Below are positions 1 to 64,000 of a DNA stretch of 64,000 nt, piece by piece. Below the pieces are notes generated by a model, which searched no databases, had not been told where the DNA came from, and worked only from the letters and a program-made list of their open reading frames with translations. The translations under genes and the position numbers were made by a program. How positions within the stretch are numbered: position 1 is the first letter of the stretch; each line of letters opens with the position of its first letter. Source of the stretch: an uncultured Dehalococcoidia bacterium (GTDB taxonomy: Bacteria > Chloroflexota > Dehalococcoidia > Lucifugimonadales > CAJWER01); assembly GCA_964342485.1 (NCBI GenBank), contig CAYFFO010000004.1:29213-93212 (forward strand), in the 5' to 3' direction.

Positions 1-255
1 CTTCCATATTTAATCGAGCAAACAAACGTAGATATTGTATTCTACGAAGATTCTCCAATAGCTATAGATTTACCTATTACAGTTGAATTACAAGTCAAGG
101 AAGCGCCTCCAGGGCATAAAGGTGATACTGCTCAGGGCGGAACAAAACCCGTGACATTACAAACCGGTCTAAAAGTCCATACCCCACTGTTTGTAAACGA
201 AGGAGATATGTTGAAAATTGATACCAGGACCGGGGAATACATCTCAAGAATTTGA
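1..255 (+). CDS. efp: Elongation factor P, C-terminal fragment (gene begins upstream of window)
   Basis: Frame +1 is open from base 1 to TGA at 253-255. The translation KEAPPGHKGDTAQGGTKPVTLQTGLKVHTPLFVNEGDMLKIDTRTGEYISRI matches the conserved EF-P C-terminus (compare E. coli ...[25 protein letters not shown]). It is absent from the ORF track because no start codon lies in the window. Confidence 0.85.
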   Translation, partial: LPYLIEQTNVDIVFYEDSPIAIDLPITVELQVKEAPPGHKGDTAQGGTKPVTLQTGLKVHTPLFVNEGDMLKIDTRTGEYISRI

Positions 256-1462
256 ATTGAATATCTACGAGGTAAGTCAACTCACTTTTTATCTCAAAGA
301 ATTATTTGTTAACCATCCTGCTCTTAATGATATTTGGGTACAGGGCGAAATAACAAACCTGGCGCTACCTCCATCCGGACATTGTTATTTTTCTTTGCGT
401 GATTCTAATGCTTCTATAAAATGTGCGATGTTCAGAAATCAATCACAAGGATCAAAATTATTGTCAAACGGAACATCTGTAATAGCCCACGGTCAGATAT
501 CTATATATGAGGCTCGGGGAGATCTTCAAATCATAGTCGACAGTATATATCCCGAAGGCATTGGTGAACGAGAAATAAGATTAAATCAACTCCGCTCCAA
601 ACTAGAGAAAGAAGGACTATTTGATCAATCTAGAAAACGTACTTTATCAAGCTTTCCAAGAAAAATCGGGGTAGTCACATCGCCTACAGGATCAGTTTGG
701 CAGGACATACAAACAGTTATTAAGCGACGTTTCCCGTTAACAGAAATCTACTTTGCTCCAGCTGCAGTCCAAGGTATCCAGGCTACTGTAAGTTTGAATG
801 AAGCATTAGAAGCAATAAACCTTGTTGACGATTTAGATCTCATAATACTTGCACGGGGAGGCGGATCACTAGAAGATTTAGACGCATTTAACGAAGAATC
901 TATTGCGCATACAGTATTTGCAAGTAAAGCCCCTGTGATTAGTGCAATTGGCCACGAAACTGATCAGACAATAGTAGATCTGGTATCTGATGTCCGAGCC
1001 CCAACGCCTTCGGCAGCTGCAGAAATAGCTGTACCAAATGTTACAGATCTTAAATCAAATATATTATCCTATAATAACAGGGTATTTACTGGTCTAATGG
1101 AGCATGTAAAACTCTCCCGAATGAACCTCCTCCAACTAAAAGAAAGAAGTCTCCGGGGTAAACCTGAATTCATAAAATTCAAACAAGGAATTGATGATTT
1201 GACGGAAAACATTAGGAGAATACTTGATTACGACTTTAAAACAAAATTTGAATCAACATCTTCTCTTAAACTGAGATTGAATTCTCTAAGCCCTATAGCC
1301 ACAATGAAAAGAGGCTACTCTATAGTTGAAAACTCAGAAAATGGGACGGTAGTAACCAATGCTCATGGTTTATCAAAAAATGATGAAATTAAAGTGAAAC
1401 TTCATAAAGGACAATTCTCTGCAAATATCACATCCACGCAATCAGATAGGAAAAGCAGATAG
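218..1462 (+). CDS. xseA: Exodeoxyribonuclease VII large subunit
   Basis: 414-aa ORF with an N-terminal OB-fold region (VSQLTFYLKELF...IWVQGEITN) and the catalytic core (VVTSPTGSVWQDI, ARGGGSLEDLDAFN, ISAIGHETDQTI) typical of XseA. The TTG at 218 follows AGGAG at 201-205 but overlaps efp. An alternative TTG at 257 lies just after the efp stop. Confidence 0.93.
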   Translation: MIPGPGNTSQEFELNIYEVSQLTFYLKELFVNHPALNDIWVQGEITNLALPPSGHCYFSLRDSNASIKCAMFRNQSQGSKLLSNGTSVIAHGQISIYEARGDLQIIVDSIYPEGIGEREIRLNQLRSKLEKEGLFDQSRKRTLSSFPRKIGVVTSPTGSVWQDIQTVIKRRFPLTEIYFAPAAVQGIQATVSLNEALEAINLVDDLDLIILARGGGSLEDLDAFNEESIAHTVFASKAPVISAIGHETDQTIVDLVSDVRAPTPSAAAEIAVPNVTDLKSNILSYNNRVFTGLMEHVKLSRMNLLQLKERSLRGKPEFIKFKQGIDDLTENIRRILDYDFKTKFESTSSLKLRLNSLSPIATMKRGYSIVENSENGTVVTNAHGLSKNDEIKVKLHKGQFSANITSTQSDRKSR

Positions 1463-1491
1463 GAAAAGATACTAGAACCAGACAGGAAAAC
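1443..1491 (+). repeat. 13-bp tandem duplication CAGATAGGAAAAG x2 (1443-1455, 1456-1468) plus a degenerate third copy CAGACAGGAAAAC (1479-1491), spanning the xseA stop codon
   Basis: Read directly from the sequence. The xseA stop TAG (1460-1462) lies inside the second copy. Confidence 0.8.
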
Positions 1492-1566
1492 CTGCGATAA
1501 TTTATTTAAGTCAATTTGTTTAATATGATTACAAAATTCACCTGATAATTAAAAGTCCAACTGAAA

Positions 1567-1824
1567 TTGAAACAAGATAAACCTAAAAATAATCCACCTG
1601 AAATTACTTTTGAGACAGCAATATTACAACTTGAAAACGTAGTTCAAAAACTTGAATCTGGAAATTTACCACTAGAAGAAGCAACTAGTCTTTATGAAAA
1701 AGGGATGGAATTATCCAAACTTTGCAATAAGATACTTACCAGTGCAGAACTAAGAATCACTCAAATACAAACCTCATATGGAGATCAACTTCCATCATCG
1801 CCCGAAAGTGAATTAGGTGAATAA
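1567..1824 (+). CDS. xseB: Exodeoxyribonuclease VII small subunit
   Basis: 85-aa ORF with a TTG start. ITFETAILQLENVVQKLESGNLPLEEATSLYEKGMELSKLCNKIL is the canonical XseB helical hairpin. It lies immediately downstream of xseA. Confidence 0.9.
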   Translation: MKQDKPKNNPPEITFETAILQLENVVQKLESGNLPLEEATSLYEKGMELSKLCNKILTSAELRITQIQTSYGDQLPSSPESELGE

Positions 1825-2497
1825 TAAGAGGCTTATTAAAGCCGATTTCCATATGCACACACATTTTTCTCCCGACTCCGAGACGGATCCAGACAAGCTG
1901 GTAAAACGCTGTTTGAAAGTAGGCCTGGAGTTAATCGCAGTTACCGATCACAATACTATCGAAGGTGCTTTAAAAGTTAAAGATTCAGCTCCATTCCCAG
2001 TAATTATTGGAGAGGAAATAAAAACTAGTGCCGGTGAAATCACCGGACTTTTTTTAAAAGAAACCATTCCAGCTGGACTATCGCCGATAGATACAGCACA
2101 TCGCATTAAAGACCAAGGAGGACTAGTTTCTTTGCCTCACCCTTTTGACCGATTTCGCAGCGAGGTTATAGATAGCAAAGCTATAGATGAATTAATACCG
2201 TTACTGGATATTGTGGAAATATTCAATTCGAGAAATAATCTCAGTGCTGACGATCGGAAAGCTGAAAAATTTGCTAAAGAACACAATCTGCTTACATCGG
2301 GAGTCAGTGACGCACACACACTCATGGAACTCGGTAGAACATACGTACAAATGCCTGAATTCGACGGAACACCTTCAGACTTTAAAATTGCTTTATCTAA
2401 AGGCACAATTTTCGGGAAAAGAATGTCTCCACTAATTCATATTACCACTACTTTGACTCGAATTAAGAAGAAAATAATAGGTAGAGATCGAGTTTGA
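1817..2497 (+). CDS. PHP-domain metal-dependent phosphoesterase (COG0613 / TrpH-YciV-like)
   Basis: 226-aa ORF. N-terminal DFHMHTHFSPDS and VTDHNTIEGA are the PHP His/Asp metal motifs, and SDAH occurs late in the protein. The GTG start overlaps the xseB stop by 8 nt. Confidence 0.8.
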   Translation: MNNKRLIKADFHMHTHFSPDSETDPDKLVKRCLKVGLELIAVTDHNTIEGALKVKDSAPFPVIIGEEIKTSAGEITGLFLKETIPAGLSPIDTAHRIKDQGGLVSLPHPFDRFRSEVIDSKAIDELIPLLDIVEIFNSRNNLSADDRKAEKFAKEHNLLTSGVSDAHTLMELGRTYVQMPEFDGTPSDFKIALSKGTIFGKRMSPLIHITTTLTRIKKKIIGRDRV

Positions 2498-2620
2498 ACA
2501 TAGATGTGGTACACAACATAGTTTGGATAACTAATCTAAAACTGGTTAAATTTTACTATTTCGATAAAAATCAGCAGTGACATACTGAATTACCATAACA
2601 TTAACAAAATTTAAATCAAT

Positions 2621-3787
2621 GTGATTGCTTATATTTTAGTTATAAACTGTGTATTGATGAAAAATATAGAATCGAAAATACGTGCATTTGGTAAAGAATT
2701 GGGCTTTAATCAGGTTAGAATTACCTCAGCCAAACCCTTCTTAAGAGACGAGGCTGCTGCAATTTCACGAGTTAAAAACGGCCTAATGGACGGCTTATCT
2801 TGGTATACAGAAGAACGAGTTCACCGATCAACTCATCCTGAACTGCTTCTGCCTGAGGCCAAATCAATTATCTCACTGGGTATTAGTTATTTTAAAGATA
2901 GTAAAAAACAAATCAATAATGTCCCAAGAGGGAAAATTGCACGATATGCGTGGGGAGATGACTATCATAAAGTCATAAAAAGAAAACTTAAGGAATTTTC
3001 GTACGGTCTTGAAAAAACAATCGCCAAGCCAATAAGAACTAGAATTTTTGTAGATGATGGTCAAATGAATGATCGTGCTGCTGCAGCACGATCAGGGCTT
3101 GGCTGGTTCGGCAAAAACACTAATATCCTTACTCAGAAGTACGGCTCATGGGTATTTCTTAGTCAAGTAATCACGGATTTAGAACTCCGATCAGATACCC
3201 CACTTAAAAAAAATTGTGGAGACTGTGTAATTTGTATAGATGATTGTCCAACAGGGGCTATAGTCGCACCATACGTTATCGACAATCGACGTTGCATTTC
3301 GTTCCTCACTATTGAGCTTCGAGGTTCTATTCCGCGTGAACTTAGACCTTTAATTGGCGACTGGGTATTTGGTTGTGATATCTGCCAGGAAGTCTGCCCA
3401 GTAAACCGTAAAATTTCTTCAAGTAAGGAACCATTATTTGAACAAAAACACGATTTTGAAGCACCATCATTAATACCGTTACTGGCGCTAGATGACATTA
3501 GCTTTCAAAAAAGATTCCATAACAGTCCTATCAAAAGAACAAAAAGAATAGGGCTACAGAGAAATGTTTGTGTTGCTCTTGGTAATATTGGAGATAAAAT
3601 GGCTTTACCAGCTTTAGAGAAAACTCTACTATCATCTGATAAAATTGTACGTGAACATGCTGCCTGGGCTATTGGAAAGATTGGTGGACCTAAGTCTATA
3701 TCAATATTGAATAATGCACTAAAACATGAGCATGAACCTCAAGTAACAAAAGAAATTCTACTTTCACTGACAGATAAACGTAGCTAA
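2621..3787 (+). CDS. queG: Epoxyqueuosine reductase
   Basis: Two ferredoxin-type Cys clusters (CGDCVICIDDCPTGA, CDICQEVCP), the GLGWFGKNTN motif and C-terminal HEAT-like repeats (ALGNIGD..., VREHAAWAIGKIGG). The likely true start is ATG 2657 (MKNIESKIRAFG...). Confidence 0.9.
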   Translation: MIAYILVINCVLMKNIESKIRAFGKELGFNQVRITSAKPFLRDEAAAISRVKNGLMDGLSWYTEERVHRSTHPELLLPEAKSIISLGISYFKDSKKQINNVPRGKIARYAWGDDYHKVIKRKLKEFSYGLEKTIAKPIRTRIFVDDGQMNDRAAAARSGLGWFGKNTNILTQKYGSWVFLSQVITDLELRSDTPLKKNCGDCVICIDDCPTGAIVAPYVIDNRRCISFLTIELRGSIPRELRPLIGDWVFGCDICQEVCPVNRKISSSKEPLFEQKHDFEAPSLIPLLALDDISFQKRFHNSPIKRTKRIGLQRNVCVALGNIGDKMALPALEKTLLSSDKIVREHAAWAIGKIGGPKSISILNNALKHEHEPQVTKEILLSLTDKRS

Positions 3788-3817
3788 AACACTTGATTAA
3801 GACATAAATAACCTAGT

Positions 3818-4525
3818 ATGCAGACCAATAGACACAATAATCCACAGTCATCAAATCCAATTACCCCCTCAAGTACAGATTTGGAAAGAGTTAGATTTTC
3901 AATTGGAGTAGCTATATTTGGCGGGACAATAGGAGGGTCTGCGATCATAATCAATTTTCTCTCTCGATTTGAATTCCCAAATACTCCAGAACACATGAAT
4001 CTTATTTCATCGATATTTTTTGCTAGCTCCGGTGCTATTGGCGGAATACTAATAACAGGGCCTATAGCTTATTGGATTTACGGAGGATTACCGATATTCA
4101 AGTTCACTCCATTTAAGAACCGAGGACCGAGAAAGTTTCACACTTGGCTATTTCTTGGAATTGGTTACGGTATGACACTGCCTATGGTTTTAGGTATTCT
4201 ATTACCAATTTGGTATCGCTTTCTATTTTTTTACAGTGGGAGTATTAACTTCCCAACTTTGATTTCAAGCCTAATTGACCTAACTATGGGCTCATTATAT
4301 TTAGCCCCACTTCTTGGTTTTCAATATTTTTTCACTGGAATTGCTGCAGGAGCAATATTTTCCATAGGCGCATGGACAATCGATCACATTTCTCACAAAA
4401 TTCGAAAGGGAATTATTGGACCATTTATTGCTTGGACAATCTCTTTATGGATATCAGGGATAATAATTTCACTGTTGCTCCTATTACCAGAAACTTATTT
4501 GGCTCAAATCGGTAAATTAGGATAA
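3818..4525 (+). CDS. Hypothetical polytopic membrane protein (about 6 predicted TM segments, Q/N/P/S-rich N-terminus)
   Basis: 235-aa ORF starting 30 nt after queG. It has long hydrophobic Gly-rich segments. I recognise no family motif. Confidence 0.6.
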   Translation: MQTNRHNNPQSSNPITPSSTDLERVRFSIGVAIFGGTIGGSAIIINFLSRFEFPNTPEHMNLISSIFFASSGAIGGILITGPIAYWIYGGLPIFKFTPFKNRGPRKFHTWLFLGIGYGMTLPMVLGILLPIWYRFLFFYSGSINFPTLISSLIDLTMGSLYLAPLLGFQYFFTGIAAGAIFSIGAWTIDHISHKIRKGIIGPFIAWTISLWISGIIISLLLLLPETYLAQIGKLG

Positions 4526-4612
4526 AATCTAGGTTCGTCATAACATTTTTTTGAGTTTAACGTTAGAATAATTAAAGCGACAAATTCAACTTCGTGTTAG
4601 TATAGTCATGCA

Positions 4613-4664
4613 GCCCCACTCCCCTCCATCGACCTGCCGTTGGGGCAACTGTTGATCTGGAGGG
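4613..4664 (+). promoter_or_regulatory. Candidate RBS-sequestering leader structure upstream of ftsH
   Basis: GCCCCA (4613-4618) pairs with TGGGGC (4641-4646). The enclosed loop carries CCCTCCA (4622-4628), complementary to TGGAGGG (4658-4664), which contains the ftsH Shine-Dalgarno 7 nt before ATG 4671. Confidence 0.3.
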
Positions 4665-4670
4665 TTATTT

Positions 4671-6545
4671 ATGAATAATCGATTGAAACGAAACAGCTTC
4701 ATCTATCTTTTGATAGGAATAGCTGTTATTGCTATATTTTTTACTTTGTTTTCCGACCCCGGAAGCTCTCAAGAAATACCCATAGATGAAGTTATTTCCC
4801 TCGCTAAAAGAGGTCAGGTCGAATCTATAGAGATTTACGGAGAAAAATTAACCCTAGTAACAACACGGGGAGAAATATTTACCTCGCGCAAAGAAGATGG
4901 TGCAAGCATAATTGAGATGCTTCAAAATGCTGGAATAGATCCAGTTACCAATTCATTATCAATAGAAGTTCAGGGAACTGGTAGGATGGGAAGTATATTT
5001 GGCATTATCCTAAACTTCCTACCTCTGATATTTTTTGGGGGAGTTCTTCTTTTCATGATGAGACAAGCCCAAGGAAATACAAGTCAAACCTTCAATTTTG
5101 GCCGAAGTCGAGCAAAAATGTTAGTAGACAACCAACCAGACGTAAGTTTTGATGACGTTGCTGGAGCAGATGAAGCCAAAGAAGAATTGCAAGAAGTAGT
5201 TGAATTCCTTAAATACCCAGAACGTTTTTTAAATCTTGGTGCACGTATCCCTAAAGGAGTACTACTTGTCGGACCACCGGGCACAGGCAAAACTTTACTC
5301 GCTAGAGCAGTAGCAGGAGAAGCAGGTGTTCCGTTTTTCTCGATAAGCGGCAGTGAATTCGTAGAAATGTTTGTAGGGGTAGGCGCTTCAAGAGTGCGAG
5401 ATCTATTTGACCAAGCCAAACGTAACGCCCCATGTATAGTTTTTGTTGATGAAATTGATGCCGTTGGCAGGCACCGTGGCGCTGGACTTGGCGGTGGGCA
5501 CGATGAACGAGAACAGACACTTAACCAGATATTGGTTGAAATGGATGGTTTTGAAACCGGCGCCAACGTCATTGTAACCGCAGCCACAAATCGCCCCGAT
5601 ATTCTTGATCCAGCATTACTCAGGCCTGGCCGGTTTGATAGAAGAGTGACATTGGATAACCCTGACATTAAAGGACGAGAAGCAATACTCAAAGTTCACT
5701 CCAAAGGGAAACCGTTAAAAGAAAATACAGACCTTGAAGAAATAGCAAAACTTACTCCAGGGTTCAGTGGAGCTGATTTAGCAAACCTAGTCAACGAAGC
5801 CGCTATATTATCAGCAAGAAGGGAACTGACAGAAATTACGATTGATGAGTTTGTTGAATCAGTAGATAGGGTCATGCTAGGCCCTGCGCGAAAATCGAGA
5901 ATTATAAGTATAAAAGAAAAAGAAATGACTGCCTACCATGAAGCGGGCCATGCTCTTGTTGGTCATTTCCTGCCCCATGCTGACCCAATAGCTAAAGTTA
6001 CAATTGTATCTCGGGGAGCAACAGGAGGTCACACACGATCCTTACCAGAAGAAGAAAGACATATGTGGTCATTGAATCAATTCAAAGACCAGATGGCAGA
6101 AGCATTGGGAGGACGAGTGTCAGAAGAAAACATCTTTGGAGAAGACGAAATTACCACAGGAGCTGGCAATGACTTGGAGGTAGCAACATCAATAGCCAAG
6201 ACAATGGTAACAAGATATGGAATGAGCGATAAACTAGGCCCACGTACCTTCGGTAAACGTGAAGATATGGTATTCCTAGGACGAGAAATATCAGAACAAC
6301 GAGATTACAGTGATAAAATAGCTGAGACAATTGACGAAGAAGTACATTCTTTAATTGAGGAAGCTTATAAACGAGCTAAAGAATTACTTACTGATCACAA
6401 AGATAAACTGAAATTATTGGCTGAGTTTCTAATCGAAAATGAAACCGCGGACGCTAGCCATCTTGAAGAACTTTTAGGTAAAGTCCCGAAGGTAAAGTAC
6501 CAACCTACGCATAATACCAATGGCAACAATGGAATATCAGGATAG
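4671..6545 (+). CDS. ftsH: ATP-dependent zinc metalloprotease FtsH
   Basis: N-terminal TM pair, Walker A GPPGTGKT, Walker B VFVDEID, SRH region [18 protein letters not shown] and zinc site HEAGHAL. Confidence 0.98.
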
Positions 6546-6572
6546 GAAATATAAATATCTTATTGATATTAT

Positions 6573-7649
6573 CTATACAAGTTGAGGTGCGGATTTCAAA
6601 GCATCTATGACTTCATTTATTTCAGAAGCTTCAACATGGCCCATGTGTCCTATGCGGAAAATCTTACCCTCAACTGGTCCTTGACCACCTCCAAGTATTA
6701 TTCCCTTATTTTTACTTAGATATGAAAGCAATTCAGAACAAGATACGCCTTCGGGAACTTTTACTGCCGTGACTGTATTTGAAGCTATCTGCTTTTCTGG
6801 GAACAATTCCATACCTATTCCACTTATAGCTGATCTGGTCATATCAGCTATATACTGATGCCTTTTAAGCATAGAATCTATACCTTCTGAAATTATTTTT
6901 TCTAATGCTAAATCTAATGCAAAGTATGTCGAAAGGGATGGGGTATAAGGTGGTTGACCTTTTTCAAAATAACTTTTGTACTGTGCCATATCAAGATAAT
7001 ACTTCGGCATTGTTGAATTTTGATGCGCTTTCCATGCTTCTTCGCTAAAACTTATAAACGACAATCCCGGAGGAGTCATCCATCCTTTTTGAGAAGCAGT
7101 AGCCACAACATCGCATCCCCATTCATCAGTTTTAAGAGGTATCGAGCTTACGCTACTGATACCATCAACAAGCAGTAATTTGTTAAATTCTCCTTTAACT
7201 ATATTTGCAATAGCTTCTAAGTCATTAGTGACACCAGTAGAAGTCTCATTGTGCGTGACCAACACTGCTGTAAATTCTGGATCTTCGTTCAAAAATTTGC
7301 GTAGTACATTTATATCGACTGCCTTACCCCAAGGAAATTGCAGCTCAGTAACCTGTGCTCCATACCTTCTAGCTATTTCTCCAAAGCGATCCCCAAAATA
7401 CCCGATACTTGTGTTTAAAACTTTGTCTCCAGGAGAAAGAGTATTAACAACAGCTGCCTCTAAAGCTGCTGTACCTGAACCAGTTAATATAAAAACATCG
7501 CTAGTAGTCTCGAAAACCTCCTGTATTCTTTCCGTTATACGATACTGAATTTCCCGAAATTGTTGCCCTCTATGATTGATCATAGGAGAGGCCATTGCCG
7601 TAAGCACATCTTCTGGTACTGGTATAGGTCCAGGAATACGTAGATTCAA
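6573..7649 (-). CDS. Class V pyridoxal-phosphate aminotransferase (AGXT / serine-pyruvate aminotransferase type)
   Basis: 358 aa. It shows the PGP...MNHRG N-terminus, the THNETSTG motif and the PLP-lysine motif TASQKGW. Substrate is not assignable from sequence. Confidence 0.85.
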   Translation of the reverse strand: MNLRIPGPIPVPEDVLTAMASPMINHRGQQFREIQYRITERIQEVFETTSDVFILTGSGTAALEAAVVNTLSPGDKVLNTSIGYFGDRFGEIARRYGAQVTELQFPWGKAVDINVLRKFLNEDPEFTAVLVTHNETSTGVTNDLEAIANIVKGEFNKLLLVDGISSVSSIPLKTDEWGCDVVATASQKGWMTPPGLSFISFSEEAWKAHQNSTMPKYYLDMAQYKSYFEKGQPPYTPSLSTYFALDLALEKIISEGIDSMLKRHQYIADMTRSAISGIGMELFPEKQIASNTVTAVKVPEGVSCSELLSYLSKNKGIILGGGQGPVEGKIFRIGHMGHVEASEINEVIDALKSAPQLV

Positions 7650-7696
7650 TTAAATCCTCCTATCTTGATACGCTAATAACTTTAGATTAATAAAAC

Positions 7697-8962
7697 TTAT
7701 CCTATTTGGATAAACCTGCGTTTACCAATCCTTATTATATCTCCAGATTTTAACAAAGATGTTGTAATATTTTCACGCACATGTTTATCGTTAATTCTAA
7801 CCGCACCCTGATCGATTAGACGCCTTGCCTCACTGGAGCTTTGAGCAAGCCCAGATTCGACTATGAAATCACTTAACCGAACTAGATTGGCATCCAGTAT
7901 AAAAGTAGGAATATCTTCAGGTAATTTTCTCTGTTGTATAGTCTGTTCAAAATGTATTTCAGACAGTTCAGCAGACTTTTTATCATGAAATTGAGTAACC
8001 AAAACCCTAGCAAGCATCTTCTTCAGTTCCATTGGATTAACCATGCCATTACGAATATCATGATCCATATTTGCAATTTCTTTTTCAGAAATATCTGTCA
8101 GATAGTTAAAATAATCAATAACCGTAAATCTATCTTTTTTAGAACCTTCATCGAAGTCTGAATCCATAGCAGAGCTAATATCTGGCAAAGACATGATTTT
8201 ACCGTACATATCATTTGGAGATTCTTCTAACCCGATATAGTTACCTAAGCTCTTTCCCATCCTGCGTTTCCCATCTGTACCAACCAATATGGGCATCAAA
8301 AAACATTGCTGAGGATTCTGTCCCATAATCTTTTGTAAATCTCTGCCAACTAAAAGATTGAATTTCTGATCCGTTCCACCGAACTCTATGTCAGATTTGA
8401 TCGCGACAGAATCATACGCCTGAAGCAATGGATAGAGTAATTCAGTTATTGCAATCGGTTGATTATCACTAAATCTCTTCTCAAAATCATCTCTTGCCAA
8501 AAACTGAGCCACCGTGAAATGTCTAGTAAGATTAATTACGTCTGCTAAACCAAACGGCCCAAACCAATCACTTTGTAACCTTACTTCTGTTTTATCTTTG
8601 TCTACCACCTTAAAAAACTGTTTCAAATAAGTCTCAGCATTCAATTTAACCTGCTCGGATGTAAGCATCGGTCTAGTGGACGACTTACCACTCGGATCTC
8701 CAATCTGGGCCGTCCAGTCCCCTACGATAACTACAACTTTGTGTCCTATATCCTGAAGCTGTCTTAGTTTTCGAAGTCCAACAGAATGTCCTAAATGAAG
8801 ATCTGGTGCACTCGGGTCAAAACCCATCTTCAAAGTTAAAGGTCTATCTGACTGAAGTAAATCAACAAGTTCAGATTCAACTATTATCTCGGAAACCCCA
8901 CGCACTAGTATTTGATGTCTTAATTCAGGTGTGAATTTCATTCCATATTTCCATGATCTCAA
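7697..8962 (-). CDS. tyrS: Tyrosine--tRNA ligase
   Basis: HIGH-type motif HLGHSVG, KMSKS-type motif KMGKS and a C-terminal S4 domain (EARRLIDQGAVRIND). The real start may be the second Met (MKFTPEL). Confidence 0.93.
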   Translation of the reverse strand: MRSWKYGMKFTPELRHQILVRGVSEIIVESELVDLLQSDRPLTLKMGFDPSAPDLHLGHSVGLRKLRQLQDIGHKVVVIVGDWTAQIGDPSGKSSTRPMLTSEQVKLNAETYLKQFFKVVDKDKTEVRLQSDWFGPFGLADVINLTRHFTVAQFLARDDFEKRFSDNQPIAITELLYPLLQAYDSVAIKSDIEFGGTDQKFNLLVGRDLQKIMGQNPQQCFLMPILVGTDGKRRMGKSLGNYIGLEESPNDMYGKIMSLPDISSAMDSDFDEGSKKDRFTVIDYFNYLTDISEKEIANMDHDIRNGMVNPMELKKMLARVLVTQFHDKKSAELSEIHFEQTIQQRKLPEDIPTFILDANLVRLSDFIVESGLAQSSSEARRLIDQGAVRINDKHVRENITTSLLKSGDIIRIGKRRFIQIG

Positions 8963-8976
8963 AAACTCCTGTCAAA

Positions 8977-9909
8977 CTAGGTATTTTCCAGGATTTTTTT
9001 TGCGATTTGTACATCCTTATCAATTTGATCTTTTAAATCTTCGATATTTACATATTTGACCTGGTCTCTAAGCCAACTGACAAATTCAAGTTTAAGTATT
9101 GATCCATAAATATCCGATTGCAGCCCTAGTATAAATGTTTCCACAGAATGAAGGTTATCGTCAAAAGTAGGACGATTGCCGATACTGGTAACAGACATAT
9201 ATTTACCTTTACTATTATCTAAGGTAGCAAAAGTAGCATATATGCCATCTCTAGGTACTAATATTTGATCTGATACTTCTATATTTGCCGTTGGAAATCC
9301 CAACTCTTTTCCAATACCAGCTCCCCGAACAATTTTGCCATGAATTGAGTAATTGTATCCTAACATCAAAGAAGCCCTTTCCATAGTGCCACATGATATG
9401 GCTTCCCTTATAGCGGTACTGGAAACAATCTTTTCATTACTATCAAATATCTGAGGAATCATCATGACAGAAAAACCAAGTTTCCTGCCTAAGTTCTTCA
9501 ACACGGAAATGGTCCCTTCTCTGTTGTGCCCCACTACAAAATCAGGGCCAACAACCAAAACTTTCATCTTGATAGTTTTTATCAATAGATTTACAAAAGA
9601 CTCGACTTTTAATTTCGACAATTCTGCATCAAAATCTACAGTGACAATATTTTCAAGCCCCAATCTTTTGATGCGATCTATTCTTTCCTCAACAGATATT
9701 AGATATCGCGTAACAAAATTTCGCCTCAGTACAGAGTTGGGGTGATTACGAAAAGTCATAACCACTGGTTCTAAATGAAGCCTTATACTCTCTTCTCCTA
9801 GTCTTTTAAGCAATGTTAAATGGCCAATATGAAGTCCGTCAAAAACTCCTATGGCTACTATAGATCCATCGCGAATATTGAGAGCTTGAAATTCTTCGAT
9901 TAAGGTCAT
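8977..9909 (-). CDS. ribF: Bifunctional riboflavin kinase / FMN adenylyltransferase
   Basis: GVFDGLHIGH nucleotidyltransferase motif at the N-terminus. The C-terminal riboflavin kinase domain has GFPTANI and GNRPTF. Confidence 0.93.
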   Translation of the reverse strand: MTLIEEFQALNIRDGSIVAIGVFDGLHIGHLTLLKRLGEESIRLHLEPVVMTFRNHPNSVLRRNFVTRYLISVEERIDRIKRLGLENIVTVDFDAELSKLKVESFVNLLIKTIKMKVLVVGPDFVVGHNREGTISVLKNLGRKLGFSVMMIPQIFDSNEKIVSSTAIREAISCGTMERASLMLGYNYSIHGKIVRGAGIGKELGFPTANIEVSDQILVPRDGIYATFATLDNSKGKYMSVTSIGNRPTFDDNLHSVETFILGLQSDIYGSILKLEFVSWLRDQVKYVNIEDLKDQIDKDVQIAKKILENT

Positions 9910-10004
9910 ATATAACCTTCAAGATGTGCTAAATAAATATAGCTCCTATACTTATTTCTATAATTGAGATTTCCTCAATAATAAAGCTATGACTAGGATG
10001 ATTG

Positions 10005-11207
10005 CTATGATTTTTCTTCTTGAATATCAATCTTTGTCTTTAAAATAAGGCTTGCAGGGAGAATTACTAATGTGCTGAGTCCCATTAACATTATTGTCTT
10101 ACGTATATTGAAAATATCAGCTACTATACCAAATAAAATAGGAGCCAGGGTGCCTCCTGATTCTGTAATCGTGTAATAGTACCCGTATCCTACTGAGCGA
10201 TTCTTTGAAGTTATAAACAAAGACACCAATGAATACAGTACAGAAGAAGTTCCATTCAAACCTATCCCTAAAACAAACATCAAAGGGATAAGGAGAGCGC
10301 TAGGAACAAACAGTGTGTAAACAAGTAGTACCGCAGTGATAAACTTAGTCGCCCAAATCAAAAACATTGATCCATATCTATCATCAAGCCATCCACAAAG
10401 AAACTTGCCTAATGCTCCACCGGCTAGCAGGAAGGTCAGCATAATAAATATTTGATTATCCACTAATCCTTTGTCTTTGAGAATAAATGGTAAAAATGCT
10501 AACGCAGCAGACCGAATTCCAGAATCAATAAATCCGATAGACCCTATTGTTCCGAAAGAAGCTAAATCCGTTTTCTCTCGTTTATCTATATTTACATCCT
10601 GAAACTCGTTTCTAACATCCCCTCCTAATTTAATCCAAGGCCGAATAGTTGCCAAAACCACCATATTAACCAAACCAAAAAGTCCAACGATGCGTAGAGT
10701 CCCCCTCCATCCAAAGCGTGCAACACACAAAAGAGAAAGCAGAGGAGCGAGTAGTTTACCGATATCCCCAGCAAAATTTACAAATCCAACAGCTGTAGAC
10801 CTTCCATTTGAATCATATATTTTTGATACCAAGCTAGTTGCCAATGGATGTTGTGTGCCACCACCAAAACCAGCCACCAAAGCTAGTAATAATAGTAAGA
10901 AATACCCAGAGGTAAGGGCCATGCCTATAAGACCAATTCCAACCCATACATTCCCAAATATCAATAACCAAAACTCACCAAACTTTGTGGCAAGGTAACC
11001 TGCAGGTATCTGCAGAACAACTGAAGATGCAGCATACACAGACTTGAATAACCCAGCCTCTGTATAAGACAAAAGTAGATCAGGGTCAGATTGTATCAAA
11101 GGAAGTAAAGGCACAATTATCACAAAAAACAGATCGCTCCAAATGTGTGTCATGGAAGCAAATATAAGAGTATTACGTCGTTTTCCCGTACCACCACTTG
11201 AATTCAT
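10005..11207 (-). CDS. MFS transporter (Fsr-like subfamily, inferred)
   Basis: 400 aa with about 12 hydrophobic segments. The GGGTQHPLATSLVS and NFAGDIGKLLAPLL motifs resemble the FHPE/GGNxGxxxGP motifs of Fsr-type MFS. It is a paralog of ORF 43403-44647. Confidence 0.8.
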   Translation of the reverse strand: MNSSGGTGKRRNTLIFASMTHIWSDLFFVIIVPLLPLIQSDPDLLLSYTEAGLFKSVYAASSVVLQIPAGYLATKFGEFWLLIFGNVWVGIGLIGMALTSGYFLLLLLALVAGFGGGTQHPLATSLVSKIYDSNGRSTAVGFVNFAGDIGKLLAPLLSLLCVARFGWRGTLRIVGLFGLVNMVVLATIRPWIKLGGDVRNEFQDVNIDKREKTDLASFGTIGSIGFIDSGIRSAALAFLPFILKDKGLVDNQIFIMLTFLLAGGALGKFLCGWLDDRYGSMFLIWATKFITAVLLVYTLFVPSALLIPLMFVLGIGLNGTSSVLYSLVSLFITSKNRSVGYGYYYTITESGGTLAPILFGIVADIFNIRKTIMLMGLSTLVILPASLILKTKIDIQEEKS

Positions 11208-11334
11208 AATTCTTCCAATAAGCGATCTTAATGGCCCAGTTGTATATCAAATATTTCGTTTAGTCACACGAATATTCGATACGATAACCTCTTAATTTGA
11301 TTAATAAGAAGCATAATTTATACATGAGTTGAAT

Positions 11335-12402
11335 TTATTTTAATTTTTTATAGGAATAGTTAATCAAATCTTCTGTCTGGCTCCAATCGACACAAGCATC
11401 GGTAATTGACATACCATATTCCAGATTAGATGGATCATCTCCTAAATCCTGTTTTCCCGCTTTAAGGTGACTTTCCACCATTACGCCAACTATATTCTTA
11501 TTCCCCTCTATCCTCTGGCCAATTACATCTTTGAAAACCAAGGGTTGTCTAGTGTGGTCTTTATTTGAATTTGCATGAGAACAATCTACTATAAGCGAGG
11601 GATAAAGATTATTATCTTTAAGCATCTGAACAGCAATAGACACTGATTCCGCATTATAATTAGGCCCATCTTTGCCACCACGCAAAACAAGATGTCCGGA
11701 CATATTTCCATTTGTTTTAACAATAGATGCAAGTCCGTTGTCATCTATACCAAGAAAAACATGTTTTGATCTAGCAGCCAATATTGCATCCACTGCTATT
11801 TGAATACTGCCACCTGTTCCATTTTTAAATCCTATTGGCATACTAAGACCGCTAGCAATCAATCTATGAGGTTGGCTTTCAGTAGTTCTGGCACCAATAG
11901 CACCCCACGACACCAAATCCCCTAAATATTGTGGTGTGAACGGCTCAAGCCATTCTGTGGCGGTAGGAAGACCTAGTTCACATACTTCCATAAGAAATTT
12001 TCTGGCTTCCAATAACCCTCGAGAAACATCTTCTTTGCCATTAAGACTAGGATCATTTATAAAACCCTTCCAGCCCAATGTAGTCCTGGGTTTTTCAAAA
12101 TATACTCTCATAGCTATAAAGATCTTATCCTCTACCTTATTAGCTAATTCTCTCAACTTCAAAGCATATTCCAGCCCGGCTTTCGTATCGTGAATAGAAC
12201 AAGGTCCAACAATCATTACCATGCGATCATCAACCCCACTTATAATCTCTTCCATGCTCTTTCTATGGGATGCAATCTGACTGTCTATCAAAGTTGACGG
12301 AGGATAGCGATCCCAATATTTTGCGGGAGAATCTAGAGGGGTAATGCTATTTATTCTAAGATTTCTTGTTTCGGCTTTCTGTGTCATCCGTTCTTTTCTC
12401 AC
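11335..12402 (-). CDS. aroG: 3-deoxy-7-phosphoheptulonate (DAHP) synthase, class I (AroF/G/H type)
   Basis: 355 aa with GPCSIHD, KPRTTLGWKGFINDP and CSHANS motifs. Confidence 0.93.
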   Translation of the reverse strand: MRKERMTQKAETRNLRINSITPLDSPAKYWDRYPPSTLIDSQIASHRKSMEEIISGVDDRMVMIVGPCSIHDTKAGLEYALKLRELANKVEDKIFIAMRVYFEKPRTTLGWKGFINDPSLNGKEDVSRGLLEARKFLMEVCELGLPTATEWLEPFTPQYLGDLVSWGAIGARTTESQPHRLIASGLSMPIGFKNGTGGSIQIAVDAILAARSKHVFLGIDDNGLASIVKTNGNMSGHLVLRGGKDGPNYNAESVSIAVQMLKDNNLYPSLIVDCSHANSNKDHTRQPLVFKDVIGQRIEGNKNIVGVMVESHLKAGKQDLGDDPSNLEYGMSITDACVDWSQTEDLINYSYKKLK

Positions 12403-12482
12403 TTCCTTTAATTAGCAACACCTTGATATTATAATCGCACTTGTGACCGAGAGACTCACATTAGCCATTAAAACCAAGACAT

Positions 12483-12854
12483 TTAACTGTTCTCAACGCC
12501 TCTCTTTCGCAAAGTTACCGCTTCCTTCAAATATACAAACTTAATTTCTTTTTGGCTTTTTTCAGTATTAACCAACATTAATATTCTTATACATTTTTGC
12601 TGAGCACCAGGCACGTCCATTTCAATAGAATTAATTAGTGCTACATACTCCCAACCCAATTGTCTAGCTGCTAAAGGTGGAAACTCCGCTTGCAGATCAG
12701 GTGTAGTGGTAAAAAATATGGCAGTTATATCTCCTATATCGACATCATTACTTTCAACCATAGATGTCAACAATTCTCTTGTAGCTTCAATTATACCATT
12801 GCTGGTGTTAGAATCTGCTGTCGTAGCACCTCTAATTCCTCTAACAAAATTCAT
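12483..12854 (-). CDS. aroH: Chorismate mutase, AroH class
   Basis: 123 aa. The N-terminal RGIRGATT motif and overall size are typical of monofunctional AroH-type chorismate mutase. Confidence 0.85.
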   Translation of the reverse strand: MNFVRGIRGATTADSNTSNGIIEATRELLTSMVESNDVDIGDITAIFFTTTPDLQAEFPPLAARQLGWEYVALINSIEMDVPGAQQKCIRILMLVNTEKSQKEIKFVYLKEAVTLRKRGVENS

Positions 12855-12876
12855 TTGAACCTCTCAACATCCTGAA

Positions 12877-13671
12877 TCAAAGTAAAGTCGCTTTTTTCAT
12901 ATCAGAAACAAAATTACTAGCCGCCTCTACATTATTTTCATTTTTTTCCATAACATCTATGAGAGCGCTCCCAAATACTGCTCCATCAGCAAATTGCGAA
13001 ATTTCCCTGACATGTTGTGGCGTTGACACACCGAAGCCCACTAGAATTGGAAGATCAGTGTAACTACGAATTCTACTGACCAATTGTGCCACTCCAGAAT
13101 TCAAGTCTGACCGAGCACCAGTAACCCCAGTTACGCTAACGCAATATATAAAACCACATGCTTGAGAACATGCCTTTTTTATACGCTCATCAGTACTAGT
13201 AGGAGCTAAGAGAGGCACCAAATGCAATTCATTATCAAAACATATTTTAGCAAATATAGTCGATTCCTCTATTGGCAAATCAGCGACAATAAACCCGTCA
13301 ACACCTGCATCAACAGCTTGGTTAACAGCTTTACTAAGACCAAATTTCATCAATGTATTATAATATCCCATCAAAATTAACGGAACTTCACTGTTAGCTT
13401 GCCTTACTTTTCTTGCAACTTCTAAACAAGTTCCAAAATTCACTCCGCTTTGAAGCGAGCGCAAACTTGATCTCTGTATAGTAGGTCCTTCAGCCAAAGG
13501 ATCACTAAAAGGTATGCCTAGTTCAAGTAAATCGGCTCCGGCTTCAATAATTTCAGATGCAACTTCTATAGAAGTGCTGACCGTCGGAAATCCTACTGTG
13601 AGAAATGGAGCTAAAACAAATTGACCACTCTTTTTTGCTCTATTCAATTTAATATCAATTCTATTGGCCAC
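12877..13671 (-). CDS. trpA: Tryptophan synthase alpha chain
   Basis: 264 aa with a GTG start. ELGIPFSDPLAEGPTIQ contains the catalytic Glu/Asp, and GFGVSTPQHV occurs near the C-terminus. No trpB is adjacent. Confidence 0.93.
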   Translation of the reverse strand: MANRIDIKLNRAKKSGQFVLAPFLTVGFPTVSTSIEVASEIIEAGADLLELGIPFSDPLAEGPTIQRSSLRSLQSGVNFGTCLEVARKVRQANSEVPLILMGYYNTLMKFGLSKAVNQAVDAGVDGFIVADLPIEESTIFAKICFDNELHLVPLLAPTSTDERIKKACSQACGFIYCVSVTGVTGARSDLNSGVAQLVSRIRSYTDLPILVGFGVSTPQHVREISQFADGAVFGSALIDVMEKNENNVEAASNFVSDMKKATLL

Positions 13672-13750
13672 TTTTTAATTTTCCTATCATAAACAATAAG
13701 AAACTGTACTAATCTATATCCATTTTCTTAAATTCATTGAAAATTGCGCA

Positions 13751-13793
13751 CCCAAAACAACTATTTCTTAGCCTCAAAATATTCAAATAGTTG
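13751..13793 (-). terminator. Terminator/attenuator-like hairpin on the minus strand, 83 nt upstream of the trpA start
   Basis: The minus-strand transcript reads CAACTATTT-(18 nt loop)-AAATAGTTG followed by TTTTGGG. The arms lie at 13785-13793 and 13758-13766. The stem is AT-rich and therefore weak. Confidence 0.25.
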
Positions 13794-13894
13794 AAAACTA
13801 TCCATCCGAAGTTTAACATCAGCACAATATACTCATCAATCTACTGAGTTGATTTTCTAAGTTTCAATTTGATTATCACTTTTAATTTTAAGGG

Positions 13895-14173
13895 GTGTTT
13901 GACATGGACGATTCAAATGTTTCAATCAAAGGTGGTTTTGGAAGTAAACGTATATCATTGAAATGCGATCACCAAAACGGACTACTTTACAGTATACCCA
14001 GTGAAGCAAATTGGGTATGTGACGAAGATAGTATTTACATACATTCACTGGCCGGCTTTTTTAAAGAAATAACCGAGATTCAAAATGCGGATGTTACTAA
14101 ATTGATGCAAAGATGGGGCCTTTATTACCGAACGAAAAAAAATGAATCTACCAAGGATCTTAGCAAAGATTAA
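13895..14173 (+). CDS. Hypothetical small protein (92 aa)
   Basis: It is the only ORF in a 560-bp gap, with a GTG start preceded by AAGGGG. No family motif was recognised, so coding status is uncertain. Confidence 0.35.
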   Translation: MFDMDDSNVSIKGGFGSKRISLKCDHQNGLLYSIPSEANWVCDEDSIYIHSLAGFFKEITEIQNADVTKLMQRWGLYYRTKKNESTKDLSKD

Positions 14174-14234
14174 GAATTCTCGTCTTTACTATCTAATTAT
14201 TCATCATCACGATCAAGAACAAATTCTTTTCTGG

Positions 14235-15017
14235 CTACACCGATTCAGTAATATCATCATCCCAGTCTTGTATATCAATCTGAGTCTTGGCATTCTCTAA
14301 TGTGTCAAGCTCTTCAAATTCCTTTATTTCATCAACATAAGTGGCATTTATTGAAGAAAATTTTTCTGCTCTAGATAAAAACGAGATTTGATTCGACTGA
14401 GACGGATCCTGATATTGCTCCCTAATCATTATAACCAATTTGTTTTCTTCGATACTGGTGATAAGAGCATCATATTGGTTACCACCATTCATTAGACCTA
14501 TTAGCCTAGTGCCCAACCTACTTTCAACCTGGCCAAGATAAATTTTATCAGATCCATATACTAGTAAACTTCGTCCACTTACCTTTAAATCAACAAGTTG
14601 TCCGGGCATATGAGTAAATCTTTCCTCTACATTTCCGATATTCACCAAGGACGTTAGTGCAGATTTACCGCTTTCTTCAATGAATGAACTATGAGCTTTA
14701 ACTCCTGTAGTCACCGACATAGGAAGTTGGTCTTTAATTTGTTTCAAACGGTCATAATTTTTATTAGCGATTGAATTATTAGGATAATCACTTAGAACAT
14801 CTGCAAAAACACGTTTAGCTTTAGATGTCTGACCAAGCTCCATCAACGCTTTACCTAGGCGATTACGAGCATCTAAATCATTTGGAAATGAAGCAATTAT
14901 GAGTCTATTCAAAACCTCTGCTTCTTTCCATTTAGAATCCATGGCCAATCTAACGGCTTTCTTTTCGTTATCATTCTTTACTTTTTGTTGTTTTATAGAA
15001 TCTTGAACCAGTGTCAC
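14235..15017 (-). CDS. TPR-repeat protein with an uncharacterised C-terminal domain
   Basis: 260 aa. The N-terminal about 100 aa has TPR-like helices (WKEAEVLNRLIIASFPNDLDARNRLGKALMELGQTSKAKRVFADVLSDYPNN). The C-terminal about 150 aa is beta-rich and ends in an acidic tail. No family was recognised. Confidence 0.65.
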   Translation of the reverse strand: MTLVQDSIKQQKVKNDNEKKAVRLAMDSKWKEAEVLNRLIIASFPNDLDARNRLGKALMELGQTSKAKRVFADVLSDYPNNSIANKNYDRLKQIKDQLPMSVTTGVKAHSSFIEESGKSALTSLVNIGNVEERFTHMPGQLVDLKVSGRSLLVYGSDKIYLGQVESRLGTRLIGLMNGGNQYDALITSIEENKLVIMIREQYQDPSQSNQISFLSRAEKFSSINATYVDEIKEFEELDTLENAKTQIDIQDWDDDITESV

Positions 15018-15158
15018 AAATTAACCTCACTAAACTATATTTGCGGGCTGATTCTAGTAAACATATCCTATTTAATGCAAGCAGTTTTCTCATCCAAAAT
15101 TGACCAAATTTAGTCTAAGTTTTCAAGAAAACTATTTTGAACCTAAATTTGTACCTTT

Positions 15159-15893
15159 TCATAAAGAGTATTTCCTAAACAAATTAAATCCAACTATTTT
15201 TATGATTTCCAAAAACATTAATGCAGAATCTCTAAACAATCTAACTTTGCTGAACGGCTGATGATACCAATCGATTGGTATTTCTACGATGTTAAATCCT
15301 TTTTTGTTAGCTAAATACAAGATTTCCACATCAAATCCAAACCCGTTCAATTTAGATAAAGAAAACAAACTTTCGGCTACATCACCGGAGAAACATTTAA
15401 ACCCACATTGAGTGTCATCGAATCCTCTGACCACCAATAAGCTAACTACGAGATTAAAACATCTTCCGGCAATATGCCTACCAGATGGTTCTCCAAATCT
15501 ACGAGATCCTACAATCTGCCTGGATCCAATTACTACTTCTCTACCTGATTCCATTTCAATAATAAACCGATCCAGCTGCTCTATAGGCATAGAAAGATCG
15601 GCATCTGCCATAAATCGATACTTTCCTTTTGCTGACAATATACCAGTCCTCACTGCCCTTCCCTTCCCTCCATGTGAAATAGTTAATATCCTTATTGACA
15701 GGTAATCTTGATCAATAAATTGTTTAGCGATATCAAATGTCTTATCAGTACTACCATCGTTTACAATCAGAACCTCGGATGAAAAAGGTTGTTTTTTTAG
15801 ATAACCTACTATGGAATATAACGTGCTTTCTATACGTGCTGCCTCGTTATAAGCAGGAACAATTACTGACAGAAAAGGTTCATCCAAATTCAT
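15159..15893 (-). CDS. Family 2 glycosyltransferase (polyprenol-phosphate / dolichyl-phosphate glycosyltransferase-like)
   Basis: 244 aa with LSVIVPAYNEA, NDGSTD and DADL motifs of the GT-A fold GT2 family. Confidence 0.85.
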   Translation of the reverse strand: MNLDEPFLSVIVPAYNEAARIESTLYSIVGYLKKQPFSSEVLIVNDGSTDKTFDIAKQFIDQDYLSIRILTISHGGKGRAVRTGILSAKGKYRFMADADLSMPIEQLDRFIIEMESGREVVIGSRQIVGSRRFGEPSGRHIAGRCFNLVVSLLVVRGFDDTQCGFKCFSGDVAESLFSLSKLNGFGFDVEILYLANKKGFNIVEIPIDWYHQPFSKVRLFRDSALMFLEIIKIVGFNLFRKYSL

Positions 15894-15995
15894 TCTCCAT
15901 TATGAAAATGTAGAATACTAATAAAAGCAATTGTTTAAATTCCAACCCGAAAACTAGGGAAACATGACTAACATCTCTATTATTCGTAAACTATT

Positions 15996-17228
15996 TCAAC
16001 TATTTTTACCTAATTCAAAACAATCATGTAAAACTCTGGCTGCATCTTTGAGTCTTGTTTCTTCGATAACACACGTTATTCGTATTTCTGATGTAGTTAT
16101 CAATTCTATGTTTATTCCAGCATCCGCTAAAGCCTGAAATGTCCTTGCAGCATAACCAGGCACATTTTGCATCCCTGTACCAACTATACTAATCTTGGCT
16201 AGGTCAATCGAATTCGTTACCTCAAAAGCTCCTAATGTATTAGCTATTTCTTCAGTTACTGCAATTGCATTATCGATTTGTGATCTGTTTACAGTGAAAG
16301 TTAGATCACTTAATCCGTCAACACTAGTATTCTGTACAATTACATCCACACTAATATCAGCCTGTGACAATGTTGAAAAAACGGCTGCTTGAGCACCTGT
16401 ACCTTCTTTCAGACCCCTCACCGTTATCTTTCCAACATCTTTATCGGTAGCAATGGCTCTAACCCGATTCCTTATTTGCCCAACATTATTGTCCACAACA
16501 GACTCCTTATGTATTAGTGTTCCAGGACCATCGTCGAAACTAGACGTGACAAGTATTGGGACATTATAAACAAGTGCCATTTCTATAGCTTGCGGAGGAA
16601 ATTTGGCACCATAACTGGCAAGCTCCAACATTTCTTCAAATCCTATTTTTTTTAATCGACGTGTCCCTTTAACCATTCTAGGGTCTGCGGTATGGATTCC
16701 AGAAACATCAGTATAAATTTCACATCGTTCAGCGGATATCCCAGCAGCGATTGCAACCGCTGTAGTGTCAGAACCTCCTCTTTCAAGTGTGGTAATCTCC
16801 GTGTTTTCATTAATCCCTTGAAATCCGGCAACAATAACAACCTTACCAAGTTGAAGTTCTGTAAGAATTCTACCAGCCTTTACGGTAGATATTTTGGCTC
16901 CACGATGACGAGAATCTGTCAAAATACCTGCTTGCCCTCCACTAAGACTAACAGCAGCACACCCTAAAGAATGGAGTGCCATCGCCATTAAAGTAGCACT
17001 TTGTAGTTCTCCCGTAGATAGTAATACGTCAAGTTCTCTTGCCTGTGGTTGAGAAGATATTATTTCAGCCATGGCAATCAATTGATCAGTAGTATTACCC
17101 ATTGCTGAAACTACTACAACTACTCCTATACCTTTATCTCGGGTATCTACAATACGTCTAGCCACCCGTTTTATAGCATCTGGGTTCTCTAAAGAAGTTC
17201 CACCATATTTTTGCACAATTAAATTCAA
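15996..17228 (-). CDS. lysC: Aspartate kinase
   Basis: 410 aa. It starts with VQKYGGTSL, carries the amino-acid kinase core and ends in tandem ACT domains. Confidence 0.95.
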   Translation of the reverse strand: MNLIVQKYGGTSLENPDAIKRVARRIVDTRDKGIGVVVVVSAMGNTTDQLIAMAEIISSQPQARELDVLLSTGELQSATLMAMALHSLGCAAVSLSGGQAGILTDSRHRGAKISTVKAGRILTELQLGKVVIVAGFQGINENTEITTLERGGSDTTAVAIAAGISAERCEIYTDVSGIHTADPRMVKGTRRLKKIGFEEMLELASYGAKFPPQAIEMALVYNVPILVTSSFDDGPGTLIHKESVVDNNVGQIRNRVRAIATDKDVGKITVRGLKEGTGAQAAVFSTLSQADISVDVIVQNTSVDGLSDLTFTVNRSQIDNAIAVTEEIANTLGAFEVTNSIDLAKISIVGTGMQNVPGYAARTFQALADAGINIELITTSEIRITCVIEETRLKDAARVLHDCFELGKNS

Positions 17229-17230
17229 AA

Positions 17231-18139
17231 CTATTTGTTAATAACCTGTAAACTCGCGCCATATAAACTTGGTTGGGTAATTCTAATTTCACCATGAACA
17301 CCCGCTTTGGAAGCTGACTCCCTCATTTCATAACAAACTGTCATACCGCGGTCTTCGGATATTGCAATTACAGACGGGCCAGAACCAGAAATAAAAACAC
17401 AATCTGCGCCTGCACTCAATGCTCCTTTCATAACACTATTTATGCCTGGTAATAATGCAGCCCTATAATCTTGATGCAATCTATCCTGAGTGGCGATGCC
17501 CAAATGATCTATATCTCCCTGAGCCATTGAATTAACAAATAAACTGGCCCTACCAATGTTGAATTTAGCATCATCTAGTGTCACAGCCTCTGGCAAGCTA
17601 GATCTAGCTTCACTGGTTAATACGAGTTTATCTGGTATAAAAATAATTAACGATATCTTTTTCGGTATTGGAACTTGAGAAGTTACCCATTCTTGATTAC
17701 TAGAAACAACTATTTGTAACCCCCCTAATAAAGCTGGCCCAACATTATCAGCATGCCCCTCCATTTCTGCTGCTAATGTGAGGATTTCATCATGGCTTAG
17801 CCCTATTCCCGTAGCTTTATCCCCCGCTATTAACCCACTTACTATTGCTGCTGCGCTACTTCCTAAACCTCTGCCAACAGGAATTTCGTTTTTAGCCTTT
17901 ATGGAAACCGCCGGAACATCTCGTCCTATTATTTCAAATGGCTTAGCAAAACCTCGATAAAGTAAATTATTAAGATCCAGAACCAATTCGTTTTCACCTT
18001 CCCCGCTGATTGACAAATCTGAATGTCCTATCTCGAACGATGTTTCGTTCCAGATATCCAAAGCCAAACCGAGACAATCAAATCCCGGCCCAAGATTAGC
18101 AGTTGTAGCTGGTGCCCTTACACTAATTATTTCCTTCAT
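17231..18139 (-). CDS. thrB: Homoserine kinase
   Basis: 302 aa with GPGFDCLG and the GHMP kinase motif GRGLGSSAAA. It ends 2 nt upstream of lysC. Confidence 0.93.
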   Translation of the reverse strand: MKEIISVRAPATTANLGPGFDCLGLALDIWNETSFEIGHSDLSISGEGENELVLDLNNLLYRGFAKPFEIIGRDVPAVSIKAKNEIPVGRGLGSSAAAIVSGLIAGDKATGIGLSHDEILTLAAEMEGHADNVGPALLGGLQIVVSSNQEWVTSQVPIPKKISLIIFIPDKLVLTSEARSSLPEAVTLDDAKFNIGRASLFVNSMAQGDIDHLGIATQDRLHQDYRAALLPGINSVMKGALSAGADCVFISGSGPSVIAISEDRGMTVCYEMRESASKAGVHGEIRITQPSLYGASLQVINK

Positions 18140-18608
18140 TACTTACCCAAAACATTCTTTAAGTGATAATTTAATATTAGTCCAATTAACATTTTAGTAA
18201 TTAATAAGTCTTGAATTGACGCTAAAGGTTTCTTATAAAGACCTCTGCAGTCCAAATTTAAATCTATTTTACCAAATAGTGAAATTAAGATTTGATTTAT
18301 GTTGACTTCATTGGTGTTTTTTATTTTTTGTATTCCCAATGATTTACTATCTTATGGATAAGACAGAAACATAAAACCGTTATAAATTGGTAACATACCT
18401 ATCCATCTAAATCCAATTCAAAGAGTACAGTTGTTGTGACATATAAATGAAACTTGTATGCCCCCATTCTTTGTCGCTTGAATAAATCAACTTAACCTAG
18501 TTTTGATATCAACCCCGTGTTAATAGAAATTCGGTGCCGTTATATTAAACAAAAAAAGTTTATGATATAAATTGAGATTTATTACCTGACCTTATCAGAA
18601 AGAATAAT

Positions 18609-19121
18609 ATGAGGATTTTGCCTTGGATATTCATCGCTCTTTTTATCTTAACTTGTGACACTGAATATAATGATTTTAAAAACAATAAAGAATCACTTAC
18701 AAAAACATCCACAAATCAACCGCAGGTATTGATAAGGGAAACTATATTCAATGTGGAAATTGCTGACACTGTTGAAAGGAGAACTACCGGCCTTTCCGGC
18801 AGAAAAGAATTAGATACCAATAGCGGAATGTTATTTTTATATCAAACTGGTTTTCCTACCACATATTGGATGAAAGACATGTTGTTTCCATTAGACATAA
18901 TATGGATATCTCAAAATTGTAGAATCTCTGATATCGCCCAATCTGTGCCATTCCCAAGAAGAAATGATATAGACTCACTAATACCTAGAGTTCATCCCAA
19001 AAAGCCATCTTCTTATGTTCTTGAGATAAACTCTGGAAAAAGTAAAACACATGGATTCAAAGTAGGTGATAAAGTGGAATTCACTAATTTGCTGAGCCCT
19101 TTTCACAATCTATGTGAATAA
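18609..19121 (+). CDS. DUF192-family protein, probable lipoprotein/secreted
   Basis: 170 aa with an N-terminal signal and a LTC lipobox-like site. ERRTTGLSGR...GMLFLY...YWMKDMLFPLDIIWI matches the DUF192 (COG1430) pattern. Confidence 0.8.
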   Translation: MRILPWIFIALFILTCDTEYNDFKNNKESLTKTSTNQPQVLIRETIFNVEIADTVERRTTGLSGRKELDTNSGMLFLYQTGFPTTYWMKDMLFPLDIIWISQNCRISDIAQSVPFPRRNDIDSLIPRVHPKKPSSYVLEINSGKSKTHGFKVGDKVEFTNLLSPFHNLCE

Positions 19122-19218
19122 AAATCAATATCCCTTACCCCCCGCAAAACAAGCACTATTCAAAGCCCACACATGATTTAAGATAACCATTCAATGCGAT
19201 ATTAAAAATTAAAATCTA

Positions 19219-19247
19219 TTGACTTCTTTACTCAGTCTTGATAATCT
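19219..19247 (+). promoter_or_regulatory. Candidate sigma-70 type promoter for rpoB-rpoC
   Basis: TTGACT (19219-19224), a 17-nt spacer ending in TG, then TAATCT (19242-19247). It sits about 150 nt upstream of the rpoB ATG. Confidence 0.3.
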
Positions 19248-19395
19248 GAACATCTCACTATGTGCCCAATCCTCTTTTTAACTATTTGCTTATTTAATTA
19301 CCTTGGCCGGTTTTTGTCTAATTAATACTGTTTTACATTCCATAGAGTCCAAATATTCTGGCCTGTAAAAATGGCCTAAGGAGCATTGACAAACA

Positions 19396-22300
19396 ATGGT
19401 AGCATCACTCCCAATAATCAATAAATCTAATGGTGCCTCGACCCGTAACTATTCTAGTACTGGGAACGTAGCGAGTGTTCCTAACCTTATTCAGAACCAA
19501 TTAGACTCATTTGAATGGTTCAAGACAGACGGGCTTACAGAGCTTTTTCAAGAAATATCGCCGATTGATGATAGTCCAGGCAATAGGTTTGAACTTAGTT
19601 TTTTGAGCCACAGATTTGAAGAACCCGAACGAACTGAAGATCAGTGTCGCTCGGACGAAACTACTTTTTCAGCTTCTCTTTATGTAAGAGTAGAATTAGT
19701 CAGCAAAGCGCCAGGTCCAAATGAAGGAGAGCGCAAAATACAAGACCTTTTTGTTGGTGATATCCCAATTATGACATCGTCAGGCACCTTTATTATAAAT
19801 GGAGCTGAAAGGGTTGTTGTAAGCCAGCTGGTTAGGTCACCCGGTGTATATTTTACTGCTGAAAATGATCCGACTTCAGGCAGGCCCCTGGCATCTGCCA
19901 AACTAATACCAAGCCGTGGAGCCTGGATGGAATTTGAAACAAGTCCTAAGGATGTTATATCCGTAAAAGTAGACCGCAAACGAAAAAGTCCTGTCACCAT
20001 GTTGCTAAGGGCTTTAGGTCATATTACTGACACTGAAATAACTGAACTTTTCAATGACGTAGACAATGACCCTGAACACCAGTTCATTACAACCACGATT
20101 AGTAAAGATGTTGAGATAGATAATCATGATGAAGCTCTTCTTGAATTCTATAGAAGACTGCGACCAGGAGAGCCCCCAAGTATAGACAACGCAAAAATCC
20201 TACTAAACAATCTCTTCTTCAATCCAAGGCGCTATGATCTAGGCAGAGTTGGTAGATACAAGCTTAATAAACGACTCGAAACTGATCCAGACAATACCAA
20301 TAGAGTGCTCTTGCAAGAAGATATTACAAACCTCCTTAGAAGAATGATCGAAATCAATAACGGAGTTAGGAAGCCTGACGATATTGACCATCTAGGTAAT
20401 CGCCGAGTACGGTCAGTAGGTGAATTAATCCAAATGCAAGTTAGGGTTGGGTTGCTAAGAATGGAACGTGTCATCAAAGAACGAATGACCACCCAAATAG
20501 ATCCGGCGACTGCTACACCAGCAGCTCTGGTTAATATCCGACCCGTAGTAGCAGCTGTAAGAGAATTTTTTGGGGGTTCTCAATTATCACAATTCATGCA
20601 GCAAACGAATCCTCTTGACGAATTGACCCACAAAAGAAGATTGTCTGCGCTAGGGCCAGGTGGACTTTCAAGAGAAAGAGCTGGTTTTGATGTAAGGGAT
20701 GTGCACCATTCTCATTATGGTCGAATATGCCCTATAGAAACTCCTGAAGGACCAAATATTGGGCTTTTGGGATCAATGGCAACCTACGCAAAAACGAATG
20801 AATTTGGGTTCCTGCAAACCCCTTACCGAATTGTGCACCGCACAATGAACAAAGATAACAGCGATTTGCTAGGTAGAACTGTAAGGCAGGATGTCGTGGA
20901 CAATAGTGGCAAAATTGTAATTAAATCAGGGGGGATTATATCCAAGGGGATTCAGACTCGTATATCCAAACTATCTGATCAAACGATTGAAGTTGAGCCA
21001 TATGTTTCTTCAACAACTGACGATATAACCTATTTAACCGCAGATGATGAAGAAAACGTTCACATAGCTCAAGCCACCGCTCCATTAGATAATCTTGGCC
21101 AATTTTCTGAAGACATAGTTGAAACACGCATTGGTGACGGAGTATCAGCCGAACCAGCGGAAAACATCAGCTATATGGATGTGTCTCCAATGCAGTTAGT
21201 TAGCGTATCAACATCACTAATCCCTTTCCTAGAACACGATGATGCAAACAGAGCCTTAATGGGATCTAACATGCAGAGACAGGCTGTCCCATTACTAAAG
21301 CCTCAAGCCCCGCTGGTGGGTACAGGCCTTGAAGCTAGAGTTGCTATTGATAGTGGTCAAGTGATTTTATCGGAGTCCGAAGGTGTAGTCACGGAAGCAT
21401 CTGGTAAGAAGGTTGTAGTTACTGATTCTAATGGTAATGAGCATGAGCATTCCTTAAGGAAATTTGTGCGTAGTAACCAAGGAACCTGTATCAACCAACG
21501 TTCAGTAGTTGAAGTTGGAGATATCGTTCAGGAAAATCAAGCATTGGCAGATAGTTCATCTACTGACAAAGGAGAACTCGCATTAGGGCAAAATCTTCTT
21601 GTAGCATTTATGAGTTGGGAAGGATATAACTTCGAGGATGCAATAATTATAAGTGAGAGACTGGTTAAAGATGATCGATTCACATCAATTCACATAGAAA
21701 AGCATGAACTAGAAACTAGAGACACCAAACTCGGGCCTGAAGAAATTACAAGGGATATCCCAAATGTTGGTGAAGAAAACCTTCGTAATTTAGATGAGGA
21801 GGGTATTATAAGAATCGGAGCTGAGGTAGGCCCAGGCGATATTCTTGTAGGTAAAATTACCCCTAAGGGTGAAACTGAATTAAGTGCAGAAGAAAAACTA
21901 CTAAGGGCTATTTTTGGAGAAAAGGCTAGAGATGTGCGAGACACTTCTCTACGCGTACCTCATGGTGAAAGAGGAAAAGTAATAGATGTAAGAGTATTTA
22001 GCAAGGAGAACGGTGACGATTTATCTGCTAGCGTTAATAAACTAGTGCGTATTTGGGTTGCACAAACAAGGAAAATCGCAGCAGGAGATAAAATGGCAGG
22101 GAGACATGGAAATAAAGGTGTTATCTCTACAATTCTTCCAGAAGAAGATCTGCCATATTTACCTGATGGAACTCCGGTGGACATCATACTCAATCCTATC
22201 GGCGTTCCGGCACGTATGAACCTTGGACAAGTACTAGAGACACATTTGGGACACGCAGCACGTAACCTTGGATTCAAAGCCATCACACCTGTATTTGATG

Positions 22301-23172
22301 GAGCTCCAGATCAGGCCATTGAAGATGCTCTTGCTCAGTCATGGCTAATAGAACAATCTGGAGCTATAGACCCAAAGCCAATTGATACAAATGGTATGTC
22401 CAGAATAAACCTTGATATCACTAAATCATGGTTAGTTGAAAAGGGATATGATTATCAAAAAATAATAGATGACCCAGTACCCGGAGAAGCAAGAAGAGCA
22501 TGTCTGGAAATATGGTTTCGTGAACAATTAGGCTCCGATATTTCCAATTTAACTGATAAAGAAATTAATGAGGAAATTGCTTCACTCAATCAAGATCAAA
22601 CTTTATCACCACCCACTACAGGGAAGTCAATACTATATGACGGTAGGACTGGGGAGGCTTTTGATCAACCTATCTCAGTAGGACAAATTTACATGATGAA
22701 GCTAATTCACCTAGTAGAAGATAAGGTCCATGCTAGATCAACTGGTCCTTATTCACTTATAACCCAACAACCATTGGGGGGTAAAGCACAGTTTGGCGGC
22801 CAACGGTTTGGTGAAATGGAAGTCTGGGCATTAGAAGCATATAGTGCTGCTTATAATTTACAAGAAATGCTTACAGTAAAATCTGATGACGTGGTTGGTA
22901 GGGTAAAAACTTACGAGGCAATCGTTAAAGGTGATGACATAGTGCAACCAGGTATCCCAGAATCATTCCATGTATTACTTAAAGAATTACAGAGTTTGGG
23001 ATTAGCTGTAGAGCTTCTTCACGAGGATAGTGAAGAAGCAGAAGAAGCTGATCCTTCTGACATATTGAGTTCAGAAGGATTTGGACTTGAAGACATTAAT
23101 CAAATTGATAATCAGGAACTTTCTTCAACTGAAAAAGATGAGGATGATGAATTAGTAATCCCTGACCTATAA
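19396..23172 (+). CDS. rpoB: DNA-directed RNA polymerase subunit beta
   Basis: 1258 aa with conserved blocks throughout (e.g. [99 protein letters not shown]). It has an acidic C-terminal tail. Confidence 0.99.
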
Positions 23173-23225
23173 ACTAAAATATATTTGTATCAATCAGTTA
23201 AAATTTCCGCACTCAGGAGTAATTA

Positions 23226-26200
23226 ATGGCTAATAGTGGCAATGATTTCAATGCTGTCCGGATCGCCTTAGCCTCTCCAGACCAGATAAAAACATGGTCT
23301 TATGGTGAGGTCACAAAACCAGAAACAATAAACTATCGCACATTGAGACCCGAAAAAGATGGACTATTTTGTGAAAGGATATTTGGTCCTACAAAAGATT
23401 GGGAATGCTATTGTGGAAAATATAAGAAAATAAGGCACAAGGGAGTAATATGCGACCGTTGTGGAGTAGAAGTTGCACGTGCAAAGGTCCGTCGAGAACG
23501 TATGGGTCATATCAATTTAGCTGCTCCTGTAGCTCACATTTGGATGTCAAAAGGGACACCGAGTAGATTAGGTTTAATTCTTAGCCTTTCGCCTAGGAAT
23601 CTGGAAAGGGTAATTTATTTCGCTCAATATTTAGTTACTAGTGTTGACGATGAAATGTGTCAAGTAGCCAAAGAACAATTAAAAGCAGAATTGAAAGAAA
23701 CAAGTGAACGACTTGACATAGAACTTGAAGAAAAGATAGGTAATATTGGTCAAGAATACGAACAAGTTGATGCCAATAATTCTATCCAGGACAAAGAAGA
23801 TGAGGATTCAGGTTCTATCGACAACAACTCTCCTCAATTAACAACTGATGGACCCGATTTGAACGAAATAAGAGAAAAGCTCCAACAACAAAAACAAGAT
23901 ATTGAAAATGAAATCCAAGATAAGATAGATGAATTAGAAAGCCTACAAGTCGGATTGTTATTATCTGAAAATCGCTACATCGAACTCCAAGAAAAATTTG
24001 GAGAATTATTTGTTGCTTCTATGGGAGCAGAAGCTGTATTACAGATGATGAACAATCTTGATCTAGATAAAAGGAAAAGTGACCTCCAAGGCGAAATTCG
24101 CTCGACATCAGGTCAGCGAAGAAAAAAGGCGATTAAGACTCTTAGGCTAGTAGAATCTCTACGGAAAAGCGGTAATAAGCCAGAATGGATGGTGCTCTCT
24201 GTTCTGCCAGTTCTACCACCAGAACTTCGCCCTATGGTACAGCTAGATGGCGGACGTTTTGCAACAAGCGATCTCAACGATCTGTATAGACGAGTAATAA
24301 ATAGGAATAACCGATTAAGAAGATTAATCGGCTTACAGGCACCGGAAATAATTATCCGCAATGAAAAAAGAATGCTCCAAGAGTCAGTTGACGCACTCAT
24401 TGATAACGGTCGCCGAGGAAGGCCTGTTTCAGGAAGTCATAATCATCGATTAAAATCTTTGTCTGATCTACTCAGAGGAAAACAAGGAAGATTTCGTCAA
24501 AATCTTTTAGGTAAGCGAGTAGACTACAGTGGAAGATCAGTTATCGCGGTAGGACCTAATTTACAACTCCACCAATGTGGTCTTCCAAGACGAATGGCAC
24601 TTGAACTATTTAAACCATTTGTTATGAACAGATTAGTTCTACAAGGTTATGCACATAATATTAAAAGTGCAAAAAGACTCGCTGAAAGAGCTCGCCCAGA
24701 AGTTTGGGACATACTAGAAGAAGTAGTGTCAGAAAGGCCCGTACTATTAAACCGAGCTCCGACTTTACATAGACTTGGAATTCAAGCATTTCAGCCGATT
24801 TTAGTTGAGGGCGGAGCAATACAAGTGCATCCACTCGTATGCCAGGCTTTCAATGCTGATTTTGACGGTGATCAAATGGCCGTTCACGTTCCTTTATCTA
24901 AAGGAGCTGTTCAAGAAGCCAGAAAAGTGATGCTTAGCTCTTACAACATGCTCTCTCCCAGCTCTGGAGAACCCATAGTTGCACCCACTTTAGACATAGC
25001 CTTTGGCTGCTACTATTTAACAACTGTAGAAAACATTCCTGTTGACCAAAAAAATGTTTTCTCTAGTTTTGACGATGCAAGATTAGCCCATGAGACTGGT
25101 GAATTAGGATTAAGGTCTCCTATAAAAGTACGGCATCAACCAACTGAGGATAAAACAGAAATAATTGAGACGAGTGTTGGAAGAATTATATTTAACGAAG
25201 CTCTCCCAAATGAGATGTCTTTCCGTAATAGCGAACAAGGGAAAGATGCATTAAAAGAAATAACCGCAGAGTGCTTCAGTCTCCTAGGAAATGATGCAAC
25301 TCTAAAAGCTCTAGATGCAATCAAAGCATTGGGATTCAAGTATGCTTCACAATCGGGTACAACAATAGCCATTAATGATATCGGTGTGCCTATTGAAAAA
25401 GATAAGATAATTCAAGAAGCAGAAGAAAAAATATCAACGCTTGAAGAACAATACCAACACGGCCTAATTAGAGAAATAGAAAAATATACAAACTCAGTTG
25501 AAGTATGGACAGAAGCAAATTCACGTCTAACTAACGTTATACAAGACAACCTCCATAACTATGGCGGCATATATTTGATGGCTATTTCTGGGGCAAAAGG
25601 TAATATCCAACAAATTAAGCAAATGGCTGGTATGAGAGGACTAATGTCCGACCCTAAAGGTAGAATTATTGACAGGCCCATTAAATCCAATTTCCGAGAA
25701 GGATTAAGTGTGCTTGAATATTTTATATCAACTCACGGAGCACGCAAAGGTCTAGCTGACACAGCTCTTCGAACTGCTGACAGCGGTTATTTAACGCGAC
25801 GACTAATCGACGTAGCACAAGAAGTAACTATCACAATCGAAGACTGTGAAACCCTCTCAGGTGTTTGGGTAGAAAATGTACCTGATCCAGAACTGAAAAC
25901 TCCATTTATAGATCGGATTAAAAGTCGTACCATAGTTAACCCTGTGCCAAACCCGGAAACCGGAGAAGTAGTAATTGATAGAAACCAGTCGGTAACAGAA
26001 GCCATTAGTATCCAAATCACCGAATTGAATGTAGAAGGAATAATGGTACGTTCACCACTAACTTGTGAAGCAGACCGTGGAATATGTAAAAAGTGTTATG
26101 GAACATCCCTCTCCACTGGAAACCCTGTAATGGAAGGTGAAGCAGTGGGAATTATAGCAGCGCAAAGTATTGGTGAACCGGGTACTCAGCTAACAATGCG

Positions 26201-27275
26201 CACATTTCACACAGGTGGTATTGCTGGATCTGATATAACTAGCGGGTTACCACGAGTGGAAGAACTTTTTGAGGCCAGAGCACCAAAAGGTGAAGCTATT
26301 CTTACTGAAATTGCAGGGACAGTAGAGGTTGCTAATCTTTCAGATGGAAGAAGTATCACTGTAAGAAGTACAGAAGAATACAGAGACGAGTATCAACTAG
26401 GTACTAACCATAAAATCTTGGTCTCTGAAGGTGATCACATCAATATAGGTGACCAAATTGCAGAACATGATAAATCAAAAGATTCTGAAGAAAATGCCTT
26501 ACCCGCGCAATCAGGTGACAATCTTCTAGCTCGAGTATCTGGAACTGTTCAAATTACCGATAAAGGCATCACTATATCTTGGTCAGAAGAAGATGAGCGT
26601 GAGTATGTAATACCCGCTGCATCCCATATAATCGTTCAAGACGGCGATTTGGTTGATGCAGGACAAGCTCTTACAGCAGGCCCCAAGAACCCGCAACAAA
26701 TCCTTCGTATTCAAGGTCGTGACCATGTTCAAAAATACTTGATTGATGAAGTTCAACAAGTTTACCGTTCTCAAGGTGTTGCAATACACGAAAAGCATAT
26801 CGAGATAATAATCAGGCAAATGATGAGAAAAGTTCGTATAGATACTCTCGGTGATACCGATCTTCTACCAGGTGAATTAGCCAGTAGGCAATACTATGAA
26901 TCTACTAATGCTTCAGTCTTGGCTGAAGGAGGAGAGCCATCCACCGCAAGTCCAGTCCTACTAGGAATTACAAGAGCATCACTTAATATGGAGAGCTTTT
27001 TAGCTGCTGCATCGTTCCAAGAAACAACTCGAGTCCTGACAGAATCTGCAGTAAGTGGAGATATCGACTATCTAAGAGGATTAAAAGAAAACGTAATAAT
27101 TGGAAGACTAATACCTGCTAGATTCGATATTTCTGAAGAAGGTAGAGAACACCTTGATCTGGATGAAAATGATGAACACGCACCTATGGGAGTGCTCGCA
27201 ACTCCTTTAGCAAATTTGTCAGACCATCAGAATTCAGTTGATGAAATCCCAGACAAAGAATTACCTTCACTATAA
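23226..27275 (+). CDS. rpoC: DNA-directed RNA polymerase subunit beta'
   Basis: 1349 aa with the zinc ribbon CYCGKY...CDRCG, the catalytic [12 protein letters not shown] and trigger-loop/bridge-helix blocks. A large acidic coiled-coil insertion spans about residues 140-260. Confidence 0.99.
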
Positions 27276-27362
27276 AAATCTAAGTGCATAAACCGGAAAG
27301 TTTTTATCTTGACCTTAGCGAAGGTGAGTTGTTACACTTGGTCGGCCAGATGCCCAAAAACT

Positions 27363-27439
27363 GGGCGGTTAGCTCAGGGGTTTAGAGCGCTGCGTTGACA
27401 TCGCAGAGGTCATTGGTTCAAATCCAGTACCGCCCACCA
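27363..27439 (+). tRNA. tRNA-Val (anticodon GAC), CCA encoded
   Basis: Hand-folded cloverleaf: acceptor GGGCGGT/ACCGCCC, D stem GCTC/GAGC, anticodon stem CTGCG/CGCAG with loop TTGACAT, and T arm ATTGG-TTCAAAT-CCAGT. Confidence 0.9.
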
Positions 27440-27526
27440 AGATACTGGTGTTAAAATATCTAATTAGGATAGGGGATATACTTAACAAAAGACCCCTTAT
27501 TATCTGATAGTCTTATAACAAATTGT

Positions 27527-27603
27527 GGCCCCGTGGTGTAGCGGCCTAACACACTGCCCTGTCAAGGCAGAGATCGCCGGTTCGAATCCGGTCGGGGTCG
27601 CCA
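27527..27603 (+). tRNA. tRNA-Asp (anticodon GTC), CCA encoded
   Basis: Cloverleaf: acceptor GGCCCCG/CGGGGTC, anticodon stem CTGCC/GGCAG with loop CTGTCAA, T arm GCCGG-TTCGAAT-CCGGT and discriminator G. Confidence 0.9.
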
Positions 27604-27786
27604 CAATAAAGGATGTTATTAACTATGAATCTATACAATCACGACACAAATCTTGTTCAAAACAACATGATTTGATAGCCCTAATTAATAAAAGTAATCT
27701 CCAAAAACTCAGATTGTAATTATAAGCTCCATAAATCTATGTGAATAGTTGTAAAGATGAGTTTTTGTACACGATTTACAAGTTAT

Positions 27787-28890
27787 TTATTCTACTGTGC
27801 CTGTATATTCCTTTTTTAACATGTCCCAGTCAATTTCATATCCCAAACCAGGCTCTGTAGGCGCTAGTACCATGCCTTGACTATCATATTCAATATCACT
27901 AACTAAACCATACTTGTTAGCTCCTGTGCATGGAAAGAATTCAAAAAATTCACAGTTAGGTATGGCCATAGTCACATGAAGATTTGCTACATTATTGAGC
28001 GAATTCCCGCCATGGTGAATCTCACACTTCATATTAAATCCTTCAGCTAAATGACCGAGTCTTATCATCGGGGTGATACCACCAGTCACTGCAACGTCTC
28101 CCCTAAGTATATCTGTTGCATATTCGGTAATCCATTGAGTCATACCATAAAAACGACCAGGAGCATATTCTGTTGACATAATAGGAATGTCCAGCTTCTG
28201 GTGTAATTTAATATAGCTATATATATCTTCTTCGACCAATGGGTCTTCATACCAATAATAATTTAGGTCTTCTATAGCGCGTCCAACTCTCAAAGCGTCT
28301 TCATATTGGTATGCCCACATAGAATCCAACATCAGTTTCATGTCACTACCAACGGCATCTCTAACAGCAGAACAAATTTCTATATCATACAAGGGATCCC
28401 CATGTGGATGAATCTTATGAGCAGTAAGACCACTCTGTTTCATAAGTATAGATTCCTCTACATATTCTTCCTTGGTTTCGTGGAATGCGGTACTTGAATA
28501 AACCGGTACTGAATCTTTACAAGTCCCGAGTAGACGGTGGATTGGCTGATTTGAAATCTTGCCGTTTATATCCCATAAACAAATATCTATAGCTCCAATT
28601 ACGTAGGTAGAAACCAAACGATTCATCTTCCACATATCCCACCACAAACCTCCGATATCCTGTGCATTACGTCCTAAGATTATGGGCTTTATAAACTCTA
28701 TTAGACCTGGTGCTAAATGATCTGCTCCCAATCCAGACGATCCAAGAAAAGCATTACCTTCAATTCCTTCATCCGTCTCGACTGTAACCACGCCTAGCTG
28801 GCGAGTACCTCCGAATCTTGTGCCTACTCCAGTGTGCCAAGGATCAGTTCTCCAATTAAACATCTCGACTTTTACATTGGTTATTTTCAT
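27787..28890 (-). CDS. Enolase-superfamily enzyme (mandelate racemase / muconate lactonizing enzyme family)
   Basis: 367 aa. Capping domain with AIDICLWDINGK, and barrel-domain metal ligands in LMLDSM, WYEDP and STEY. Substrate is unknown. Confidence 0.85.
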   Translation of the reverse strand: MKITNVKVEMFNWRTDPWHTGVGTRFGGTRQLGVVTVETDEGIEGNAFLGSSGLGADHLAPGLIEFIKPIILGRNAQDIGGLWWDMWKMNRLVSTYVIGAIDICLWDINGKISNQPIHRLLGTCKDSVPVYSSTAFHETKEEYVEESILMKQSGLTAHKIHPHGDPLYDIEICSAVRDAVGSDMKLMLDSMWAYQYEDALRVGRAIEDLNYYWYEDPLVEEDIYSYIKLHQKLDIPIMSTEYAPGRFYGMTQWITEYATDILRGDVAVTGGITPMIRLGHLAEGFNMKCEIHHGGNSLNNVANLHVTMAIPNCEFFEFFPCTGANKYGLVSDIEYDSQGMVLAPTEPGLGYEIDWDMLKKEYTGTVE

Positions 28891-29004
28891 TAAAAATATC
28901 CTCTGTTTTTATCCGATATAAATCGATTCTTTTTTTAATACCACTTACAAGTACAGATAGTTAATGCTCAGTTCTAAAACATGTACACTCTTCAAAAGCT
29001 CCAT

Positions 29005-30060
29005 CTAACCAGGACTCACTACAACCCTAAAAACATCTTTATCCGTCTTCATCATTTCTGAAAAACCCTTGTCTATTACATCATCTATGCATATTTTCTG
29101 AGATATTAAGTTCGCAGTTTTTACAGAATTGTTAGCTATTAACTCGAGCACATCCTCTAAATCATCTCGTAGATAAGCTAAGGAACCAATCAGTTTTTTT
29201 TCAGTTGCAACCAGATCATTAAAATCAACCTTAGCCAAATGAGTATAAATAGCAACTAAAGTTACTGTCCCTCCGGGCTTAACCATGTCAATAGCTGTAT
29301 TCGGAGTTTGCTTGCCTCCTGCAGAGTCAATAACTACATCCAATCCATGATTACTTGTAAATTTAAATATTTTTTCTGAGTAATCTTTTTCTGAAACGTT
29401 GATAGTATGATCGGCTCCTAGTACTTTTGCCATCTCTAGACTAGATTGGCTCTTATCAAATGCAACTACAGACGCTCCAAAAGACTTCGCTATTTGCAAA
29501 ATTAGAAGCCCGATAGTACCGCAACCAAGAATACCCAATAATTGTCCGCCTCGAAGACTGCTCTTACGAACAGCATGCATCGCTACCGAAGCAGGTTCAG
29601 CAAAAACTGCCTGTTCACTACTTACTTTATCAGGTAATTCTATTACTTCAGAACCTTTCCAAATCATATAATCTGCTAACCCACCATTTAAATCGAAGCC
29701 AGCAACCGCCATTTTCTGACATAGTGTTTTATTTCCTGATCGGCAAGCAACACAGATATCACAAGTTAAAACAGTATTTACTGCTACACGACTCCCAAGC
29801 TCGATATTTTTTATATTAGAACCACGTTCAATTACAGTACCTGTCATTTCATGGCCGGTTATTAATGGCAACTTCTTTCCAGTAATTGAATTGGGAACAT
29901 CATGAGAAATAAATTTTGGACCATAAAGGTATTCTTCGACATCAGTAGCACAAATCCCACAGTAATCTATCCTCAATTTGACTTCTTCTGCATTAGGTAT
30001 AGGTTCAGGAACATCCTCGATGCGGATATCCCTATTTCCATGATAAACAACTGCCTTCAT
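29005..30060 (-). CDS. Zinc-dependent medium-chain alcohol/polyol dehydrogenase
   Basis: 351 aa with catalytic-zinc GHEMTGTV, structural-zinc Cys cluster CDICVACRSGNKTLC and Rossmann GCGTIGLL. Confidence 0.88.
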   Translation of the reverse strand: MKAVVYHGNRDIRIEDVPEPIPNAEEVKLRIDYCGICATDVEEYLYGPKFISHDVPNSITGKKLPLITGHEMTGTVIERGSNIKNIELGSRVAVNTVLTCDICVACRSGNKTLCQKMAVAGFDLNGGLADYMIWKGSEVIELPDKVSSEQAVFAEPASVAMHAVRKSSLRGGQLLGILGCGTIGLLILQIAKSFGASVVAFDKSQSSLEMAKVLGADHTINVSEKDYSEKIFKFTSNHGLDVVIDSAGGKQTPNTAIDMVKPGGTVTLVAIYTHLAKVDFNDLVATEKKLIGSLAYLRDDLEDVLELIANNSVKTANLISQKICIDDVIDKGFSEMMKTDKDVFRVVVSPG

Positions 30061-30086
30061 ATCAATAACCCTTAATCACTAGATAA

Positions 30087-30506
30087 TTAAAAATCCTGTT
30101 TTGAGATTACTGCGTACACATCAATTTCAAAATCGATCCAAGATTCAGCTAAACCTTTAACAACAATACCAGTTGAACAAGGATACACATCACCTAGATG
30201 TCTTGCTATGACTGGATAAACTAGAGGTCTGTACGAAGAATTTGTGACATATGTCGTTATTTTACAAATATCATTAACACTTGATCCAACTTCTTCCAAT
30301 AAAACCCTAACACAGAGCATAGCATTCTCAGCCTGTTTCTCTGGGTCGCCTTTACCAACAAATCCTTCTTTGTCAAGAAGTATGCCTGTCTGACCTTGTA
30401 TAAACACAGTATGTCCTGCTAAAACAACTCTACTAAGTTCATAGTCTACTTGCGATAATAATGGTCCATTTTTTGTATTCTTTATTCTTTTTCTTATTTT
30501 ATGCAT
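30087..30506 (-). CDS. RidA/YjgF/TdcF-family protein (reactive enamine/imine deaminase-like)
   Basis: 139 aa. Its size and C-terminal pattern (TTYVTN...VYPCSTGIVVKGL...IEIDVYA) are typical of the YjgF/RidA fold. Confidence 0.75.
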   Translation of the reverse strand: MHKIRKRIKNTKNGPLLSQVDYELSRVVLAGHTVFIQGQTGILLDKEGFVGKGDPEKQAENAMLCVRVLLEEVGSSVNDICKITTYVTNSSYRPLVYPVIARHLGDVYPCSTGIVVKGLAESWIDFEIDVYAVISKQDF

Positions 30507-30591
30507 TATAGAAATTCCGCAAAATTTATCCTACACGATAAGTTAAAACAAAAATATAACAATCCAGTCTTAGCTAGCCAAAACCCGTATG

Positions 30592-30603
30592 CTATAATTA
30601 TAG
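30592..30603. promoter_or_regulatory. Perfect 12-bp palindrome CTATAATTATAG overlapping a TATAAT -10 element upstream of argJ
   Basis: Read directly. TATAAT lies at 30594-30599, 90 nt upstream of the argJ ATG. The palindrome could be an operator, e.g. for an arginine repressor. Confidence 0.3.
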
Positions 30604-30688
30604 ATCTCCAAGGACATCTGCACGATCTGCAAGTATAGTTTACATTGATCGTTACGGTATTGGAATTATATGAAAAGGAGACTTCAAA

Positions 30689-31906
30689 ATGGCCGCGATG
30701 GTGGAGGTATTAGACGGTGGAGGAGTAACCTCTCCTCGCGGGTTCAAAGCCGGTGCTATTTACGCCGGTGTTAAGACTGCTGGCGATGGAATATTAGACT
30801 TGGGTATTCTTTTCTCAGAAGAACCAGCAACAGTGGCTGGCACTTTTTCAACAAATAAAGTAGTTTCCCCCTCGTTAGTCCTCACTCGTGATCGAACTTC
30901 GTCAGGAATTGCACGAGCTGTTGTAGCAAACAGTGGCTGTGCTAACTGCTGTGTCGGTGATCAGGGTCTTAATGATGCAAAAGAAATGACAGCATTAACA
31001 GCCAAGCATTTGGGGCTTACTGATAATGAAGTTCTGATAGCAAGCACCGGGTTAATAGGTGTTGAACTTCCAATGGCACTAATTAGACAGAACATAGGTA
31101 ACGTTGTAACCAAAAATGAAGGGGGAACGGAATTCGCAAAAGCCATAATGACTTCAGATACCAGGCCCAAAGAAGTTGCAGTAGCTGTTGAAATAAACGG
31201 CTCACGAATAACTGTGGGTGGAGCAGCAAAAGGGTCGGGCATGATTCATCCTAACATGGCAACCATGTTAGGTTTTATAACCACTGATGCAAATATAGAT
31301 GCAGATTTATTAAAAGAGATATTAGTAGATGTAGTCGATTCCTCCTTTAACATGATCGATGTAGATGGAGACCAGAGCACAAACGATACCGTACTTTTAC
31401 TAGCCAATGGAGCGGCAAGTGGATCAAAGATTAAAGGTGGAACCAATGAATCAGAGGTTTTTAAAGAAGCAGTTCGGTATATTGCAATAACATTATCCAA
31501 AGAACTTGCAAGGGATGGGGAGGGTGCTCAGAAACTTGTTGAAGTAATAGTTGAAGGTGCTCAGGACATTTCTCAAGCAAGAAAAGCGGCCAGAGAAATT
31601 GCTAGTTCACTTCTAGTTAAAGCCATGATCCATGGTCGTGACCCTAACTGGGGCAGGGTAATGATGGCATTAGGTAGAAGCGGTATTGAATTTATTGAAT
31701 CCCAAGTCGACGTATTTATAAATGATATCCACATAGTACACGAAGGCAAATCAATACCCTATTTGGTAGATGCAGTTGTGAGTGCTATGAACGTAGACGA
31801 GATACAAATACGAGCAAATATTAATACAGGGACCTCTATGGCAACAGCTTGGGGTTGCGACCTTACAGAAGAGTATGTGACATTCAACTCAGCCTACAGT
31901 ACATAA
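30689..31906 (+). CDS. argJ: Bifunctional ornithine acetyltransferase / N-acetylglutamate synthase
   Basis: 405 aa with VTSPRGFKA, NSGCANC and the autoprocessing site ATMLGFITTDA, ending in SAYST. Confidence 0.95.
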   Translation: MAAMVEVLDGGGVTSPRGFKAGAIYAGVKTAGDGILDLGILFSEEPATVAGTFSTNKVVSPSLVLTRDRTSSGIARAVVANSGCANCCVGDQGLNDAKEMTALTAKHLGLTDNEVLIASTGLIGVELPMALIRQNIGNVVTKNEGGTEFAKAIMTSDTRPKEVAVAVEINGSRITVGGAAKGSGMIHPNMATMLGFITTDANIDADLLKEILVDVVDSSFNMIDVDGDQSTNDTVLLLANGAASGSKIKGGTNESEVFKEAVRYIAITLSKELARDGEGAQKLVEVIVEGAQDISQARKAAREIASSLLVKAMIHGRDPNWGRVMMALGRSGIEFIESQVDVFINDIHIVHEGKSIPYLVDAVVSAMNVDEIQIRANINTGTSMATAWGCDLTEEYVTFNSAYST

Positions 31907-32029
31907 TAATTAAGCTCAGTTTAACTATGGAATAGCATCTCCCTGAATTTTAGATATGAATACAACAATGAAATATATCCTAATGTCTTTTAATATTAAT
32001 AAATACACCTATGATTTAGGAGTAGTGTA

Positions 32030-32914
32030 GTGTCGATTGAACAACGTCCTTCCTCAGAACAAATGCCAGTTTCAAAAAGTCCGGCTACTCATCAAGAGAC
32101 CGCCCAGCTGGATAACGGAATTGTTCCTAGCCTCAAGGACAGTAAAATTGTAGTCAAGATTGGTGGTAGCACTATAGGACAACATGACACTAGCTTGCAA
32201 GATTTAGTTAAGCTGCAACTTACAGGTGCACGTCCTGTAGTGGTACATGGTGGTGGGAAAACTATCTCTGATTGGATGCAACTTCAGGGTATAAAGCCTA
32301 GATTTAATCGTGGATTAAGAGTTACAGACAAAGACAATATTGAGATAGTAATAGCAGTATTAACAGGTTTAGTAAATAAATCACTCGTAGGGTCAATTGA
32401 AAATCTTGGCGGAAAAGCAATAGGTTTATCAGGAATCGACGGCTCCATACTCGAGGCAAATCCAATATCGGAAGAACTCGGTTTAGTAGGCGAAATTAAT
32501 AAAGTCAACTCAAAACCCATCGAAACCATCTTGGACTCCGGATATATGCCTGTTATTGCGCCCGTTGCAGTATATAAAAACAGTACCAGCACAGATGAAA
32601 ATATCATATTGAATGTAAATGCCGATACTGTAGCTGGGGAGATAGCAGCTGCCCTCAATGTACAGCGCCTTATTTTAATGACTGACGTACCTGGAGTACT
32701 GGATTCAACAAAAAGACTAATCCCAAGACTAACTCGCCGACAAGCTAATACACTACTCACATCGAATGTGATAGATGGCGGTATGGTGCCAAAAATTGAT
32801 GCCTGCTTAAAAGCTTTAGAAATAATCGATTCCGCTCATATAATAGATGGACGTGAAGGAAACACTCTATTACAAGTATTGGAAAATCAGAAAATTGGAA
32901 CAAGACTAGATTGA
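32030..32914 (+). CDS. argB: Acetylglutamate kinase
   Basis: 294 aa (GTG start) with VVKIGGS, VVHGGG, PVIAPV and NVNADTVAGEIA motifs. Confidence 0.95.
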   Translation: MSIEQRPSSEQMPVSKSPATHQETAQLDNGIVPSLKDSKIVVKIGGSTIGQHDTSLQDLVKLQLTGARPVVVHGGGKTISDWMQLQGIKPRFNRGLRVTDKDNIEIVIAVLTGLVNKSLVGSIENLGGKAIGLSGIDGSILEANPISEELGLVGEINKVNSKPIETILDSGYMPVIAPVAVYKNSTSTDENIILNVNADTVAGEIAAALNVQRLILMTDVPGVLDSTKRLIPRLTRRQANTLLTSNVIDGGMVPKIDACLKALEIIDSAHIIDGREGNTLLQVLENQKIGTRLD

Positions 32915-32921
32915 GGTAAGA

Positions 32922-35702
32922 ATGTCAACAAATTTTGAACAAAATTCAGGTTTTAATTTGGACATAGGGAACATGTTCCCTACACAGTTGGGCAGCAGAT
33001 TAAGATGGATTTTAATATTGGTCGGGTTAGTATCGCTATTTTTTATCCTGTCCATTATCAGGTCCGTTTATACTGACTGGCTATGGTTTAATTCCCTAAA
33101 ATTTCAAAGTGTTTATATCAAGATCCTTTTAACTAGGTGCATTCTTTTTTGTTTAGCCGCAGGCATATTCGCAATATTTTGTGGTATATCAGTGTATTTT
33201 TCCTATCAATTATCAAAGGGCCCTGAAGAAATACCCCTGCCTCCTCAAATAAGGCGAGTTTTCAAAAGGTTAATTTTCTGGGGTATTTTGTTAGGAGTAT
33301 CAGTCTTAAGTATTATTTTCGGGGTTATAGCAGCAAGTCAGTGGGAAGTGTTTTTGAGATTTGATAGTGCAGCAATATTTAATATCACTGATCCAGTTTA
33401 TAATAAAGACATTTCCTTCTATGTGTTTGCTCTACCTCTTTATGAATTCATACAAAAATGGGCTCTAGGAGCCACAGTAATTATCCTAGCAGCAACTCTT
33501 GGCATCTATTTTGTACAATTTAGCTTCCGCGGAGTAGGCCTGATTATTACCAAAGGCATCAAACTCCAAATATCGACTATGGGAGCCATTATAATGTTAC
33601 TCTTTGGAGTAGGTTTATGGCTTGATCGATGGGGTTTACTATTTTCTGGGCATGGAGCAGTTTTTGGTGCAGCTTACACCGACATCAATGCCAGGAAAAT
33701 AGCCCTCCTTATTCTATTAGTGGCGGCAGCGGCAACTGCTATTTTGATATTTATCAATGCTTATTTAAATGGGATCAGGCTTTTTATAGGAGCACTAGCG
33801 CTTTTCGCAGGACTTTTTGTAGCACTTAATGTTCTGTGGCCAAACGCAATGCAAAGACTCACAGTTAGGCCAAGTGAGTTTGCACGGGAACAACCCTATA
33901 TAGGAAGAAACATTGAATTTACTCGGCAAGGGTTTGGTTTGGGTGGAATTATAGAACAGCCATACCCCGTTGACGCTGTGCTTACTGAAAATATGGTTAA
34001 CCAAAATCTTCAAACGGTGGATAATATTAGGTTGTGGGATCACAGCCCGTTATCTAATGTATATCGACAAATTCAACTCATAAGACCATACTATGATTTC
34101 AAAGATGCTGATGTAGACCGATACGTCGTTGATGGTGAATACAGGCAGGTTATGTTAGCAGCTAGAGAAGTTGCCCCAACTAAGCTAGACCCAGATGCCC
34201 AAACATGGGTTAACCAAAAATTAAGGTATACGCACGGATTTGGCATAGCAATGAGTCCAGTAACTGAATTCACTACAGAAGGCAGGCCAGAATTTTTTGC
34301 TAAAGATATACCTTTAGAAGGTGAAATTGAAATCAAATCGCTTTCAGGTAATTCTCAACCTGAATTTAAAGTAAGCAATCCTAGGATTTATTACGGTGAA
34401 GAAACTATTGAACATGTAATCGTAAATACAAACACAGCGGAACTAGACTATCAGGCTGCAGGCGGAGAATTGAGGAGTACGAATTATTTTGGTAAAGGTG
34501 GAATAAAGATAGGAAACTTTGTACGTAGGTTAGCATATGCATGGCAGTTTGCCGATATTAACATATTAATAAGTCCTGAAATAACTAACGTTAGCCGAAT
34601 ACAATACAGGAGAGAAATTCAAGAACGTATTTCAACGGTAGCACCTTTTTTGATCCTCGACAAAGATCCATATATCGTTGCTGGTAGCGATGGACTTTTT
34701 TGGATTCAGGACGCATATACTACCAGTGACAAATACCCTTATTCAGATCCTTCATCAGATGGGTTCAACTATATACGTAATAGTGTAAAAATTATTGTTG
34801 ATGCATTCAACGGAACTTTATCATTCTACGTTTGGGATCCTACTGACCCAATGATTCTTACTTACCAAGCAATATTTCCAGATCTTTTCATAGATAAAGA
34901 TGAGATGCCCGATTCGTTAAAAACTCATGTTAGATATCCCCAAGATCTATTTAGAATTCAGTCTGAAAAATATCTTCGTTACCATATGCTTGACCCTCAA
35001 GACTTTTACAATTTAGAAGACATTTGGAGTATTCCAGAAGAAAAGTTCGGACAAGGGGAACAGTTACAAAAAGTTGAACCTTATTACGTCATTATGAAAA
35101 TGCCTGCTGAAGATAAGGAGGAATTTGTTCTCCTACTACCCTACACTCGAAATGATCCTCCTATTATGTCTGGCTGGCTGGCTGCAAGAAACGATTCTCC
35201 AAATTACGGGGAATTGATAGCTTTTAGATTCCCTAAAGAAAGGCAGGTAGACAGTCCTCAACAAGTTGAGGCCAGAATAGACAACGACCCATACATTTCG
35301 CAATGGTTCACATTGCGATGCCAAGAAGGATCATTTTGTATAAGAGGAAACCTATTAGTGATTCCAATAGCAACTGACAGTGAATTTGGCCTACTTTACG
35401 CAGAACCAGTTTATCTACAAGCGGAAGGAATTGATTTCCCAGAATTAAAACAGGTTATCTTGGCTACTGGAGAGAAAGTGGTTATGGCAAATTCCGTACC
35501 AGAAGCAATTGCTGAACTTACCGGTTTCCAACGGGATAAAGTGGACCAACCAAAACCAGCAGTAATACAAGCAAAAGATACAGAAAACCCGATAAGCGAA
35601 GGCATTGATAGAATTAAAACTTCTATTAACGATATCAAGGATAGTTTAATTGCTCTGGAAAAAGCTCTACAAACACTTACAGAATCGACTCAGAATAAAT
35701 AA
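32922..35702 (+). CDS. UPF0182-family large membrane protein (function unknown)
   Basis: 926 aa. About 7 N-terminal TM segments, the YTDWLWFNSL motif near the start and a large soluble C-terminal part. Architecture and size match the UPF0182 family. Confidence 0.8.
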   Translation: MSTNFEQNSGFNLDIGNMFPTQLGSRLRWILILVGLVSLFFILSIIRSVYTDWLWFNSLKFQSVYIKILLTRCILFCLAAGIFAIFCGISVYFSYQLSKGPEEIPLPPQIRRVFKRLIFWGILLGVSVLSIIFGVIAASQWEVFLRFDSAAIFNITDPVYNKDISFYVFALPLYEFIQKWALGATVIILAATLGIYFVQFSFRGVGLIITKGIKLQISTMGAIIMLLFGVGLWLDRWGLLFSGHGAVFGAAYTDINARKIALLILLVAAAATAILIFINAYLNGIRLFIGALALFAGLFVALNVLWPNAMQRLTVRPSEFAREQPYIGRNIEFTRQGFGLGGIIEQPYPVDAVLTENMVNQNLQTVDNIRLWDHSPLSNVYRQIQLIRPYYDFKDADVDRYVVDGEYRQVMLAAREVAPTKLDPDAQTWVNQKLRYTHGFGIAMSPVTEFTTEGRPEFFAKDIPLEGEIEIKSLSGNSQPEFKVSNPRIYYGEETIEHVIVNTNTAELDYQAAGGELRSTNYFGKGGIKIGNFVRRLAYAWQFADINILISPEITNVSRIQYRREIQERISTVAPFLILDKDPYIVAGSDGLFWIQDAYTTSDKYPYSDPSSDGFNYIRNSVKIIVDAFNGTLSFYVWDPTDPMILTYQAIFPDLFIDKDEMPDSLKTHVRYPQDLFRIQSEKYLRYHMLDPQDFYNLEDIWSIPEEKFGQGEQLQKVEPYYVIMKMPAEDKEEFVLLLPYTRNDPPIMSGWLAARNDSPNYGELIAFRFPKERQVDSPQQVEARIDNDPYISQWFTLRCQEGSFCIRGNLLVIPIATDSEFGLLYAEPVYLQAEGIDFPELKQVILATGEKVVMANSVPEAIAELTGFQRDKVDQPKPAVIQAKDTENPISEGIDRIKTSINDIKDSLIALEKALQTLTESTQNK

Positions 35703-35795
35703 TGCGAGTAAAATGACTAAAATCGAGTTTTGATCATTGGTTTAGAAATTCATCTTGTTAGAATTTTTTAATACACAAGTCATCAGGATATAAAT

Positions 35796-36992
35796 ATGAA
35801 AACAGACTGGAAATCACTAGAACAAAATTTTTACATGAACTGTGTAAAAAGACAGCCAATAGTAATAACGAGAGGTGAGGGAACAAAGGTTTGGGATGAC
35901 AATGGTAAAGAATATTTGGACTTTACATCAGGATGGGCTGTAAACAATATAGGTCACTCGAATCCAGTCATTGCTGATGCAATATCCGCACAATCTCGAA
36001 TTTTGGTTCAAACATCAAATCAATTTTACACAATCCCACAACTACAGCTAGCCCAGATTCTTGTCGAAAACAGCTGTCTTGACAAAGCATTCTTCTGTAA
36101 TAGTGGAGCTGAAGCTAATGAAGGAGCAATAAAGCTGGCCAGAAAGTACGGTAATATCCACAAGAATGGAGCTTATCAAATAATAACAGCCAACAATTCC
36201 TTCCATGGCAGAACCCTGACAACATGGTCGGCAACAGGAAAGCCTCACGATAGTGACCCCTTCTTACCTTTGCCTGAAGGCTTCGTTCATGTTGATTACA
36301 ATAATTTGCAAGCCATAAAGGACGCAACTAAAACTGATACAGTTGCAATAATGCTTGAACCAGTACAGGGCGAGGGAGGAGTGAATTTACCATCCCCCGG
36401 ATATTTATCAGCAGTCAGGCAGTGGTGTGACGATAATGATTTGATTTTGATTTTTGACGAGGTACAAACTGGACTAGGTCGCCTTGGAAAACTATTCGGC
36501 TATGAAGTTTATCAAGTTGAACCAGATATTATCACATTAGCCAAAGGACTGGGAGGGGGAATCCCGATAGGAGCATTCCTTGCTAAAGATCATGCTGCTG
36601 TCTTTGAACCGAAAAGTGAGCATGGTTCTACATTCGGGGGAAACGTTTTAACTTGTGCAGCCGCACATGCTTCAACCCAATTCATAATTAATAACGAAAT
36701 CCCGGCCAAAGCAGACGATATGGGTAAATACCTTATTGGAAAACTCTTGGATCTAAAAGAAACCCATAGCTTAATCACAGAGGTAAGAGGAGTTGGTCTT
36801 TTAATAGCTGTCGAATTTAACAGAGAAATATCAGCCAATTTACTTACGTATTGCAACCAACTGGGACTATTATTGAACGCCCCAAAACCAACTGCGATTC
36901 GACTAATGCCTCCTCTAACAATCAGTAAACAAGAAGTAGATATTGGGATTCAGAGGTTAGAATCTGGCATATTGAAAGCACAAAAGGAATAA
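35796..36992 (+). CDS. argD: Acetylornithine aminotransferase
   Basis: 398 aa class III aminotransferase with SGAEANE, DEVQTGLGR and the PLP-Lys in TLAKGLGGG. Confidence 0.93.
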   Translation: MKTDWKSLEQNFYMNCVKRQPIVITRGEGTKVWDDNGKEYLDFTSGWAVNNIGHSNPVIADAISAQSRILVQTSNQFYTIPQLQLAQILVENSCLDKAFFCNSGAEANEGAIKLARKYGNIHKNGAYQIITANNSFHGRTLTTWSATGKPHDSDPFLPLPEGFVHVDYNNLQAIKDATKTDTVAIMLEPVQGEGGVNLPSPGYLSAVRQWCDDNDLILIFDEVQTGLGRLGKLFGYEVYQVEPDIITLAKGLGGGIPIGAFLAKDHAAVFEPKSEHGSTFGGNVLTCAAAHASTQFIINNEIPAKADDMGKYLIGKLLDLKETHSLITEVRGVGLLIAVEFNREISANLLTYCNQLGLLLNAPKPTAIRLMPPLTISKQEVDIGIQRLESGILKAQKE

Positions 36993-36995
36993 TAA

Positions 36996-38258
36996 TTGAA
37001 CTGGAAAGATCTCAAAAAAAGTGGGGTCACTACTATTGCTGGAGTAGTTTCAGGTGGGCTCGATAGTTGTACAGCTACTCACTGGCTTAGTGATAGAGGG
37101 TTTAAAATCGAGGCATTTACAGTTGATCTGGGCCAGCCCGATGAAGAGCATATCAGCAGTATTACAGAACGAATGCTAGGAAGTGGTGCCAGTCATGCCG
37201 AGATCGTATCAGGAGAAAAACATCTAGCTTTAGCTGGCCTAAAAGTAATACAGTCTCAAGCAAGATATGAAGGCGATTACTGGAACACGACTGGTATAGC
37301 CAGGCCTATAACAATAGCTACTTTGCTTCCAACAATACAAAAACGTAACATCGACGTCATTTTTCATGGAGCCACCGGACGTGGAAATGATCAAGTTAGA
37401 CTCCAATTAGCAACTAATATGCTATCTCCTAATATCAAAGTATATGCCCCCTGGAGAGACCCTGAATTTGTTGCTGAATTCCCTGGAAGACAACAAATGC
37501 TAGACTACTGTGCAAAAAACCAACTACCTATCAAATCTACGGGAGAATCCAGATATTCAACGGATGCAAATTTTCTGGGACTCACCCACGAAGCTGGAGA
37601 CCTAGAAAATGTGGAAATACCCCCATATTTTGTGAATCCAGGGATGGGAGTCTGGCCATGGAACTCACCCGACGAACCTAAATCTGTTGCAATACGTTGG
37701 GAAAAAGGAGTCCCAAAGAAAATCGACGATGTTCCTTTAGATATTATATCCATGTTCAAAAAGACAAACTATATAGGTGGAACTCACGGTGTTGGAATAG
37801 GTACACACGTGGTTGAGAACCGATTCGTAGGTGTGAAATCGAGAGGTATATACGAGGCTCCAGGCCTGGAATTACTTGGTAAAAGCTTCGAATATCTCCT
37901 TCAATTCATACTAGATCGACGAGCCACAGAGTTGTTCAACTATGTATCCAAAACTATTAGCTCCCAAATATACCAAGGATACTGGTTGGATTTAACCACA
38001 ACATCACTACTGGCTTCATTGGAGCCAATACTCGCACTTTGTACTGGTACTATAGTTGTCAGAATCTATAAAGGAAACATATATTTTGAATCGGCAGAAG
38101 ATACTGCTAAATCGATGCCTCATTCCTTATACACAGACGATTCATCGATGGAAGCGATGGGATCCTATGACCATGAGGATTCAGAAGGGTTTCTTAAGAT
38201 ACTTGGTATATCTGCAAAAAATGTAGGGGCTAGACAATTTCCATGGCTGAAACGGTAA
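36996..38258 (+). CDS. argG: Argininosuccinate synthase
   Basis: 420 aa (TTG start) with the ATP-PPase motif SGGLDS, HGATGRGNDQVR and ENRFVGVKSRGIYE. Confidence 0.93.
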   Translation: MNWKDLKKSGVTTIAGVVSGGLDSCTATHWLSDRGFKIEAFTVDLGQPDEEHISSITERMLGSGASHAEIVSGEKHLALAGLKVIQSQARYEGDYWNTTGIARPITIATLLPTIQKRNIDVIFHGATGRGNDQVRLQLATNMLSPNIKVYAPWRDPEFVAEFPGRQQMLDYCAKNQLPIKSTGESRYSTDANFLGLTHEAGDLENVEIPPYFVNPGMGVWPWNSPDEPKSVAIRWEKGVPKKIDDVPLDIISMFKKTNYIGGTHGVGIGTHVVENRFVGVKSRGIYEAPGLELLGKSFEYLLQFILDRRATELFNYVSKTISSQIYQGYWLDLTTTSLLASLEPILALCTGTIVVRIYKGNIYFESAEDTAKSMPHSLYTDDSSMEAMGSYDHEDSEGFLKILGISAKNVGARQFPWLKR

Positions 38259-38265
38259 ATTAATT

Positions 38266-38736
38266 ATGATCCACTCTTCAAAAGACAATTTTGGCGGGTA
38301 TTTAGAAGATTTTACTCCAGGTGATATTTACAAACACTGGCCCGGTAAAACCGTAACAGAATCAGATAATCATCTGTTCTCTTTACTCACCATGAATACA
38401 AACCCTCTCCACACAGACGCAAATTATATGCAAAGTCATCAACATGGTAAGATCCTAGTCGCAGGTCCATTAGTAATCAGTATCCTAATAGGTATGAGTG
38501 TTAGAGATACTTCTGGGAAAGCAATAGCCAATCTCGAATACGAAAAAATCACACATGATAAACCAGTATTCCAAGGGGACACTATCTATGGGGAAAGTGA
38601 AATTCTTAGCGTACGTGAATCACGTACTAAAAAAGATCGAGGTATAGTTAGTATAGAAAGTAGAGCATACAATCAAAACAATGAAAAAGTGGTTACCCTA
38701 AAAAGAAGCTTCTTAGTTCCACGGAAAATGCCTTAG
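38266..38736 (+). CDS. MaoC-like (R)-specific enoyl-CoA hydratase / hot-dog fold dehydratase
   Basis: 156 aa. NPLHTD plus the GDTIYGESEIL...V hot-dog pattern is typical of MaoC-family dehydratases (mesaconyl/itaconyl-CoA hydratase-like). Confidence 0.8.
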   Translation: MIHSSKDNFGGYLEDFTPGDIYKHWPGKTVTESDNHLFSLLTMNTNPLHTDANYMQSHQHGKILVAGPLVISILIGMSVRDTSGKAIANLEYEKITHDKPVFQGDTIYGESEILSVRESRTKKDRGIVSIESRAYNQNNEKVVTLKRSFLVPRKMP

Positions 38737-38773
38737 AACCATCCCTGATTGATTGTCATCAAAGCAAAAATAA

Positions 38774-40114
38774 ATGGAAGATACTGCAAAATACACTGTT
38801 TCTATTCAATATGACCAACGACTGTATAAACATGACATCAAAGCATCGACCACGCACGCCCAAATGCTTGCGCGGCAGGGAATAATATCGCAAAAAGAAA
38901 GTGCAGATATAATTTCGGGACTATCTGAAATACAAAAAGAGATAGAAAAAGGGGAGTTCCCATGGAAGTCTCACCTAGAAGACCTCCATATGAACATTGA
39001 AAACAGATTATATGAAAAAAGTGGTGATGTAGCAGGCAAGCTACACACGGCGCGATCTAGAAACGACCAAGTCGCAACAGATATGCGGCTTTACGTAAAA
39101 GACGCAACCACAGTGGTGATAAATGCTATCGATGATCTACGTCGGGCCCTTCTGGATAGTGCAAAAACAAACTCCAAGGTGATAATGCCAGGATATACAC
39201 ATCTCCAAAGAGCTCAACCCGTTTTCTTTTCACACCATATGATGGCCTACTTCGACATGTTCGGCAGAGACAAACATCGTTTTGAAATAGCTTCCCAATC
39301 TGCTGACGTGTTGCCCCTCGGTAGTGGGGCCATTGCTGGAGTTACATATCCCATAGACAGAGAGTATGTAGCAAAAGAGTTAGGATTCAAAAAAATTAGT
39401 TCGAATAGCATGGATGCAGTATCTGACCGAGATTTTCTTTTAGACTTCCATTCTGCCGCTGCAACATGTTTCGTACATATATCGAGAATGGGAGAAGAAT
39501 TGGTTATGTGGTCAAGCGAAGAATTTGACTTTATACGACTTGCAGATGAATATACTACCGGAAGTAGTATGATGCCTCAAAAAAGAAATCCTGATTTTGC
39601 TGAACTCGCTAGAGGAAAATCAGGAAGAGTCTTCGGAAACCTAATTGGATTACTCACTGTGTTAAAGGGACTACCATTAACTTACAACCGAGATCTCCAA
39701 GAAGACAAAGAAGGATTTTTTGACACATATGACACTTTGTTAAATACTCTCCAGGTTCTAACAAAGATGTACTCAAGTATTCAACTAAATAAGAATAAAT
39801 TAACTTCGGCAGCAGAATCTAGTCACGTTTTAGCAACAGACATTGCAGATTACCTTGTAAACAGGGGACTCCCATTTCGAGAAGCATATAAAATAGTTGC
39901 TAAGATATCTGAACACGCATTGCAAAATAATCGAACATTATCAGAATTGACGCTTGATGATTTCCTTAAATTTTCTTCATTATTTTCAGAAGACGTATCT
40001 TCTATTAATTTATTGTCATCAATTGAAAATCGGAATATTTTTGGTGGCACAGCATCTCAGCAGATATCTGAATCGATTTCCAGGGCAGAAAAAGAACTTA
40101 AGGCCAAAGGATAA
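38774..40114 (+). CDS. argH: Argininosuccinate lyase
   Basis: 446 aa with the TARSRNDQVATD and GSSMMPQKRNPD fumarate-lyase signatures. An in-frame TAA lies directly before the ATG. The protein therefore lacks the usual N-terminal WGGRF segment. Confidence 0.93.
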   Translation: MEDTAKYTVSIQYDQRLYKHDIKASTTHAQMLARQGIISQKESADIISGLSEIQKEIEKGEFPWKSHLEDLHMNIENRLYEKSGDVAGKLHTARSRNDQVATDMRLYVKDATTVVINAIDDLRRALLDSAKTNSKVIMPGYTHLQRAQPVFFSHHMMAYFDMFGRDKHRFEIASQSADVLPLGSGAIAGVTYPIDREYVAKELGFKKISSNSMDAVSDRDFLLDFHSAAATCFVHISRMGEELVMWSSEEFDFIRLADEYTTGSSMMPQKRNPDFAELARGKSGRVFGNLIGLLTVLKGLPLTYNRDLQEDKEGFFDTYDTLLNTLQVLTKMYSSIQLNKNKLTSAAESSHVLATDIADYLVNRGLPFREAYKIVAKISEHALQNNRTLSELTLDDFLKFSSLFSEDVSSINLLSSIENRNIFGGTASQQISESISRAEKELKAKG

Positions 40115-40167
40115 AAAAGGAATATCACATAAAGATTGCTCCCTCAATCTTATCTGCAGACTTTGCA

Positions 40168-40785
40168 GTGCTAGGCAAACAGGTCCATGAAGCAGAGGAG
40201 GGAGGCGCGGATTACATACACATAGATATAATGGATGGACAATTTGTTCCTGCCTTGACTTTTGGGCCAGCGATTGTAAAATCCATACGCTCATATACAT
40301 CTATACCATTCGATATACATATGATGGTTTACAGGCCCGAAAGATACATCTCAGAACTTGCTGAAGCCGGTGCAGACTTGTTGAGTATTCACGTCGAGTC
40401 AACCGTACATCTTCACCGCACAATCAATCAGATAAAAGAAGCTGGGATGAAAGCAGGCGTCGCTATAAATCCAAGTACCCCCATATCTACTATTGAAGAA
40501 GTACTAAAAGATGTAAACTTAGTTTTGATTATGACCGTTAACCCTGGATATGGAGGCCAGAGCTTCATTACAAATATGGTATCCAAAATACAGCGCATCA
40601 GGACTTTACTGGATACAATTGGTAGTGATTCAGAACTTGAAGTAGACGGCGGTATAAATACTACAACTGCAAAAGAGGTGGTAAAAGCTGGGGCCGACGT
40701 ACTCGTCGCAGGTTCAGCAATCTACAATAATACCAATAGCGTTAAAGAGGCTATTTCCTCGATACGAAAAACTTATAACAGGTAA
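40168..40785 (+). CDS. rpe: Ribulose-phosphate 3-epimerase (true start probably upstream at 40129 or 40135, non-canonical codon)
   Basis: HIDIMDGQFVP, MTVNPGYGGQ and EVDGGI motifs. The conserved N-terminal KIAPSILSADFA is encoded in frame upstream of the GTG at 40168 (codons 40132-40167). No ATG, GTG or TTG is available there. Confidence 0.93.
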   Translation: MLGKQVHEAEEGGADYIHIDIMDGQFVPALTFGPAIVKSIRSYTSIPFDIHMMVYRPERYISELAEAGADLLSIHVESTVHLHRTINQIKEAGMKAGVAINPSTPISTIEEVLKDVNLVLIMTVNPGYGGQSFITNMVSKIQRIRTLLDTIGSDSELEVDGGINTTTAKEVVKAGADVLVAGSAIYNNTNSVKEAISSIRKTYNR

Positions 40786-40796
40786 ACTACCTAAAC

Positions 40797-41165
40797 TCAC
40801 TCTTTATTTCCTAATTCATCAAGACGACTATCATCAATTCCAAAATGATGGGCAACCTCGTGAAGTACAGTTTCCCTAACTTCTTTGACAATATCATCAT
40901 CAGATGAACTGACTGCCTCGATAGATTCCTGAAACAGCGTGATTTTATCAGGCAAAATTCTGCTATACTCGTGTCTCTCTGTAAGGGGCACACCTTCATA
41001 TAAACCTAGAAGGTACTGTCCTTCTTTAATAAAATTTCCAGCTAGCTGTTCCTTTGTAGGAGAATCCTCAACCACAACATCCACATCGGACAGGTAATCT
41101 TGAAATTCATTCGGGATTAGACCTATCGCTTCTAAAACAAGGTGCTCAAAACTAGATTTTTCCAT
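40797..41165 (-). CDS. Small zincin-like metallopeptidase-family protein (DUF1025-type)
   Basis: 122 aa. The C-terminal HEVAHHFG (HExxH) motif and overall size match the small 'possible zinc metallopeptidase' family. Confidence 0.7.
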   Translation of the reverse strand: MEKSSFEHLVLEAIGLIPNEFQDYLSDVDVVVEDSPTKEQLAGNFIKEGQYLLGLYEGVPLTERHEYSRILPDKITLFQESIEAVSSSDDDIVKEVRETVLHEVAHHFGIDDSRLDELGNKE

Positions 41166-41229
41166 TTGGTATTCTATATCTCACAAGAAAATGTTCCTGA
41201 AGATAGTACTATATCGCCACAATAAATTC

Positions 41230-41259
41230 ACATTCTTATATACTAAACTTACATTCTTA
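41230..41259 (+). repeat. Direct repeat ACATTCTTA x2 spaced exactly 21 bp (41230-41238, 41251-41259) in the divergent promoter region
   Basis: Read directly. The two-helical-turn phasing suggests a transcription-factor site upstream of the OCD-like cassette. Confidence 0.5.
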
Positions 41260-41366
41260 GTAAAATTATCTATCATAAAGAAATATCTCTTAGGCTTTTC
41301 AAATGATACAACTTATCTCGAAATATCAAAAAGAAGAATTTAACACAAATCAGAAAGAGGCGTGAA

Positions 41367-42338
41367 GTGACTTTATTTATTACTGAAAAAGACGTTGCGA
41401 GTTTATTGCCTATGGAAATAGCCATCAAAGCGCTTGAGCAAGGCTTCATAGATCAGTCAAATAAAAATGCATGGAACAGCCCGAGACGAAGAATAAACTT
41501 TGGAAATGGAACCTTCCATTTCATGGCAGCAGTAAACAAACATATCGGTGTCATGGGAATGAAGACCTATTCAACTTTCAATTCCGCTAAACCTAAATTC
41601 TATACACACCTGCTAGACTCTACAAATGGCGATTTGTTAGCTATTCTTGAAGCAAACCGGCTCGGACAAATACGCACTGGAGCTGCTAGCGGTATTGCAA
41701 CAAAATACATGTCTAACCCAGATGCTTCAACCGTCGGAATCATTGGTACAGGTTATCAAGCAGAAACACAACTTGAGGCAATTACTAAAGTAAGGAGTAT
41801 CAACAAAGTAAAAGTTTACTCTCGAAACCCTTTATTACGTAAAAACTTCTCGGTCAAAATGAGCAAAAAACTCAACTTAGATGTGGAAGATGTTACAAGC
41901 CCAGAAGAATGCATTGAAAACATGTCTATATTAGTAACTATAACCTCTGCAAAGACACCAGTACTTAAAGGCCAATGGATCACAGATAGTACTCATATTA
42001 ATGCTGCTGGAGGTAACCACTGGCTGCGTCGTGAAATCGACACAGAAACTGTTAAACTTGCCGACTTGGTAGTAACAGACGACGTAGCACAAGCTAAAAT
42101 AGAATGCGCTGATTTAATTTACCCTATTGAAAATGGAGCCCTTGATTGGCAAAGAGTCAACGAAATATGGGAAATAGTATCAGGTAGTGTACCAGCTAGA
42201 AAAAAGCAATCCGACGTAACTCTATTTGAATCGCAGGGAATAGCCTTGCAAGATATTGCTACTAGTTTTATAGTTTATTCTCTTGCGAAAACACATGGGT
42301 TTGGAAATGAATTCTCGTTTGAAGATCAAAGTGGATAG
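41367..42338 (+). CDS. Ornithine cyclodeaminase / mu-crystallin family NAD(P)-dependent enzyme
   Basis: 323 aa (GTG start). Rossmann GIIGTGYQAETQ and overall pattern match the OCD/ketimine reductase family. Substrate is unknown. Confidence 0.85.
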   Translation: MTLFITEKDVASLLPMEIAIKALEQGFIDQSNKNAWNSPRRRINFGNGTFHFMAAVNKHIGVMGMKTYSTFNSAKPKFYTHLLDSTNGDLLAILEANRLGQIRTGAASGIATKYMSNPDASTVGIIGTGYQAETQLEAITKVRSINKVKVYSRNPLLRKNFSVKMSKKLNLDVEDVTSPEECIENMSILVTITSAKTPVLKGQWITDSTHINAAGGNHWLRREIDTETVKLADLVVTDDVAQAKIECADLIYPIENGALDWQRVNEIWEIVSGSVPARKKQSDVTLFESQGIALQDIATSFIVYSLAKTHGFGNEFSFEDQSG

Positions 42339-43396
42339 TGACTATTTACCCTATAGATCAAGCACAAACAGTCCTAGGAGCAATAAACCCATCCGATCTA
42401 GGGATAACCCTGACTCATGAACATTTATTGATAGATCTGGCATTTAACAGACCAATACCAGATTCAGTATTTCTTAAAAAGATCTATTATGAACCGCTTA
42501 ACTTGGGAAATTTAGGTTATATAAAGCATTTTGGAATTGCAAATCGCGACGACTTGCAATTACTAGACATAAATACAGCAATTGATGAAATTAACCTGTA
42601 TAAAAAAGGCGGCGGCAATACAGTGGTTGATGCCACCAGCATTGGAATATCAAGAAATCCTAAATCTCTTTACAAAATATCTAAAACTACAGGTCTGCAT
42701 ATAATTATGGGATCTTCATATTACGTAGATGCTAGTCATCCTCCAGAAATGACACACACTTCTGAAAACCAAATCTATGAAACCATCATTAATGATATCG
42801 CTATGGGAGTAGAGGGCACGGGGATTAAATCTGGGTTGATTGGGGAAGTAGGATGTAGCTACCCATTAACCGATAATGAACGTAAAGTCCTACAGGCTTC
42901 TGGGAAGGCACAAAAAGATTCTGGTGCCCCTCTACTTATCCATCCTGGACGACACGAAAATTCCCCTATGGAAATTATTGAAATACTCCAGTCCACTGGT
43001 GCAAACTTAACAAAAACTATGATTTCACATATTGATCGAACTGTATTTAATAAAGATAACCTTAAAGCAATAGTTAAGGTAGGATGTTATTTAGAATGGG
43101 ATCTGTTTGGAAGCGAACAATCGCAGTATGTTTATAATCCTAAGATAGATATGCCTAGTGATGCCTCTCGCATGGATACTATAGATTGGGCAATATCTGA
43201 AGGGCTTGAAAATAAAATAGTAATTTCACAGGACATTTGCCATAAAAAACAACTTATTAAATATGGTGGACACGGTTATAACTATATATTGGGCAATATA
43301 GTTCCAAGAATGAGGAACAGAGGATTCACTGAGGATTCTATTAATAAGTTTTTGAAAAGAAATCCTGCTAAATTTCTCACATTTAGCAAAAGCTAA
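42338..43396 (+). CDS. Phosphotriesterase-family amidohydrolase (Php-like, Glu-bridged binuclear metal site)
   Basis: 352 aa. The full ligand set is visible: THEHLL (HxH), IGEVG (Glu), LLIHPGRH, ISHIDR and SQDICH (Asp). The GTG start overlaps the upstream TAG by 1 nt. Confidence 0.85.
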   Translation: MTIYPIDQAQTVLGAINPSDLGITLTHEHLLIDLAFNRPIPDSVFLKKIYYEPLNLGNLGYIKHFGIANRDDLQLLDINTAIDEINLYKKGGGNTVVDATSIGISRNPKSLYKISKTTGLHIIMGSSYYVDASHPPEMTHTSENQIYETIINDIAMGVEGTGIKSGLIGEVGCSYPLTDNERKVLQASGKAQKDSGAPLLIHPGRHENSPMEIIEILQSTGANLTKTMISHIDRTVFNKDNLKAIVKVGCYLEWDLFGSEQSQYVYNPKIDMPSDASRMDTIDWAISEGLENKIVISQDICHKKQLIKYGGHGYNYILGNIVPRMRNRGFTEDSINKFLKRNPAKFLTFSKS

Positions 43397-43402
43397 ATAG
43401 TA

Positions 43403-44647
43403 ATGGGTGGTATTAATGAAGCTGAAAATGAACTTGAGAATAGTGTGCCGATGAATTCAGATCGTAACGTTCTTGCAGCCGTAGTAGTTGTAGGACATGC
43501 GGTAAAACACATATTCAATTCAGGCATGAGGGCTTTGCTGTTACCTGAAGCAAAAATAGGATTGAATCTAACCGGAGCACAATTCGGGTCATTGTTAACA
43601 GCCAGTCAGGTTACTTCATGGGGAACCACAATTGGAGCAGGATATCTAGGAGATCGGTTTAGCAACAAAGCCGGTTTAATTTTGTTCATATCTTTATCCT
43701 TAACAGGTATCTCATTTTTTTTAGCTGGTAATTCCTACTCATATCCAATAATGTTGATATCAATGCTGTTGGTAGGGATGGGCCCGTCACTCTATCATCC
43801 TCCTGCTCTTGGAGAACTTTCAAGGCGCTTTCCCGATAAACGAGGCTTCGCTATTTCCTTACATGGAATGGGAGGAAATTTTGGAGAAGTGTTGGGCCCA
43901 TTAATTACTGCTACAGTTTTAGGTTTATTAAGCTGGCGTGGAGTTTTTCAAATCAGTTTAGCCCCGGCAATTCTATCCGGATTCATCATTTGGATTTTGT
44001 TGAGACACATCGCTTCTACACAACCTCAGTCCAATTCTACAAATGATTATTTTTTGAAAATCAGAACTCTTTTCAAAAAACCCTTAATTATTTTTATCGT
44101 GTTGATAGCAGCAACTAGAAGTGCAGGCGATACAGCGGTTGGCGGTTTCCTACCCTTATATTTGAGGGAATCTCTAGAATTATCACCAACCACAGTAGCT
44201 ATATATTTATCGCTAGCTCAGGTAGCTGGTCTTATCACTCAACCAGTATTTGGTCATATGTCAGATAAATATGGGCGTAAAATTATACTTCTTCCAGGAG
44301 TAAGCGTCGTATCGATCATATCTATAGCTCTTGCTTTTCAAACTTCCAAGATTTTCTTAATTACCCTGGTTATTTTAAAGGGTGCTTTCAGCTTTCCTCT
44401 ACACCATATGTTTATAGCCACTGCAATGGATATAGCAGGAGAAAAAGTACAGTCTACCATTGTCGCCCTTATATACGGCGCTGGATTTCTAGGAACATTT
44501 TCTCCTTATCTCGCCGGGCACCTAGTAGATAATTTTGGCATTCATAGCGCATTTATTTACGGGGGAATGGTTTCAGCTTTAGCAGCTGTTATGCTTACAA
44601 TAATAAAACTTCCAACATCAAACCGAAATTTTATCTCTCGTAAATGA
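43403..44647 (+). CDS. MFS transporter (Fsr-like subfamily, inferred)
   Basis: 414 aa with about 12 TM segments and the GMGPSLYHPPALGELS and GMGGNFGEVLGPLI motifs. It is a paralog of 10005-11207. Confidence 0.82.
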   Translation: MGGINEAENELENSVPMNSDRNVLAAVVVVGHAVKHIFNSGMRALLLPEAKIGLNLTGAQFGSLLTASQVTSWGTTIGAGYLGDRFSNKAGLILFISLSLTGISFFLAGNSYSYPIMLISMLLVGMGPSLYHPPALGELSRRFPDKRGFAISLHGMGGNFGEVLGPLITATVLGLLSWRGVFQISLAPAILSGFIIWILLRHIASTQPQSNSTNDYFLKIRTLFKKPLIIFIVLIAATRSAGDTAVGGFLPLYLRESLELSPTTVAIYLSLAQVAGLITQPVFGHMSDKYGRKIILLPGVSVVSIISIALAFQTSKIFLITLVILKGAFSFPLHHMFIATAMDIAGEKVQSTIVALIYGAGFLGTFSPYLAGHLVDNFGIHSAFIYGGMVSALAAVMLTIIKLPTSNRNFISRK

Positions 44648-45735
44648 AACATATATTTATTAAGCCCGTACAATCTCTTTGTCCTGATAGTTCAGGCTTA
44701 TCTACCATCATGTCACTTCTAAAAGACGTCGCACGTAGTTTTTACCTATCCATAAAAATTCTACCCCGTTCCATGCAATATCCTGTCGGCTTAGCTTATT
44801 TACTAGCTAGGATTGCCGACACCATCGTCGACGACCAAGTCAACAACAACAAATCAAAACTGGAAATGTTACTTGAGTTCCGGATTCAAATAAATAAAAC
44901 TGATGCTTCAAAAAACACCAAAATAATGACGGTTGACATCGAAAATAAAAACGAACCTGTAAAAAAGAAGCAATTTATAGAAAAACTACCTATTGCCTTG
45001 AAATCATTTGATGATTTAGAAGAGGACGATGCCGTCGAAGTAAGAAATCTTGTAGACACTATTGCATCAGGTATGCAATTAGAACTCTCTACATTTTTTG
45101 AATATAAAACTGATCAACCCATAGTCGCTATTCCTACAACACAAGATCAGGAGAAATATATTTACCTTGTCGCTGGCTCCGTAGGGGAATTTTGGACAAA
45201 CATGACGATACGACATACTTCCAGTTTATCAAAACATGACGCAGACCACATGAGACAGTTAGGTGTCAGCTTTGGCAAAGCTTTACAATTAACTAACATT
45301 ATCAAGGATGTGCCAGAAGATTTAAGAAGTGGACGATGTTATATACCTTCTAACGAATTATCAAGATACGATCTATCCCCAGAAGATTTATTAGATGCTA
45401 AAACCAACAAGCGAACTCAGCTTCTTCTCTACTCTAACATCGAAAGAGTGCTTAAATATTATATTGATGCACAATCTTACGTACTTGCCATCCCAAGAAG
45501 CAATATAAGATTAAGATTGGCAGCAATCTGGCCATTAACCTTTGGCCTAGCAACCCTGTCAAAGATTTCTAAAGGATCAAATTGGCTTAATCCCACCATT
45601 CCGTCCAAAATACACAGGTTATCTATATATAAAATTATCTTGATTTCATTTTTTGCCGTACAATCAAATTTCATTCTCGAATTGTGGGTATCCAGATTAA
45701 TAAAAGAAGTAACTGAAACTGTAAAATATTCTTAA
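44644..45735 (+). CDS. Squalene/phytoene synthase-family protein (head-to-head prenyl diphosphate synthase fold), atypical
   Basis: 363 aa. Both Asp-rich motifs are present (YLLARIADTIVDD; NIIKDVPEDLRSGRCYIP). It also has a Lys/Asn-rich insert after motif 1 and a hydrophobic C-terminal segment. An ATGA overlap links it to the MFS gene. Confidence 0.78.
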   Translation: MKHIFIKPVQSLCPDSSGLSTIMSLLKDVARSFYLSIKILPRSMQYPVGLAYLLARIADTIVDDQVNNNKSKLEMLLEFRIQINKTDASKNTKIMTVDIENKNEPVKKKQFIEKLPIALKSFDDLEEDDAVEVRNLVDTIASGMQLELSTFFEYKTDQPIVAIPTTQDQEKYIYLVAGSVGEFWTNMTIRHTSSLSKHDADHMRQLGVSFGKALQLTNIIKDVPEDLRSGRCYIPSNELSRYDLSPEDLLDAKTNKRTQLLLYSNIERVLKYYIDAQSYVLAIPRSNIRLRLAAIWPLTFGLATLSKISKGSNWLNPTIPSKIHRLSIYKIILISFFAVQSNFILELWVSRLIKEVTETVKYS

Positions 45736-45848
45736 TTTATCCTTGTGCATCCGACTCCTGTCAGCTTCAATTCAAACTCATTTCAAATACCTTACAATAT
45801 GCTCAGGGTTTCAATAATGAAAGCCTATTGACTTAAATACCTTAGAAC

Positions 45849-47078
45849 ATGGAAATCACTCGATCTATTTACATACACATACCTTTCTGCGAAACAAAAT
45901 GTCCATATTGTGACTTCAATACTTATGCTTCTATCGAACCCTTGATCACATCATATGTTGTTGCTTTAAAGAAAGAATTAACAATCTGGGGAACCAGTCT
46001 TGGTATTCCATCTATAGACACTGTATTTATCGGTGGAGGTACACCTTCATATTTACCTTCCGAAGAGATAAAGGGATTAGTTGCAACCCTTCATAAAAAT
46101 TTTGACATAACCAAAGATGCTGAAATAACTTTGGAATCTAATCCAGACGACCTAACTGAAAGTAAATTGACATCTCTGAAAGAAGCTGGAATAAATCGTC
46201 TCAGTATTGGCGTCCAAAGCCTAAATGACAAGTTATTAACCACTCTCGGTAGGCGCCACTCAGCAAAAGACGCGATATCTGTTTATCAAAGAGCACGATG
46301 CATGGGGTTTGGAAACATCAGTCTCGATTTAATGTACGGATTACCACACCAAAGCATAGAAATTTGGGATTCTACCTTGACACAAGTATTCGATCTTAAG
46401 CCAGACCATCTATCCATGTATTGTTTAACTTTGGAAGATGGGACTCCTATGCAAAAAAATGTAAGAAATGGCATTCTACCAAAACCAGATGTTGACCTTG
46501 CTGCTGACATGTATGTCATGGCTCAAGAAAAAGCTTCTCAGTTAGACTACCAACATTATGAAATATCTAATTGGTCCCTACTGGGTAAAGAAAGTCAGCA
46601 TAATTTAATTTATTGGCAAAACAAGCCTTTTCTAGGAGTTGGCCCAGGAGCACATTCTTATCTTCAAAATCATCGTTTTCATAATATAAAATCCCCGAAA
46701 CAGTACATTAAATACCTTAATCAAACACCCCAAGAACTTAATTGCACAACAATTTCAAGTAGCACTGATAACAGTTCAAATACACAAATACTATCGCAAC
46801 AATTTATCCCGACAGACCTTAAACCCATCATACAAGACGTAGAAATGATCAGCCTACCATTAGAAATGGCCGAAACAATCATGATGGGCCTACGATTATC
46901 TAGCGGTATTTACCATCAGGAATTTATTCTCAGGTTTGGTAACACAATTCAAGATACATATCCACAAATCATAAAAGACCTTGTTGAAGATAAATTGATA
47001 CAAGTAAACTCAGTTTCGGTTAAACTGACTGACAAAGGCAGAATATTAGGCAACGAGGTTTTCGCAAAATTCTTTTGA
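45849..47078 (+). CDS. hemW: Radical SAM heme chaperone HemW / oxygen-independent coproporphyrinogen-III oxidase-like protein
   Basis: 409 aa with YIHIPFCETKCPYCDF (CxxxCxxC), GGGTPS and a HemN C-terminal domain. Confidence 0.88.
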   Translation: MEITRSIYIHIPFCETKCPYCDFNTYASIEPLITSYVVALKKELTIWGTSLGIPSIDTVFIGGGTPSYLPSEEIKGLVATLHKNFDITKDAEITLESNPDDLTESKLTSLKEAGINRLSIGVQSLNDKLLTTLGRRHSAKDAISVYQRARCMGFGNISLDLMYGLPHQSIEIWDSTLTQVFDLKPDHLSMYCLTLEDGTPMQKNVRNGILPKPDVDLAADMYVMAQEKASQLDYQHYEISNWSLLGKESQHNLIYWQNKPFLGVGPGAHSYLQNHRFHNIKSPKQYIKYLNQTPQELNCTTISSSTDNSSNTQILSQQFIPTDLKPIIQDVEMISLPLEMAETIMMGLRLSSGIYHQEFILRFGNTIQDTYPQIIKDLVEDKLIQVNSVSVKLTDKGRILGNEVFAKFF

Positions 47079-47153
47079 CTAAATTACAATGGGACAACCC
47101 AATTTAATATCAAATAATTTATCGAAATCTTTTGAAACCATCGGAATTTAACC

Positions 47154-49037
47154 ATGTTTGTTATTGGTACAGCAGGACATGTCGATCACGGTAAGTCCAC
47201 TTTAGTCAAAAAACTAACTGGTATAGATCCAGATCGTCTCACAGAAGAAAAAGCACGTGGAATGACAATTGATCTTGGATTTGCTTGGCTAAGCCTTCCT
47301 GGCGGTAACGAAGTAAGTATTATTGATGTCCCTGGACATGAACGCTTTGTAAATCATATGCTTGCAGGCGTCGGAATGATTGATTTAGCCCTACTAGTAA
47401 TAGCAGCTGACGAATCGGTAATGCCCCAAACTAAAGAGCATCTTTCAATTCTAAACCTTCTACAAATAAAAAGGTGTCTGGTAGCTGTGACCAAAAGTGA
47501 ACTAGTTGATGCAGATTGGTTAGATTTAGTTCAAATTGAAATCGATGAATTACTCAGCGCAACATGTCTTGAAAACTCACCTATTATTCCGATATCAAGC
47601 CAAACCGGCGACGGGATTCCACAGCTAATAAACAACATAATCAATGAATTAAAGAGAGCTAAACCACCTAATAATTTCAGCCGGCCTAGAATTGCAATAG
47701 ACCGATCGTTCACGATAGCAGGATTCGGCACTGTAGTCACCGGCACTTTAATTGAAGGTAAACTGCAAATTGGCCAAGAGGTCGAAATCCTACCTAAAGG
47801 CTATAAAAGTAGGATCAGAGGTTTGCAATCGCATAATCGAACGTTAAAACATGCGTATCCGGGCAACAGAATCGCAGTGAACTTAACAGGAGTTTCGCAC
47901 ACAGAAATAGAAAGAGGAGATGTTCTGACCATACCTGGATGGCTTCAGCCTACTTCTGCGATCGATGTCAAACTAAAAATGATAACAGAGGCACCGCGCC
48001 CAATTAAACACAATATGTTTGCAACTTTACATATTGGTACCAGAGAAACAATAACAAAAATTAGATTATTGGAAAAAGAAAAAGTATACCCTGGAGAAGA
48101 AACTTGGGCACAGTTCAAATTTGATCTGCCACAACCTTTAGTAAAGGATGATTATTTTGTAGTTCGTTCCAACAACACCACTTTAGCAGGGGGTAGAATT
48201 ATAGACCTTAACGCAAGACGACATAAGAAAAGTCATTTGCCAACTCTCGAACGACTATCAATCATGGAACATGGCTCTATTGAGGAACAATTACTGAAAA
48301 CAATAGAACTATCAGAACCGACCAATGTAAAAGATCTTGTAAACAAAACGAATTTGGAAAAGAAAGAGGTTCTTAATGAACTTAACCAAATGCGTCAGAA
48401 AAAACTGGGAGTATTTCTTGGTGATAAAGAAGTATCATCATCATCAATCATTTTCACCACCATAGGGTGGTCATCTTTAAAAATAAAAACGGAAACATTT
48501 CTGACCGACTTTCACAAAAAATTCCCATTACGTAAAGGAGCACCCAAAGAAGAACTTAGAAGTCGGCTAAATCTTAATCCAGAAATATTCGGATTAATTA
48601 TATTGAAATTGCATAGCGAATCAATCTTGGTAGAGCATCAAGGAATACTGTACGACCCAAAATACATACGTAAATTATCCCCTGTGCAGGCAAAGATTGC
48701 CAAAGAATATATCGACCTACTCTCTATTCATACTTATTCACCACCTACAGACCATGACATAGACCCAGAGCTATTGGGATTTTTAGTAGAGAAGGGAAAA
48801 GTAGTTAGAGTAACTGAACACATCATCTTTGAATCATCAGTTTACAGTGAAATGTTAGACAATATCACCAAATATCTCGATATTCATAATGAAATCTCTG
48901 TTGCAACGGTAAGAGACATGTTTGGAACCAGTCGCAAATATGCTTTAGCTATAATGGACTATCTTGACCAAATGAATATTACCCGTAGAATTGGTGATAT
49001 AAGAATACTTCAACCAAGTAAGTTGCAGAAGTTATGA
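47154..49037 (+). CDS. selB: Selenocysteine-specific translation elongation factor
   Basis: 627 aa. G domain [13 protein letters not shown] and [10 protein letters not shown]-Tu-like domains II-III, and about 280 aa of C-terminal winged-helix repeats typical of SelB. The G4 motif reads TKSE rather than the canonical TKxD. Confidence 0.88.
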
Positions 49038-49522
49038 TACAAAAAAACCAGAATCATATTCTTGAATTAATACTAGACCAGGGCCATGTGCCAGTTTCAT
49101 ATATCTCATCATTGCTTCGTACTTTACAGGCAGCAATACGTGAAGTGGCAGTCAGTTCAGAAAATACTCGATCTTATTTTGATAAACAACCACAACCAAC
49201 ACTGGTTTTAATTTCAATCGTTTCAGGTGAACAAATCAGTATGTGTCTAGGATTCGAAGACCCAATCAATAAAAAAATTCTTCCAACCTTATCAGAAAAT
49301 ACGTTCAGTACTTTCCTAGATAAGCTCAGTGAATTTGTAATGAGCTTACCCCAACCAAGTTTATGGGGAGGTGCTGCTCGAAAATCATCAACCAATCCCG
49401 AAACAGAAATGTCCAACCGGATGGACCAAGTATACGCTGAACTTAGAAGAGCTAAAAAGGTGAATCTGAAATTTAAGACCCGATCGATTGAAATTGAGGG
49501 CGATCGATTTGAAATTTTTTGA
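49034..49522 (+). CDS. Hypothetical protein (162 aa), translationally coupled to selB
   Basis: The ATG overlaps the selB TGA (ATGA at 49034-49037). No recognisable motif. Confidence 0.6.
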   Translation: MIQKNQNHILELILDQGHVPVSYISSLLRTLQAAIREVAVSSENTRSYFDKQPQPTLVLISIVSGEQISMCLGFEDPINKKILPTLSENTFSTFLDKLSEFVMSLPQPSLWGGAARKSSTNPETEMSNRMDQVYAELRRAKKVNLKFKTRSIEIEGDRFEIF

Positions 49523-49647
49523 CTTTTACATTTTAACCAGCAGCCCATTTGAGAAAACATCTCCTAATTTTATATATATCTCAAAATTCGTTTATTTTAA
49601 AACACCTATGTTCTTTACAAAGCGATCAATGGAGAAAATAATTAACA

Positions 49648-50850
49648 TTGCCACTTAATCTAAACGATACTGCGTTACAAATTGAATCTATGGTTTCTCT
49701 ACTAATAACACAAAAAGAGGGACACGAATTTAGATTGAATAATGCCGTACGAGCCTTAAAATCATTCTCACTTGATGATTATGAAAGCATCAAAAAGAAA
49801 AGAGGAACTTTTTCGGATATACCTTCTATTCTAGAACCTGCAACCACAGTCTACAACCCTCAATCCATTCCAAATGATTTCACAGTTGTAGCAGTCGATG
49901 GATCACATATCGACGTCGATCGCCATCTACCTGCAAGATGCTATTTAATAAATATCGGTTCAGCCACACTGACATATGGTAGCCAGTCCGATGCCTCTTT
50001 AGAAAACTCTGCTAGGCTCTATTCTCACCCTGATGAAATAGCCATAGTTGATCCTAACAGTAATAATTCACAAAATATTGAAGGAGCTGTCCTTGGAGCA
50101 AAAAGAACAGTTGCCGAAATGATTGAATTGGTAAATATAATCAAAGATTTGCCTGAAAACTTGCCAGTATTAGCGTTAGTTGATGGACCACTCGTGATGA
50201 TTGGTCTCACAGGTCAAGGATACGGTGATTTCGTCAGGGAATATCTTATTGAAAACGGATTTGTAAAAGCCATCACAGAACTAAGGGACTTATCTCAAAA
50301 AAGACCATTAGCCTTAGCAGGGTATGTTAGCCTACCACGATATTCCGAAGTAGTTAACACTCTAGTTATTGGTAATTGCGAATATCCAAAAGAAGAGAGA
50401 CGATGCTCCACTCGCCCGGGCACTCCTATAGACCAATGCTCAGTATGCGTTGGAGGTATACAAGATCGAGAATTGTTTGCTAAGTTGCTTTCTGTCAACC
50501 AAAGATCTGCACGCTTTTCATCATCATCAAGAATAGTAAAGAATCATTATTCCGATACTGAAATCGATTTTTTTTACTTAAATGTGGGATACGAAATAGC
50601 TCGAATAGAAATACCATCTTGGACATCAAGAAAACAATCGTCGCTTGAGTTAGTCCATTCTTTGATAGTCGATCAAGCTAAACGTGGTAAAGGATACCCA
50701 ATTTCGCTAATGGAAGCACATGAAATGGCTGCTATACAAGGATCGGATCGTCGCCATTTTACCGAAATGGTGGAACGAACTTTGAATTCACATAACATGC
50801 CCGTTTTTACTTCAGAGAAAGCAAGGTCAAAACGACTTCGCTGGCTGTGA
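49648..50850 (+). CDS. NurA-domain (RNase H-like fold) nuclease homolog with a 4-Cys insertion
   Basis: 400 aa (TTG start). Motifs occur in NurA order: VAVDGSH (Asp84), AEMIEL (Glu), ALVDGPL (Asp179) and GYPISLMEAHEMA (His358). There is an extra C244-x8-C253-x10-C264-x2-C267 cluster. Confidence 0.65.
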   Translation: MPLNLNDTALQIESMVSLLITQKEGHEFRLNNAVRALKSFSLDDYESIKKKRGTFSDIPSILEPATTVYNPQSIPNDFTVVAVDGSHIDVDRHLPARCYLINIGSATLTYGSQSDASLENSARLYSHPDEIAIVDPNSNNSQNIEGAVLGAKRTVAEMIELVNIIKDLPENLPVLALVDGPLVMIGLTGQGYGDFVREYLIENGFVKAITELRDLSQKRPLALAGYVSLPRYSEVVNTLVIGNCEYPKEERRCSTRPGTPIDQCSVCVGGIQDRELFAKLLSVNQRSARFSSSSRIVKNHYSDTEIDFFYLNVGYEIARIEIPSWTSRKQSSLELVHSLIVDQAKRGKGYPISLMEAHEMAAIQGSDRRHFTEMVERTLNSHNMPVFTSEKARSKRLRWL

Positions 50851-50937
50851 ACGTATTAATATTAAATAAAAAACGATATCAATGATGTTTTGTAATGAAT
50901 TGCTTAAGTAAATTCAATTAGTCAAATGCTTATATAT

Positions 50938-52800
50938 TTATTTCTCTACTTTAAGAATACTAAGAAAGGCTTCCTGTGGTATTTCTACACGACCCACACG
51001 CTTCATACGCTTTTTACCTTCTGCTTGCCTTTCAAGTAATTTTCTCTTACGTGTAATATCTCCACCATAACACTTTGCAAGTACATTTTTACGTAAAGCT
51101 CGAACAGTTTCCCTAGCGAAAATCTTGCTGCCAACTGCTGCCTGTATTGGTACCTCAAAAAGTTGACGAGGAATTAAATCCTTTAAACGGGTAGCAAGTA
51201 GTTTACCTCTAGAATGCACATTTTTTCTATGTACTATGATGGATAAGGCATCAACAGGTTCACCATTTACAAGAATATCCAACCGTACCAGATCTTCAGT
51301 CCGATGGTCCGCAACCGAATAATCTAAAGAAGCATATCCCTGTGTTCTTGACTTGAGTTGGTCATAAAAATCAACAAGCATCTCTGATAATGGCATTGCC
51401 ATTTCAAGCATCACTCTTGTTTGTGATATACCCAGTCTAGATTTACTAGCAGTCGCTGCATCATTCTCAGATGCAACCGTGCCATACTGTATGTATTCTG
51501 TTTTTATTAGTTCCCCTCTACGTGCAGTAACTAACTCAATCATATCTCCAATAAAATTCGCGGGAGTCAAAATAGTTAAATTAACCCAGGGTTCCTGTAT
51601 CTCATCTATTTTATCTATTGAAGGCAATTTAGAAGGATTATCAATTTCACGAAGATCTCCATCTGTAGTTATTACTTGATATGCTACGCTTGGAGAGGTT
51701 GCAAGAAGATTAATTTCATATTCTCTCTCTAGTCTTTCTTGTACCACCTCCATATGAAGTAAGCCAAGAAACCCACACCTGAATCCTGAACCAAGTGCTA
51801 AAGAATTTTCTGGTTCGAAGGAAAGGGCTGCGTCATTTATACCAAGCTTTTCAAGTGCGTCACGAAGATCCAAGTAGTCCTCACCATCTGCGGGATATAG
51901 CCCTGCAAACACCATTGGCTTAAGCGGCTTATATGTATTAAGCGGTGATTCAGCACCGTTCTCGGATAATGTGATTGTATCTCCAACAGGAGCGTCCCCA
52001 ACAGATTTAAGACCAGTTGCAACATAACCAACTTCCCCTGCTTTCAAAAAATCCAATGCAGTGGGTTTTGGTTTAAAAGCACCTATTTCTAAAACATCAC
52101 TACTAGCTCGATTAGACATTACCATTATTCTAGAACTTGCTGTCAATGTCCCGTCAACTATACGAACATAAGCTATTACACCCTTGTATTGATCATACTT
52201 GGAATCAAACACTAAAGCTCTTAAAGAATCTCCAGTATTACCTTTTGGTCCAGGTATGCGATTGACAATTGCTTCTAGTACTGAATCAACACCTTTCCCA
52301 TCTTTTGCAGATACCATCATGATTTCATCATGCTTGAACCCAAAAGCTTGTTGTACTTCCTCAGAAACCCTTTCAGGCTCAGCAATATCTAAGTCAATCT
52401 TGTTTATAACAGGGATTACCTCAAGATCATGCTCTAACGCAAGGTAGACGTTAGCTAGAGTTTGGGCCTGTATGCCTTGGGTAGCATCTACCACTAATAG
52501 GGCTCCTTCACATGCTGCTAAACTTCTAGAAACCTCGTAAGAAAAATCAACATGCCCTGGTGTATCAATCAAATTTAGCTGGTAGTCCATACCAGAATTT
52601 GTCTTGTATTCTAACCGGACTGCCTGAGCCTTAATCGTTATCCCACGTTCGCGCTCAAGTTCCATTGAATCAAGATGTTGGTCTACCATCTGTCGTGCTT
52701 CAACAGTATTAGTTTTTTCAAGCAGCCGATCAGCTAAGGTAGACTTGCCATGATCTATATGCGCTATTATGCAAAAATTTCGTATGAAGTCCGAATCCAT
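50938..52800 (-). CDS. lepA: Translation elongation factor 4
   Basis: 620 aa with [24 protein letters not shown] and NKIDL, plus the LepA-specific C-terminal domain ending in ...[15 protein letters not shown]. Confidence 0.97.
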
Positions 52801-52895
52801 ACAATTATGTTAGCACGTACAGTAAGGTACAGGCATGGGAAAATGTGGTTCGATTTTAATATCAACTTTGCATAGAAAGCTATGTTGATCATTAT

Positions 52896-52980
52896 TGGTG
52901 GGGAAGCCGGGACTCGAACCCGGACGCCTCTCGGCACATGATCCTAAATCATGCTCGTCTACCAATTCCGACACTCCCCC
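52896..52980 (-). tRNA. tRNA-Leu (anticodon TAG), long variable arm, CCA encoded
   Basis: The reverse complement folds as follows: acceptor GGGGGAG/CTTCCCC, D loop GAATTGGTAGA, anticodon stem CATGA/TCATG with loop TTTAGGA, a 13-nt variable arm, and T arm CCGGG-TTCGAGT-CCCGG. Confidence 0.9.
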
Positions 52981-53044
52981 CCAAAACTTACCCATTATAT
53001 ATCTGTATCTGAAAAAACAACACGATATCTTACAAGAGAAAAGC

Positions 53045-54022
53045 TTACAATACTGATATCCCTTGAGAGACTGAGTCGAGTCTCTCGACTTCCTCAATAC
53101 TTAGCTCCCAGCCCAATGCTCCAAGGTTATCATCAATCTGTGCTATAGTGTCGCTCCCAGAAATTGCAACGGTTATTTCATCATGAGAAAGAACCCAGTT
53201 TACAGATACCTGTACCATGGTTTTATCTCTATTTCTAGATATCTCATCTACAGTACGAAGCACGTTTATAGTTTCAGGGGTCATATAACTTTTAAACATA
53301 TCGATCCTATTATCACCACCCCAATAAGATTCAGCAGGAGCATTCCCATCTAACCCGTAATTTCCACTTAAAAGTCCAACTCCTAATGGACTATACGCCA
53401 TGGCCCCCAATCCTTGATCACGAATTACTTCAAATAAATCCTGCTCAGGATCACGCTTCAATAAGCTGTATTGATTTTGGAGAGTTATAAGAGGGCTGGC
53501 ACCAAGCTGGTCTTGAACCCATAACATTTTACATACCTGCCATGCTTTAAAATTGCATGCCCCTACATATCTAACTTTGCCGCTATAAACAAGGTCGTCC
53601 AATGCCCTTGCAGTTTCTTCGATAGGGCTATCGTCATCCCAACCATGTAATAAATAAACATCAATCCGATCAGTCTTCATCCTACACAAAGAGTTCTCTA
53701 CCTGTTTGAGTATATGGTAACGAGAGCTACCCTGATCATTCGGGCCATCACCCATCGGGCTATGTACTTTCGATGTCACCACCAGTTCGTCTCTTTTTGA
53801 CTTAAGTACATTAGACAAGATCTTCTCGGATGTACCCCTTTCTCTTCTATTGTCACCTAAACCATAAACATTAGCGCAGTCAATCAGATTAATACCGGAA
53901 TCAATTGCGTGTTCTATCAAATACTGTGCTTCCTGGGCAGAATTTTGCCCTCTGAGACCAAGACCAAGCGCAATAGGAGAAACCTTCATACCGGAACTGC
54001 CAAAATTAATATATTCCAACAT
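53045..54022 (-). CDS. Aldo/keto reductase family oxidoreductase
   Basis: 325 aa. It begins with a GSSGMKVSPIALG start and shows the pattern D..NVYG...SE, the catalytic K in TSK, LHGWD and VGACNF, as in the AKR11/AKR13-like family. Confidence 0.88.
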   Translation of the reverse strand: MLEYINFGSSGMKVSPIALGLGLRGQNSAQEAQYLIEHAIDSGINLIDCANVYGLGDNRRERGTSEKILSNVLKSKRDELVVTSKVHSPMGDGPNDQGSSRYHILKQVENSLCRMKTDRIDVYLLHGWDDDSPIEETARALDDLVYSGKVRYVGACNFKAWQVCKMLWVQDQLGASPLITLQNQYSLLKRDPEQDLFEVIRDQGLGAMAYSPLGVGLLSGNYGLDGNAPAESYWGGDNRIDMFKSYMTPETINVLRTVDEISRNRDKTMVQVSVNWVLSHDEITVAISGSDTIAQIDDNLGALGWELSIEEVERLDSVSQGISVL

Positions 54023-54048
54023 TAGCCTCCAAATGTAATTTTTTTATT

Positions 54049-55179
54049 CTACACACTGAACGATACAGATCCATCTTTTCTTATAGGAATATTAGCCAAA
54101 TCCACTGGTGTGACTTTCTCGTCAGAAAGAACAGACTCATCTAGCTCTACACCTAAGCCAGGTGCATTAGATACAGCAATATATCCTCCTTCTCTTCGAA
54201 AAGTCGTTTTATATATCCTGTTTTCTTCTGACTCATCCTGTTTAGAATATTCTTGGGTAATGAAATTGGGGATACTAACATCTAAATGTACAGACGCGGC
54301 TGTAAGAATAGGACCTAAGAAATTGTGTGTAACTACAGCGGAATGGTAGGATTCTGCAATAGCCGCGATCTTTTTACAGTGAGTTAATCCTCCAGCAAGT
54401 CCCAAATCGGGCCGAACATATTGAGGTCCGCCCTGAGACAATAATTCCCTAAATTCCCATATCGAATGGATTCGTTCTCCATTTGCAACAGGTATTTTTA
54501 CTCTTTGAGCTATATCGCCCTGTGAATATATACTATCTATCTGAATAGGATCTTCATAAAAAAGAGGCCGGAATTCGACCAATTCTTCAGCCAATGCAAT
54601 TGCAGTCATAGGGGTTAATTTACGATGAATCTCGACTATTATATCTACATCTTCACCGACTCCTTCCCTAGCAGCCGCAACTTGATCACGAGTTGAGGAA
54701 ATTAACCGCGAATGCGCCAAATCCTGATATCCATTAGGAAGGGGGTCAAATTTTATGGCTGTAAAGCCTTCATTTGCAGCTTCTGTAGCGTGTTCATTTA
54801 CTATTTCAGGAGTAGTGCCGCCTTCCATCAACAAGTGCAACCTTACCTTGTTCCTACATTTACCACCCAACAAATCCCAAATAGGAGCTTCATAGTACTT
54901 ACCCTTTATATCCCAAAGAGCTATATCCACAGCGCTAACTGCCCCGGAAAGGACAGATCCTCGAAACGGACCCATTCTATACAAATACTGCCAATGATGT
55001 TCAATTTTAAGGGGATCCTGGCCTATTAAATAACCCTTGAATTTTTCTACAATTCTTTCAACAGATTCACTGTATCCCCAACACGCTGTTTGCCCCAAAC
55101 CAAATAATCCATTATCGGTTCTAATTCTAACCACATAGCTAGATCCAACAAAGATCGATTCCACAGATTCTATCTTCAT
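54049..55179 (-). CDS. Enolase-superfamily enzyme (mandelate racemase / acid-sugar dehydratase-like)
   Basis: 376 aa with AVDIALWDIKGK in the capping domain, and KFDP, FYEDP and ANGER metal/acid-base motifs in the barrel. It is a distant paralog of 27787-28890. Confidence 0.85.
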   Translation of the reverse strand: MKIESVESIFVGSSYVVRIRTDNGLFGLGQTACWGYSESVERIVEKFKGYLIGQDPLKIEHHWQYLYRMGPFRGSVLSGAVSAVDIALWDIKGKYYEAPIWDLLGGKCRNKVRLHLLMEGGTTPEIVNEHATEAANEGFTAIKFDPLPNGYQDLAHSRLISSTRDQVAAAREGVGEDVDIIVEIHRKLTPMTAIALAEELVEFRPLFYEDPIQIDSIYSQGDIAQRVKIPVANGERIHSIWEFRELLSQGGPQYVRPDLGLAGGLTHCKKIAAIAESYHSAVVTHNFLGPILTAASVHLDVSIPNFITQEYSKQDESEENRIYKTTFRREGGYIAVSNAPGLGVELDESVLSDEKVTPVDLANIPIRKDGSVSFSV

Positions 55180-55498
55180 GATTATACTCCTTGACTTAAA
55201 TATCTAGAATTATTGATTCAGGTAAATCTATCTCGAAAAATTACATTAATGGATTTTCTCAACTAATTAAATCAGAAATGAAGAATTATCATTACCTTAC
55301 TAGATAAATCTAATCTTCGCGGCGAAGTCTAACTAAGCATTCCCATTGGGTCAAGAGTCCGTAAAAATAAATTGGTATACCATAAAACTACTGATCCCAA
55401 GCGAATTTTAAGATATATAATTAAACTACTGAAACCTATTAAATAAACAAAAGCCAATCGTAGTCAATACAACCTACAATCGTGTTAGGTCTAAATAA

Positions 55499-56215
55499 AT
55501 GAAAAAACTAATAGATGGAAGCTCCGCATTAGGTATAAAACTAAATGACGAACAGTTAATACAATTCGAATTGTATTATAAAGAATTAATTCAAAACAAT
55601 CTTAGCTTTAATCTCACACGCGTCACAGACTATGAAGATGTTCAGACGAGACATTTTTTAGATTCCTTAAGCATCATGCTAATCTATCCAAAAGCAAATC
55701 TTAAATCAGGTATAAAGGTTATAGACATTGGAAGTGGGGCAGGGTTTCCTGGAATTCCTTTTAAAATCGCTTATCCAGAATCTGAAGTAACACTTCTCGA
55801 AGCAACCGGTAAAAAGGTACTGTTTCTTGAAAAAATGATTAAATTGCTCAATATAAAAGGCTTGACCGCAAAAAAAGGAAGAGCAGAAGAGGCTGGAAAT
55901 ATCAAAGATTATCGAGAAAACTTTGATCTAGTCTTATCCAGATCAGTTGCTAAACTTAATATTTTAGCGGAATTGACTATCCCTTTCTGTAAAATTCGAG
56001 GAAATATAATACTACACAAAGGGAACGATGTGTCCCAAGAAATAGAATGTTCTGAAAAAGCAATCCGGATTTTAGGCGGTTCTTTGGCTAAAGTCATCAA
56101 ATCGAATCTGCCTGGTCAATCTACTCCTCGTTCTCTAATATCAATCCGTAAAATTTTATCGACGAATACTCGATTCCCGAGACGAACAGGCATTCCCAAA
56201 AAACGTCCATTGTAA
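55499..56215 (+). CDS. rsmG: 16S rRNA (guanine527-N7)-methyltransferase
   Basis: 238 aa with NLT..T..E....RHF.DSL and the SAM motif DIGSGAGFPGIP, typical of RsmG/GidB. Confidence 0.92.
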   Translation: MKKLIDGSSALGIKLNDEQLIQFELYYKELIQNNLSFNLTRVTDYEDVQTRHFLDSLSIMLIYPKANLKSGIKVIDIGSGAGFPGIPFKIAYPESEVTLLEATGKKVLFLEKMIKLLNIKGLTAKKGRAEEAGNIKDYRENFDLVLSRSVAKLNILAELTIPFCKIRGNIILHKGNDVSQEIECSEKAIRILGGSLAKVIKSNLPGQSTPRSLISIRKILSTNTRFPRRTGIPKKRPL

Positions 56216-56230
56216 ATATAAGGAATTTAA

Positions 56231-57289
56231 TTGGAAGCTCCATCAAATAATTCCAATACAACCATTAAAAATAGTAGTTCGCTGAAATCTTTAGTTTCTC
56301 TGCCCACACTTGCTCTATTAACAATAGTAATTATATTCATTTGGTTCATATCAACCCAGTTTGACCTAGACTGGAAAAACACCTGGATCAAAATAAAAAA
56401 TATAGACAAGTTACTGTATATCTCCGCTCTAATTGCATATTATTCAAGCTTTATATTTAGAGGTAAAAGATGGAGGTGTCTGATCCAGAATGCCAATCTA
56501 GAATCAAGACCTAAAAGCACCCTGCCGTCCACATTGAAATTCTCCCAACTTATACTTATCGGATGGTTCGTAAACTCAATCGCTTGGCTTAGGATCGGAG
56601 ATGCCTATAGAGCTTATACTTTAACTCAAGAAACTAAAATAAATATAACTTCCAGCCTTGGAACAATAGTAGCAGAACGGGTGACCGATTTGATCTGCAT
56701 ATTAATACTGCTTGTAGTGGGGATTACCTGGCTGTCAAATTCACACCAACTTACAGAAGCAGTCAATCTGATTAGCGTAGCTATACTTTTAACTATCCTA
56801 TTGGTTCTTTCTCTATTAATTATCAAAAGATTCGGGAACCGTCTATCACAAAAACTCCCAACCAAGATAAGAAATCACTATGAAATCATACATTCAGTGA
56901 TCTTTGGTAGCTTGCAGCGTATGCCAACCATAATGATATATAGTCTCATTGCCTGGTTATGTGAAAGTGTCAGGCTTTATCTGGTTCTTATGGCGCTTGA
57001 TTTATCTATAACTTTACCATTAATTTTAATCGTGTCGCTTAGCCATGCGATATTGAGTATCATCCCTACTCCCGGTGGGGTTGGAGCAGTTGAACCTGGG
57101 GTCGCGAGTTTACTATTATTCGAATTGACTCAAAGTGATGCTTTATCAGTAGCATTGATAGACAGAACAATAACATACCTTAGCGTCCTCATATTCGGTA
57201 GCATAAATCTAATCATGTGGAAATTTATACTATCTCGAACAGACCAACAAAAAGAGCCCGGTCTTTTCCATTACAATAAAAATAAATAG
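56231..57289 (+). CDS. UPF0104 / lysylphosphatidylglycerol-synthase-TM-region family membrane protein
   Basis: 352 aa with about 8 TM segments and the conserved PTPGGVGAVEP motif near the C-terminus. Confidence 0.8.
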   Translation: MEAPSNNSNTTIKNSSSLKSLVSLPTLALLTIVIIFIWFISTQFDLDWKNTWIKIKNIDKLLYISALIAYYSSFIFRGKRWRCLIQNANLESRPKSTLPSTLKFSQLILIGWFVNSIAWLRIGDAYRAYTLTQETKINITSSLGTIVAERVTDLICILILLVVGITWLSNSHQLTEAVNLISVAILLTILLVLSLLIIKRFGNRLSQKLPTKIRNHYEIIHSVIFGSLQRMPTIMIYSLIAWLCESVRLYLVLMALDLSITLPLILIVSLSHAILSIIPTPGGVGAVEPGVASLLLFELTQSDALSVALIDRTITYLSVLIFGSINLIMWKFILSRTDQQKEPGLFHYNKNK

Positions 57290-57548
57290 GTTTGTTAATT
57301 ATCTGATATGCTATTCAAATTTAATCAGAATGATAATCAAAAGTATTATCTAAACAGATTTATATATAAAGTTCTTAGGATAAGATTTAAGGAAACTATA
57401 AAAGACATCTTACAAGTAAACCAATTGCCAGAAATCTTAATTATGGCAACGGGAAATCAACAAGGCTATATTATAGTAAAGAATAAGACATAATTTAACT
57501 AAGATTATTGTGTGGTTTTATAAAACAATATGCATCTAGGAGTATCTC

Positions 57549-59234
57549 ATGACCACTAAACATAAACGTGATTTAAAACGACATAGTAAAGTAGTTACAG
57601 ATGGCCCAGACAGAGCTCCAGCTAGATCAATGTTACGTGCGGTTGGTCTTCAAGACGAAGATATGGAGAAGCCATTTGTTGCAATTGGAAACCTAGCAAG
57701 TGACGTCACACCTTGTAACGTACATCTGGATAGACTTGCCAAAAAGGTTAAAGAAGGAGTTAGAAAAGCTGACAGTGTTCCATTTATGTTTGGCACTATC
57801 ACAATAAGTGATGGTATCTCAATGGGTACCGAAGGTATGAAGGCTTCATTAGTAAGTAGAGAGGTAATTGCAGATTCCATTGAAACAGTTACCTTTGGTG
57901 AAAGTATGGATGCTCTTATCGTTGTAGCAGCATGTGACAAAAATATGCCCGGAGCAATGATGGCAATGGCCCGACTCAATCGACCATCTATATTTTTCTA
58001 CGGCGGTGCAATATTACCAGGTAATTTCCACGGGAAAGACGTCAATATCCAAGATATGTACGAAGCAGTAGGATCCTGGTCACAAGGTAAAATGAGTTTA
58101 CAAGACCTTCTTAGTATGGAAAAAGTTGCTTGCCCTGGAGAAGGTGCCTGCTCGGGTATGTTCACCGCAAATACAATGTCTTCAGCAATAGAGGCTTTGG
58201 GAATGTCTATCCCAGGTGCAGCTTCAATTCCTGCAGTTGATCGCAGAAATGAAACCCTTGCAGTAGAATCTGGCAAGCTACTTTACAATCTTATATCAAA
58301 TGATATCAAGCCTAGGGATATTATGACACGAAAGGCCTTCGAAAATGCTATTAGAGTTGTATTGGCCATGGGAGGATCAACCAACGCAGTTTTACATCTA
58401 CTCGCAATCGCACATGAAGCAAAAGTCAAGATTAACATAGAAGACTTTGATCGTTTAAGTCAAGAAACTCCCTACTTAACAGACCTACGGCCCGGGGGAA
58501 GGTTCGTGATGTCAGATATGGACAAAATTGGAGGGGTTCCTGTAGTAATGAATGAATTACTACATGCTGGGCTTCTTCACGGAGACGAACTCACAATCAC
58601 AGGTAAGACTATAAAAGAAAATCTCAAAAATTTTCATGATACTCCAGATAAATCTGTAGTATACCCAGTATCCTCCCCGCGTAAAAATACAGGAGGCCTC
58701 GTAATTCTCAAAGGCAATCTTGCTCCAGAAGGAGCCGTTATGAAAGTAGCCGGTACTTCTCATCTCAAACACAAGGGTCCAGCCAAGGTTTTTGACGGTG
58801 AACGTGCTGCGTTTGAATCCGTTACTAAAGGGAAGATCAAAGATGGCGATGTACTGGTTATACGTTATGAAGGTCCTAAAGGTGGTCCTGGAATGCAAGA
58901 AATGCTAGCAGTTACAGGAGCAATCATGGGACAGGGTCTAGGAGATAGCGTTCTACTAATGACAGATGGCAGATTCTCTGGTGCAACGTACGGACCTATG
59001 ATAGGTCATGTGGCACCAGAAGCTCAGGTTGGAGGCCCAATAGCCTTAATCAATGATGGTGACACAATATCGATGGATGTCGAAAATCGCGAACTCACCT
59101 TGCACGTACCTGATGAAGAACTTGAACAACGTAAACTCCAGTGGTCACCACGACCAACAAACCATCCTTCAGGAGTATTGGCAAAATACGCTAAACTTGT
59201 CTCTTCTGCATCCAAGGGAGCTGTAACAACCTGA
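57549..59234 (+). CDS. ilvD: Dihydroxy-acid dehydratase
   Basis: 561 aa with CDKNMPG, the [12 protein letters not shown] Fe-S ligand region and TDGRFSG. Confidence 0.97.
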
Positions 59235-59293
59235 TATCTGGGATTTTAGTAACTGTTTCTTCAATTAGATAAAGCTTTTTACAGAATATGTTG

Positions 59294-61114
59294 CTATTTT
59301 TTTATTCTAGCTACTTCAAGCATAGTATCTAAAAGAAACTTGTTGAAACCGAGGCTAATGGCTATATTTGCGTCAATATCTGATTCCTCATACAACCCAG
59401 TAGCAGCTTGTGCAACAGACCTCCCAGCAAAAAGATCAGGATCTTGACGGTTAAAATCGATTGCATTGGAATAATCCTTTATTGCTTCTTCAAATCTACC
59501 CAATGATCTTAAAACGTCTCCACGTTTCTTTAATACAAGTGATACTGCAATATACCCTTTTTGATCTGCAGGGAAAATCTGGATTAAATACTTTAAATCT
59601 ATCAATGATTCTGTCAGCTTATCAAAAGCTGAGTTGATATTATCTTCTTCAATAGCCGATAAAGCTAAATGATATTTTGCTTCCCCTCGCCCCCTGTAGC
59701 CAGAAGCAATATTATCGTCAATACTTATGGCACTCGAATAGTCGGTGATTGCTTCATCAAATTTAAGGAGGTTTTTGAAAACATCTCCTCTACCTACAAG
59801 CGCAATTGTATCATCAGGGCTAGAAGATAAAACCAAGTTGAAATCTTCTAATGCCTTAGAATTATTTCCATTTTTTAAATATTCCAATCCACGAGCCAAT
59901 CTTGCAGAAACATTACCTGGTTCAAGCGCTAATAAATTTGTGTGTTCACTTATAGGATCTCGACGAGTAAGCCCTTGTAAATATCGAAAATCTAATACTG
60001 CCCTATCGTAATGACCAAGGTAGTAAAGAGCTTTACCTCTGCCAAGCAGTGCCTCTGTATTCTGAGTATCAAAACTTAAAGCCAGATCATAGTTACCTAT
60101 TGCCATTTCCAATTCGCCCGTTTCTCTACGAAGATTTCCAAACTTTACAAAAGCTTTAGGATTCTCAAAGTCAAGTGATATTGCTTTTTCCAAATCAAGG
60201 ATGGCTTCTTCAATTTGACCCATTTCTCTTTTCAAATCGCCACGTTCAACAAGAGTTTTTACGTCGTAAGGTTCCCATTCCAAAACTAGGTTGAAATCTG
60301 AAAGTGCATCGTTATAGAGTTTTGCAGCTTTAAATGCTGTAGCTCTATCAAAAAATAATGACGGGGTATCTTCTTGCAAATTAATTGCTCTATTAAAATC
60401 ATCAATAGCTTTATCAGGGTTACCCATTATCAATAACGCTTTACCGCGATATGTGTAAACAAGACTGTTATCAGGATTCAATTGAGCCGCCAAGTTAAAA
60501 TCAATCATTGCCTCAGCCGGCTGGTTTACAAGAGCATTATAATTCCCATAACTTACATCATTAGTTAAATTCATTAATGCGAATCCTCTTCGCAAATATG
60601 AATATCCATCTTTAGGTTGTAAATCTATAGCCTGCGTAAAACTATCTATAGCTTCTTGGTAAAGCTCAGCGTTACTCAGTGCCACGCCTAGCCAATAATG
60701 AGCTTCTGCGTTTGAAGGATCAAGTGTTACTAATAATCTGTAATTATCAATAGTTTTCTTACAAGCTGGACCAGGACGGCATTTTTGTGGACGCTCTTGG
60801 TCTACTCCCCAAGTGCTAATAATTCTATAAGCTTCTCCTCTTTTTAAAAGAACCTCACGACTATTCTTAAAACGCTTCAAATCTAATACCTGAGCTTCAT
60901 TAAAATTCCTTATGGCTGAAGAGTAATCTCTGTTATTAAAACTTTCAGTCCCCTTAGATACTAAATCAGTGAATACGTCTATTGTTTCTTTATCTGATAT
61001 ATCATTATCAATTTCTTCAACCATGGAAGTGCCAGTACAGGCAATGATTATTATGATAAATCCTAGCATTAAAAGGATTATCCGAATTTTTGCTGTGCAA
61101 AAGGCTTTATACAC
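59294..61114 (-). CDS. Large TPR-repeat lipoprotein
   Basis: 606 aa with an N-terminal signal and lipobox (IIIIAC). More than 10 TPR-like 34-residue repeats (A..DF..A...P....AY..RG motif) recur throughout. Confidence 0.8.
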   Translation of the reverse strand: MYKAFCTAKIRIILLMLGFIIIIIACTGTSMVEEIDNDISDKETIDVFTDLVSKGTESFNNRDYSSAIRNFNEAQVLDLKRFKNSREVLLKRGEAYRIISTWGVDQERPQKCRPGPACKKTIDNYRLLVTLDPSNAEAHYWLGVALSNAELYQEAIDSFTQAIDLQPKDGYSYLRRGFALMNLTNDVSYGNYNALVNQPAEAMIDFNLAAQLNPDNSLVYTYRGKALLIMGNPDKAIDDFNRAINLQEDTPSLFFDRATAFKAAKLYNDALSDFNLVLEWEPYDVKTLVERGDLKREMGQIEEAILDLEKAISLDFENPKAFVKFGNLRRETGELEMAIGNYDLALSFDTQNTEALLGRGKALYYLGHYDRAVLDFRYLQGLTRRDPISEHTNLLALEPGNVSARLARGLEYLKNGNNSKALEDFNLVLSSSPDDTIALVGRGDVFKNLLKFDEAITDYSSAISIDDNIASGYRGRGEAKYHLALSAIEEDNINSAFDKLTESLIDLKYLIQIFPADQKGYIAVSLVLKKRGDVLRSLGRFEEAIKDYSNAIDFNRQDPDLFAGRSVAQAATGLYEESDIDANIAISLGFNKFLLDTMLEVARIKK

Positions 61115-61188
61115 TTACAACTCCATTACATTTTAGATATATTGAAAAAAGGAATACATCCCAAATACTTATGACATTTTTCGCTTTG

Positions 61189-61881
61189 TCAATCTCTATC
61201 GATGCTTTGACGAGTCTGAATCCTCAACTGGTCTCTTTGGGTTAAATGTGGTAAATACTTTGCAACGAATTCTTCTAAAGTTTGGTCTGGAGAAGGTGTT
61301 GAAGTATCAAGGGAAAATTTGTATCTTAATAGTGAATGATTAAAGTGATATTCAAATCGTTCGAGAACTTTTTCCACATCTTCGTCCTTAACCACAGTCC
61401 GGTCATGTGGATCACTTCGCATTCTATCTCTTATCACTTCAGGACTCGCTTGTAATAACACGAGAACTGTGTCATCGGCACGTTCCAATATTTCAGCTTC
61501 TATATGTCTGCAGAAAGATTCTCTATCTCCGTATTCACCTTTACTTCCATATCCATAATAGAGCGGCGCATAGACAGCTTCTTCTATATGAAATCCAACA
61601 AGAATATGATCACTATCACGATAAAGCATTGGCGCTAAATGATAAGAAAATTGGTATCTCTGAAACATTTCTTTCAGCTCAGGTCCCAAAGACATAAACT
61701 TGTCTAGATCCTTTTGAGAAATTTCATCCCAGTGGCCCACCCAAGGCAGGGTGAAATGATCATGATACTGTACAATCCCCAATGGAGTAGGTTGTCCCAT
61801 AAGCCTATCTCTCCACTCAACTATTTTTTTAACCAAGGTCGACTTTCCAGAATACTCAGAACCTACTAGTATTAGTCTCAT
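61189..61881 (-). CDS. P-loop NTPase / small-molecule-kinase-like protein (AAA_28 / NadR-kinase-like, inferred)
   Basis: 230 aa. The Walker A GSEYSGKSTL at the extreme N-terminus resembles the GxESxGKSTL of NadR-type kinases. A hydrophobic Walker-B-like strand is HILVGFH. The rest is unassigned. Confidence 0.6.
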   Translation of the reverse strand: MRLILVGSEYSGKSTLVKKIVEWRDRLMGQPTPLGIVQYHDHFTLPWVGHWDEISQKDLDKFMSLGPELKEMFQRYQFSYHLAPMLYRDSDHILVGFHIEEAVYAPLYYGYGSKGEYGDRESFCRHIEAEILERADDTVLVLLQASPEVIRDRMRSDPHDRTVVKDEDVEKVLERFEYHFNHSLLRYKFSLDTSTPSPDQTLEEFVAKYLPHLTQRDQLRIQTRQSIDRD

Positions 61882-62099
61882 ACAACATCCCCCTTGTTTA
61901 AACTTTTACAAATCAAACATACAATACAAATACTCGGGTAGTTTATATGCATCCAATAAGGTATATTTTAATAAGCATACACATAATTAAGAACACCAGC
62001 TTATCTTAAAACTAATTTTACAGTATTTTCTCAAACAAACCGTAACATGGAATTATAAGTGTAACTAACCGATTCTCTATATCAATATAATCGCTAAAT

Positions 62100-62116
62100 T
62101 TGATAATAATTATCAA
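62100..62116. repeat. 17-bp perfect palindrome TTGATAAT-A-ATTATCAA, 21 nt upstream of tRNA-Gln
   Basis: Read directly. The left arm 62100-62107 is the reverse complement of the right arm 62109-62116. Confidence 0.6.
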
Positions 62117-62136
62117 GGTATTTTTTGGACAATCTA

Positions 62137-62210
62137 TGCTCGGTGGTGTAGTGGTAACACGAAGGACTTTGAATCCTTAATCCCAGGTTCGAACCCTGGC
62201 CGAGCAGCCA
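62137..62210 (+). tRNA. tRNA-Gln (anticodon TTG), CCA encoded
   Basis: Cloverleaf: acceptor TGCTCGG/CCGAGCA (U1-A72, typical of bacterial tRNA-Gln), anticodon stem AAGGA/TCCTT with loop CTTTGAA, and T arm CCAGG-TTCGAAC-CCTGG. Confidence 0.9.
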
Positions 62211-62349
62211 ATAATTGAAGATATATGACATTAAATACTAGAAGTACAAAAGTTTTTGTTATAAGCAACCCGTAATAGATTTTTCAAAATATATCAATAC
62301 AAACAATCTTGGAGCATTTAAACAAATACTCCGACTGATTCGACTCACA

Positions 62350-62802
62350 CTAGTCCATTGCAATATATTTTGAAGGACATTTAACTATCACATTATGACT
62401 ACTAAATATACCTTCTGAGCTAAATGTACCTTCAAGAATTAGCTCAGAATGTTCGTTGAAAAAAAGATCAGGAATTACACCTTCATGCTGAGCTGTAATC
62501 CTGTCTGTACCATCGCTAATCGCAAATGTGGCTAATATTGAATTATCATCTCTGGCAAATGAATCCTTGACCAATTTACCGTTAACCCTGAACACTTCAT
62601 CATCGCTCCGATTGTCAAGACTCAGCAGTTCTCCTACTGTAAGGTAATAAACAGCAGCCCCTTGAAAAGCATTGAAAGCAAAATACCCTAAAGCCAACAC
62701 TAAAACAAAGACTGCCAAGAAAATTTTGAATCGGTTAGCAAACAGGACAGAATTAGCTATATCTGAATTATTATCAGAAGTTGACAAACCAGGTTTGGAC
62801 AT
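62350..62802 (-). CDS. ccmE: Cytochrome c maturation heme chaperone CcmE, variant with a CxxxY heme-binding motif
   Basis: 150 aa with an N-terminal TM anchor and an OB-fold body. The C-terminal VKCPSKY replaces the canonical AKHDENY (Cys codon 62377-62379, Tyr 62365-62367). Confidence 0.85.
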   Translation of the reverse strand: MSKPGLSTSDNNSDIANSVLFANRFKIFLAVFVLVLALGYFAFNAFQGAAVYYLTVGELLSLDNRSDDEVFRVNGKLVKDSFARDDNSILATFAISDGTDRITAQHEGVIPDLFFNEHSELILEGTFSSEGIFSSHNVIVKCPSKYIAMD

Positions 62803-63137
62803 TAATCTTTCCCTGTTAATATGCGATTTTCTTCTATCATATTCTTCAATATTGCAATTTCACGGTTCAATTCTTTCTGGCGGCGTGCAATCAAAAATAC
62901 ATAGGCAAAGAAACCTAACCATGTAATTGCAAATACAGCAAAAAGAAAACCAAGATTTGCTTCGGGATCCGATTGTTGTTGACCCGTTTCTTGTCCTAGG
63001 TAAACTCGATCATCTATAGTTAAAGTATCACTATTTTCAGTAGCATTAACGGCAATTGGGACAATCAGAAAAGATACTATTATAAAAGCAAGAATTATTT
63101 TGAGTGAAGTATTAGGTTGTTTGTCTATATAGTTCAT
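62802..63137 (-). CDS. ccmD: CcmD-like small membrane protein with an N-terminal extension
   Basis: 111 aa. The C-terminal half (LGFLFAVFAITWLGFFAYVFLIARRQKELNREIAILK) fits the CcmD single-TM plus basic/coiled tail. An extra N-terminal TM and acidic linker are present. A TAATG junction links it to ccmE, and it overlaps ccmC by 26 nt. Confidence 0.65.
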   Translation of the reverse strand: MNYIDKQPNTSLKIILAFIIVSFLIVPIAVNATENSDTLTIDDRVYLGQETGQQQSDPEANLGFLFAVFAITWLGFFAYVFLIARRQKELNREIAILKNMIEENRILTGKD

Positions 63138-63801
63138 TTAATGCAGATTCTGACCTCCGAAGATTATAACTCTGATTCAATAAGACCAAATATAAAAATG
63201 TGAAAGCGAGAAGTGCAACCCTCACAGTGATCCACATACTCGAATCTAGTGCTCCAGGTTCAGACAAAGGACCCATATTCATAGGTGGATGCACACTGCG
63301 CCACCATTCAGTAGCCATGTAAATTATTGGAGTATCTATTGCTCCAATTAAAGCAACTACCGCTCCATATCTAGCACCCTGAGCTCCTTTAGGACCATAT
63401 GCTCGAACCATCAGGTACCCTACATAAATAAACCACAGGATTAAAGTAGTAGTCAGGCGAGGGTCCCAGGTCCACCAAACACCCCAAACCGGTCGTGTCC
63501 ACAATATACCCGTGACTAGAAGTAAGGAAATAAGCAGAGTGCCTAACTCTGCTGTTGCATAAGCAATATTATCCCATTTTTCCTTTTTGGTAATCAAATA
63601 CAAAACGCTGAAAATCGCTACAAGTACTATCGAGATCATACCAATCCATGCCAATGGAAGATGGTAGTAGAATATCCTCTGAGACACACCCAGATTTTGT
63701 TCAGTTGGCACCCAAAAAAAGATCAAATACAGCACAAGCCCCATTATAACAGTGCTAGCTATTATGAGAATATCTGGTGTAGCTTTTCTAAATAATTTCA
63801 A
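63112..63801 (-). CDS. ccmC: Heme exporter protein C (System I cytochrome c maturation)
   Basis: 229 aa with the tryptophan-rich WGVWWTWDPRLT motif, flanking conserved His residues (YYHLP, SVHPP) and 6 TM segments. Confidence 0.93.
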   Translation of the reverse strand: MKLFRKATPDILIIASTVIMGLVLYLIFFWVPTEQNLGVSQRIFYYHLPLAWIGMISIVLVAIFSVLYLITKKEKWDNIAYATAELGTLLISLLLVTGILWTRPVWGVWWTWDPRLTTTLILWFIYVGYLMVRAYGPKGAQGARYGAVVALIGAIDTPIIYMATEWWRSVHPPMNMGPLSEPGALDSSMWITVRVALLAFTFLYLVLLNQSYNLRRSESALNELYRQTT

Positions 63802-64000
63802 ACAAAACCACCCATCAAAGTTGGTACTGATACAAATTATAACTTTGGCCTATGCCTAAAATTTATCACACATTAAATCATATAAACAATAAATCCACGA
63901 TTAATGAATAGTCATGTCAGTCTAATAGCTGATATGTGACTAATGTTATTACCAGTTTGTGAAGGCTCCATCGTTTCTACGTAATAATGGAGGCCATGTA

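Follow-up and report, generated by a model that had tools for sequence, protein, structure and literature searches.

The 64,000-nucleotide stretch of DNA analysed here (the window) belongs to a marine, low-GC Dehalococcoidia (SAR202-like) bacterium. Four ORFs run there in one direction, all on the plus strand, and encode an OCD/mu-crystallin protein, a PTE-family hydrolase, an MFS permease and an SQS_PSY protein (Table 1). The ORF1/2, 2/3 and 3/4 junctions measure -1, +6 and -4 nt. Base 42338 is common to the TAG of ORF1 and the GTG of ORF2, the sole canonical start upstream of the conserved N-terminus in that frame. Six nucleotides (43397-43402) separate the TAA of ORF2 from the ATG of ORF3, and ORF3 and ORF4 overlap by ATGA (44644-44647). 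The starts of ORF3 and ORF4 are less certain: ORF3 could begin at Met17, with 398 aa called in some strains, and ORF4 at Met23, although the sister species keeps these 22 extra codons of ORF4 open, with an in-frame indel.

Table 1. Features of the four-gene block and its upstream region (window positions)
Feature	Position	Strand	Description
Divergent intergenic region	41166-41366		201 bp between the minus-strand Zincin_1 gene and ORF1
ACATTCTTA repeat pair	41230-41259	+	copies at 41230-41238 and 41251-41259, 21 bp start to start
ORF1	41367-42338	+	323 aa, OCD/mu-crystallin family, predicted NAD(P)-dependent amino-acid dehydrogenase or imine reductase
ORF2	42338-43396	+	352 aa, predicted PTER-type binuclear-metal amidohydrolase, phosphotriesterase family, bridging Glu
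ORF3	43403-44647	+	414 aa, MFS permease, distantly Fsr-like, presumed transporter of the module substrate
ORF4	44644-45735	+	363 aa, predicted squalene-synthase-type (FDFT1-like) head-to-head prenyl-diphosphate synthase

Gene packing and the upstream region

The median gap between the 39 co-directional gene pairs of the window is 75 nt. Eight of these gaps do not exceed 10 nt, three of them the junctions of this block and the other five elsewhere. The four-gene block is the tightest run within the window, and tight junctions are also found elsewhere there. In the sister species (L105/L005), the corresponding junctions are -4, 20 and 17 nt. There is no excess of internal terminator-like or promoter-like sites within the block, and the four genes are very probably co-transcribed. 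The original prediction, made from the letters of the DNA, had described four tightly coupled co-directional genes with these coordinates and junctions, and the ORF coordinates reproduce that layout.

The divergent intergenic region is presumably the promoter region of the block. Its length and its two copies of ACATTCTTA, 21 bp apart, were likewise borne out by coordinates and sequence. The window holds four exact copies of ACATTCTTA against 1.23 expected, a count reached in 6 of 100 shuffles. In the sister species L105, the first copy of the pair is identical, the second reads ACATCCTTT, and the core GATAGTACTATATC ... TCACATTCTTATATA.TAAACTTACAT of the region is kept. The repeat is real, its significance and conservation are weak, and the pair is a putative, unproven operator or promoter element. 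Two stretches, 41227-41255 and 41248-41276, weakly resemble sigma-70 promoters; promoter-like sites in 41166-41366 do not exceed those of shuffled sequence (14 vs 17.9), and no Rfam family matches there.

Family assignment of the four proteins

Profile searches confirmed the four predicted families. ORF1 matches OCD_Mu_crystall (PF02423) over its full length (210.6 bits, 3.7e-62), ORF2 matches PTE (PF02126; 275 bits, 1.1e-81), ORF3 matches MFS_1 (PF07690; 158.7 bits, 2.5e-46) and ORF4 matches SQS_PSY (PF00494; 165.3 bits, 3e-48).

ORF1 shares the full-length PF02423 match and the Rossmann GxGxxA motif with archaeal alanine dehydrogenase (1omo), Delta1-pyrroline-2-carboxylate reductase (6t3e) and the iminosuccinate reductase BhcD (6rqa), the closest solved structures being 6t3e (Pyr2C reductase, 7e-54) and 1omo (archaeal AlaDH, 8e-42). 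It differs from these enzymes in that it scores below every NCBIfam equivalog cut-off (best PRK08618, 213.6/417, then archaeal AlaDH, 194.5/409), so that no substrate can be assigned to it. OCD relatives at 47-52% identity are found without PTER in L100-L103, and the ThiD-OCD adjacency is conserved to the same degree as the OCD-PTER adjacency; ORF1 may therefore be a housekeeping dehydrogenase.

The top PDB match of ORF2 is 9efa, a phosphotriesterase-related protein (PTER), with 300 bits, 2.7e-88 and 41.5% identity over 340 aa. ORF2 resembles animal PTER (sponge 9efa/9efb; mouse) in its PF02126 TIM-barrel fold, its length of ~350 aa and its set of binuclear-metal ligands. As originally predicted, the bridging residue is Glu and not a carbamylated Lys, and all the ligands (H27, H29, E170, H202, H231, D299) are present and invariant among 40 homologues. 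In sponge PTER, the sulfonate of taurine is held by His206, Arg209, Arg238 and Tyr268 (PMC12873775). These residues correspond to H202, R205, R234 and Y264 of ORF2, all four invariant among the 40 bacterial homologues; R204 and R233 of mouse PTER correspond to the R205 and R234 positions, and the general-base Asp is also kept. Animal PTER hydrolyses N-acetyltaurine and N-acetyl-beta-alanine (PMC11374699, PMC13311154), and its range is limited to these and a few other small N-acetyl compounds. The original prediction had called ORF2 Php-type and proposed a lactone or a cyclic N-containing compound as substrate of the module. Neither is now the best reading. E. coli Php (YhfV; 1bf6/4lef), Rsp3690 (3k2g) and Pmi1525 (3rhg) share family, fold and bridging Glu with ORF2, but these bacterial PTE-family orphans are much less similar (128-166 bits vs 300 for PTER; Php 1bf6 128, Rsp3690 166). 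The Php model PRK09875 gives 141 bits against a cut-off of 486, and the Php alignment begins at about residue 65 of ORF2, the N-terminal segment being missing in Php. ORF2 is best described as a probable bacterial counterpart of PTER, the N-acetyltaurine hydrolase of animals. Since PTER is its nearest solved relative and PTER substrates are N-acetyl amides, its substrate is more likely an amide than a lactone or cyclic compound. Pocket and channel positions differ from animal PTER (sponge Phe34 is Leu, sponge Phe270 is Tyr266 and mouse His300 is Cys301), so the substrate of ORF2 could differ as well. Unlike animal PTER, ORF2 is bacterial and sits in an operon-like block beside a permease and a dehydrogenase, where its PTER activity is putative.

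ORF3 was originally called Fsr-like, a label with a modest basis (25% identity over 277 aa, 54 bits to E. coli Fsr) and a weak similarity behind it. The motifs LVG.G.S..HP and GGNFG..LGPL are common to ORF3 and this fosmidomycin efflux MFS. Profile comparison with solved structures gave only weak matches, to QacA, OxlT and Spns2.

ORF4 keeps both Asp-rich motifs, as had been predicted: D59/D63 and D222/D226 are invariant in 43-46 homologues. It matches eukaryote-type squalene synthases (FDFT1/ERG9; K00801, including bacterial SQS), which also carry both motifs, over full length in profile and fold. Its clade profile finds these synthases best (7wgh, 94.7 bits). In a Foldseek search of the PDB with its AlphaFold model (pLDDT 88.2), the top 41 hits are squalene synthases without exception (TM-scores up to 0.76/0.82), ahead of CrtM, and the protein carries K00801 in the Tara annotation. 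It contains the helix B-C segment, which CrtM and PSY lack. In a computed alignment, the flap RSF, Y52, R56, Y172 and Q215/N218 pair with human R52-S53-F54, Y73, R77, Y171 and Q212/N215. Identity to solved SQS structures is only ~20%, and the whole clade misses the NCBIfam squalene-synthase equivalog cut-off (~80-94 bits vs 286.75). Squalene or dehydrosqualene is the predicted product, and NADPH use is likewise predicted. ORF4 had been considered atypical on account of a Lys/Asn-rich insert and a hydrophobic C-terminus. Neither holds as a peculiarity: ORF4 aligns colinearly with its homologues without any insert, keeps every clade-invariant residue, and both stretches are widespread in a large SQS-like clade. 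Members of that clade occur in unrelated genomic contexts (L007, L097-L099), so that ORF4 falls largely within an ordinary group of synthases normally found elsewhere. Within this large clade of bacterial squalene-synthase-like proteins, ORF4 appears to be an ordinary member and is predicted to be catalytically intact.

Gene order among relatives

The sister species L105 shares the OCD-PTE-MFS-SQS order, and so do more distant Dehalococcoidia MAGs of high GC (L010-L013; 60-65% GC), whose proteins are only 40-65% identical to those of the block. Two divergent lineages thus have it: lineage A comprises the window, L005 and L105, and lineage B comprises L010-L013. The order is kept although the flanks differ: L009-L015 lack rpe, Zincin, hemW, selB and argH, which flank the block in the window, and the window has neither ThiD nor YchF. 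Because the order is conserved among relatives, the adjacency appears not to be accidental, in line with the original prediction.

Parts of the block also occur in other combinations. An ORF1 orthologue lies directly upstream of the PTER gene in the window lineage, including L105, and in L009-L015, L009 having the OCD-PTER pair without the full set. PTER adjoins MFS in the window lineage, L010 and L011, and in L012-L015 with one inserted gene; PTER relics lie upstream of MFS in L090-L092. ORF3 orthologues (61-67% identity) follow PTER in L010-L015 and precede SQS in L006 and L010-L013. SQS is missing downstream of MFS in L014 and L090-L092.

Discussion

What the analysis shows directly is the protein families, the conserved residues, the synteny and the spacing of the genes. 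The best reading is a block that is vertically inherited and very probably co-transcribed, in which three genes form an uptake/catabolic module and the squalene synthase is a syntenic passenger. We give this reading about even chances. The uptake/catabolic module of the original prediction remains the best reading for ORF1-3, whereas a part for the squalene synthase in it is unlikely. The ORF3 permease would import a small anionic N-acyl amine, the candidates being N-acetyltaurine, N-acetyl-beta-alanine or a close analogue; both direction and substrate identity are conjectural. The ORF2 amidohydrolase would cleave it to acetate and the free amine. ORF1 might then act with NAD(P) on the amine or a derived imine, yielding ammonium and a carbon skeleton, either through an oxidative deamination like that catalysed by archaeal-type alanine dehydrogenases of the OCD family or through imine reduction. 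ORF4 most likely condenses two farnesyl diphosphates to squalene for membrane lipids, and its place as the 3'-most gene of the transcript may reflect conserved synteny and genome compaction, not common chemistry. In L006 the MFS and SQS genes still adjoin although PTER and OCD are missing, so the MFS could belong with SQS instead. Genes for the downstream steps of taurine or beta-alanine metabolism were not seen among the window ORFs examined (a subset scanned against Pfam).

Conserved order alone is not proof of a four-enzyme pathway: in the same MAGs, ThiD and YchF, both housekeeping genes, also keep their place beside the block. A serious, if less probable, alternative is that the four genes are independent and share no function. 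The OCD protein would be a housekeeping enzyme resembling alanine dehydrogenase, the hydrolase one among many PTER paralogues, and the other two a transporter and a lipid enzyme, all four descending from an ancestral Dehalococcoidia run SSF-ThiD-OCD-PTER-MFS-SQS-YchF-ABC, compressed by genome streamlining in the low-GC lineage. The conserved run in L010-L013 does extend to the clearly unrelated ThiD, YchF and ABC-2 transporter genes, with a ThiD-OCD gap of just 14-15 nt; the genes also occur apart (OCD in L100-L103, SQS in L007 and L097-L099, MFS-SQS in L006, OCD-PTER in L009), and the five further tight junctions of the window point the same way. Yet the window lineage dropped all ancestral flanking genes and kept exactly these four in order, even though GC fell from ~63% to 38% and the proteins are only 40-65% identical. 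Three separate lineages have OCD-PTER-MFS, and the three block junctions form the tightest run of the window.

It seems improbable that all four proteins serve one undescribed pathway, as originally proposed, with a repurposed or moonlighting SQS-fold protein that is functionally coupled to the transporter and whose substrate might, for example, be modified or not an isoprenoid. Conservation of the order in lineages A and B, the adjacency of MFS and SQS in L006 too, the overlap of the ORF3 stop with the ORF4 start, a PTER paralogue 2.3 kb from SQS in L041 and the position of the whole SQS clade far under the equivalog cut-offs (~80-100 vs ~280 bits) are consistent with it. However, the ORF4 residues, with both Asp-rich motifs and no insert, and its full-length fit to genuine squalene synthases argue against repurposing. 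Most clade members lie in unrelated contexts, SQS is absent downstream of MFS in the four loci named above, the ATGA overlap is lost even in the sister species (17 nt), and prenyl-diphosphate condensation has no chemical logic linking it to an amidase or imine reductase.

PTER is known to hydrolyse N-acetylated amines with a two-carbon spacer and an anionic head group, and such compounds closely resemble N-acyl aminoalkyl-phosphonates. A module that detoxifies small phosphonates of this kind or confers resistance to them (candidates are N-acetyl-2-aminoethylphosphonate and MEP isoprenoid pathway inhibitors like fosmidomycin/FR-900098), with the Fsr-like MFS as exporter or importer and the PTER-type amidase as deacylase, would give meaning to co-expression with the adjoining isoprenoid-pathway gene ORF4 and would fit the motifs shared with Fsr, but is very unlikely, as the argument is one of chemical analogy, the resemblance to Fsr is on par with generic MFS matches, and no phosphonate-metabolism genes were seen nearby among the window ORFs examined.

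An uptake/catabolic module of ORF1-3 would follow the same logic as the Naa system for N-acetyltaurine catabolism of Cupriavidus necator H16 and Ruegeria pomeroyi, namely a dedicated transporter and a metal-dependent amidohydrolase. Naa comprises the amidohydrolase naaS, the metallochaperone naaT, the regulator naaR and the ABC transporter naaABB'CC', and converts a phytoplankton-derived N-acetyl sulfonate to acetate and taurine (PMC4334477). The Naa transporter is of the ABC type, in contrast to the MFS of the block; its LysR regulator and metallochaperone are absent from the block, and the block has an OCD-family enzyme and an SQS, which Naa lacks. The ORF2 family has many paralogues per Dehalococcoidia genome and therefore probably several different substrates. 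At eight loci, other PTER paralogues adjoin FAD DAO-type amine oxidases, which by analogy would follow the same logic, a deacylase paired with an amine-oxidising enzyme.

Results

Layout of the block

The four co-directional genes lie exactly where the original prediction had placed them, and the families that it named were recovered for all four. ORF1 matches PF02423 at 210.6 bits over its full length (residues 3-308 on profile positions 4-311 of 314), ORF2 matches PF02126 at 275 bits across the full-length TIM-barrel domain (residues 16-348 on positions 1-298 of 298), ORF4 matches PF00494 (SQS_PSY) at 165.3 bits, and ORF3 is an MFS permease.

Position and family of the four genes of the block
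Gene	Position	Strand	Family
ORF1	41367-42338	+	OCD/mu-crystallin
ORF2	42338-43396	+	phosphotriesterase family
ORF3	43403-44647	+	MFS
ORF4	44644-45735	+	SQS_PSY

The junctions also stand as first described. Base 42338 is common to the TAG stop of ORF1 and the GTG start of ORF2, the sole canonical start in frame between the upstream stop and the conserved N-terminus; the ORF3 ATG follows the ORF2 stop after 6 nt, and ORF3 and ORF4 overlap in ATGA. Alternative starts are possible at ORF3 Met17 and ORF4 Met23. The overlapping ORF4 start is favoured because the 22-codon N-terminal extension stays open in the sister species too, where it carries an in-frame indel. The median gap among the 39 co-directional gene pairs in the window is 75 nt. 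Eight of these pairs have gaps of 10 nt or less, and three of the eight are block junctions. The block is the tightest run in the window, and tight junctions occur elsewhere in the window as well.

The repeat ACATTCTTA is indeed present at 41230 and 41251 in the 201-bp divergent intergenic region upstream of ORF1, but its significance is weak (four copies in the window against 1.23 expected) and its conservation is partial, the second copy reading ACATCCTTT in the sister species. An Rfam search found no riboswitch or leader 5' of ORF1; the window matched tRNAs only. Scans inside the block for promoter-like sites (14 against 17.9 expected) and terminator-like sites (4 against 2.8 expected) were uninformative.

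Elsewhere in the window, whose GC content is ~38%, a class-III aminotransferase gene, argG, a MaoC gene and argH form a run. The MaoC gene, a mesaconyl-CoA-hydratase-like ORF of 156 aa (38266-38736), begins 7 nt after argG. The gene for the selenocysteine-specific elongation factor, selB (47154-49522 region), shares an ATGA overlap with a 162-aa ORF lacking a Pfam match (49034-49522) and is followed by a NurA nuclease gene, an arrangement kept in the sister species. A second MFS_1 gene (10005-11207, minus strand) adjoins FAD synthetase and DAHP synthase genes.

A predicted PTER-type hydrolase

We know of no work on bacterial relatives of PTER, the phosphotriesterase-related protein. The best solved match of ORF2 by far is a sponge protein of this type (9efa, 356 aa; 300 bits, 41.5% identity over 340 aa), followed by Rsp3690 (3k2g, 166 bits), Pmi1525 (3rhg, 128 bits), Php (128 bits) and OPH/PLL (at most 102 bits). 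By this ranking of PDB entries, the nearest characterised subgroup of the phosphotriesterase family is PTER. The Php-type label first given to ORF2 was replaced on these grounds and because its score against the Php equivalog PRK09875 of NCBIfam, 141.4 bits, falls below the cut-off of 486.

Residues were mapped through a HMMER alignment, with a correction of two residues for the difference in numbering. The metal ligands H27, H29, E170, H202, H231 and D299 do not vary among 40 bacterial homologues and correspond to mouse H26, H28 and E169 and sponge H206, H235 and D303. The bridging residue is a Glu (E170) instead of a carbamylated Lys, as had been recognised from the start. In sponge PTER, the sulfonate of taurine is held by His206, Arg209, Arg238 and Tyr268 (PMC12873775). 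Their counterparts in ORF2, H202, R205, R234 and Y264, are invariant in the same 40 homologues; the matched residues include the head-group-binding R204 and R233 of the mouse enzyme. Sponge Tyr131 is conserved as Y129. The pocket and channel differ at sponge Phe34 (L34 in ORF2), sponge Phe270 (Y266) and mouse His300 (C301). With PTER as its best solved match and both the metal ligands and the sulfonate-binding residues kept, ORF2 is predicted to be a bacterial PTER-type amidohydrolase.

PTER was de-orphanised in 2024 as an N-acetyltaurine hydrolase (PMC11374699). It also cleaves N-acetyl-β-alanine, but not N-acetyl-α-alanine or N-acetyl-GABA (PMC13311154). Our best guess, by inference, is that ORF2 would act on a small N-acetylated amine whose head group is anionic. 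A literature search on SAR202 together with phosphotriesterase or squalene found nothing relevant.

Scanning GTDB species representatives with a PTER alignment gave at least 599 stretches, at least 584 of them confirmed. The best 80 loci listed (L009-L088) come almost entirely from Dehalococcoidia MAGs, and PTER-related genes, frequently with several in one genome, occur in at least hundreds of Dehalococcoidia species. Judged by sequence, PTER-type genes appear hugely expanded in Dehalococcoidia/SAR202. Among the matches listed, a genome has up to three PTER loci (L035, L053 and L065, all from CATOSD01), and L014 and L060 contain tandem duplicates. None of the 73 more distant paralogue loci among these matches has an OCD or MFS gene nearby, and one of them (L041) has an SQS gene 2.3 kb away. 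The neighbours of the paralogues listed include SDR, NHL-repeat, DUF1800, luciferase-like monooxygenase and PadR/HAAS/DegV genes, and in eight of the loci listed an FAD DAO-type oxidase gene adjoins the PTER paralogue.

The OCD-family and MFS proteins

The closest solved relatives of ORF1 are the Pyr2C reductase 6t3e, on which a literature search found nothing useful, and the archaeal alanine dehydrogenase 1omo. ORF1 scores below every equivalog cut-off: archaeal alanine dehydrogenase (194.5 bits, cut-off 409), Pyr2C/Pip2C reductase (147.5, cut-off 322), BhcD (164.6, cut-off 500), EutC (134.3, cut-off 472) and OCD (113.1, cut-off 350). ORF3 has no close characterised relative. Its similarity to E. 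coli Fsr (25% identity over 277 aa, 54 bits) is no stronger than that to several generic MFS subfamily models, and its profile matches QacA, OxlT and Spns2 weakly.

A predicted squalene synthase

ORF4 had been described as atypical, with a Lys/Asn-rich insert and an unusual hydrophobic C-terminus. Both features were ruled out as peculiarities of this protein: every one of the 43-46 homologues has the Lys/Asn-rich stretch (~residues 65-115) as well as the hydrophobic helices at the C-terminus, and ORF4 aligns colinearly with these homologues. The Lys/Asn content is attributable to the genome's 38% GC. All invariant residues are kept, including both Asp-rich motifs (D59xxxD63 and D222xxxD226), which are invariant in the clade. 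The nearest homologues outside its own species are 40-45% identical and very numerous. ORF4 is annotated as K00801 at Tara, and several relatives are named farnesyl-diphosphate farnesyltransferase by JGI.

In the AlphaFold model (pLDDT 88.2, pTM 0.88), confidence is lower in the Lys/Asn-rich stretch, which is a loop, and two conserved helices make up the C-terminus. The top 41 Foldseek matches of the model in the PDB are all squalene synthases (TM-scores up to 0.76/0.82), with CrtM at ~0.60. A profile of the SQS-like clade likewise matches eukaryote-type squalene synthases best and over the full length (7wgh, 94.7 bits; human enzyme, ~83 bits, positions 12-353), whereas PSY and CrtM give local matches only. 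The full-length likeness of ORF4 to squalene synthase, above that to CrtM, PSY and HpnC/D, extends to a segment specific to SQS that lies after the first Asp motif and before helix C. At 94 bits ORF4 misses the cut-off of the NCBIfam squalene synthase equivalog (TIGR01559, 286.75), as do six clade relatives from Dehalococcoidia and Planctomycetota (79-91 bits), and the clade's HpnD equivalog scores of 76-104 bits miss the cut-off of 278.6. The large SQS-like clade of Dehalococcoidia and Planctomycetota is a separate uncurated subfamily, outside all curated equivalog models.

ORF4 is the fastest-evolving of the four genes in every comparison, but in proportion to its neighbours: it is 77% identical in the sister species, against 87-91% for the other three, and 40% against 56-65% in L010, a high-GC Dehalococcoidia MAG. 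We conclude that ORF4 is an ordinary member of its clade, neither atypical nor decaying, and a predicted squalene synthase. SQS relatives also occur in unrelated contexts (loci L007 and L097-L099). A 410-aa gene that overlaps the SQS start in the Planctomycetota locus L099 was considered as a divergent MFS, and no similarity was found.

Gene order in related genomes

Gene orders were read from tblastn matches of the window proteins and from Pfam matches of the genes around them. The order OCD-PTER-MFS-SQS is kept in the sister species and in L010-L013, the high-GC MAGs of lineage B.

Gene order at homologous loci
Locus	Gene order	Remarks
L105, L005 (sister species, 38% GC)	Rpe - Zincin / OCD - PTER - MFS - SQS - HemW - SelB	junctions -4, 20, 17 nt
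L010, L011 (60-65% GC)	SSF - ThiD - OCD - PTER - MFS - SQS - YchF - ABC	
L012, L013	order of L010/L011	AAA_21 ATPase and 170-aa ORF between PTER and MFS
L009	ThiD - OCD - PTER - QueG	
L014	ThiD - OCD - PTER - PTER - x - MFS	without SQS
L015	ThiD - OCD - PTER - x - MFS	contig end follows
L006	AAA - MFS - SQS	
L090-L092	45-aa PTER relic 5' of MFS	without SQS

The run OCD-PTER-MFS recurs in three lineages, and the SQS adjacency in two only. The window's flanking genes were not found in L009-L015, nor were ThiD and YchF found in the window. OCD relatives without PTER are 47-52% identical to ORF1. L103 keeps ThiD-OCD without PTER; in L102 a 49%-identical MFS gene follows OCD 1.3 kb on, and no degraded PTER was detected between the two, even at E<=5. 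A metagenome scan with the MFS alignment found five true orthologues only, all on short contigs. Identical loci are present on marine metagenome contigs, those of Tara Oceans among them, and the closest relatives of all four proteins are from MAGs labelled Dehalococcoidia, Chloroflexota or SAR202.

Several further features of these loci were observed. ThiD (phosphomethylpyrimidine kinase) lies 14-15 nt 5' of the OCD-family gene in eight loci (L009-L015 and L103; e.g. L012:8200-9966), an adjacency conserved at least as well as OCD-PTER, one of the eight being without PTER. The AAA_21/AAA_15 ATPase and the 170-aa ORF, which has no Pfam match, occupy L012:11121-12712 and L013:11121-12712 and might represent a two-gene insert of mobile or defence type; 5' of MFS-SQS there is an AAA fragment of 64% identity (L006:5937-6512), and an AAA_15 gene lies two genes 5' of SQS (L097:4005-5063). 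The PTER-like fragments L090:265-411, L091:310-456 and L092:395-520 cover ~residues 64-111 at 57-62% identity, ~700 nt 5' of an intact MFS orthologue, and resemble the remains of a PTER gene that has been lost. In L013 the MFS orthologue (12831-13956) is split between two reading frames, with its two parts overlapping, and is either a pseudogene with a frameshift or a product of misassembly. The gene next after PTER in L009 is QueG (epoxyqueuosine reductase; 11178-12305); its window homologue (2657-3775, 67% identical) is ~38 kb from the block.

Discussion

These genes have stayed adjacent by inheritance, even though base composition changed greatly and the flanking genes on both sides were lost. 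Such persistence points to selection that acts on the whole block or, at the least, on OCD-PTER-MFS. In our best-supported model, to which we give about an even chance, the block is co-transcribed and ORF1-ORF3 form a small catabolic module, with the squalene synthase gene as a syntenic passenger. In such a module the MFS permease would work with a deacetylase of PTER type and a dehydrogenase of the OCD family, and the substrate would be an N-acetyltaurine- or N-acetyl-β-alanine-like compound. N-acetyltaurine is a phytoplankton-derived substrate of marine bacteria, handled there by the unrelated Naa system (PMC4334477); the ecology of the module is therefore plausible. Among the window ORFs examined, no taurine or β-alanine pathway genes (Xsc-like TPP enzyme, Tpa) were found; the large ORFs proved to encode FtsH, IlvD and a TPR protein, and the class-III aminotransferase gene belongs with argG/argH.

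Pure synteny, with no function shared by the four genes, is rather unlikely given the persistence of the order through the compositional shift, although the conserved run in lineage B does take in clearly unrelated housekeeping genes. It is improbable that, all at once, the block works as a genuine functional unit in marine Dehalococcoidia of the SAR202 type, contains a new deamination route, is a case of SQS co-regulation and forms part of a PTER toolkit. If all this were so, the compound handled by the Fsr-like permease and the PTER orthologue would be a small N-acyl aminoalkyl sulfonate, carboxylate or phosphonate (N-acetyltaurine, N-acetyl-β-alanine or N-acyl aminoalkyl-phosphonates), and the OCD-family enzyme would deaminate the freed amine directly, a new NAD-dependent route. 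Expression of the block would be deliberately tied to an isoprenoid enzyme, and the very large SAR202 PTER expansion would amount to a toolkit, not recognised before, that removes acyl groups from the N-acyl compounds of marine dissolved organic matter.

The original prediction went further and joined all four genes in one pathway. The adjacency that it stressed is conserved, with OCD-PTER-MFS in three lineages, but squalene synthase is unlikely to be a pathway member: its adjacency is confined to two lineages, the run in lineage B takes in housekeeping genes as well, all four genes are found apart from one another in some loci, ORF4 resembles a normal squalene synthase, and no chemistry joins it to an amidase or imine reductase. 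A single four-enzyme route is quite improbable. Fsr-type permeases confer fosmidomycin efflux, and the similarity of ORF3 to Fsr suggested detoxification of fosmidomycin-like or other N-acyl aminoalkyl-phosphonates, which we consider highly improbable with a likeness no greater than that to generic MFS models.

The components of the block are further members of already known families. The lead of most use comes from PTER, through its orthology and its large expansion in Dehalococcoidia, and not from the SQS gene. The block also carries a caution, as conserved order and overlapping stop and start codons in a compact genome are insufficient alone to define a pathway. Here a PTER orthologue that keeps its sulfonate-binding residues shares a conserved block with permease and dehydrogenase genes, and the lineage is an abundant, uncultured marine one. 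This suggests a possible role for bacterial "orphans" of the phosphotriesterase family and offers a concrete hypothesis on the diet of SAR202-type bacteria, which may include N-acetyltaurine- or N-acetyl-β-alanine-like phytoplankton metabolites.

Follow-up and report, generated by a model that had tools for sequence, protein, structure and literature searches.

Behind selB in an uncultured Dehalococcoidia bacterium lie an open reading frame of 162 codons (ORF162), which begins within the selB stop, and a gene for a NurA-like nuclease with no herA beside it. Does the small protein serve selenocysteine (Sec) decoding or the nuclease, and does the nuclease work without HerA? Bacterial selenocysteine insertion is generally held to be complete with SelA, SelB, SelC and SelD. 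NurA is an RNase H-fold 5′-3′ nuclease which docks on the HerA hexameric translocase in DNA-end resection, and the family is characterized by Mn2+-dependent 5′-3′ exo/endonuclease activity and a toroidal dimer. The original prediction offered two readings of the locus: it would encode either a NurA variant which stands alone, binds a metal or Fe-S and has a small partner of a new kind, or an accessory factor of SelB. We have followed both in the window, by which we mean the whole 64-kb stretch of DNA that was analysed, and in related loci.

Layout of the locus

The genes hemW, selB, ORF162 and nurA form a compact co-directional string, and the host is a low-GC marine SAR202/Dehalococcoidia bacterium (GC content of the window 38%). 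Contig CEUS01090456.1 matches the window at 100% identity. The features of the locus are the following:

45849..47078, + strand: hemW, radical-SAM haem chaperone (TIGR00539 HemW, 307.7 bits, cut-off 205; Pfam Radical_SAM and HemN_C)
47154..49037, + strand: selB, elongation factor specific for selenocysteine, 627 aa (TIGR00475, 352 bits, cut-off 242)
49034..49037, + strand: ATGA, overlap of the ORF162 start with the selB stop (direct sequence reading)
49034..49522, + strand: ORF162, conserved orphan, 162 aa (homologues and AF2 model)
49523..49647, no strand: ORF162-nurA spacer, 125 nt, AT-rich (GGAG ~13 nt 5′ of the TTG start)
49648..50850, + strand: nurA, RNase H-fold NurA nuclease, 400 aa, TTG start (PF09376, 74.6 bits, E 1e-20)
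49939..49941, + strand: Cys98 codon of nurA (Cys in 82/83 sequences; outside the insertion)
50377..50448, + strand: Cys-bearing loop of nurA, C244-x8-C253-x10-C264-x2-C267 (clade alignment)
50809..50847, + strand: basic C-terminal tail of nurA, TSEKARSKRLRWL (nearly invariant in the homologue alignment, A2)
50938..52800, - strand: lepA (EF4), convergent with nurA (TIGR01393, 924.5 bits)

Reading of the sequence confirmed the predicted stop/start overlap at 49034-49037, the 125-nt gap between ORF162 and the nurA start at 49648, and the position of lepA after nurA on the opposite strand. The selB product is a true, full-length bacterial SelB with SECIS-binding winged-helix domains, the Pfam domains GTP_EFTU, D2, Beta-barrel_SelB, SelB-wing_2 and SelB-wing_3 all having been found. 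Upstream, hemW is a frequent neighbour of selB, and the hemW-selB order is seen in many of the relatives' loci. The locus is surrounded by housekeeping genes. In the ORF162-nurA spacer, a scan for promoters and terminators detected nothing resembling a terminator, and promoter-like matches were no more frequent than expected by chance. RNA structure was no better than in shuffled sequence both at the selB/ORF162 junction (z = -0.40) and in the spacer (z = 0.17). An Rfam search of the window returned tRNAs only, and tRNA-Sec was not found in the 64 kb.

ORF162 belongs to a folded orphan family

ORF162 is a real gene and a member of a folded orphan family. A word-indexed search recovered 47 homologues, and the family comprises about 100 clusters at 50% identity, with members all roughly 150-200 aa long and with the conserved motifs VSxxSSLLRxLQAAxRE and LPQPxLWG. 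The AF2 model (pLDDT 86.2, pTM 0.82) has an alpha+beta, ferredoxin-like fold. The initial impression of an ORF without assignable motif was borne out, since profile, sequence and fold searches against Pfam, NCBIfam, PADLOC and the PDB gave no significant match to any described family. Conserved Cys or His residues are absent and the charge is not consistent within the family, and for this reason ORF162 is probably neither an enzyme, nor a redox or selenium carrier, nor a general nucleic-acid binder.

ORF162 and selB

Far from never co-occurring with selB or NurA, ORF162 has selB directly in front of it in every testable locus (about 85 in total), whatever stands downstream, and the recurrence of the pair in other genomes, for which a survey had been recommended, is thus established. 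The gene order holds in 46/46 genome loci and 33/33 metagenome loci that could be tested, and in all six loci of distant ORF162 homologues (26-35% identity). In the distant homologues L083-L087 the two genes overlap by 1 or 4 nt, and in the SAR202 loci the gap is mostly 3-30 nt. The pair has also been kept together in eight loci found through NurA, where it lies 3-6 kb from nurA. Apparent selB-ORF162 fusions in L027, L031 and L034 were rejected, as the DNA shows a TAG stop followed by a 12-nt gap.

On a SelB tree, ORF162 is found in deep branches and is missing in five separate patches, which argues for an ancestral ORF162 that was lost repeatedly. About a quarter of the sample (23 of 85 full-length selB genes) has no adjacent ORF162, and the protein is therefore not required for Sec decoding. 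ORF162 is best read as an ancient companion of selB within its operon, specific to the lineage and dispensable. This agrees with the second option of the original prediction: ORF162 is possibly a SelB accessory, and it is gene order that points to this function.

The alternative which survives best is that ORF162 is functionally unrelated to SelB and is kept behind selB only since it needs transcription from, and translational coupling to, selB for its expression, as an operon hitch-hiker or through the synteny inertia of streamlined genomes. SAR202 operons do combine unrelated housekeeping genes (hemW, selB, nurA-herA), ORF162 was lost at least five times while selB was retained, and it has no recognizable functional motif. 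Nor do SelB residues correlate with its presence: no column of the SelB alignment separates lineages with ORF162 from those without, and the reverse control also gave none. However, one would expect an unrelated gene to part from selB at least now and then, and the adjacency is unbroken down to 26% identity, while hemW-selB and orf162-nurA have each been broken many times over the same span. This counts against mere hitch-hiking, which we consider rather unlikely.

The nuclease and its HerA partner

The 400-aa protein is orthologous to the usual bacterial NurA of its lineage, a family spread across Dehalococcoidia/SAR202. The profile search that had been recommended gave a significant match to PF09376 (74.6 bits, cut-off 21; residues 79-363, model positions 2-254 of 254). 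The predicted D/E/D/H motif order was likewise verified: VAVDGSH, AEMIEL, ALVDGPL and GYPISLMEAHEMA are present, and D84, E157, D179, H337, E356 and H358 show no variation in the clade (83/83); from motif order we equate them with the catalytic residues of the archaeal enzymes. With the AF2 model (pLDDT 83.7), the best Foldseek matches in the PDB were D. radiodurans NurA (7f6d_G) and P. furiosus NurA (3taz/3tal), followed by Argonaute PIWI, EndoV and RNase H. The archaeal equivalog model NF041033 (NurA_Sulf) scored below threshold (13.1 bits against a cut-off of 400), and the NurA profile matched no solved structure at the level of sequence. A genome scan with the single NurA protein returned nothing, and an alignment-based scan recovered the relatives. 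The TTG start of nurA finds support in the homologues, whose conserved N-terminus aligns with the residues preceding M15.

In 49 of 81 relatives herA lies downstream of nurA, behind a gene for a ~198-aa HAS-barrel-like protein which we call c5; the distance between nurA and herA is at most 1.5 kb in 38 loci and 1.5-7 kb in the other 11. The relatives' c2 product is HerA (DUF87, 99.6 bits, plus HAS-barrel). The small c5 protein always precedes herA in the clade. A PADLOC search gave no match for NurA, ORF162 or c5, with only generic HerA-superfamily matches for HerA, and a defence-system reading of the locus was rejected on this basis. In the window, lepA stands where relatives have c5 and herA, and no homologue of either was found in the 64 kb by tblastn with 44 HerA and 26 c5 queries. 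The description 'HerA-less' is therefore correct for the locus but not for the NurA family. The present gene, an orthologue of the herA-linked copy, is also not the decayed paralog that had been considered. Two candidates for the host's own HerA, P0269 and P0271, were discarded, since a contig GC content of 62-65%, compared to 38% in the window, assigns them to other organisms.

The cysteine cluster was found where the original prediction had placed it, with C244, C253 and C264 being Cys in 83/83 NurA sequences, but it is not a conserved set of four: C267 is Cys in only 32/83 (otherwise A, V, S or a gap), and the fourth conserved cysteine is instead C98. Together, C98, C244, C253 and C264 probably form a clade-wide structural metal site (Zn or Fe-S). 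The AF2 model has a pLDDT below 50 in loop 246-263. Orthologues directly adjoining c5-herA share these cysteines and the basic C-terminal tail, which hence are not adaptations to the loss of HerA. In the D. radiodurans protein (DrNurA), motif-4, a basic element at the C-terminus (R336/R337/R339), binds HerA on its acidic HAS-barrel face (PMC9960219); by analogy, the tail of the window NurA would be a candidate HerA-docking motif.

Could the window NurA nevertheless be a standalone metal- or Fe-S-containing nuclease working without HerA? The missing herA and the four conserved cysteines would fit such an enzyme, 28/81 relatives lack herA over at least 3 kb from nurA, and the nicking activity of DrNurA is independent of HerA (PMC9960219). 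Yet the cysteines and the tail do not distinguish it from herA-adjacent orthologues, which are the normal situation in the clade, and HerA itself is very strongly conserved there (71-82% identity). Moreover, the single unlinked relative that could be checked retains c5-herA at another site of its chromosome: the L001 genome, which has no nurA-herA adjacency, carries c5-herA at position 2.35 Mb and selB-orf162-nurA at position 2.78 Mb of the same 3.0-Mb contig, about 430 kb apart. A standalone enzyme thus appears improbable, and the window NurA most likely works with a HerA encoded elsewhere.

ORF162 and nurA

The pairing of ORF162 with its two neighbours proved unequal, holding for selB throughout but for NurA in no more than about half of the loci retrieved via ORF162. 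NurA lies downstream in about 18 of these loci and is absent in about 13 for which at least 0.8 kb of downstream sequence was available (for example L084, L085, L087, L101, L113, L122, L123 and L128). Where the two genes are adjacent the gap is usually 1-30 nt in relatives (median 14 nt), compared to 125 nt in the window, and in L002 and L083 they overlap by 4 nt. The five-gene string selB-orf162-nurA-c5-herA is present in L105, L106 and L112; it is old and may represent one ancestral operon. An apparent ORF162-NurA fusion (P0174, 326 aa) is a frameshift artefact with out-of-frame junk between both parts. The tight packing and the age of the string would suit a role of ORF162 as a small protein that newly partners or regulates NurA(-HerA), but this reading is highly improbable, as ORF162 does not travel with NurA: it stays with selB where nurA is absent or elsewhere (at least 20 loci, at least four different downstream contexts), is found in front of none of the eight nurA genes without upstream selB (L035, L047, L058, L072, L077, L078, L080 and L081), is missing from roughly 20 loci with an intact nurA-c5-herA, and does not accompany the relocated c5-herA pair in L090 and L091.

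A model for the locus

Taking the observed gene identities, conservation, gene order and fold together, we propose that ORF162 is a companion of the SelB unit and likely its accessory, that NurA is an ordinary member of its family whose HerA has been displaced, and that the conserved cysteines are a probable metal site; we give this joint reading a probability of roughly 0.55. ORF162 would be part of the selB transcription and translation unit. Because its ATG overlaps the selB stop, ribosomes finishing SelB could reinitiate on ORF162, and its output would in this way be tied to SelB synthesis. The most likely role of ORF162 would be that of a protein-protein accessory of SelB, with a presumed direct interaction, which might for example modulate or stabilize SelB in Sec-tRNA(Sec) delivery. 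A genome rearrangement would have put lepA at the usual place of c5 and herA, so that the seemingly orphan nuclease would be the usual HerA partner, a point of lesser importance than ORF162. More tentatively, ORF162 could be a fifth component of Chloroflexota Sec decoding, SelB-bound and coupled through the stop/start overlap, which tunes Sec-tRNA(Sec) delivery or SECIS engagement and is lost where it is unnecessary.

Comparison with known systems

The window NurA belongs to the same fold family as the archaeal NurA proteins (P. furiosus 3tal/3taz; S. solfataricus 2ygk; Foldseek E 8e-7 to 2e-6) and has the identical D/E/D/H motif order. The archaeal NurA operon has the order herA-mre11-rad50-nurA. 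In contrast, mre11 and rad50 are not found near nurA in the window, the host is bacterial, and the NurA_Sulf score lies far below its cut-off.

The DrNurA-HerA system (DR0836/DR0837; PDB 7f6d; PMC9960219) resembles the present one in the RNase H-like fold, the invariant acidic/His positions and the basic C-terminus, and also in that orthologues of the window NurA are encoded beside the HerA ATPase (DUF87 plus HAS-barrel). The two proteins share only about 17% identity, however, and there is no sequence-level match of the window NurA to any solved NurA. Unlike DrNurA, it carries two additional long helices at the N-terminus (residues 5-52) and the Cys-bearing loop plus C98; zinc and cysteine are both unmentioned in the DrNurA paper (PMC9960219). 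A further difference is that c5 stands between nurA and herA in the SAR202/Dehalococcoidia clade, and that herA is not adjacent in the window. Neither the conserved one-plus-three Cys set nor c5 preceding herA was described for SAR202 NurA-HerA in the literature searched.

One-plus-three Cys [4Fe-4S] 'iron-staple' motifs occur in the DNA-end nucleases AddB, Cas4 and Dna2/Exo5. The arrangement in the window NurA, with C98 far upstream of the clustered C244, C253 and C264, is reminiscent of these motifs, a likeness to be taken as a lead only, since the protein is RNase H-like rather than PD-(D/E)XK, its Cys spacing differs and the loop is poorly modelled.

With regard to the selA-selB-selC-selD set, the window encodes a full-length SelB as expected. 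What differs is a protein of 160-170 aa translationally coupled to or packed behind selB across the whole lineage. To our knowledge the described bacterial Sec machinery contains no fifth, SelB-coupled protein, and no description of an ORF162-like SelB-coupled protein was found in the literature searched. Kept beside selB throughout an abundant marine lineage, ORF162 would be a specific candidate for an additional Sec factor, and one that lends itself to testing.

Conservation of the selB-ORF162 junction

The window carries four co-directional genes followed by one convergent gene:

45849-47078, + strand, hemW (equivalog-level match)
47154-49037, + strand, selB (TIGR00475, 352 bits vs a cut-off of 242; all SelB domains present)
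49034-49522, + strand, ORF162 (162 aa)
49648-50850, + strand, nurA (400 aa, TTG start; Pfam NurA match)
50938-52800, - strand, lepA (equivalog-level match)

The sequence observations of the original prediction were essentially correct, the identity of a fourth NurA cysteine excepted: the selB stop is overlapped by the ORF162 start codon (ATGA, 49034-49037), and the NurA motifs and cysteine coordinates hold. A 125-nt spacer separates ORF162 from the nurA ORF, and no special RNA structure was found in this spacer or at the selB/ORF162 junction. The TTG start of nurA is supported by the 14 residues ahead of the first internal Met, since they align with the conserved N-terminus of the homologues. 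A 95-aa ORF at 52810-53097 (-), overlapping a tRNA-Leu(tag) gene (52896-52980, -), is almost certainly spurious. A small Zincin_1 gene (PF06262) is a second persistent neighbour of the hemW/selB-orf162 region in close and very distant loci alike (window 40797-41165 (-), L001:4364-4729, L084:4190-4558, L087:1784-2182). The GC content is 38% in the window, 46.5% in the closest genome relative (L003) and 58-66% in most related Dehalococcoidia loci; the source is an unusually AT-rich and probably streamlined marine lineage, otherwise represented in public data by short contigs only (homologues P0001 and P0048, locus L092).

We fetched 80 loci from Dehalococcoidia/SAR202 genomes by homologue alignment and mapped their gene order, which recurs as hemW-selB-(orf162)-nurA-c5-c2, where c5 and c2 are discussed below. 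The pairing of selB with ORF162 was found in every testable locus: selB lies directly upstream in 46/46 genome loci anchored on NurA (median gap 17 nt), in 6/6 loci of distant ORF162 homologues (26-35% identity), with 1- or 4-nt overlaps, and in all 33 ORF162-anchored metagenome loci with upstream sequence, a set that includes a contig 100% identical to the window (L092). Apparent selB-ORF162 fusions in three loci were rejected, each being a 12-nt gap.

The proposed pairing of ORF162 with NurA recurs only in part. In the ORF162-anchored sets, which carry no bias towards NurA, NurA follows in ~18 loci but is absent from ~13 whose downstream sequence extends at least 0.8 kb, its place being taken by a convergent AP-endonuclease/SecDF block, a sigma-70 gene or others. 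Eight NurA-anchored loci keep the selB-orf162 pair 3-6 kb from nurA, and ORF162 was never present in NurA-anchored loci where nurA lacks an upstream selB. ORF162 is dispensable; it is cleanly absent from roughly 20 loci in which selB abuts nurA. In a neighbour-joining tree of SelB it occurs in the deepest branches and is missing from five separate patches, which points to an ancestral gene lost at least five times.

The ORF162 family and its possible role

The 162-aa protein is a real, folded orphan from a family without description; neither the protein nor its gene arrangement is described in the literature searched. A word-indexed search gave 47 homologues. Profile searching across 1.84 billion representatives yielded only 100 clusters, almost all in the range of 150-200 aa and with no genuine fusion among them. 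No match was found in Pfam, NCBIfam, PADLOC or PDB sequences. The AF2 model (pLDDT 86.2, pTM 0.82) is an alpha+beta fold, beta-alpha-alpha-beta-beta-alpha ... alpha-beta-beta-beta, with one disordered loop that holds the conserved motif LPQPxLWG; a second conserved block, VSxxSSLLRxLQAAxRE, makes up a polar face on helix 1. Foldseek against the PDB returned loose ferredoxin-like similarities alone, all above E 0.01.

The best available hypothesis is that ORF162 would be a SelB accessory factor, as one option of the original prediction had it, supported by strict and deep synteny. Within the evolutionary span over which both flanks of selB-orf162 were rearranged time and again, the junction was never broken. 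The case for a tie to SelB, in function or in expression, rests chiefly on this contrast. The unbroken linkage is the sole known property of the family, and the functional reading is drawn from gene order; no SelB residues tracking ORF162 presence were found in the SelB alignment. ORF162 and nurA, where adjacent, are likewise tightly packed (median gap 14 nt), and a single long operon may be the ancestral arrangement. The family has no conserved Cys or His and a varied pI (5.0 to 10.9, median 6.5), which speaks against a role as redox or selenium carrier or as general nucleic-acid binder.

HerA and a possible third component

The other option, a standalone NurA variant with a new small partner, is not supported: nurA of relatives often adjoins c5-herA, and ORF162 follows selB. 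The c2 gene encodes HerA (DUF87, 99.6 bits, plus a HAS-barrel; generic HerA matches in NCBIfam and PADLOC). It lies within 1.5 kb downstream of nurA in 38/81 NurA loci and at 1.5-7 kb in a further 11, making 49/81; 28 have no herA despite at least 3 kb of flank, and in 4 the flank is too short. A tblastn search of the 64-kb window with all HerA and c5 sequences gave no match, and lepA fills the c5-herA position. Unrelated genes come after nurA in the L001 genome too, and there HerA (82% identical to that of L003), with c5 still ahead, sits at ~2.35 Mb on the same 3,002,008-bp contig as selB-orf162-nurA (~2.78 Mb). 'HerA-less' therefore describes the locus and not the protein.

The ~198-aa c5 protein has a weak HAS-barrel match (E 0.004) and none in NCBIfam or PADLOC. 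Its gene is always directly upstream of herA in the clade (L003:8321-8914, L004:12741-13337, L090:4370-4963, L091:7382-7984, all outside the window), even where nurA and c5-herA are no longer linked. The c5 protein would seem to be a third component of the SAR202 NurA-HerA system, without description in the literature searched.

Some close relatives carry an island inserted between nurA and c5-herA (L002:10188-15070, L009:8688-13570) encoding a DNA methylase, a HATPase_c_3 protein and a Helicase_C/ERCC3-like protein; it has the look of a restriction or defence cassette and exemplifies how nurA-herA adjacency breaks. A separate GNAT gene (c23, e.g. L017:8217-8714) sometimes lies between nurA and c5. 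Near relocated c5-herA, a 320-aa AIRS/AIRS_C protein, which could be SelD-like, ThiL-like or HypE-like, is encoded two genes upstream (L090:2842-3804, in the L001 genome), and in L091 (3513-6676) an RVT_1 reverse transcriptase and a PIN/MazE toxin-antitoxin pair adjoin it, a sign that mobile elements may have been active around herA in some SAR202 genomes.

NurA compared with known NurA proteins

The NurA assignment was borne out by a Pfam match covering the whole model (74.6 bits vs a cut-off of 21, E 1e-20); the archaeal NurA equivalog scores just 13 bits. Among >767 homologues, some from Chloroflexi or SAR202 are already named 'DNA double-strand break repair nuclease NurA' in NCBI. Several 400-aa NurA-domain homologues (P0124, P0129, P0138, P0158) are labelled 'GNAT superfamily N-acetyltransferase' by JGI, probably a mis-annotation.

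The proposed four-Cys insertion stands for C244, C253 and C264 (Cys in 83/83 clade members) but not for C267 (32/83; Ala, Val, Ser or a gap in the others), while C98 is conserved in 82/83; conservation thus covers one Cys upstream and three in the loop. The same cysteines occur in orthologues adjoining herA, and are thus no adaptation to life without HerA. Residues 246-263 of the loop have pLDDT <50 in the AF2 model. The cysteines may plausibly form a structural Zn or Fe-S site; zinc and cysteine are never mentioned in the structural paper on D. radiodurans NurA (DrNurA; PMC9960219).

The AF2 model (pLDDT 83.7, pTM 0.85) has as its best PDB match 7f6d_G, DrNurA in the HerA-NurA complex, followed by P. 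furiosus NurA and then Argonaute PIWI, EndoV and RNase H. At sequence level none of the solved NurA structures was matched, so the SAR202/Dehalococcoidia clade is divergent. The catalytic positions are all intact across the 83 clade members, and the window protein, the ordinary NurA of its lineage, adds a new member to a known family. Its basic, nearly invariant C-terminal tail, TSEKxxSKRLRWL, appears to resemble the basic C-terminal motif-4 with which DrNurA binds the acidic HAS-barrel face of HerA (PMC9960219).
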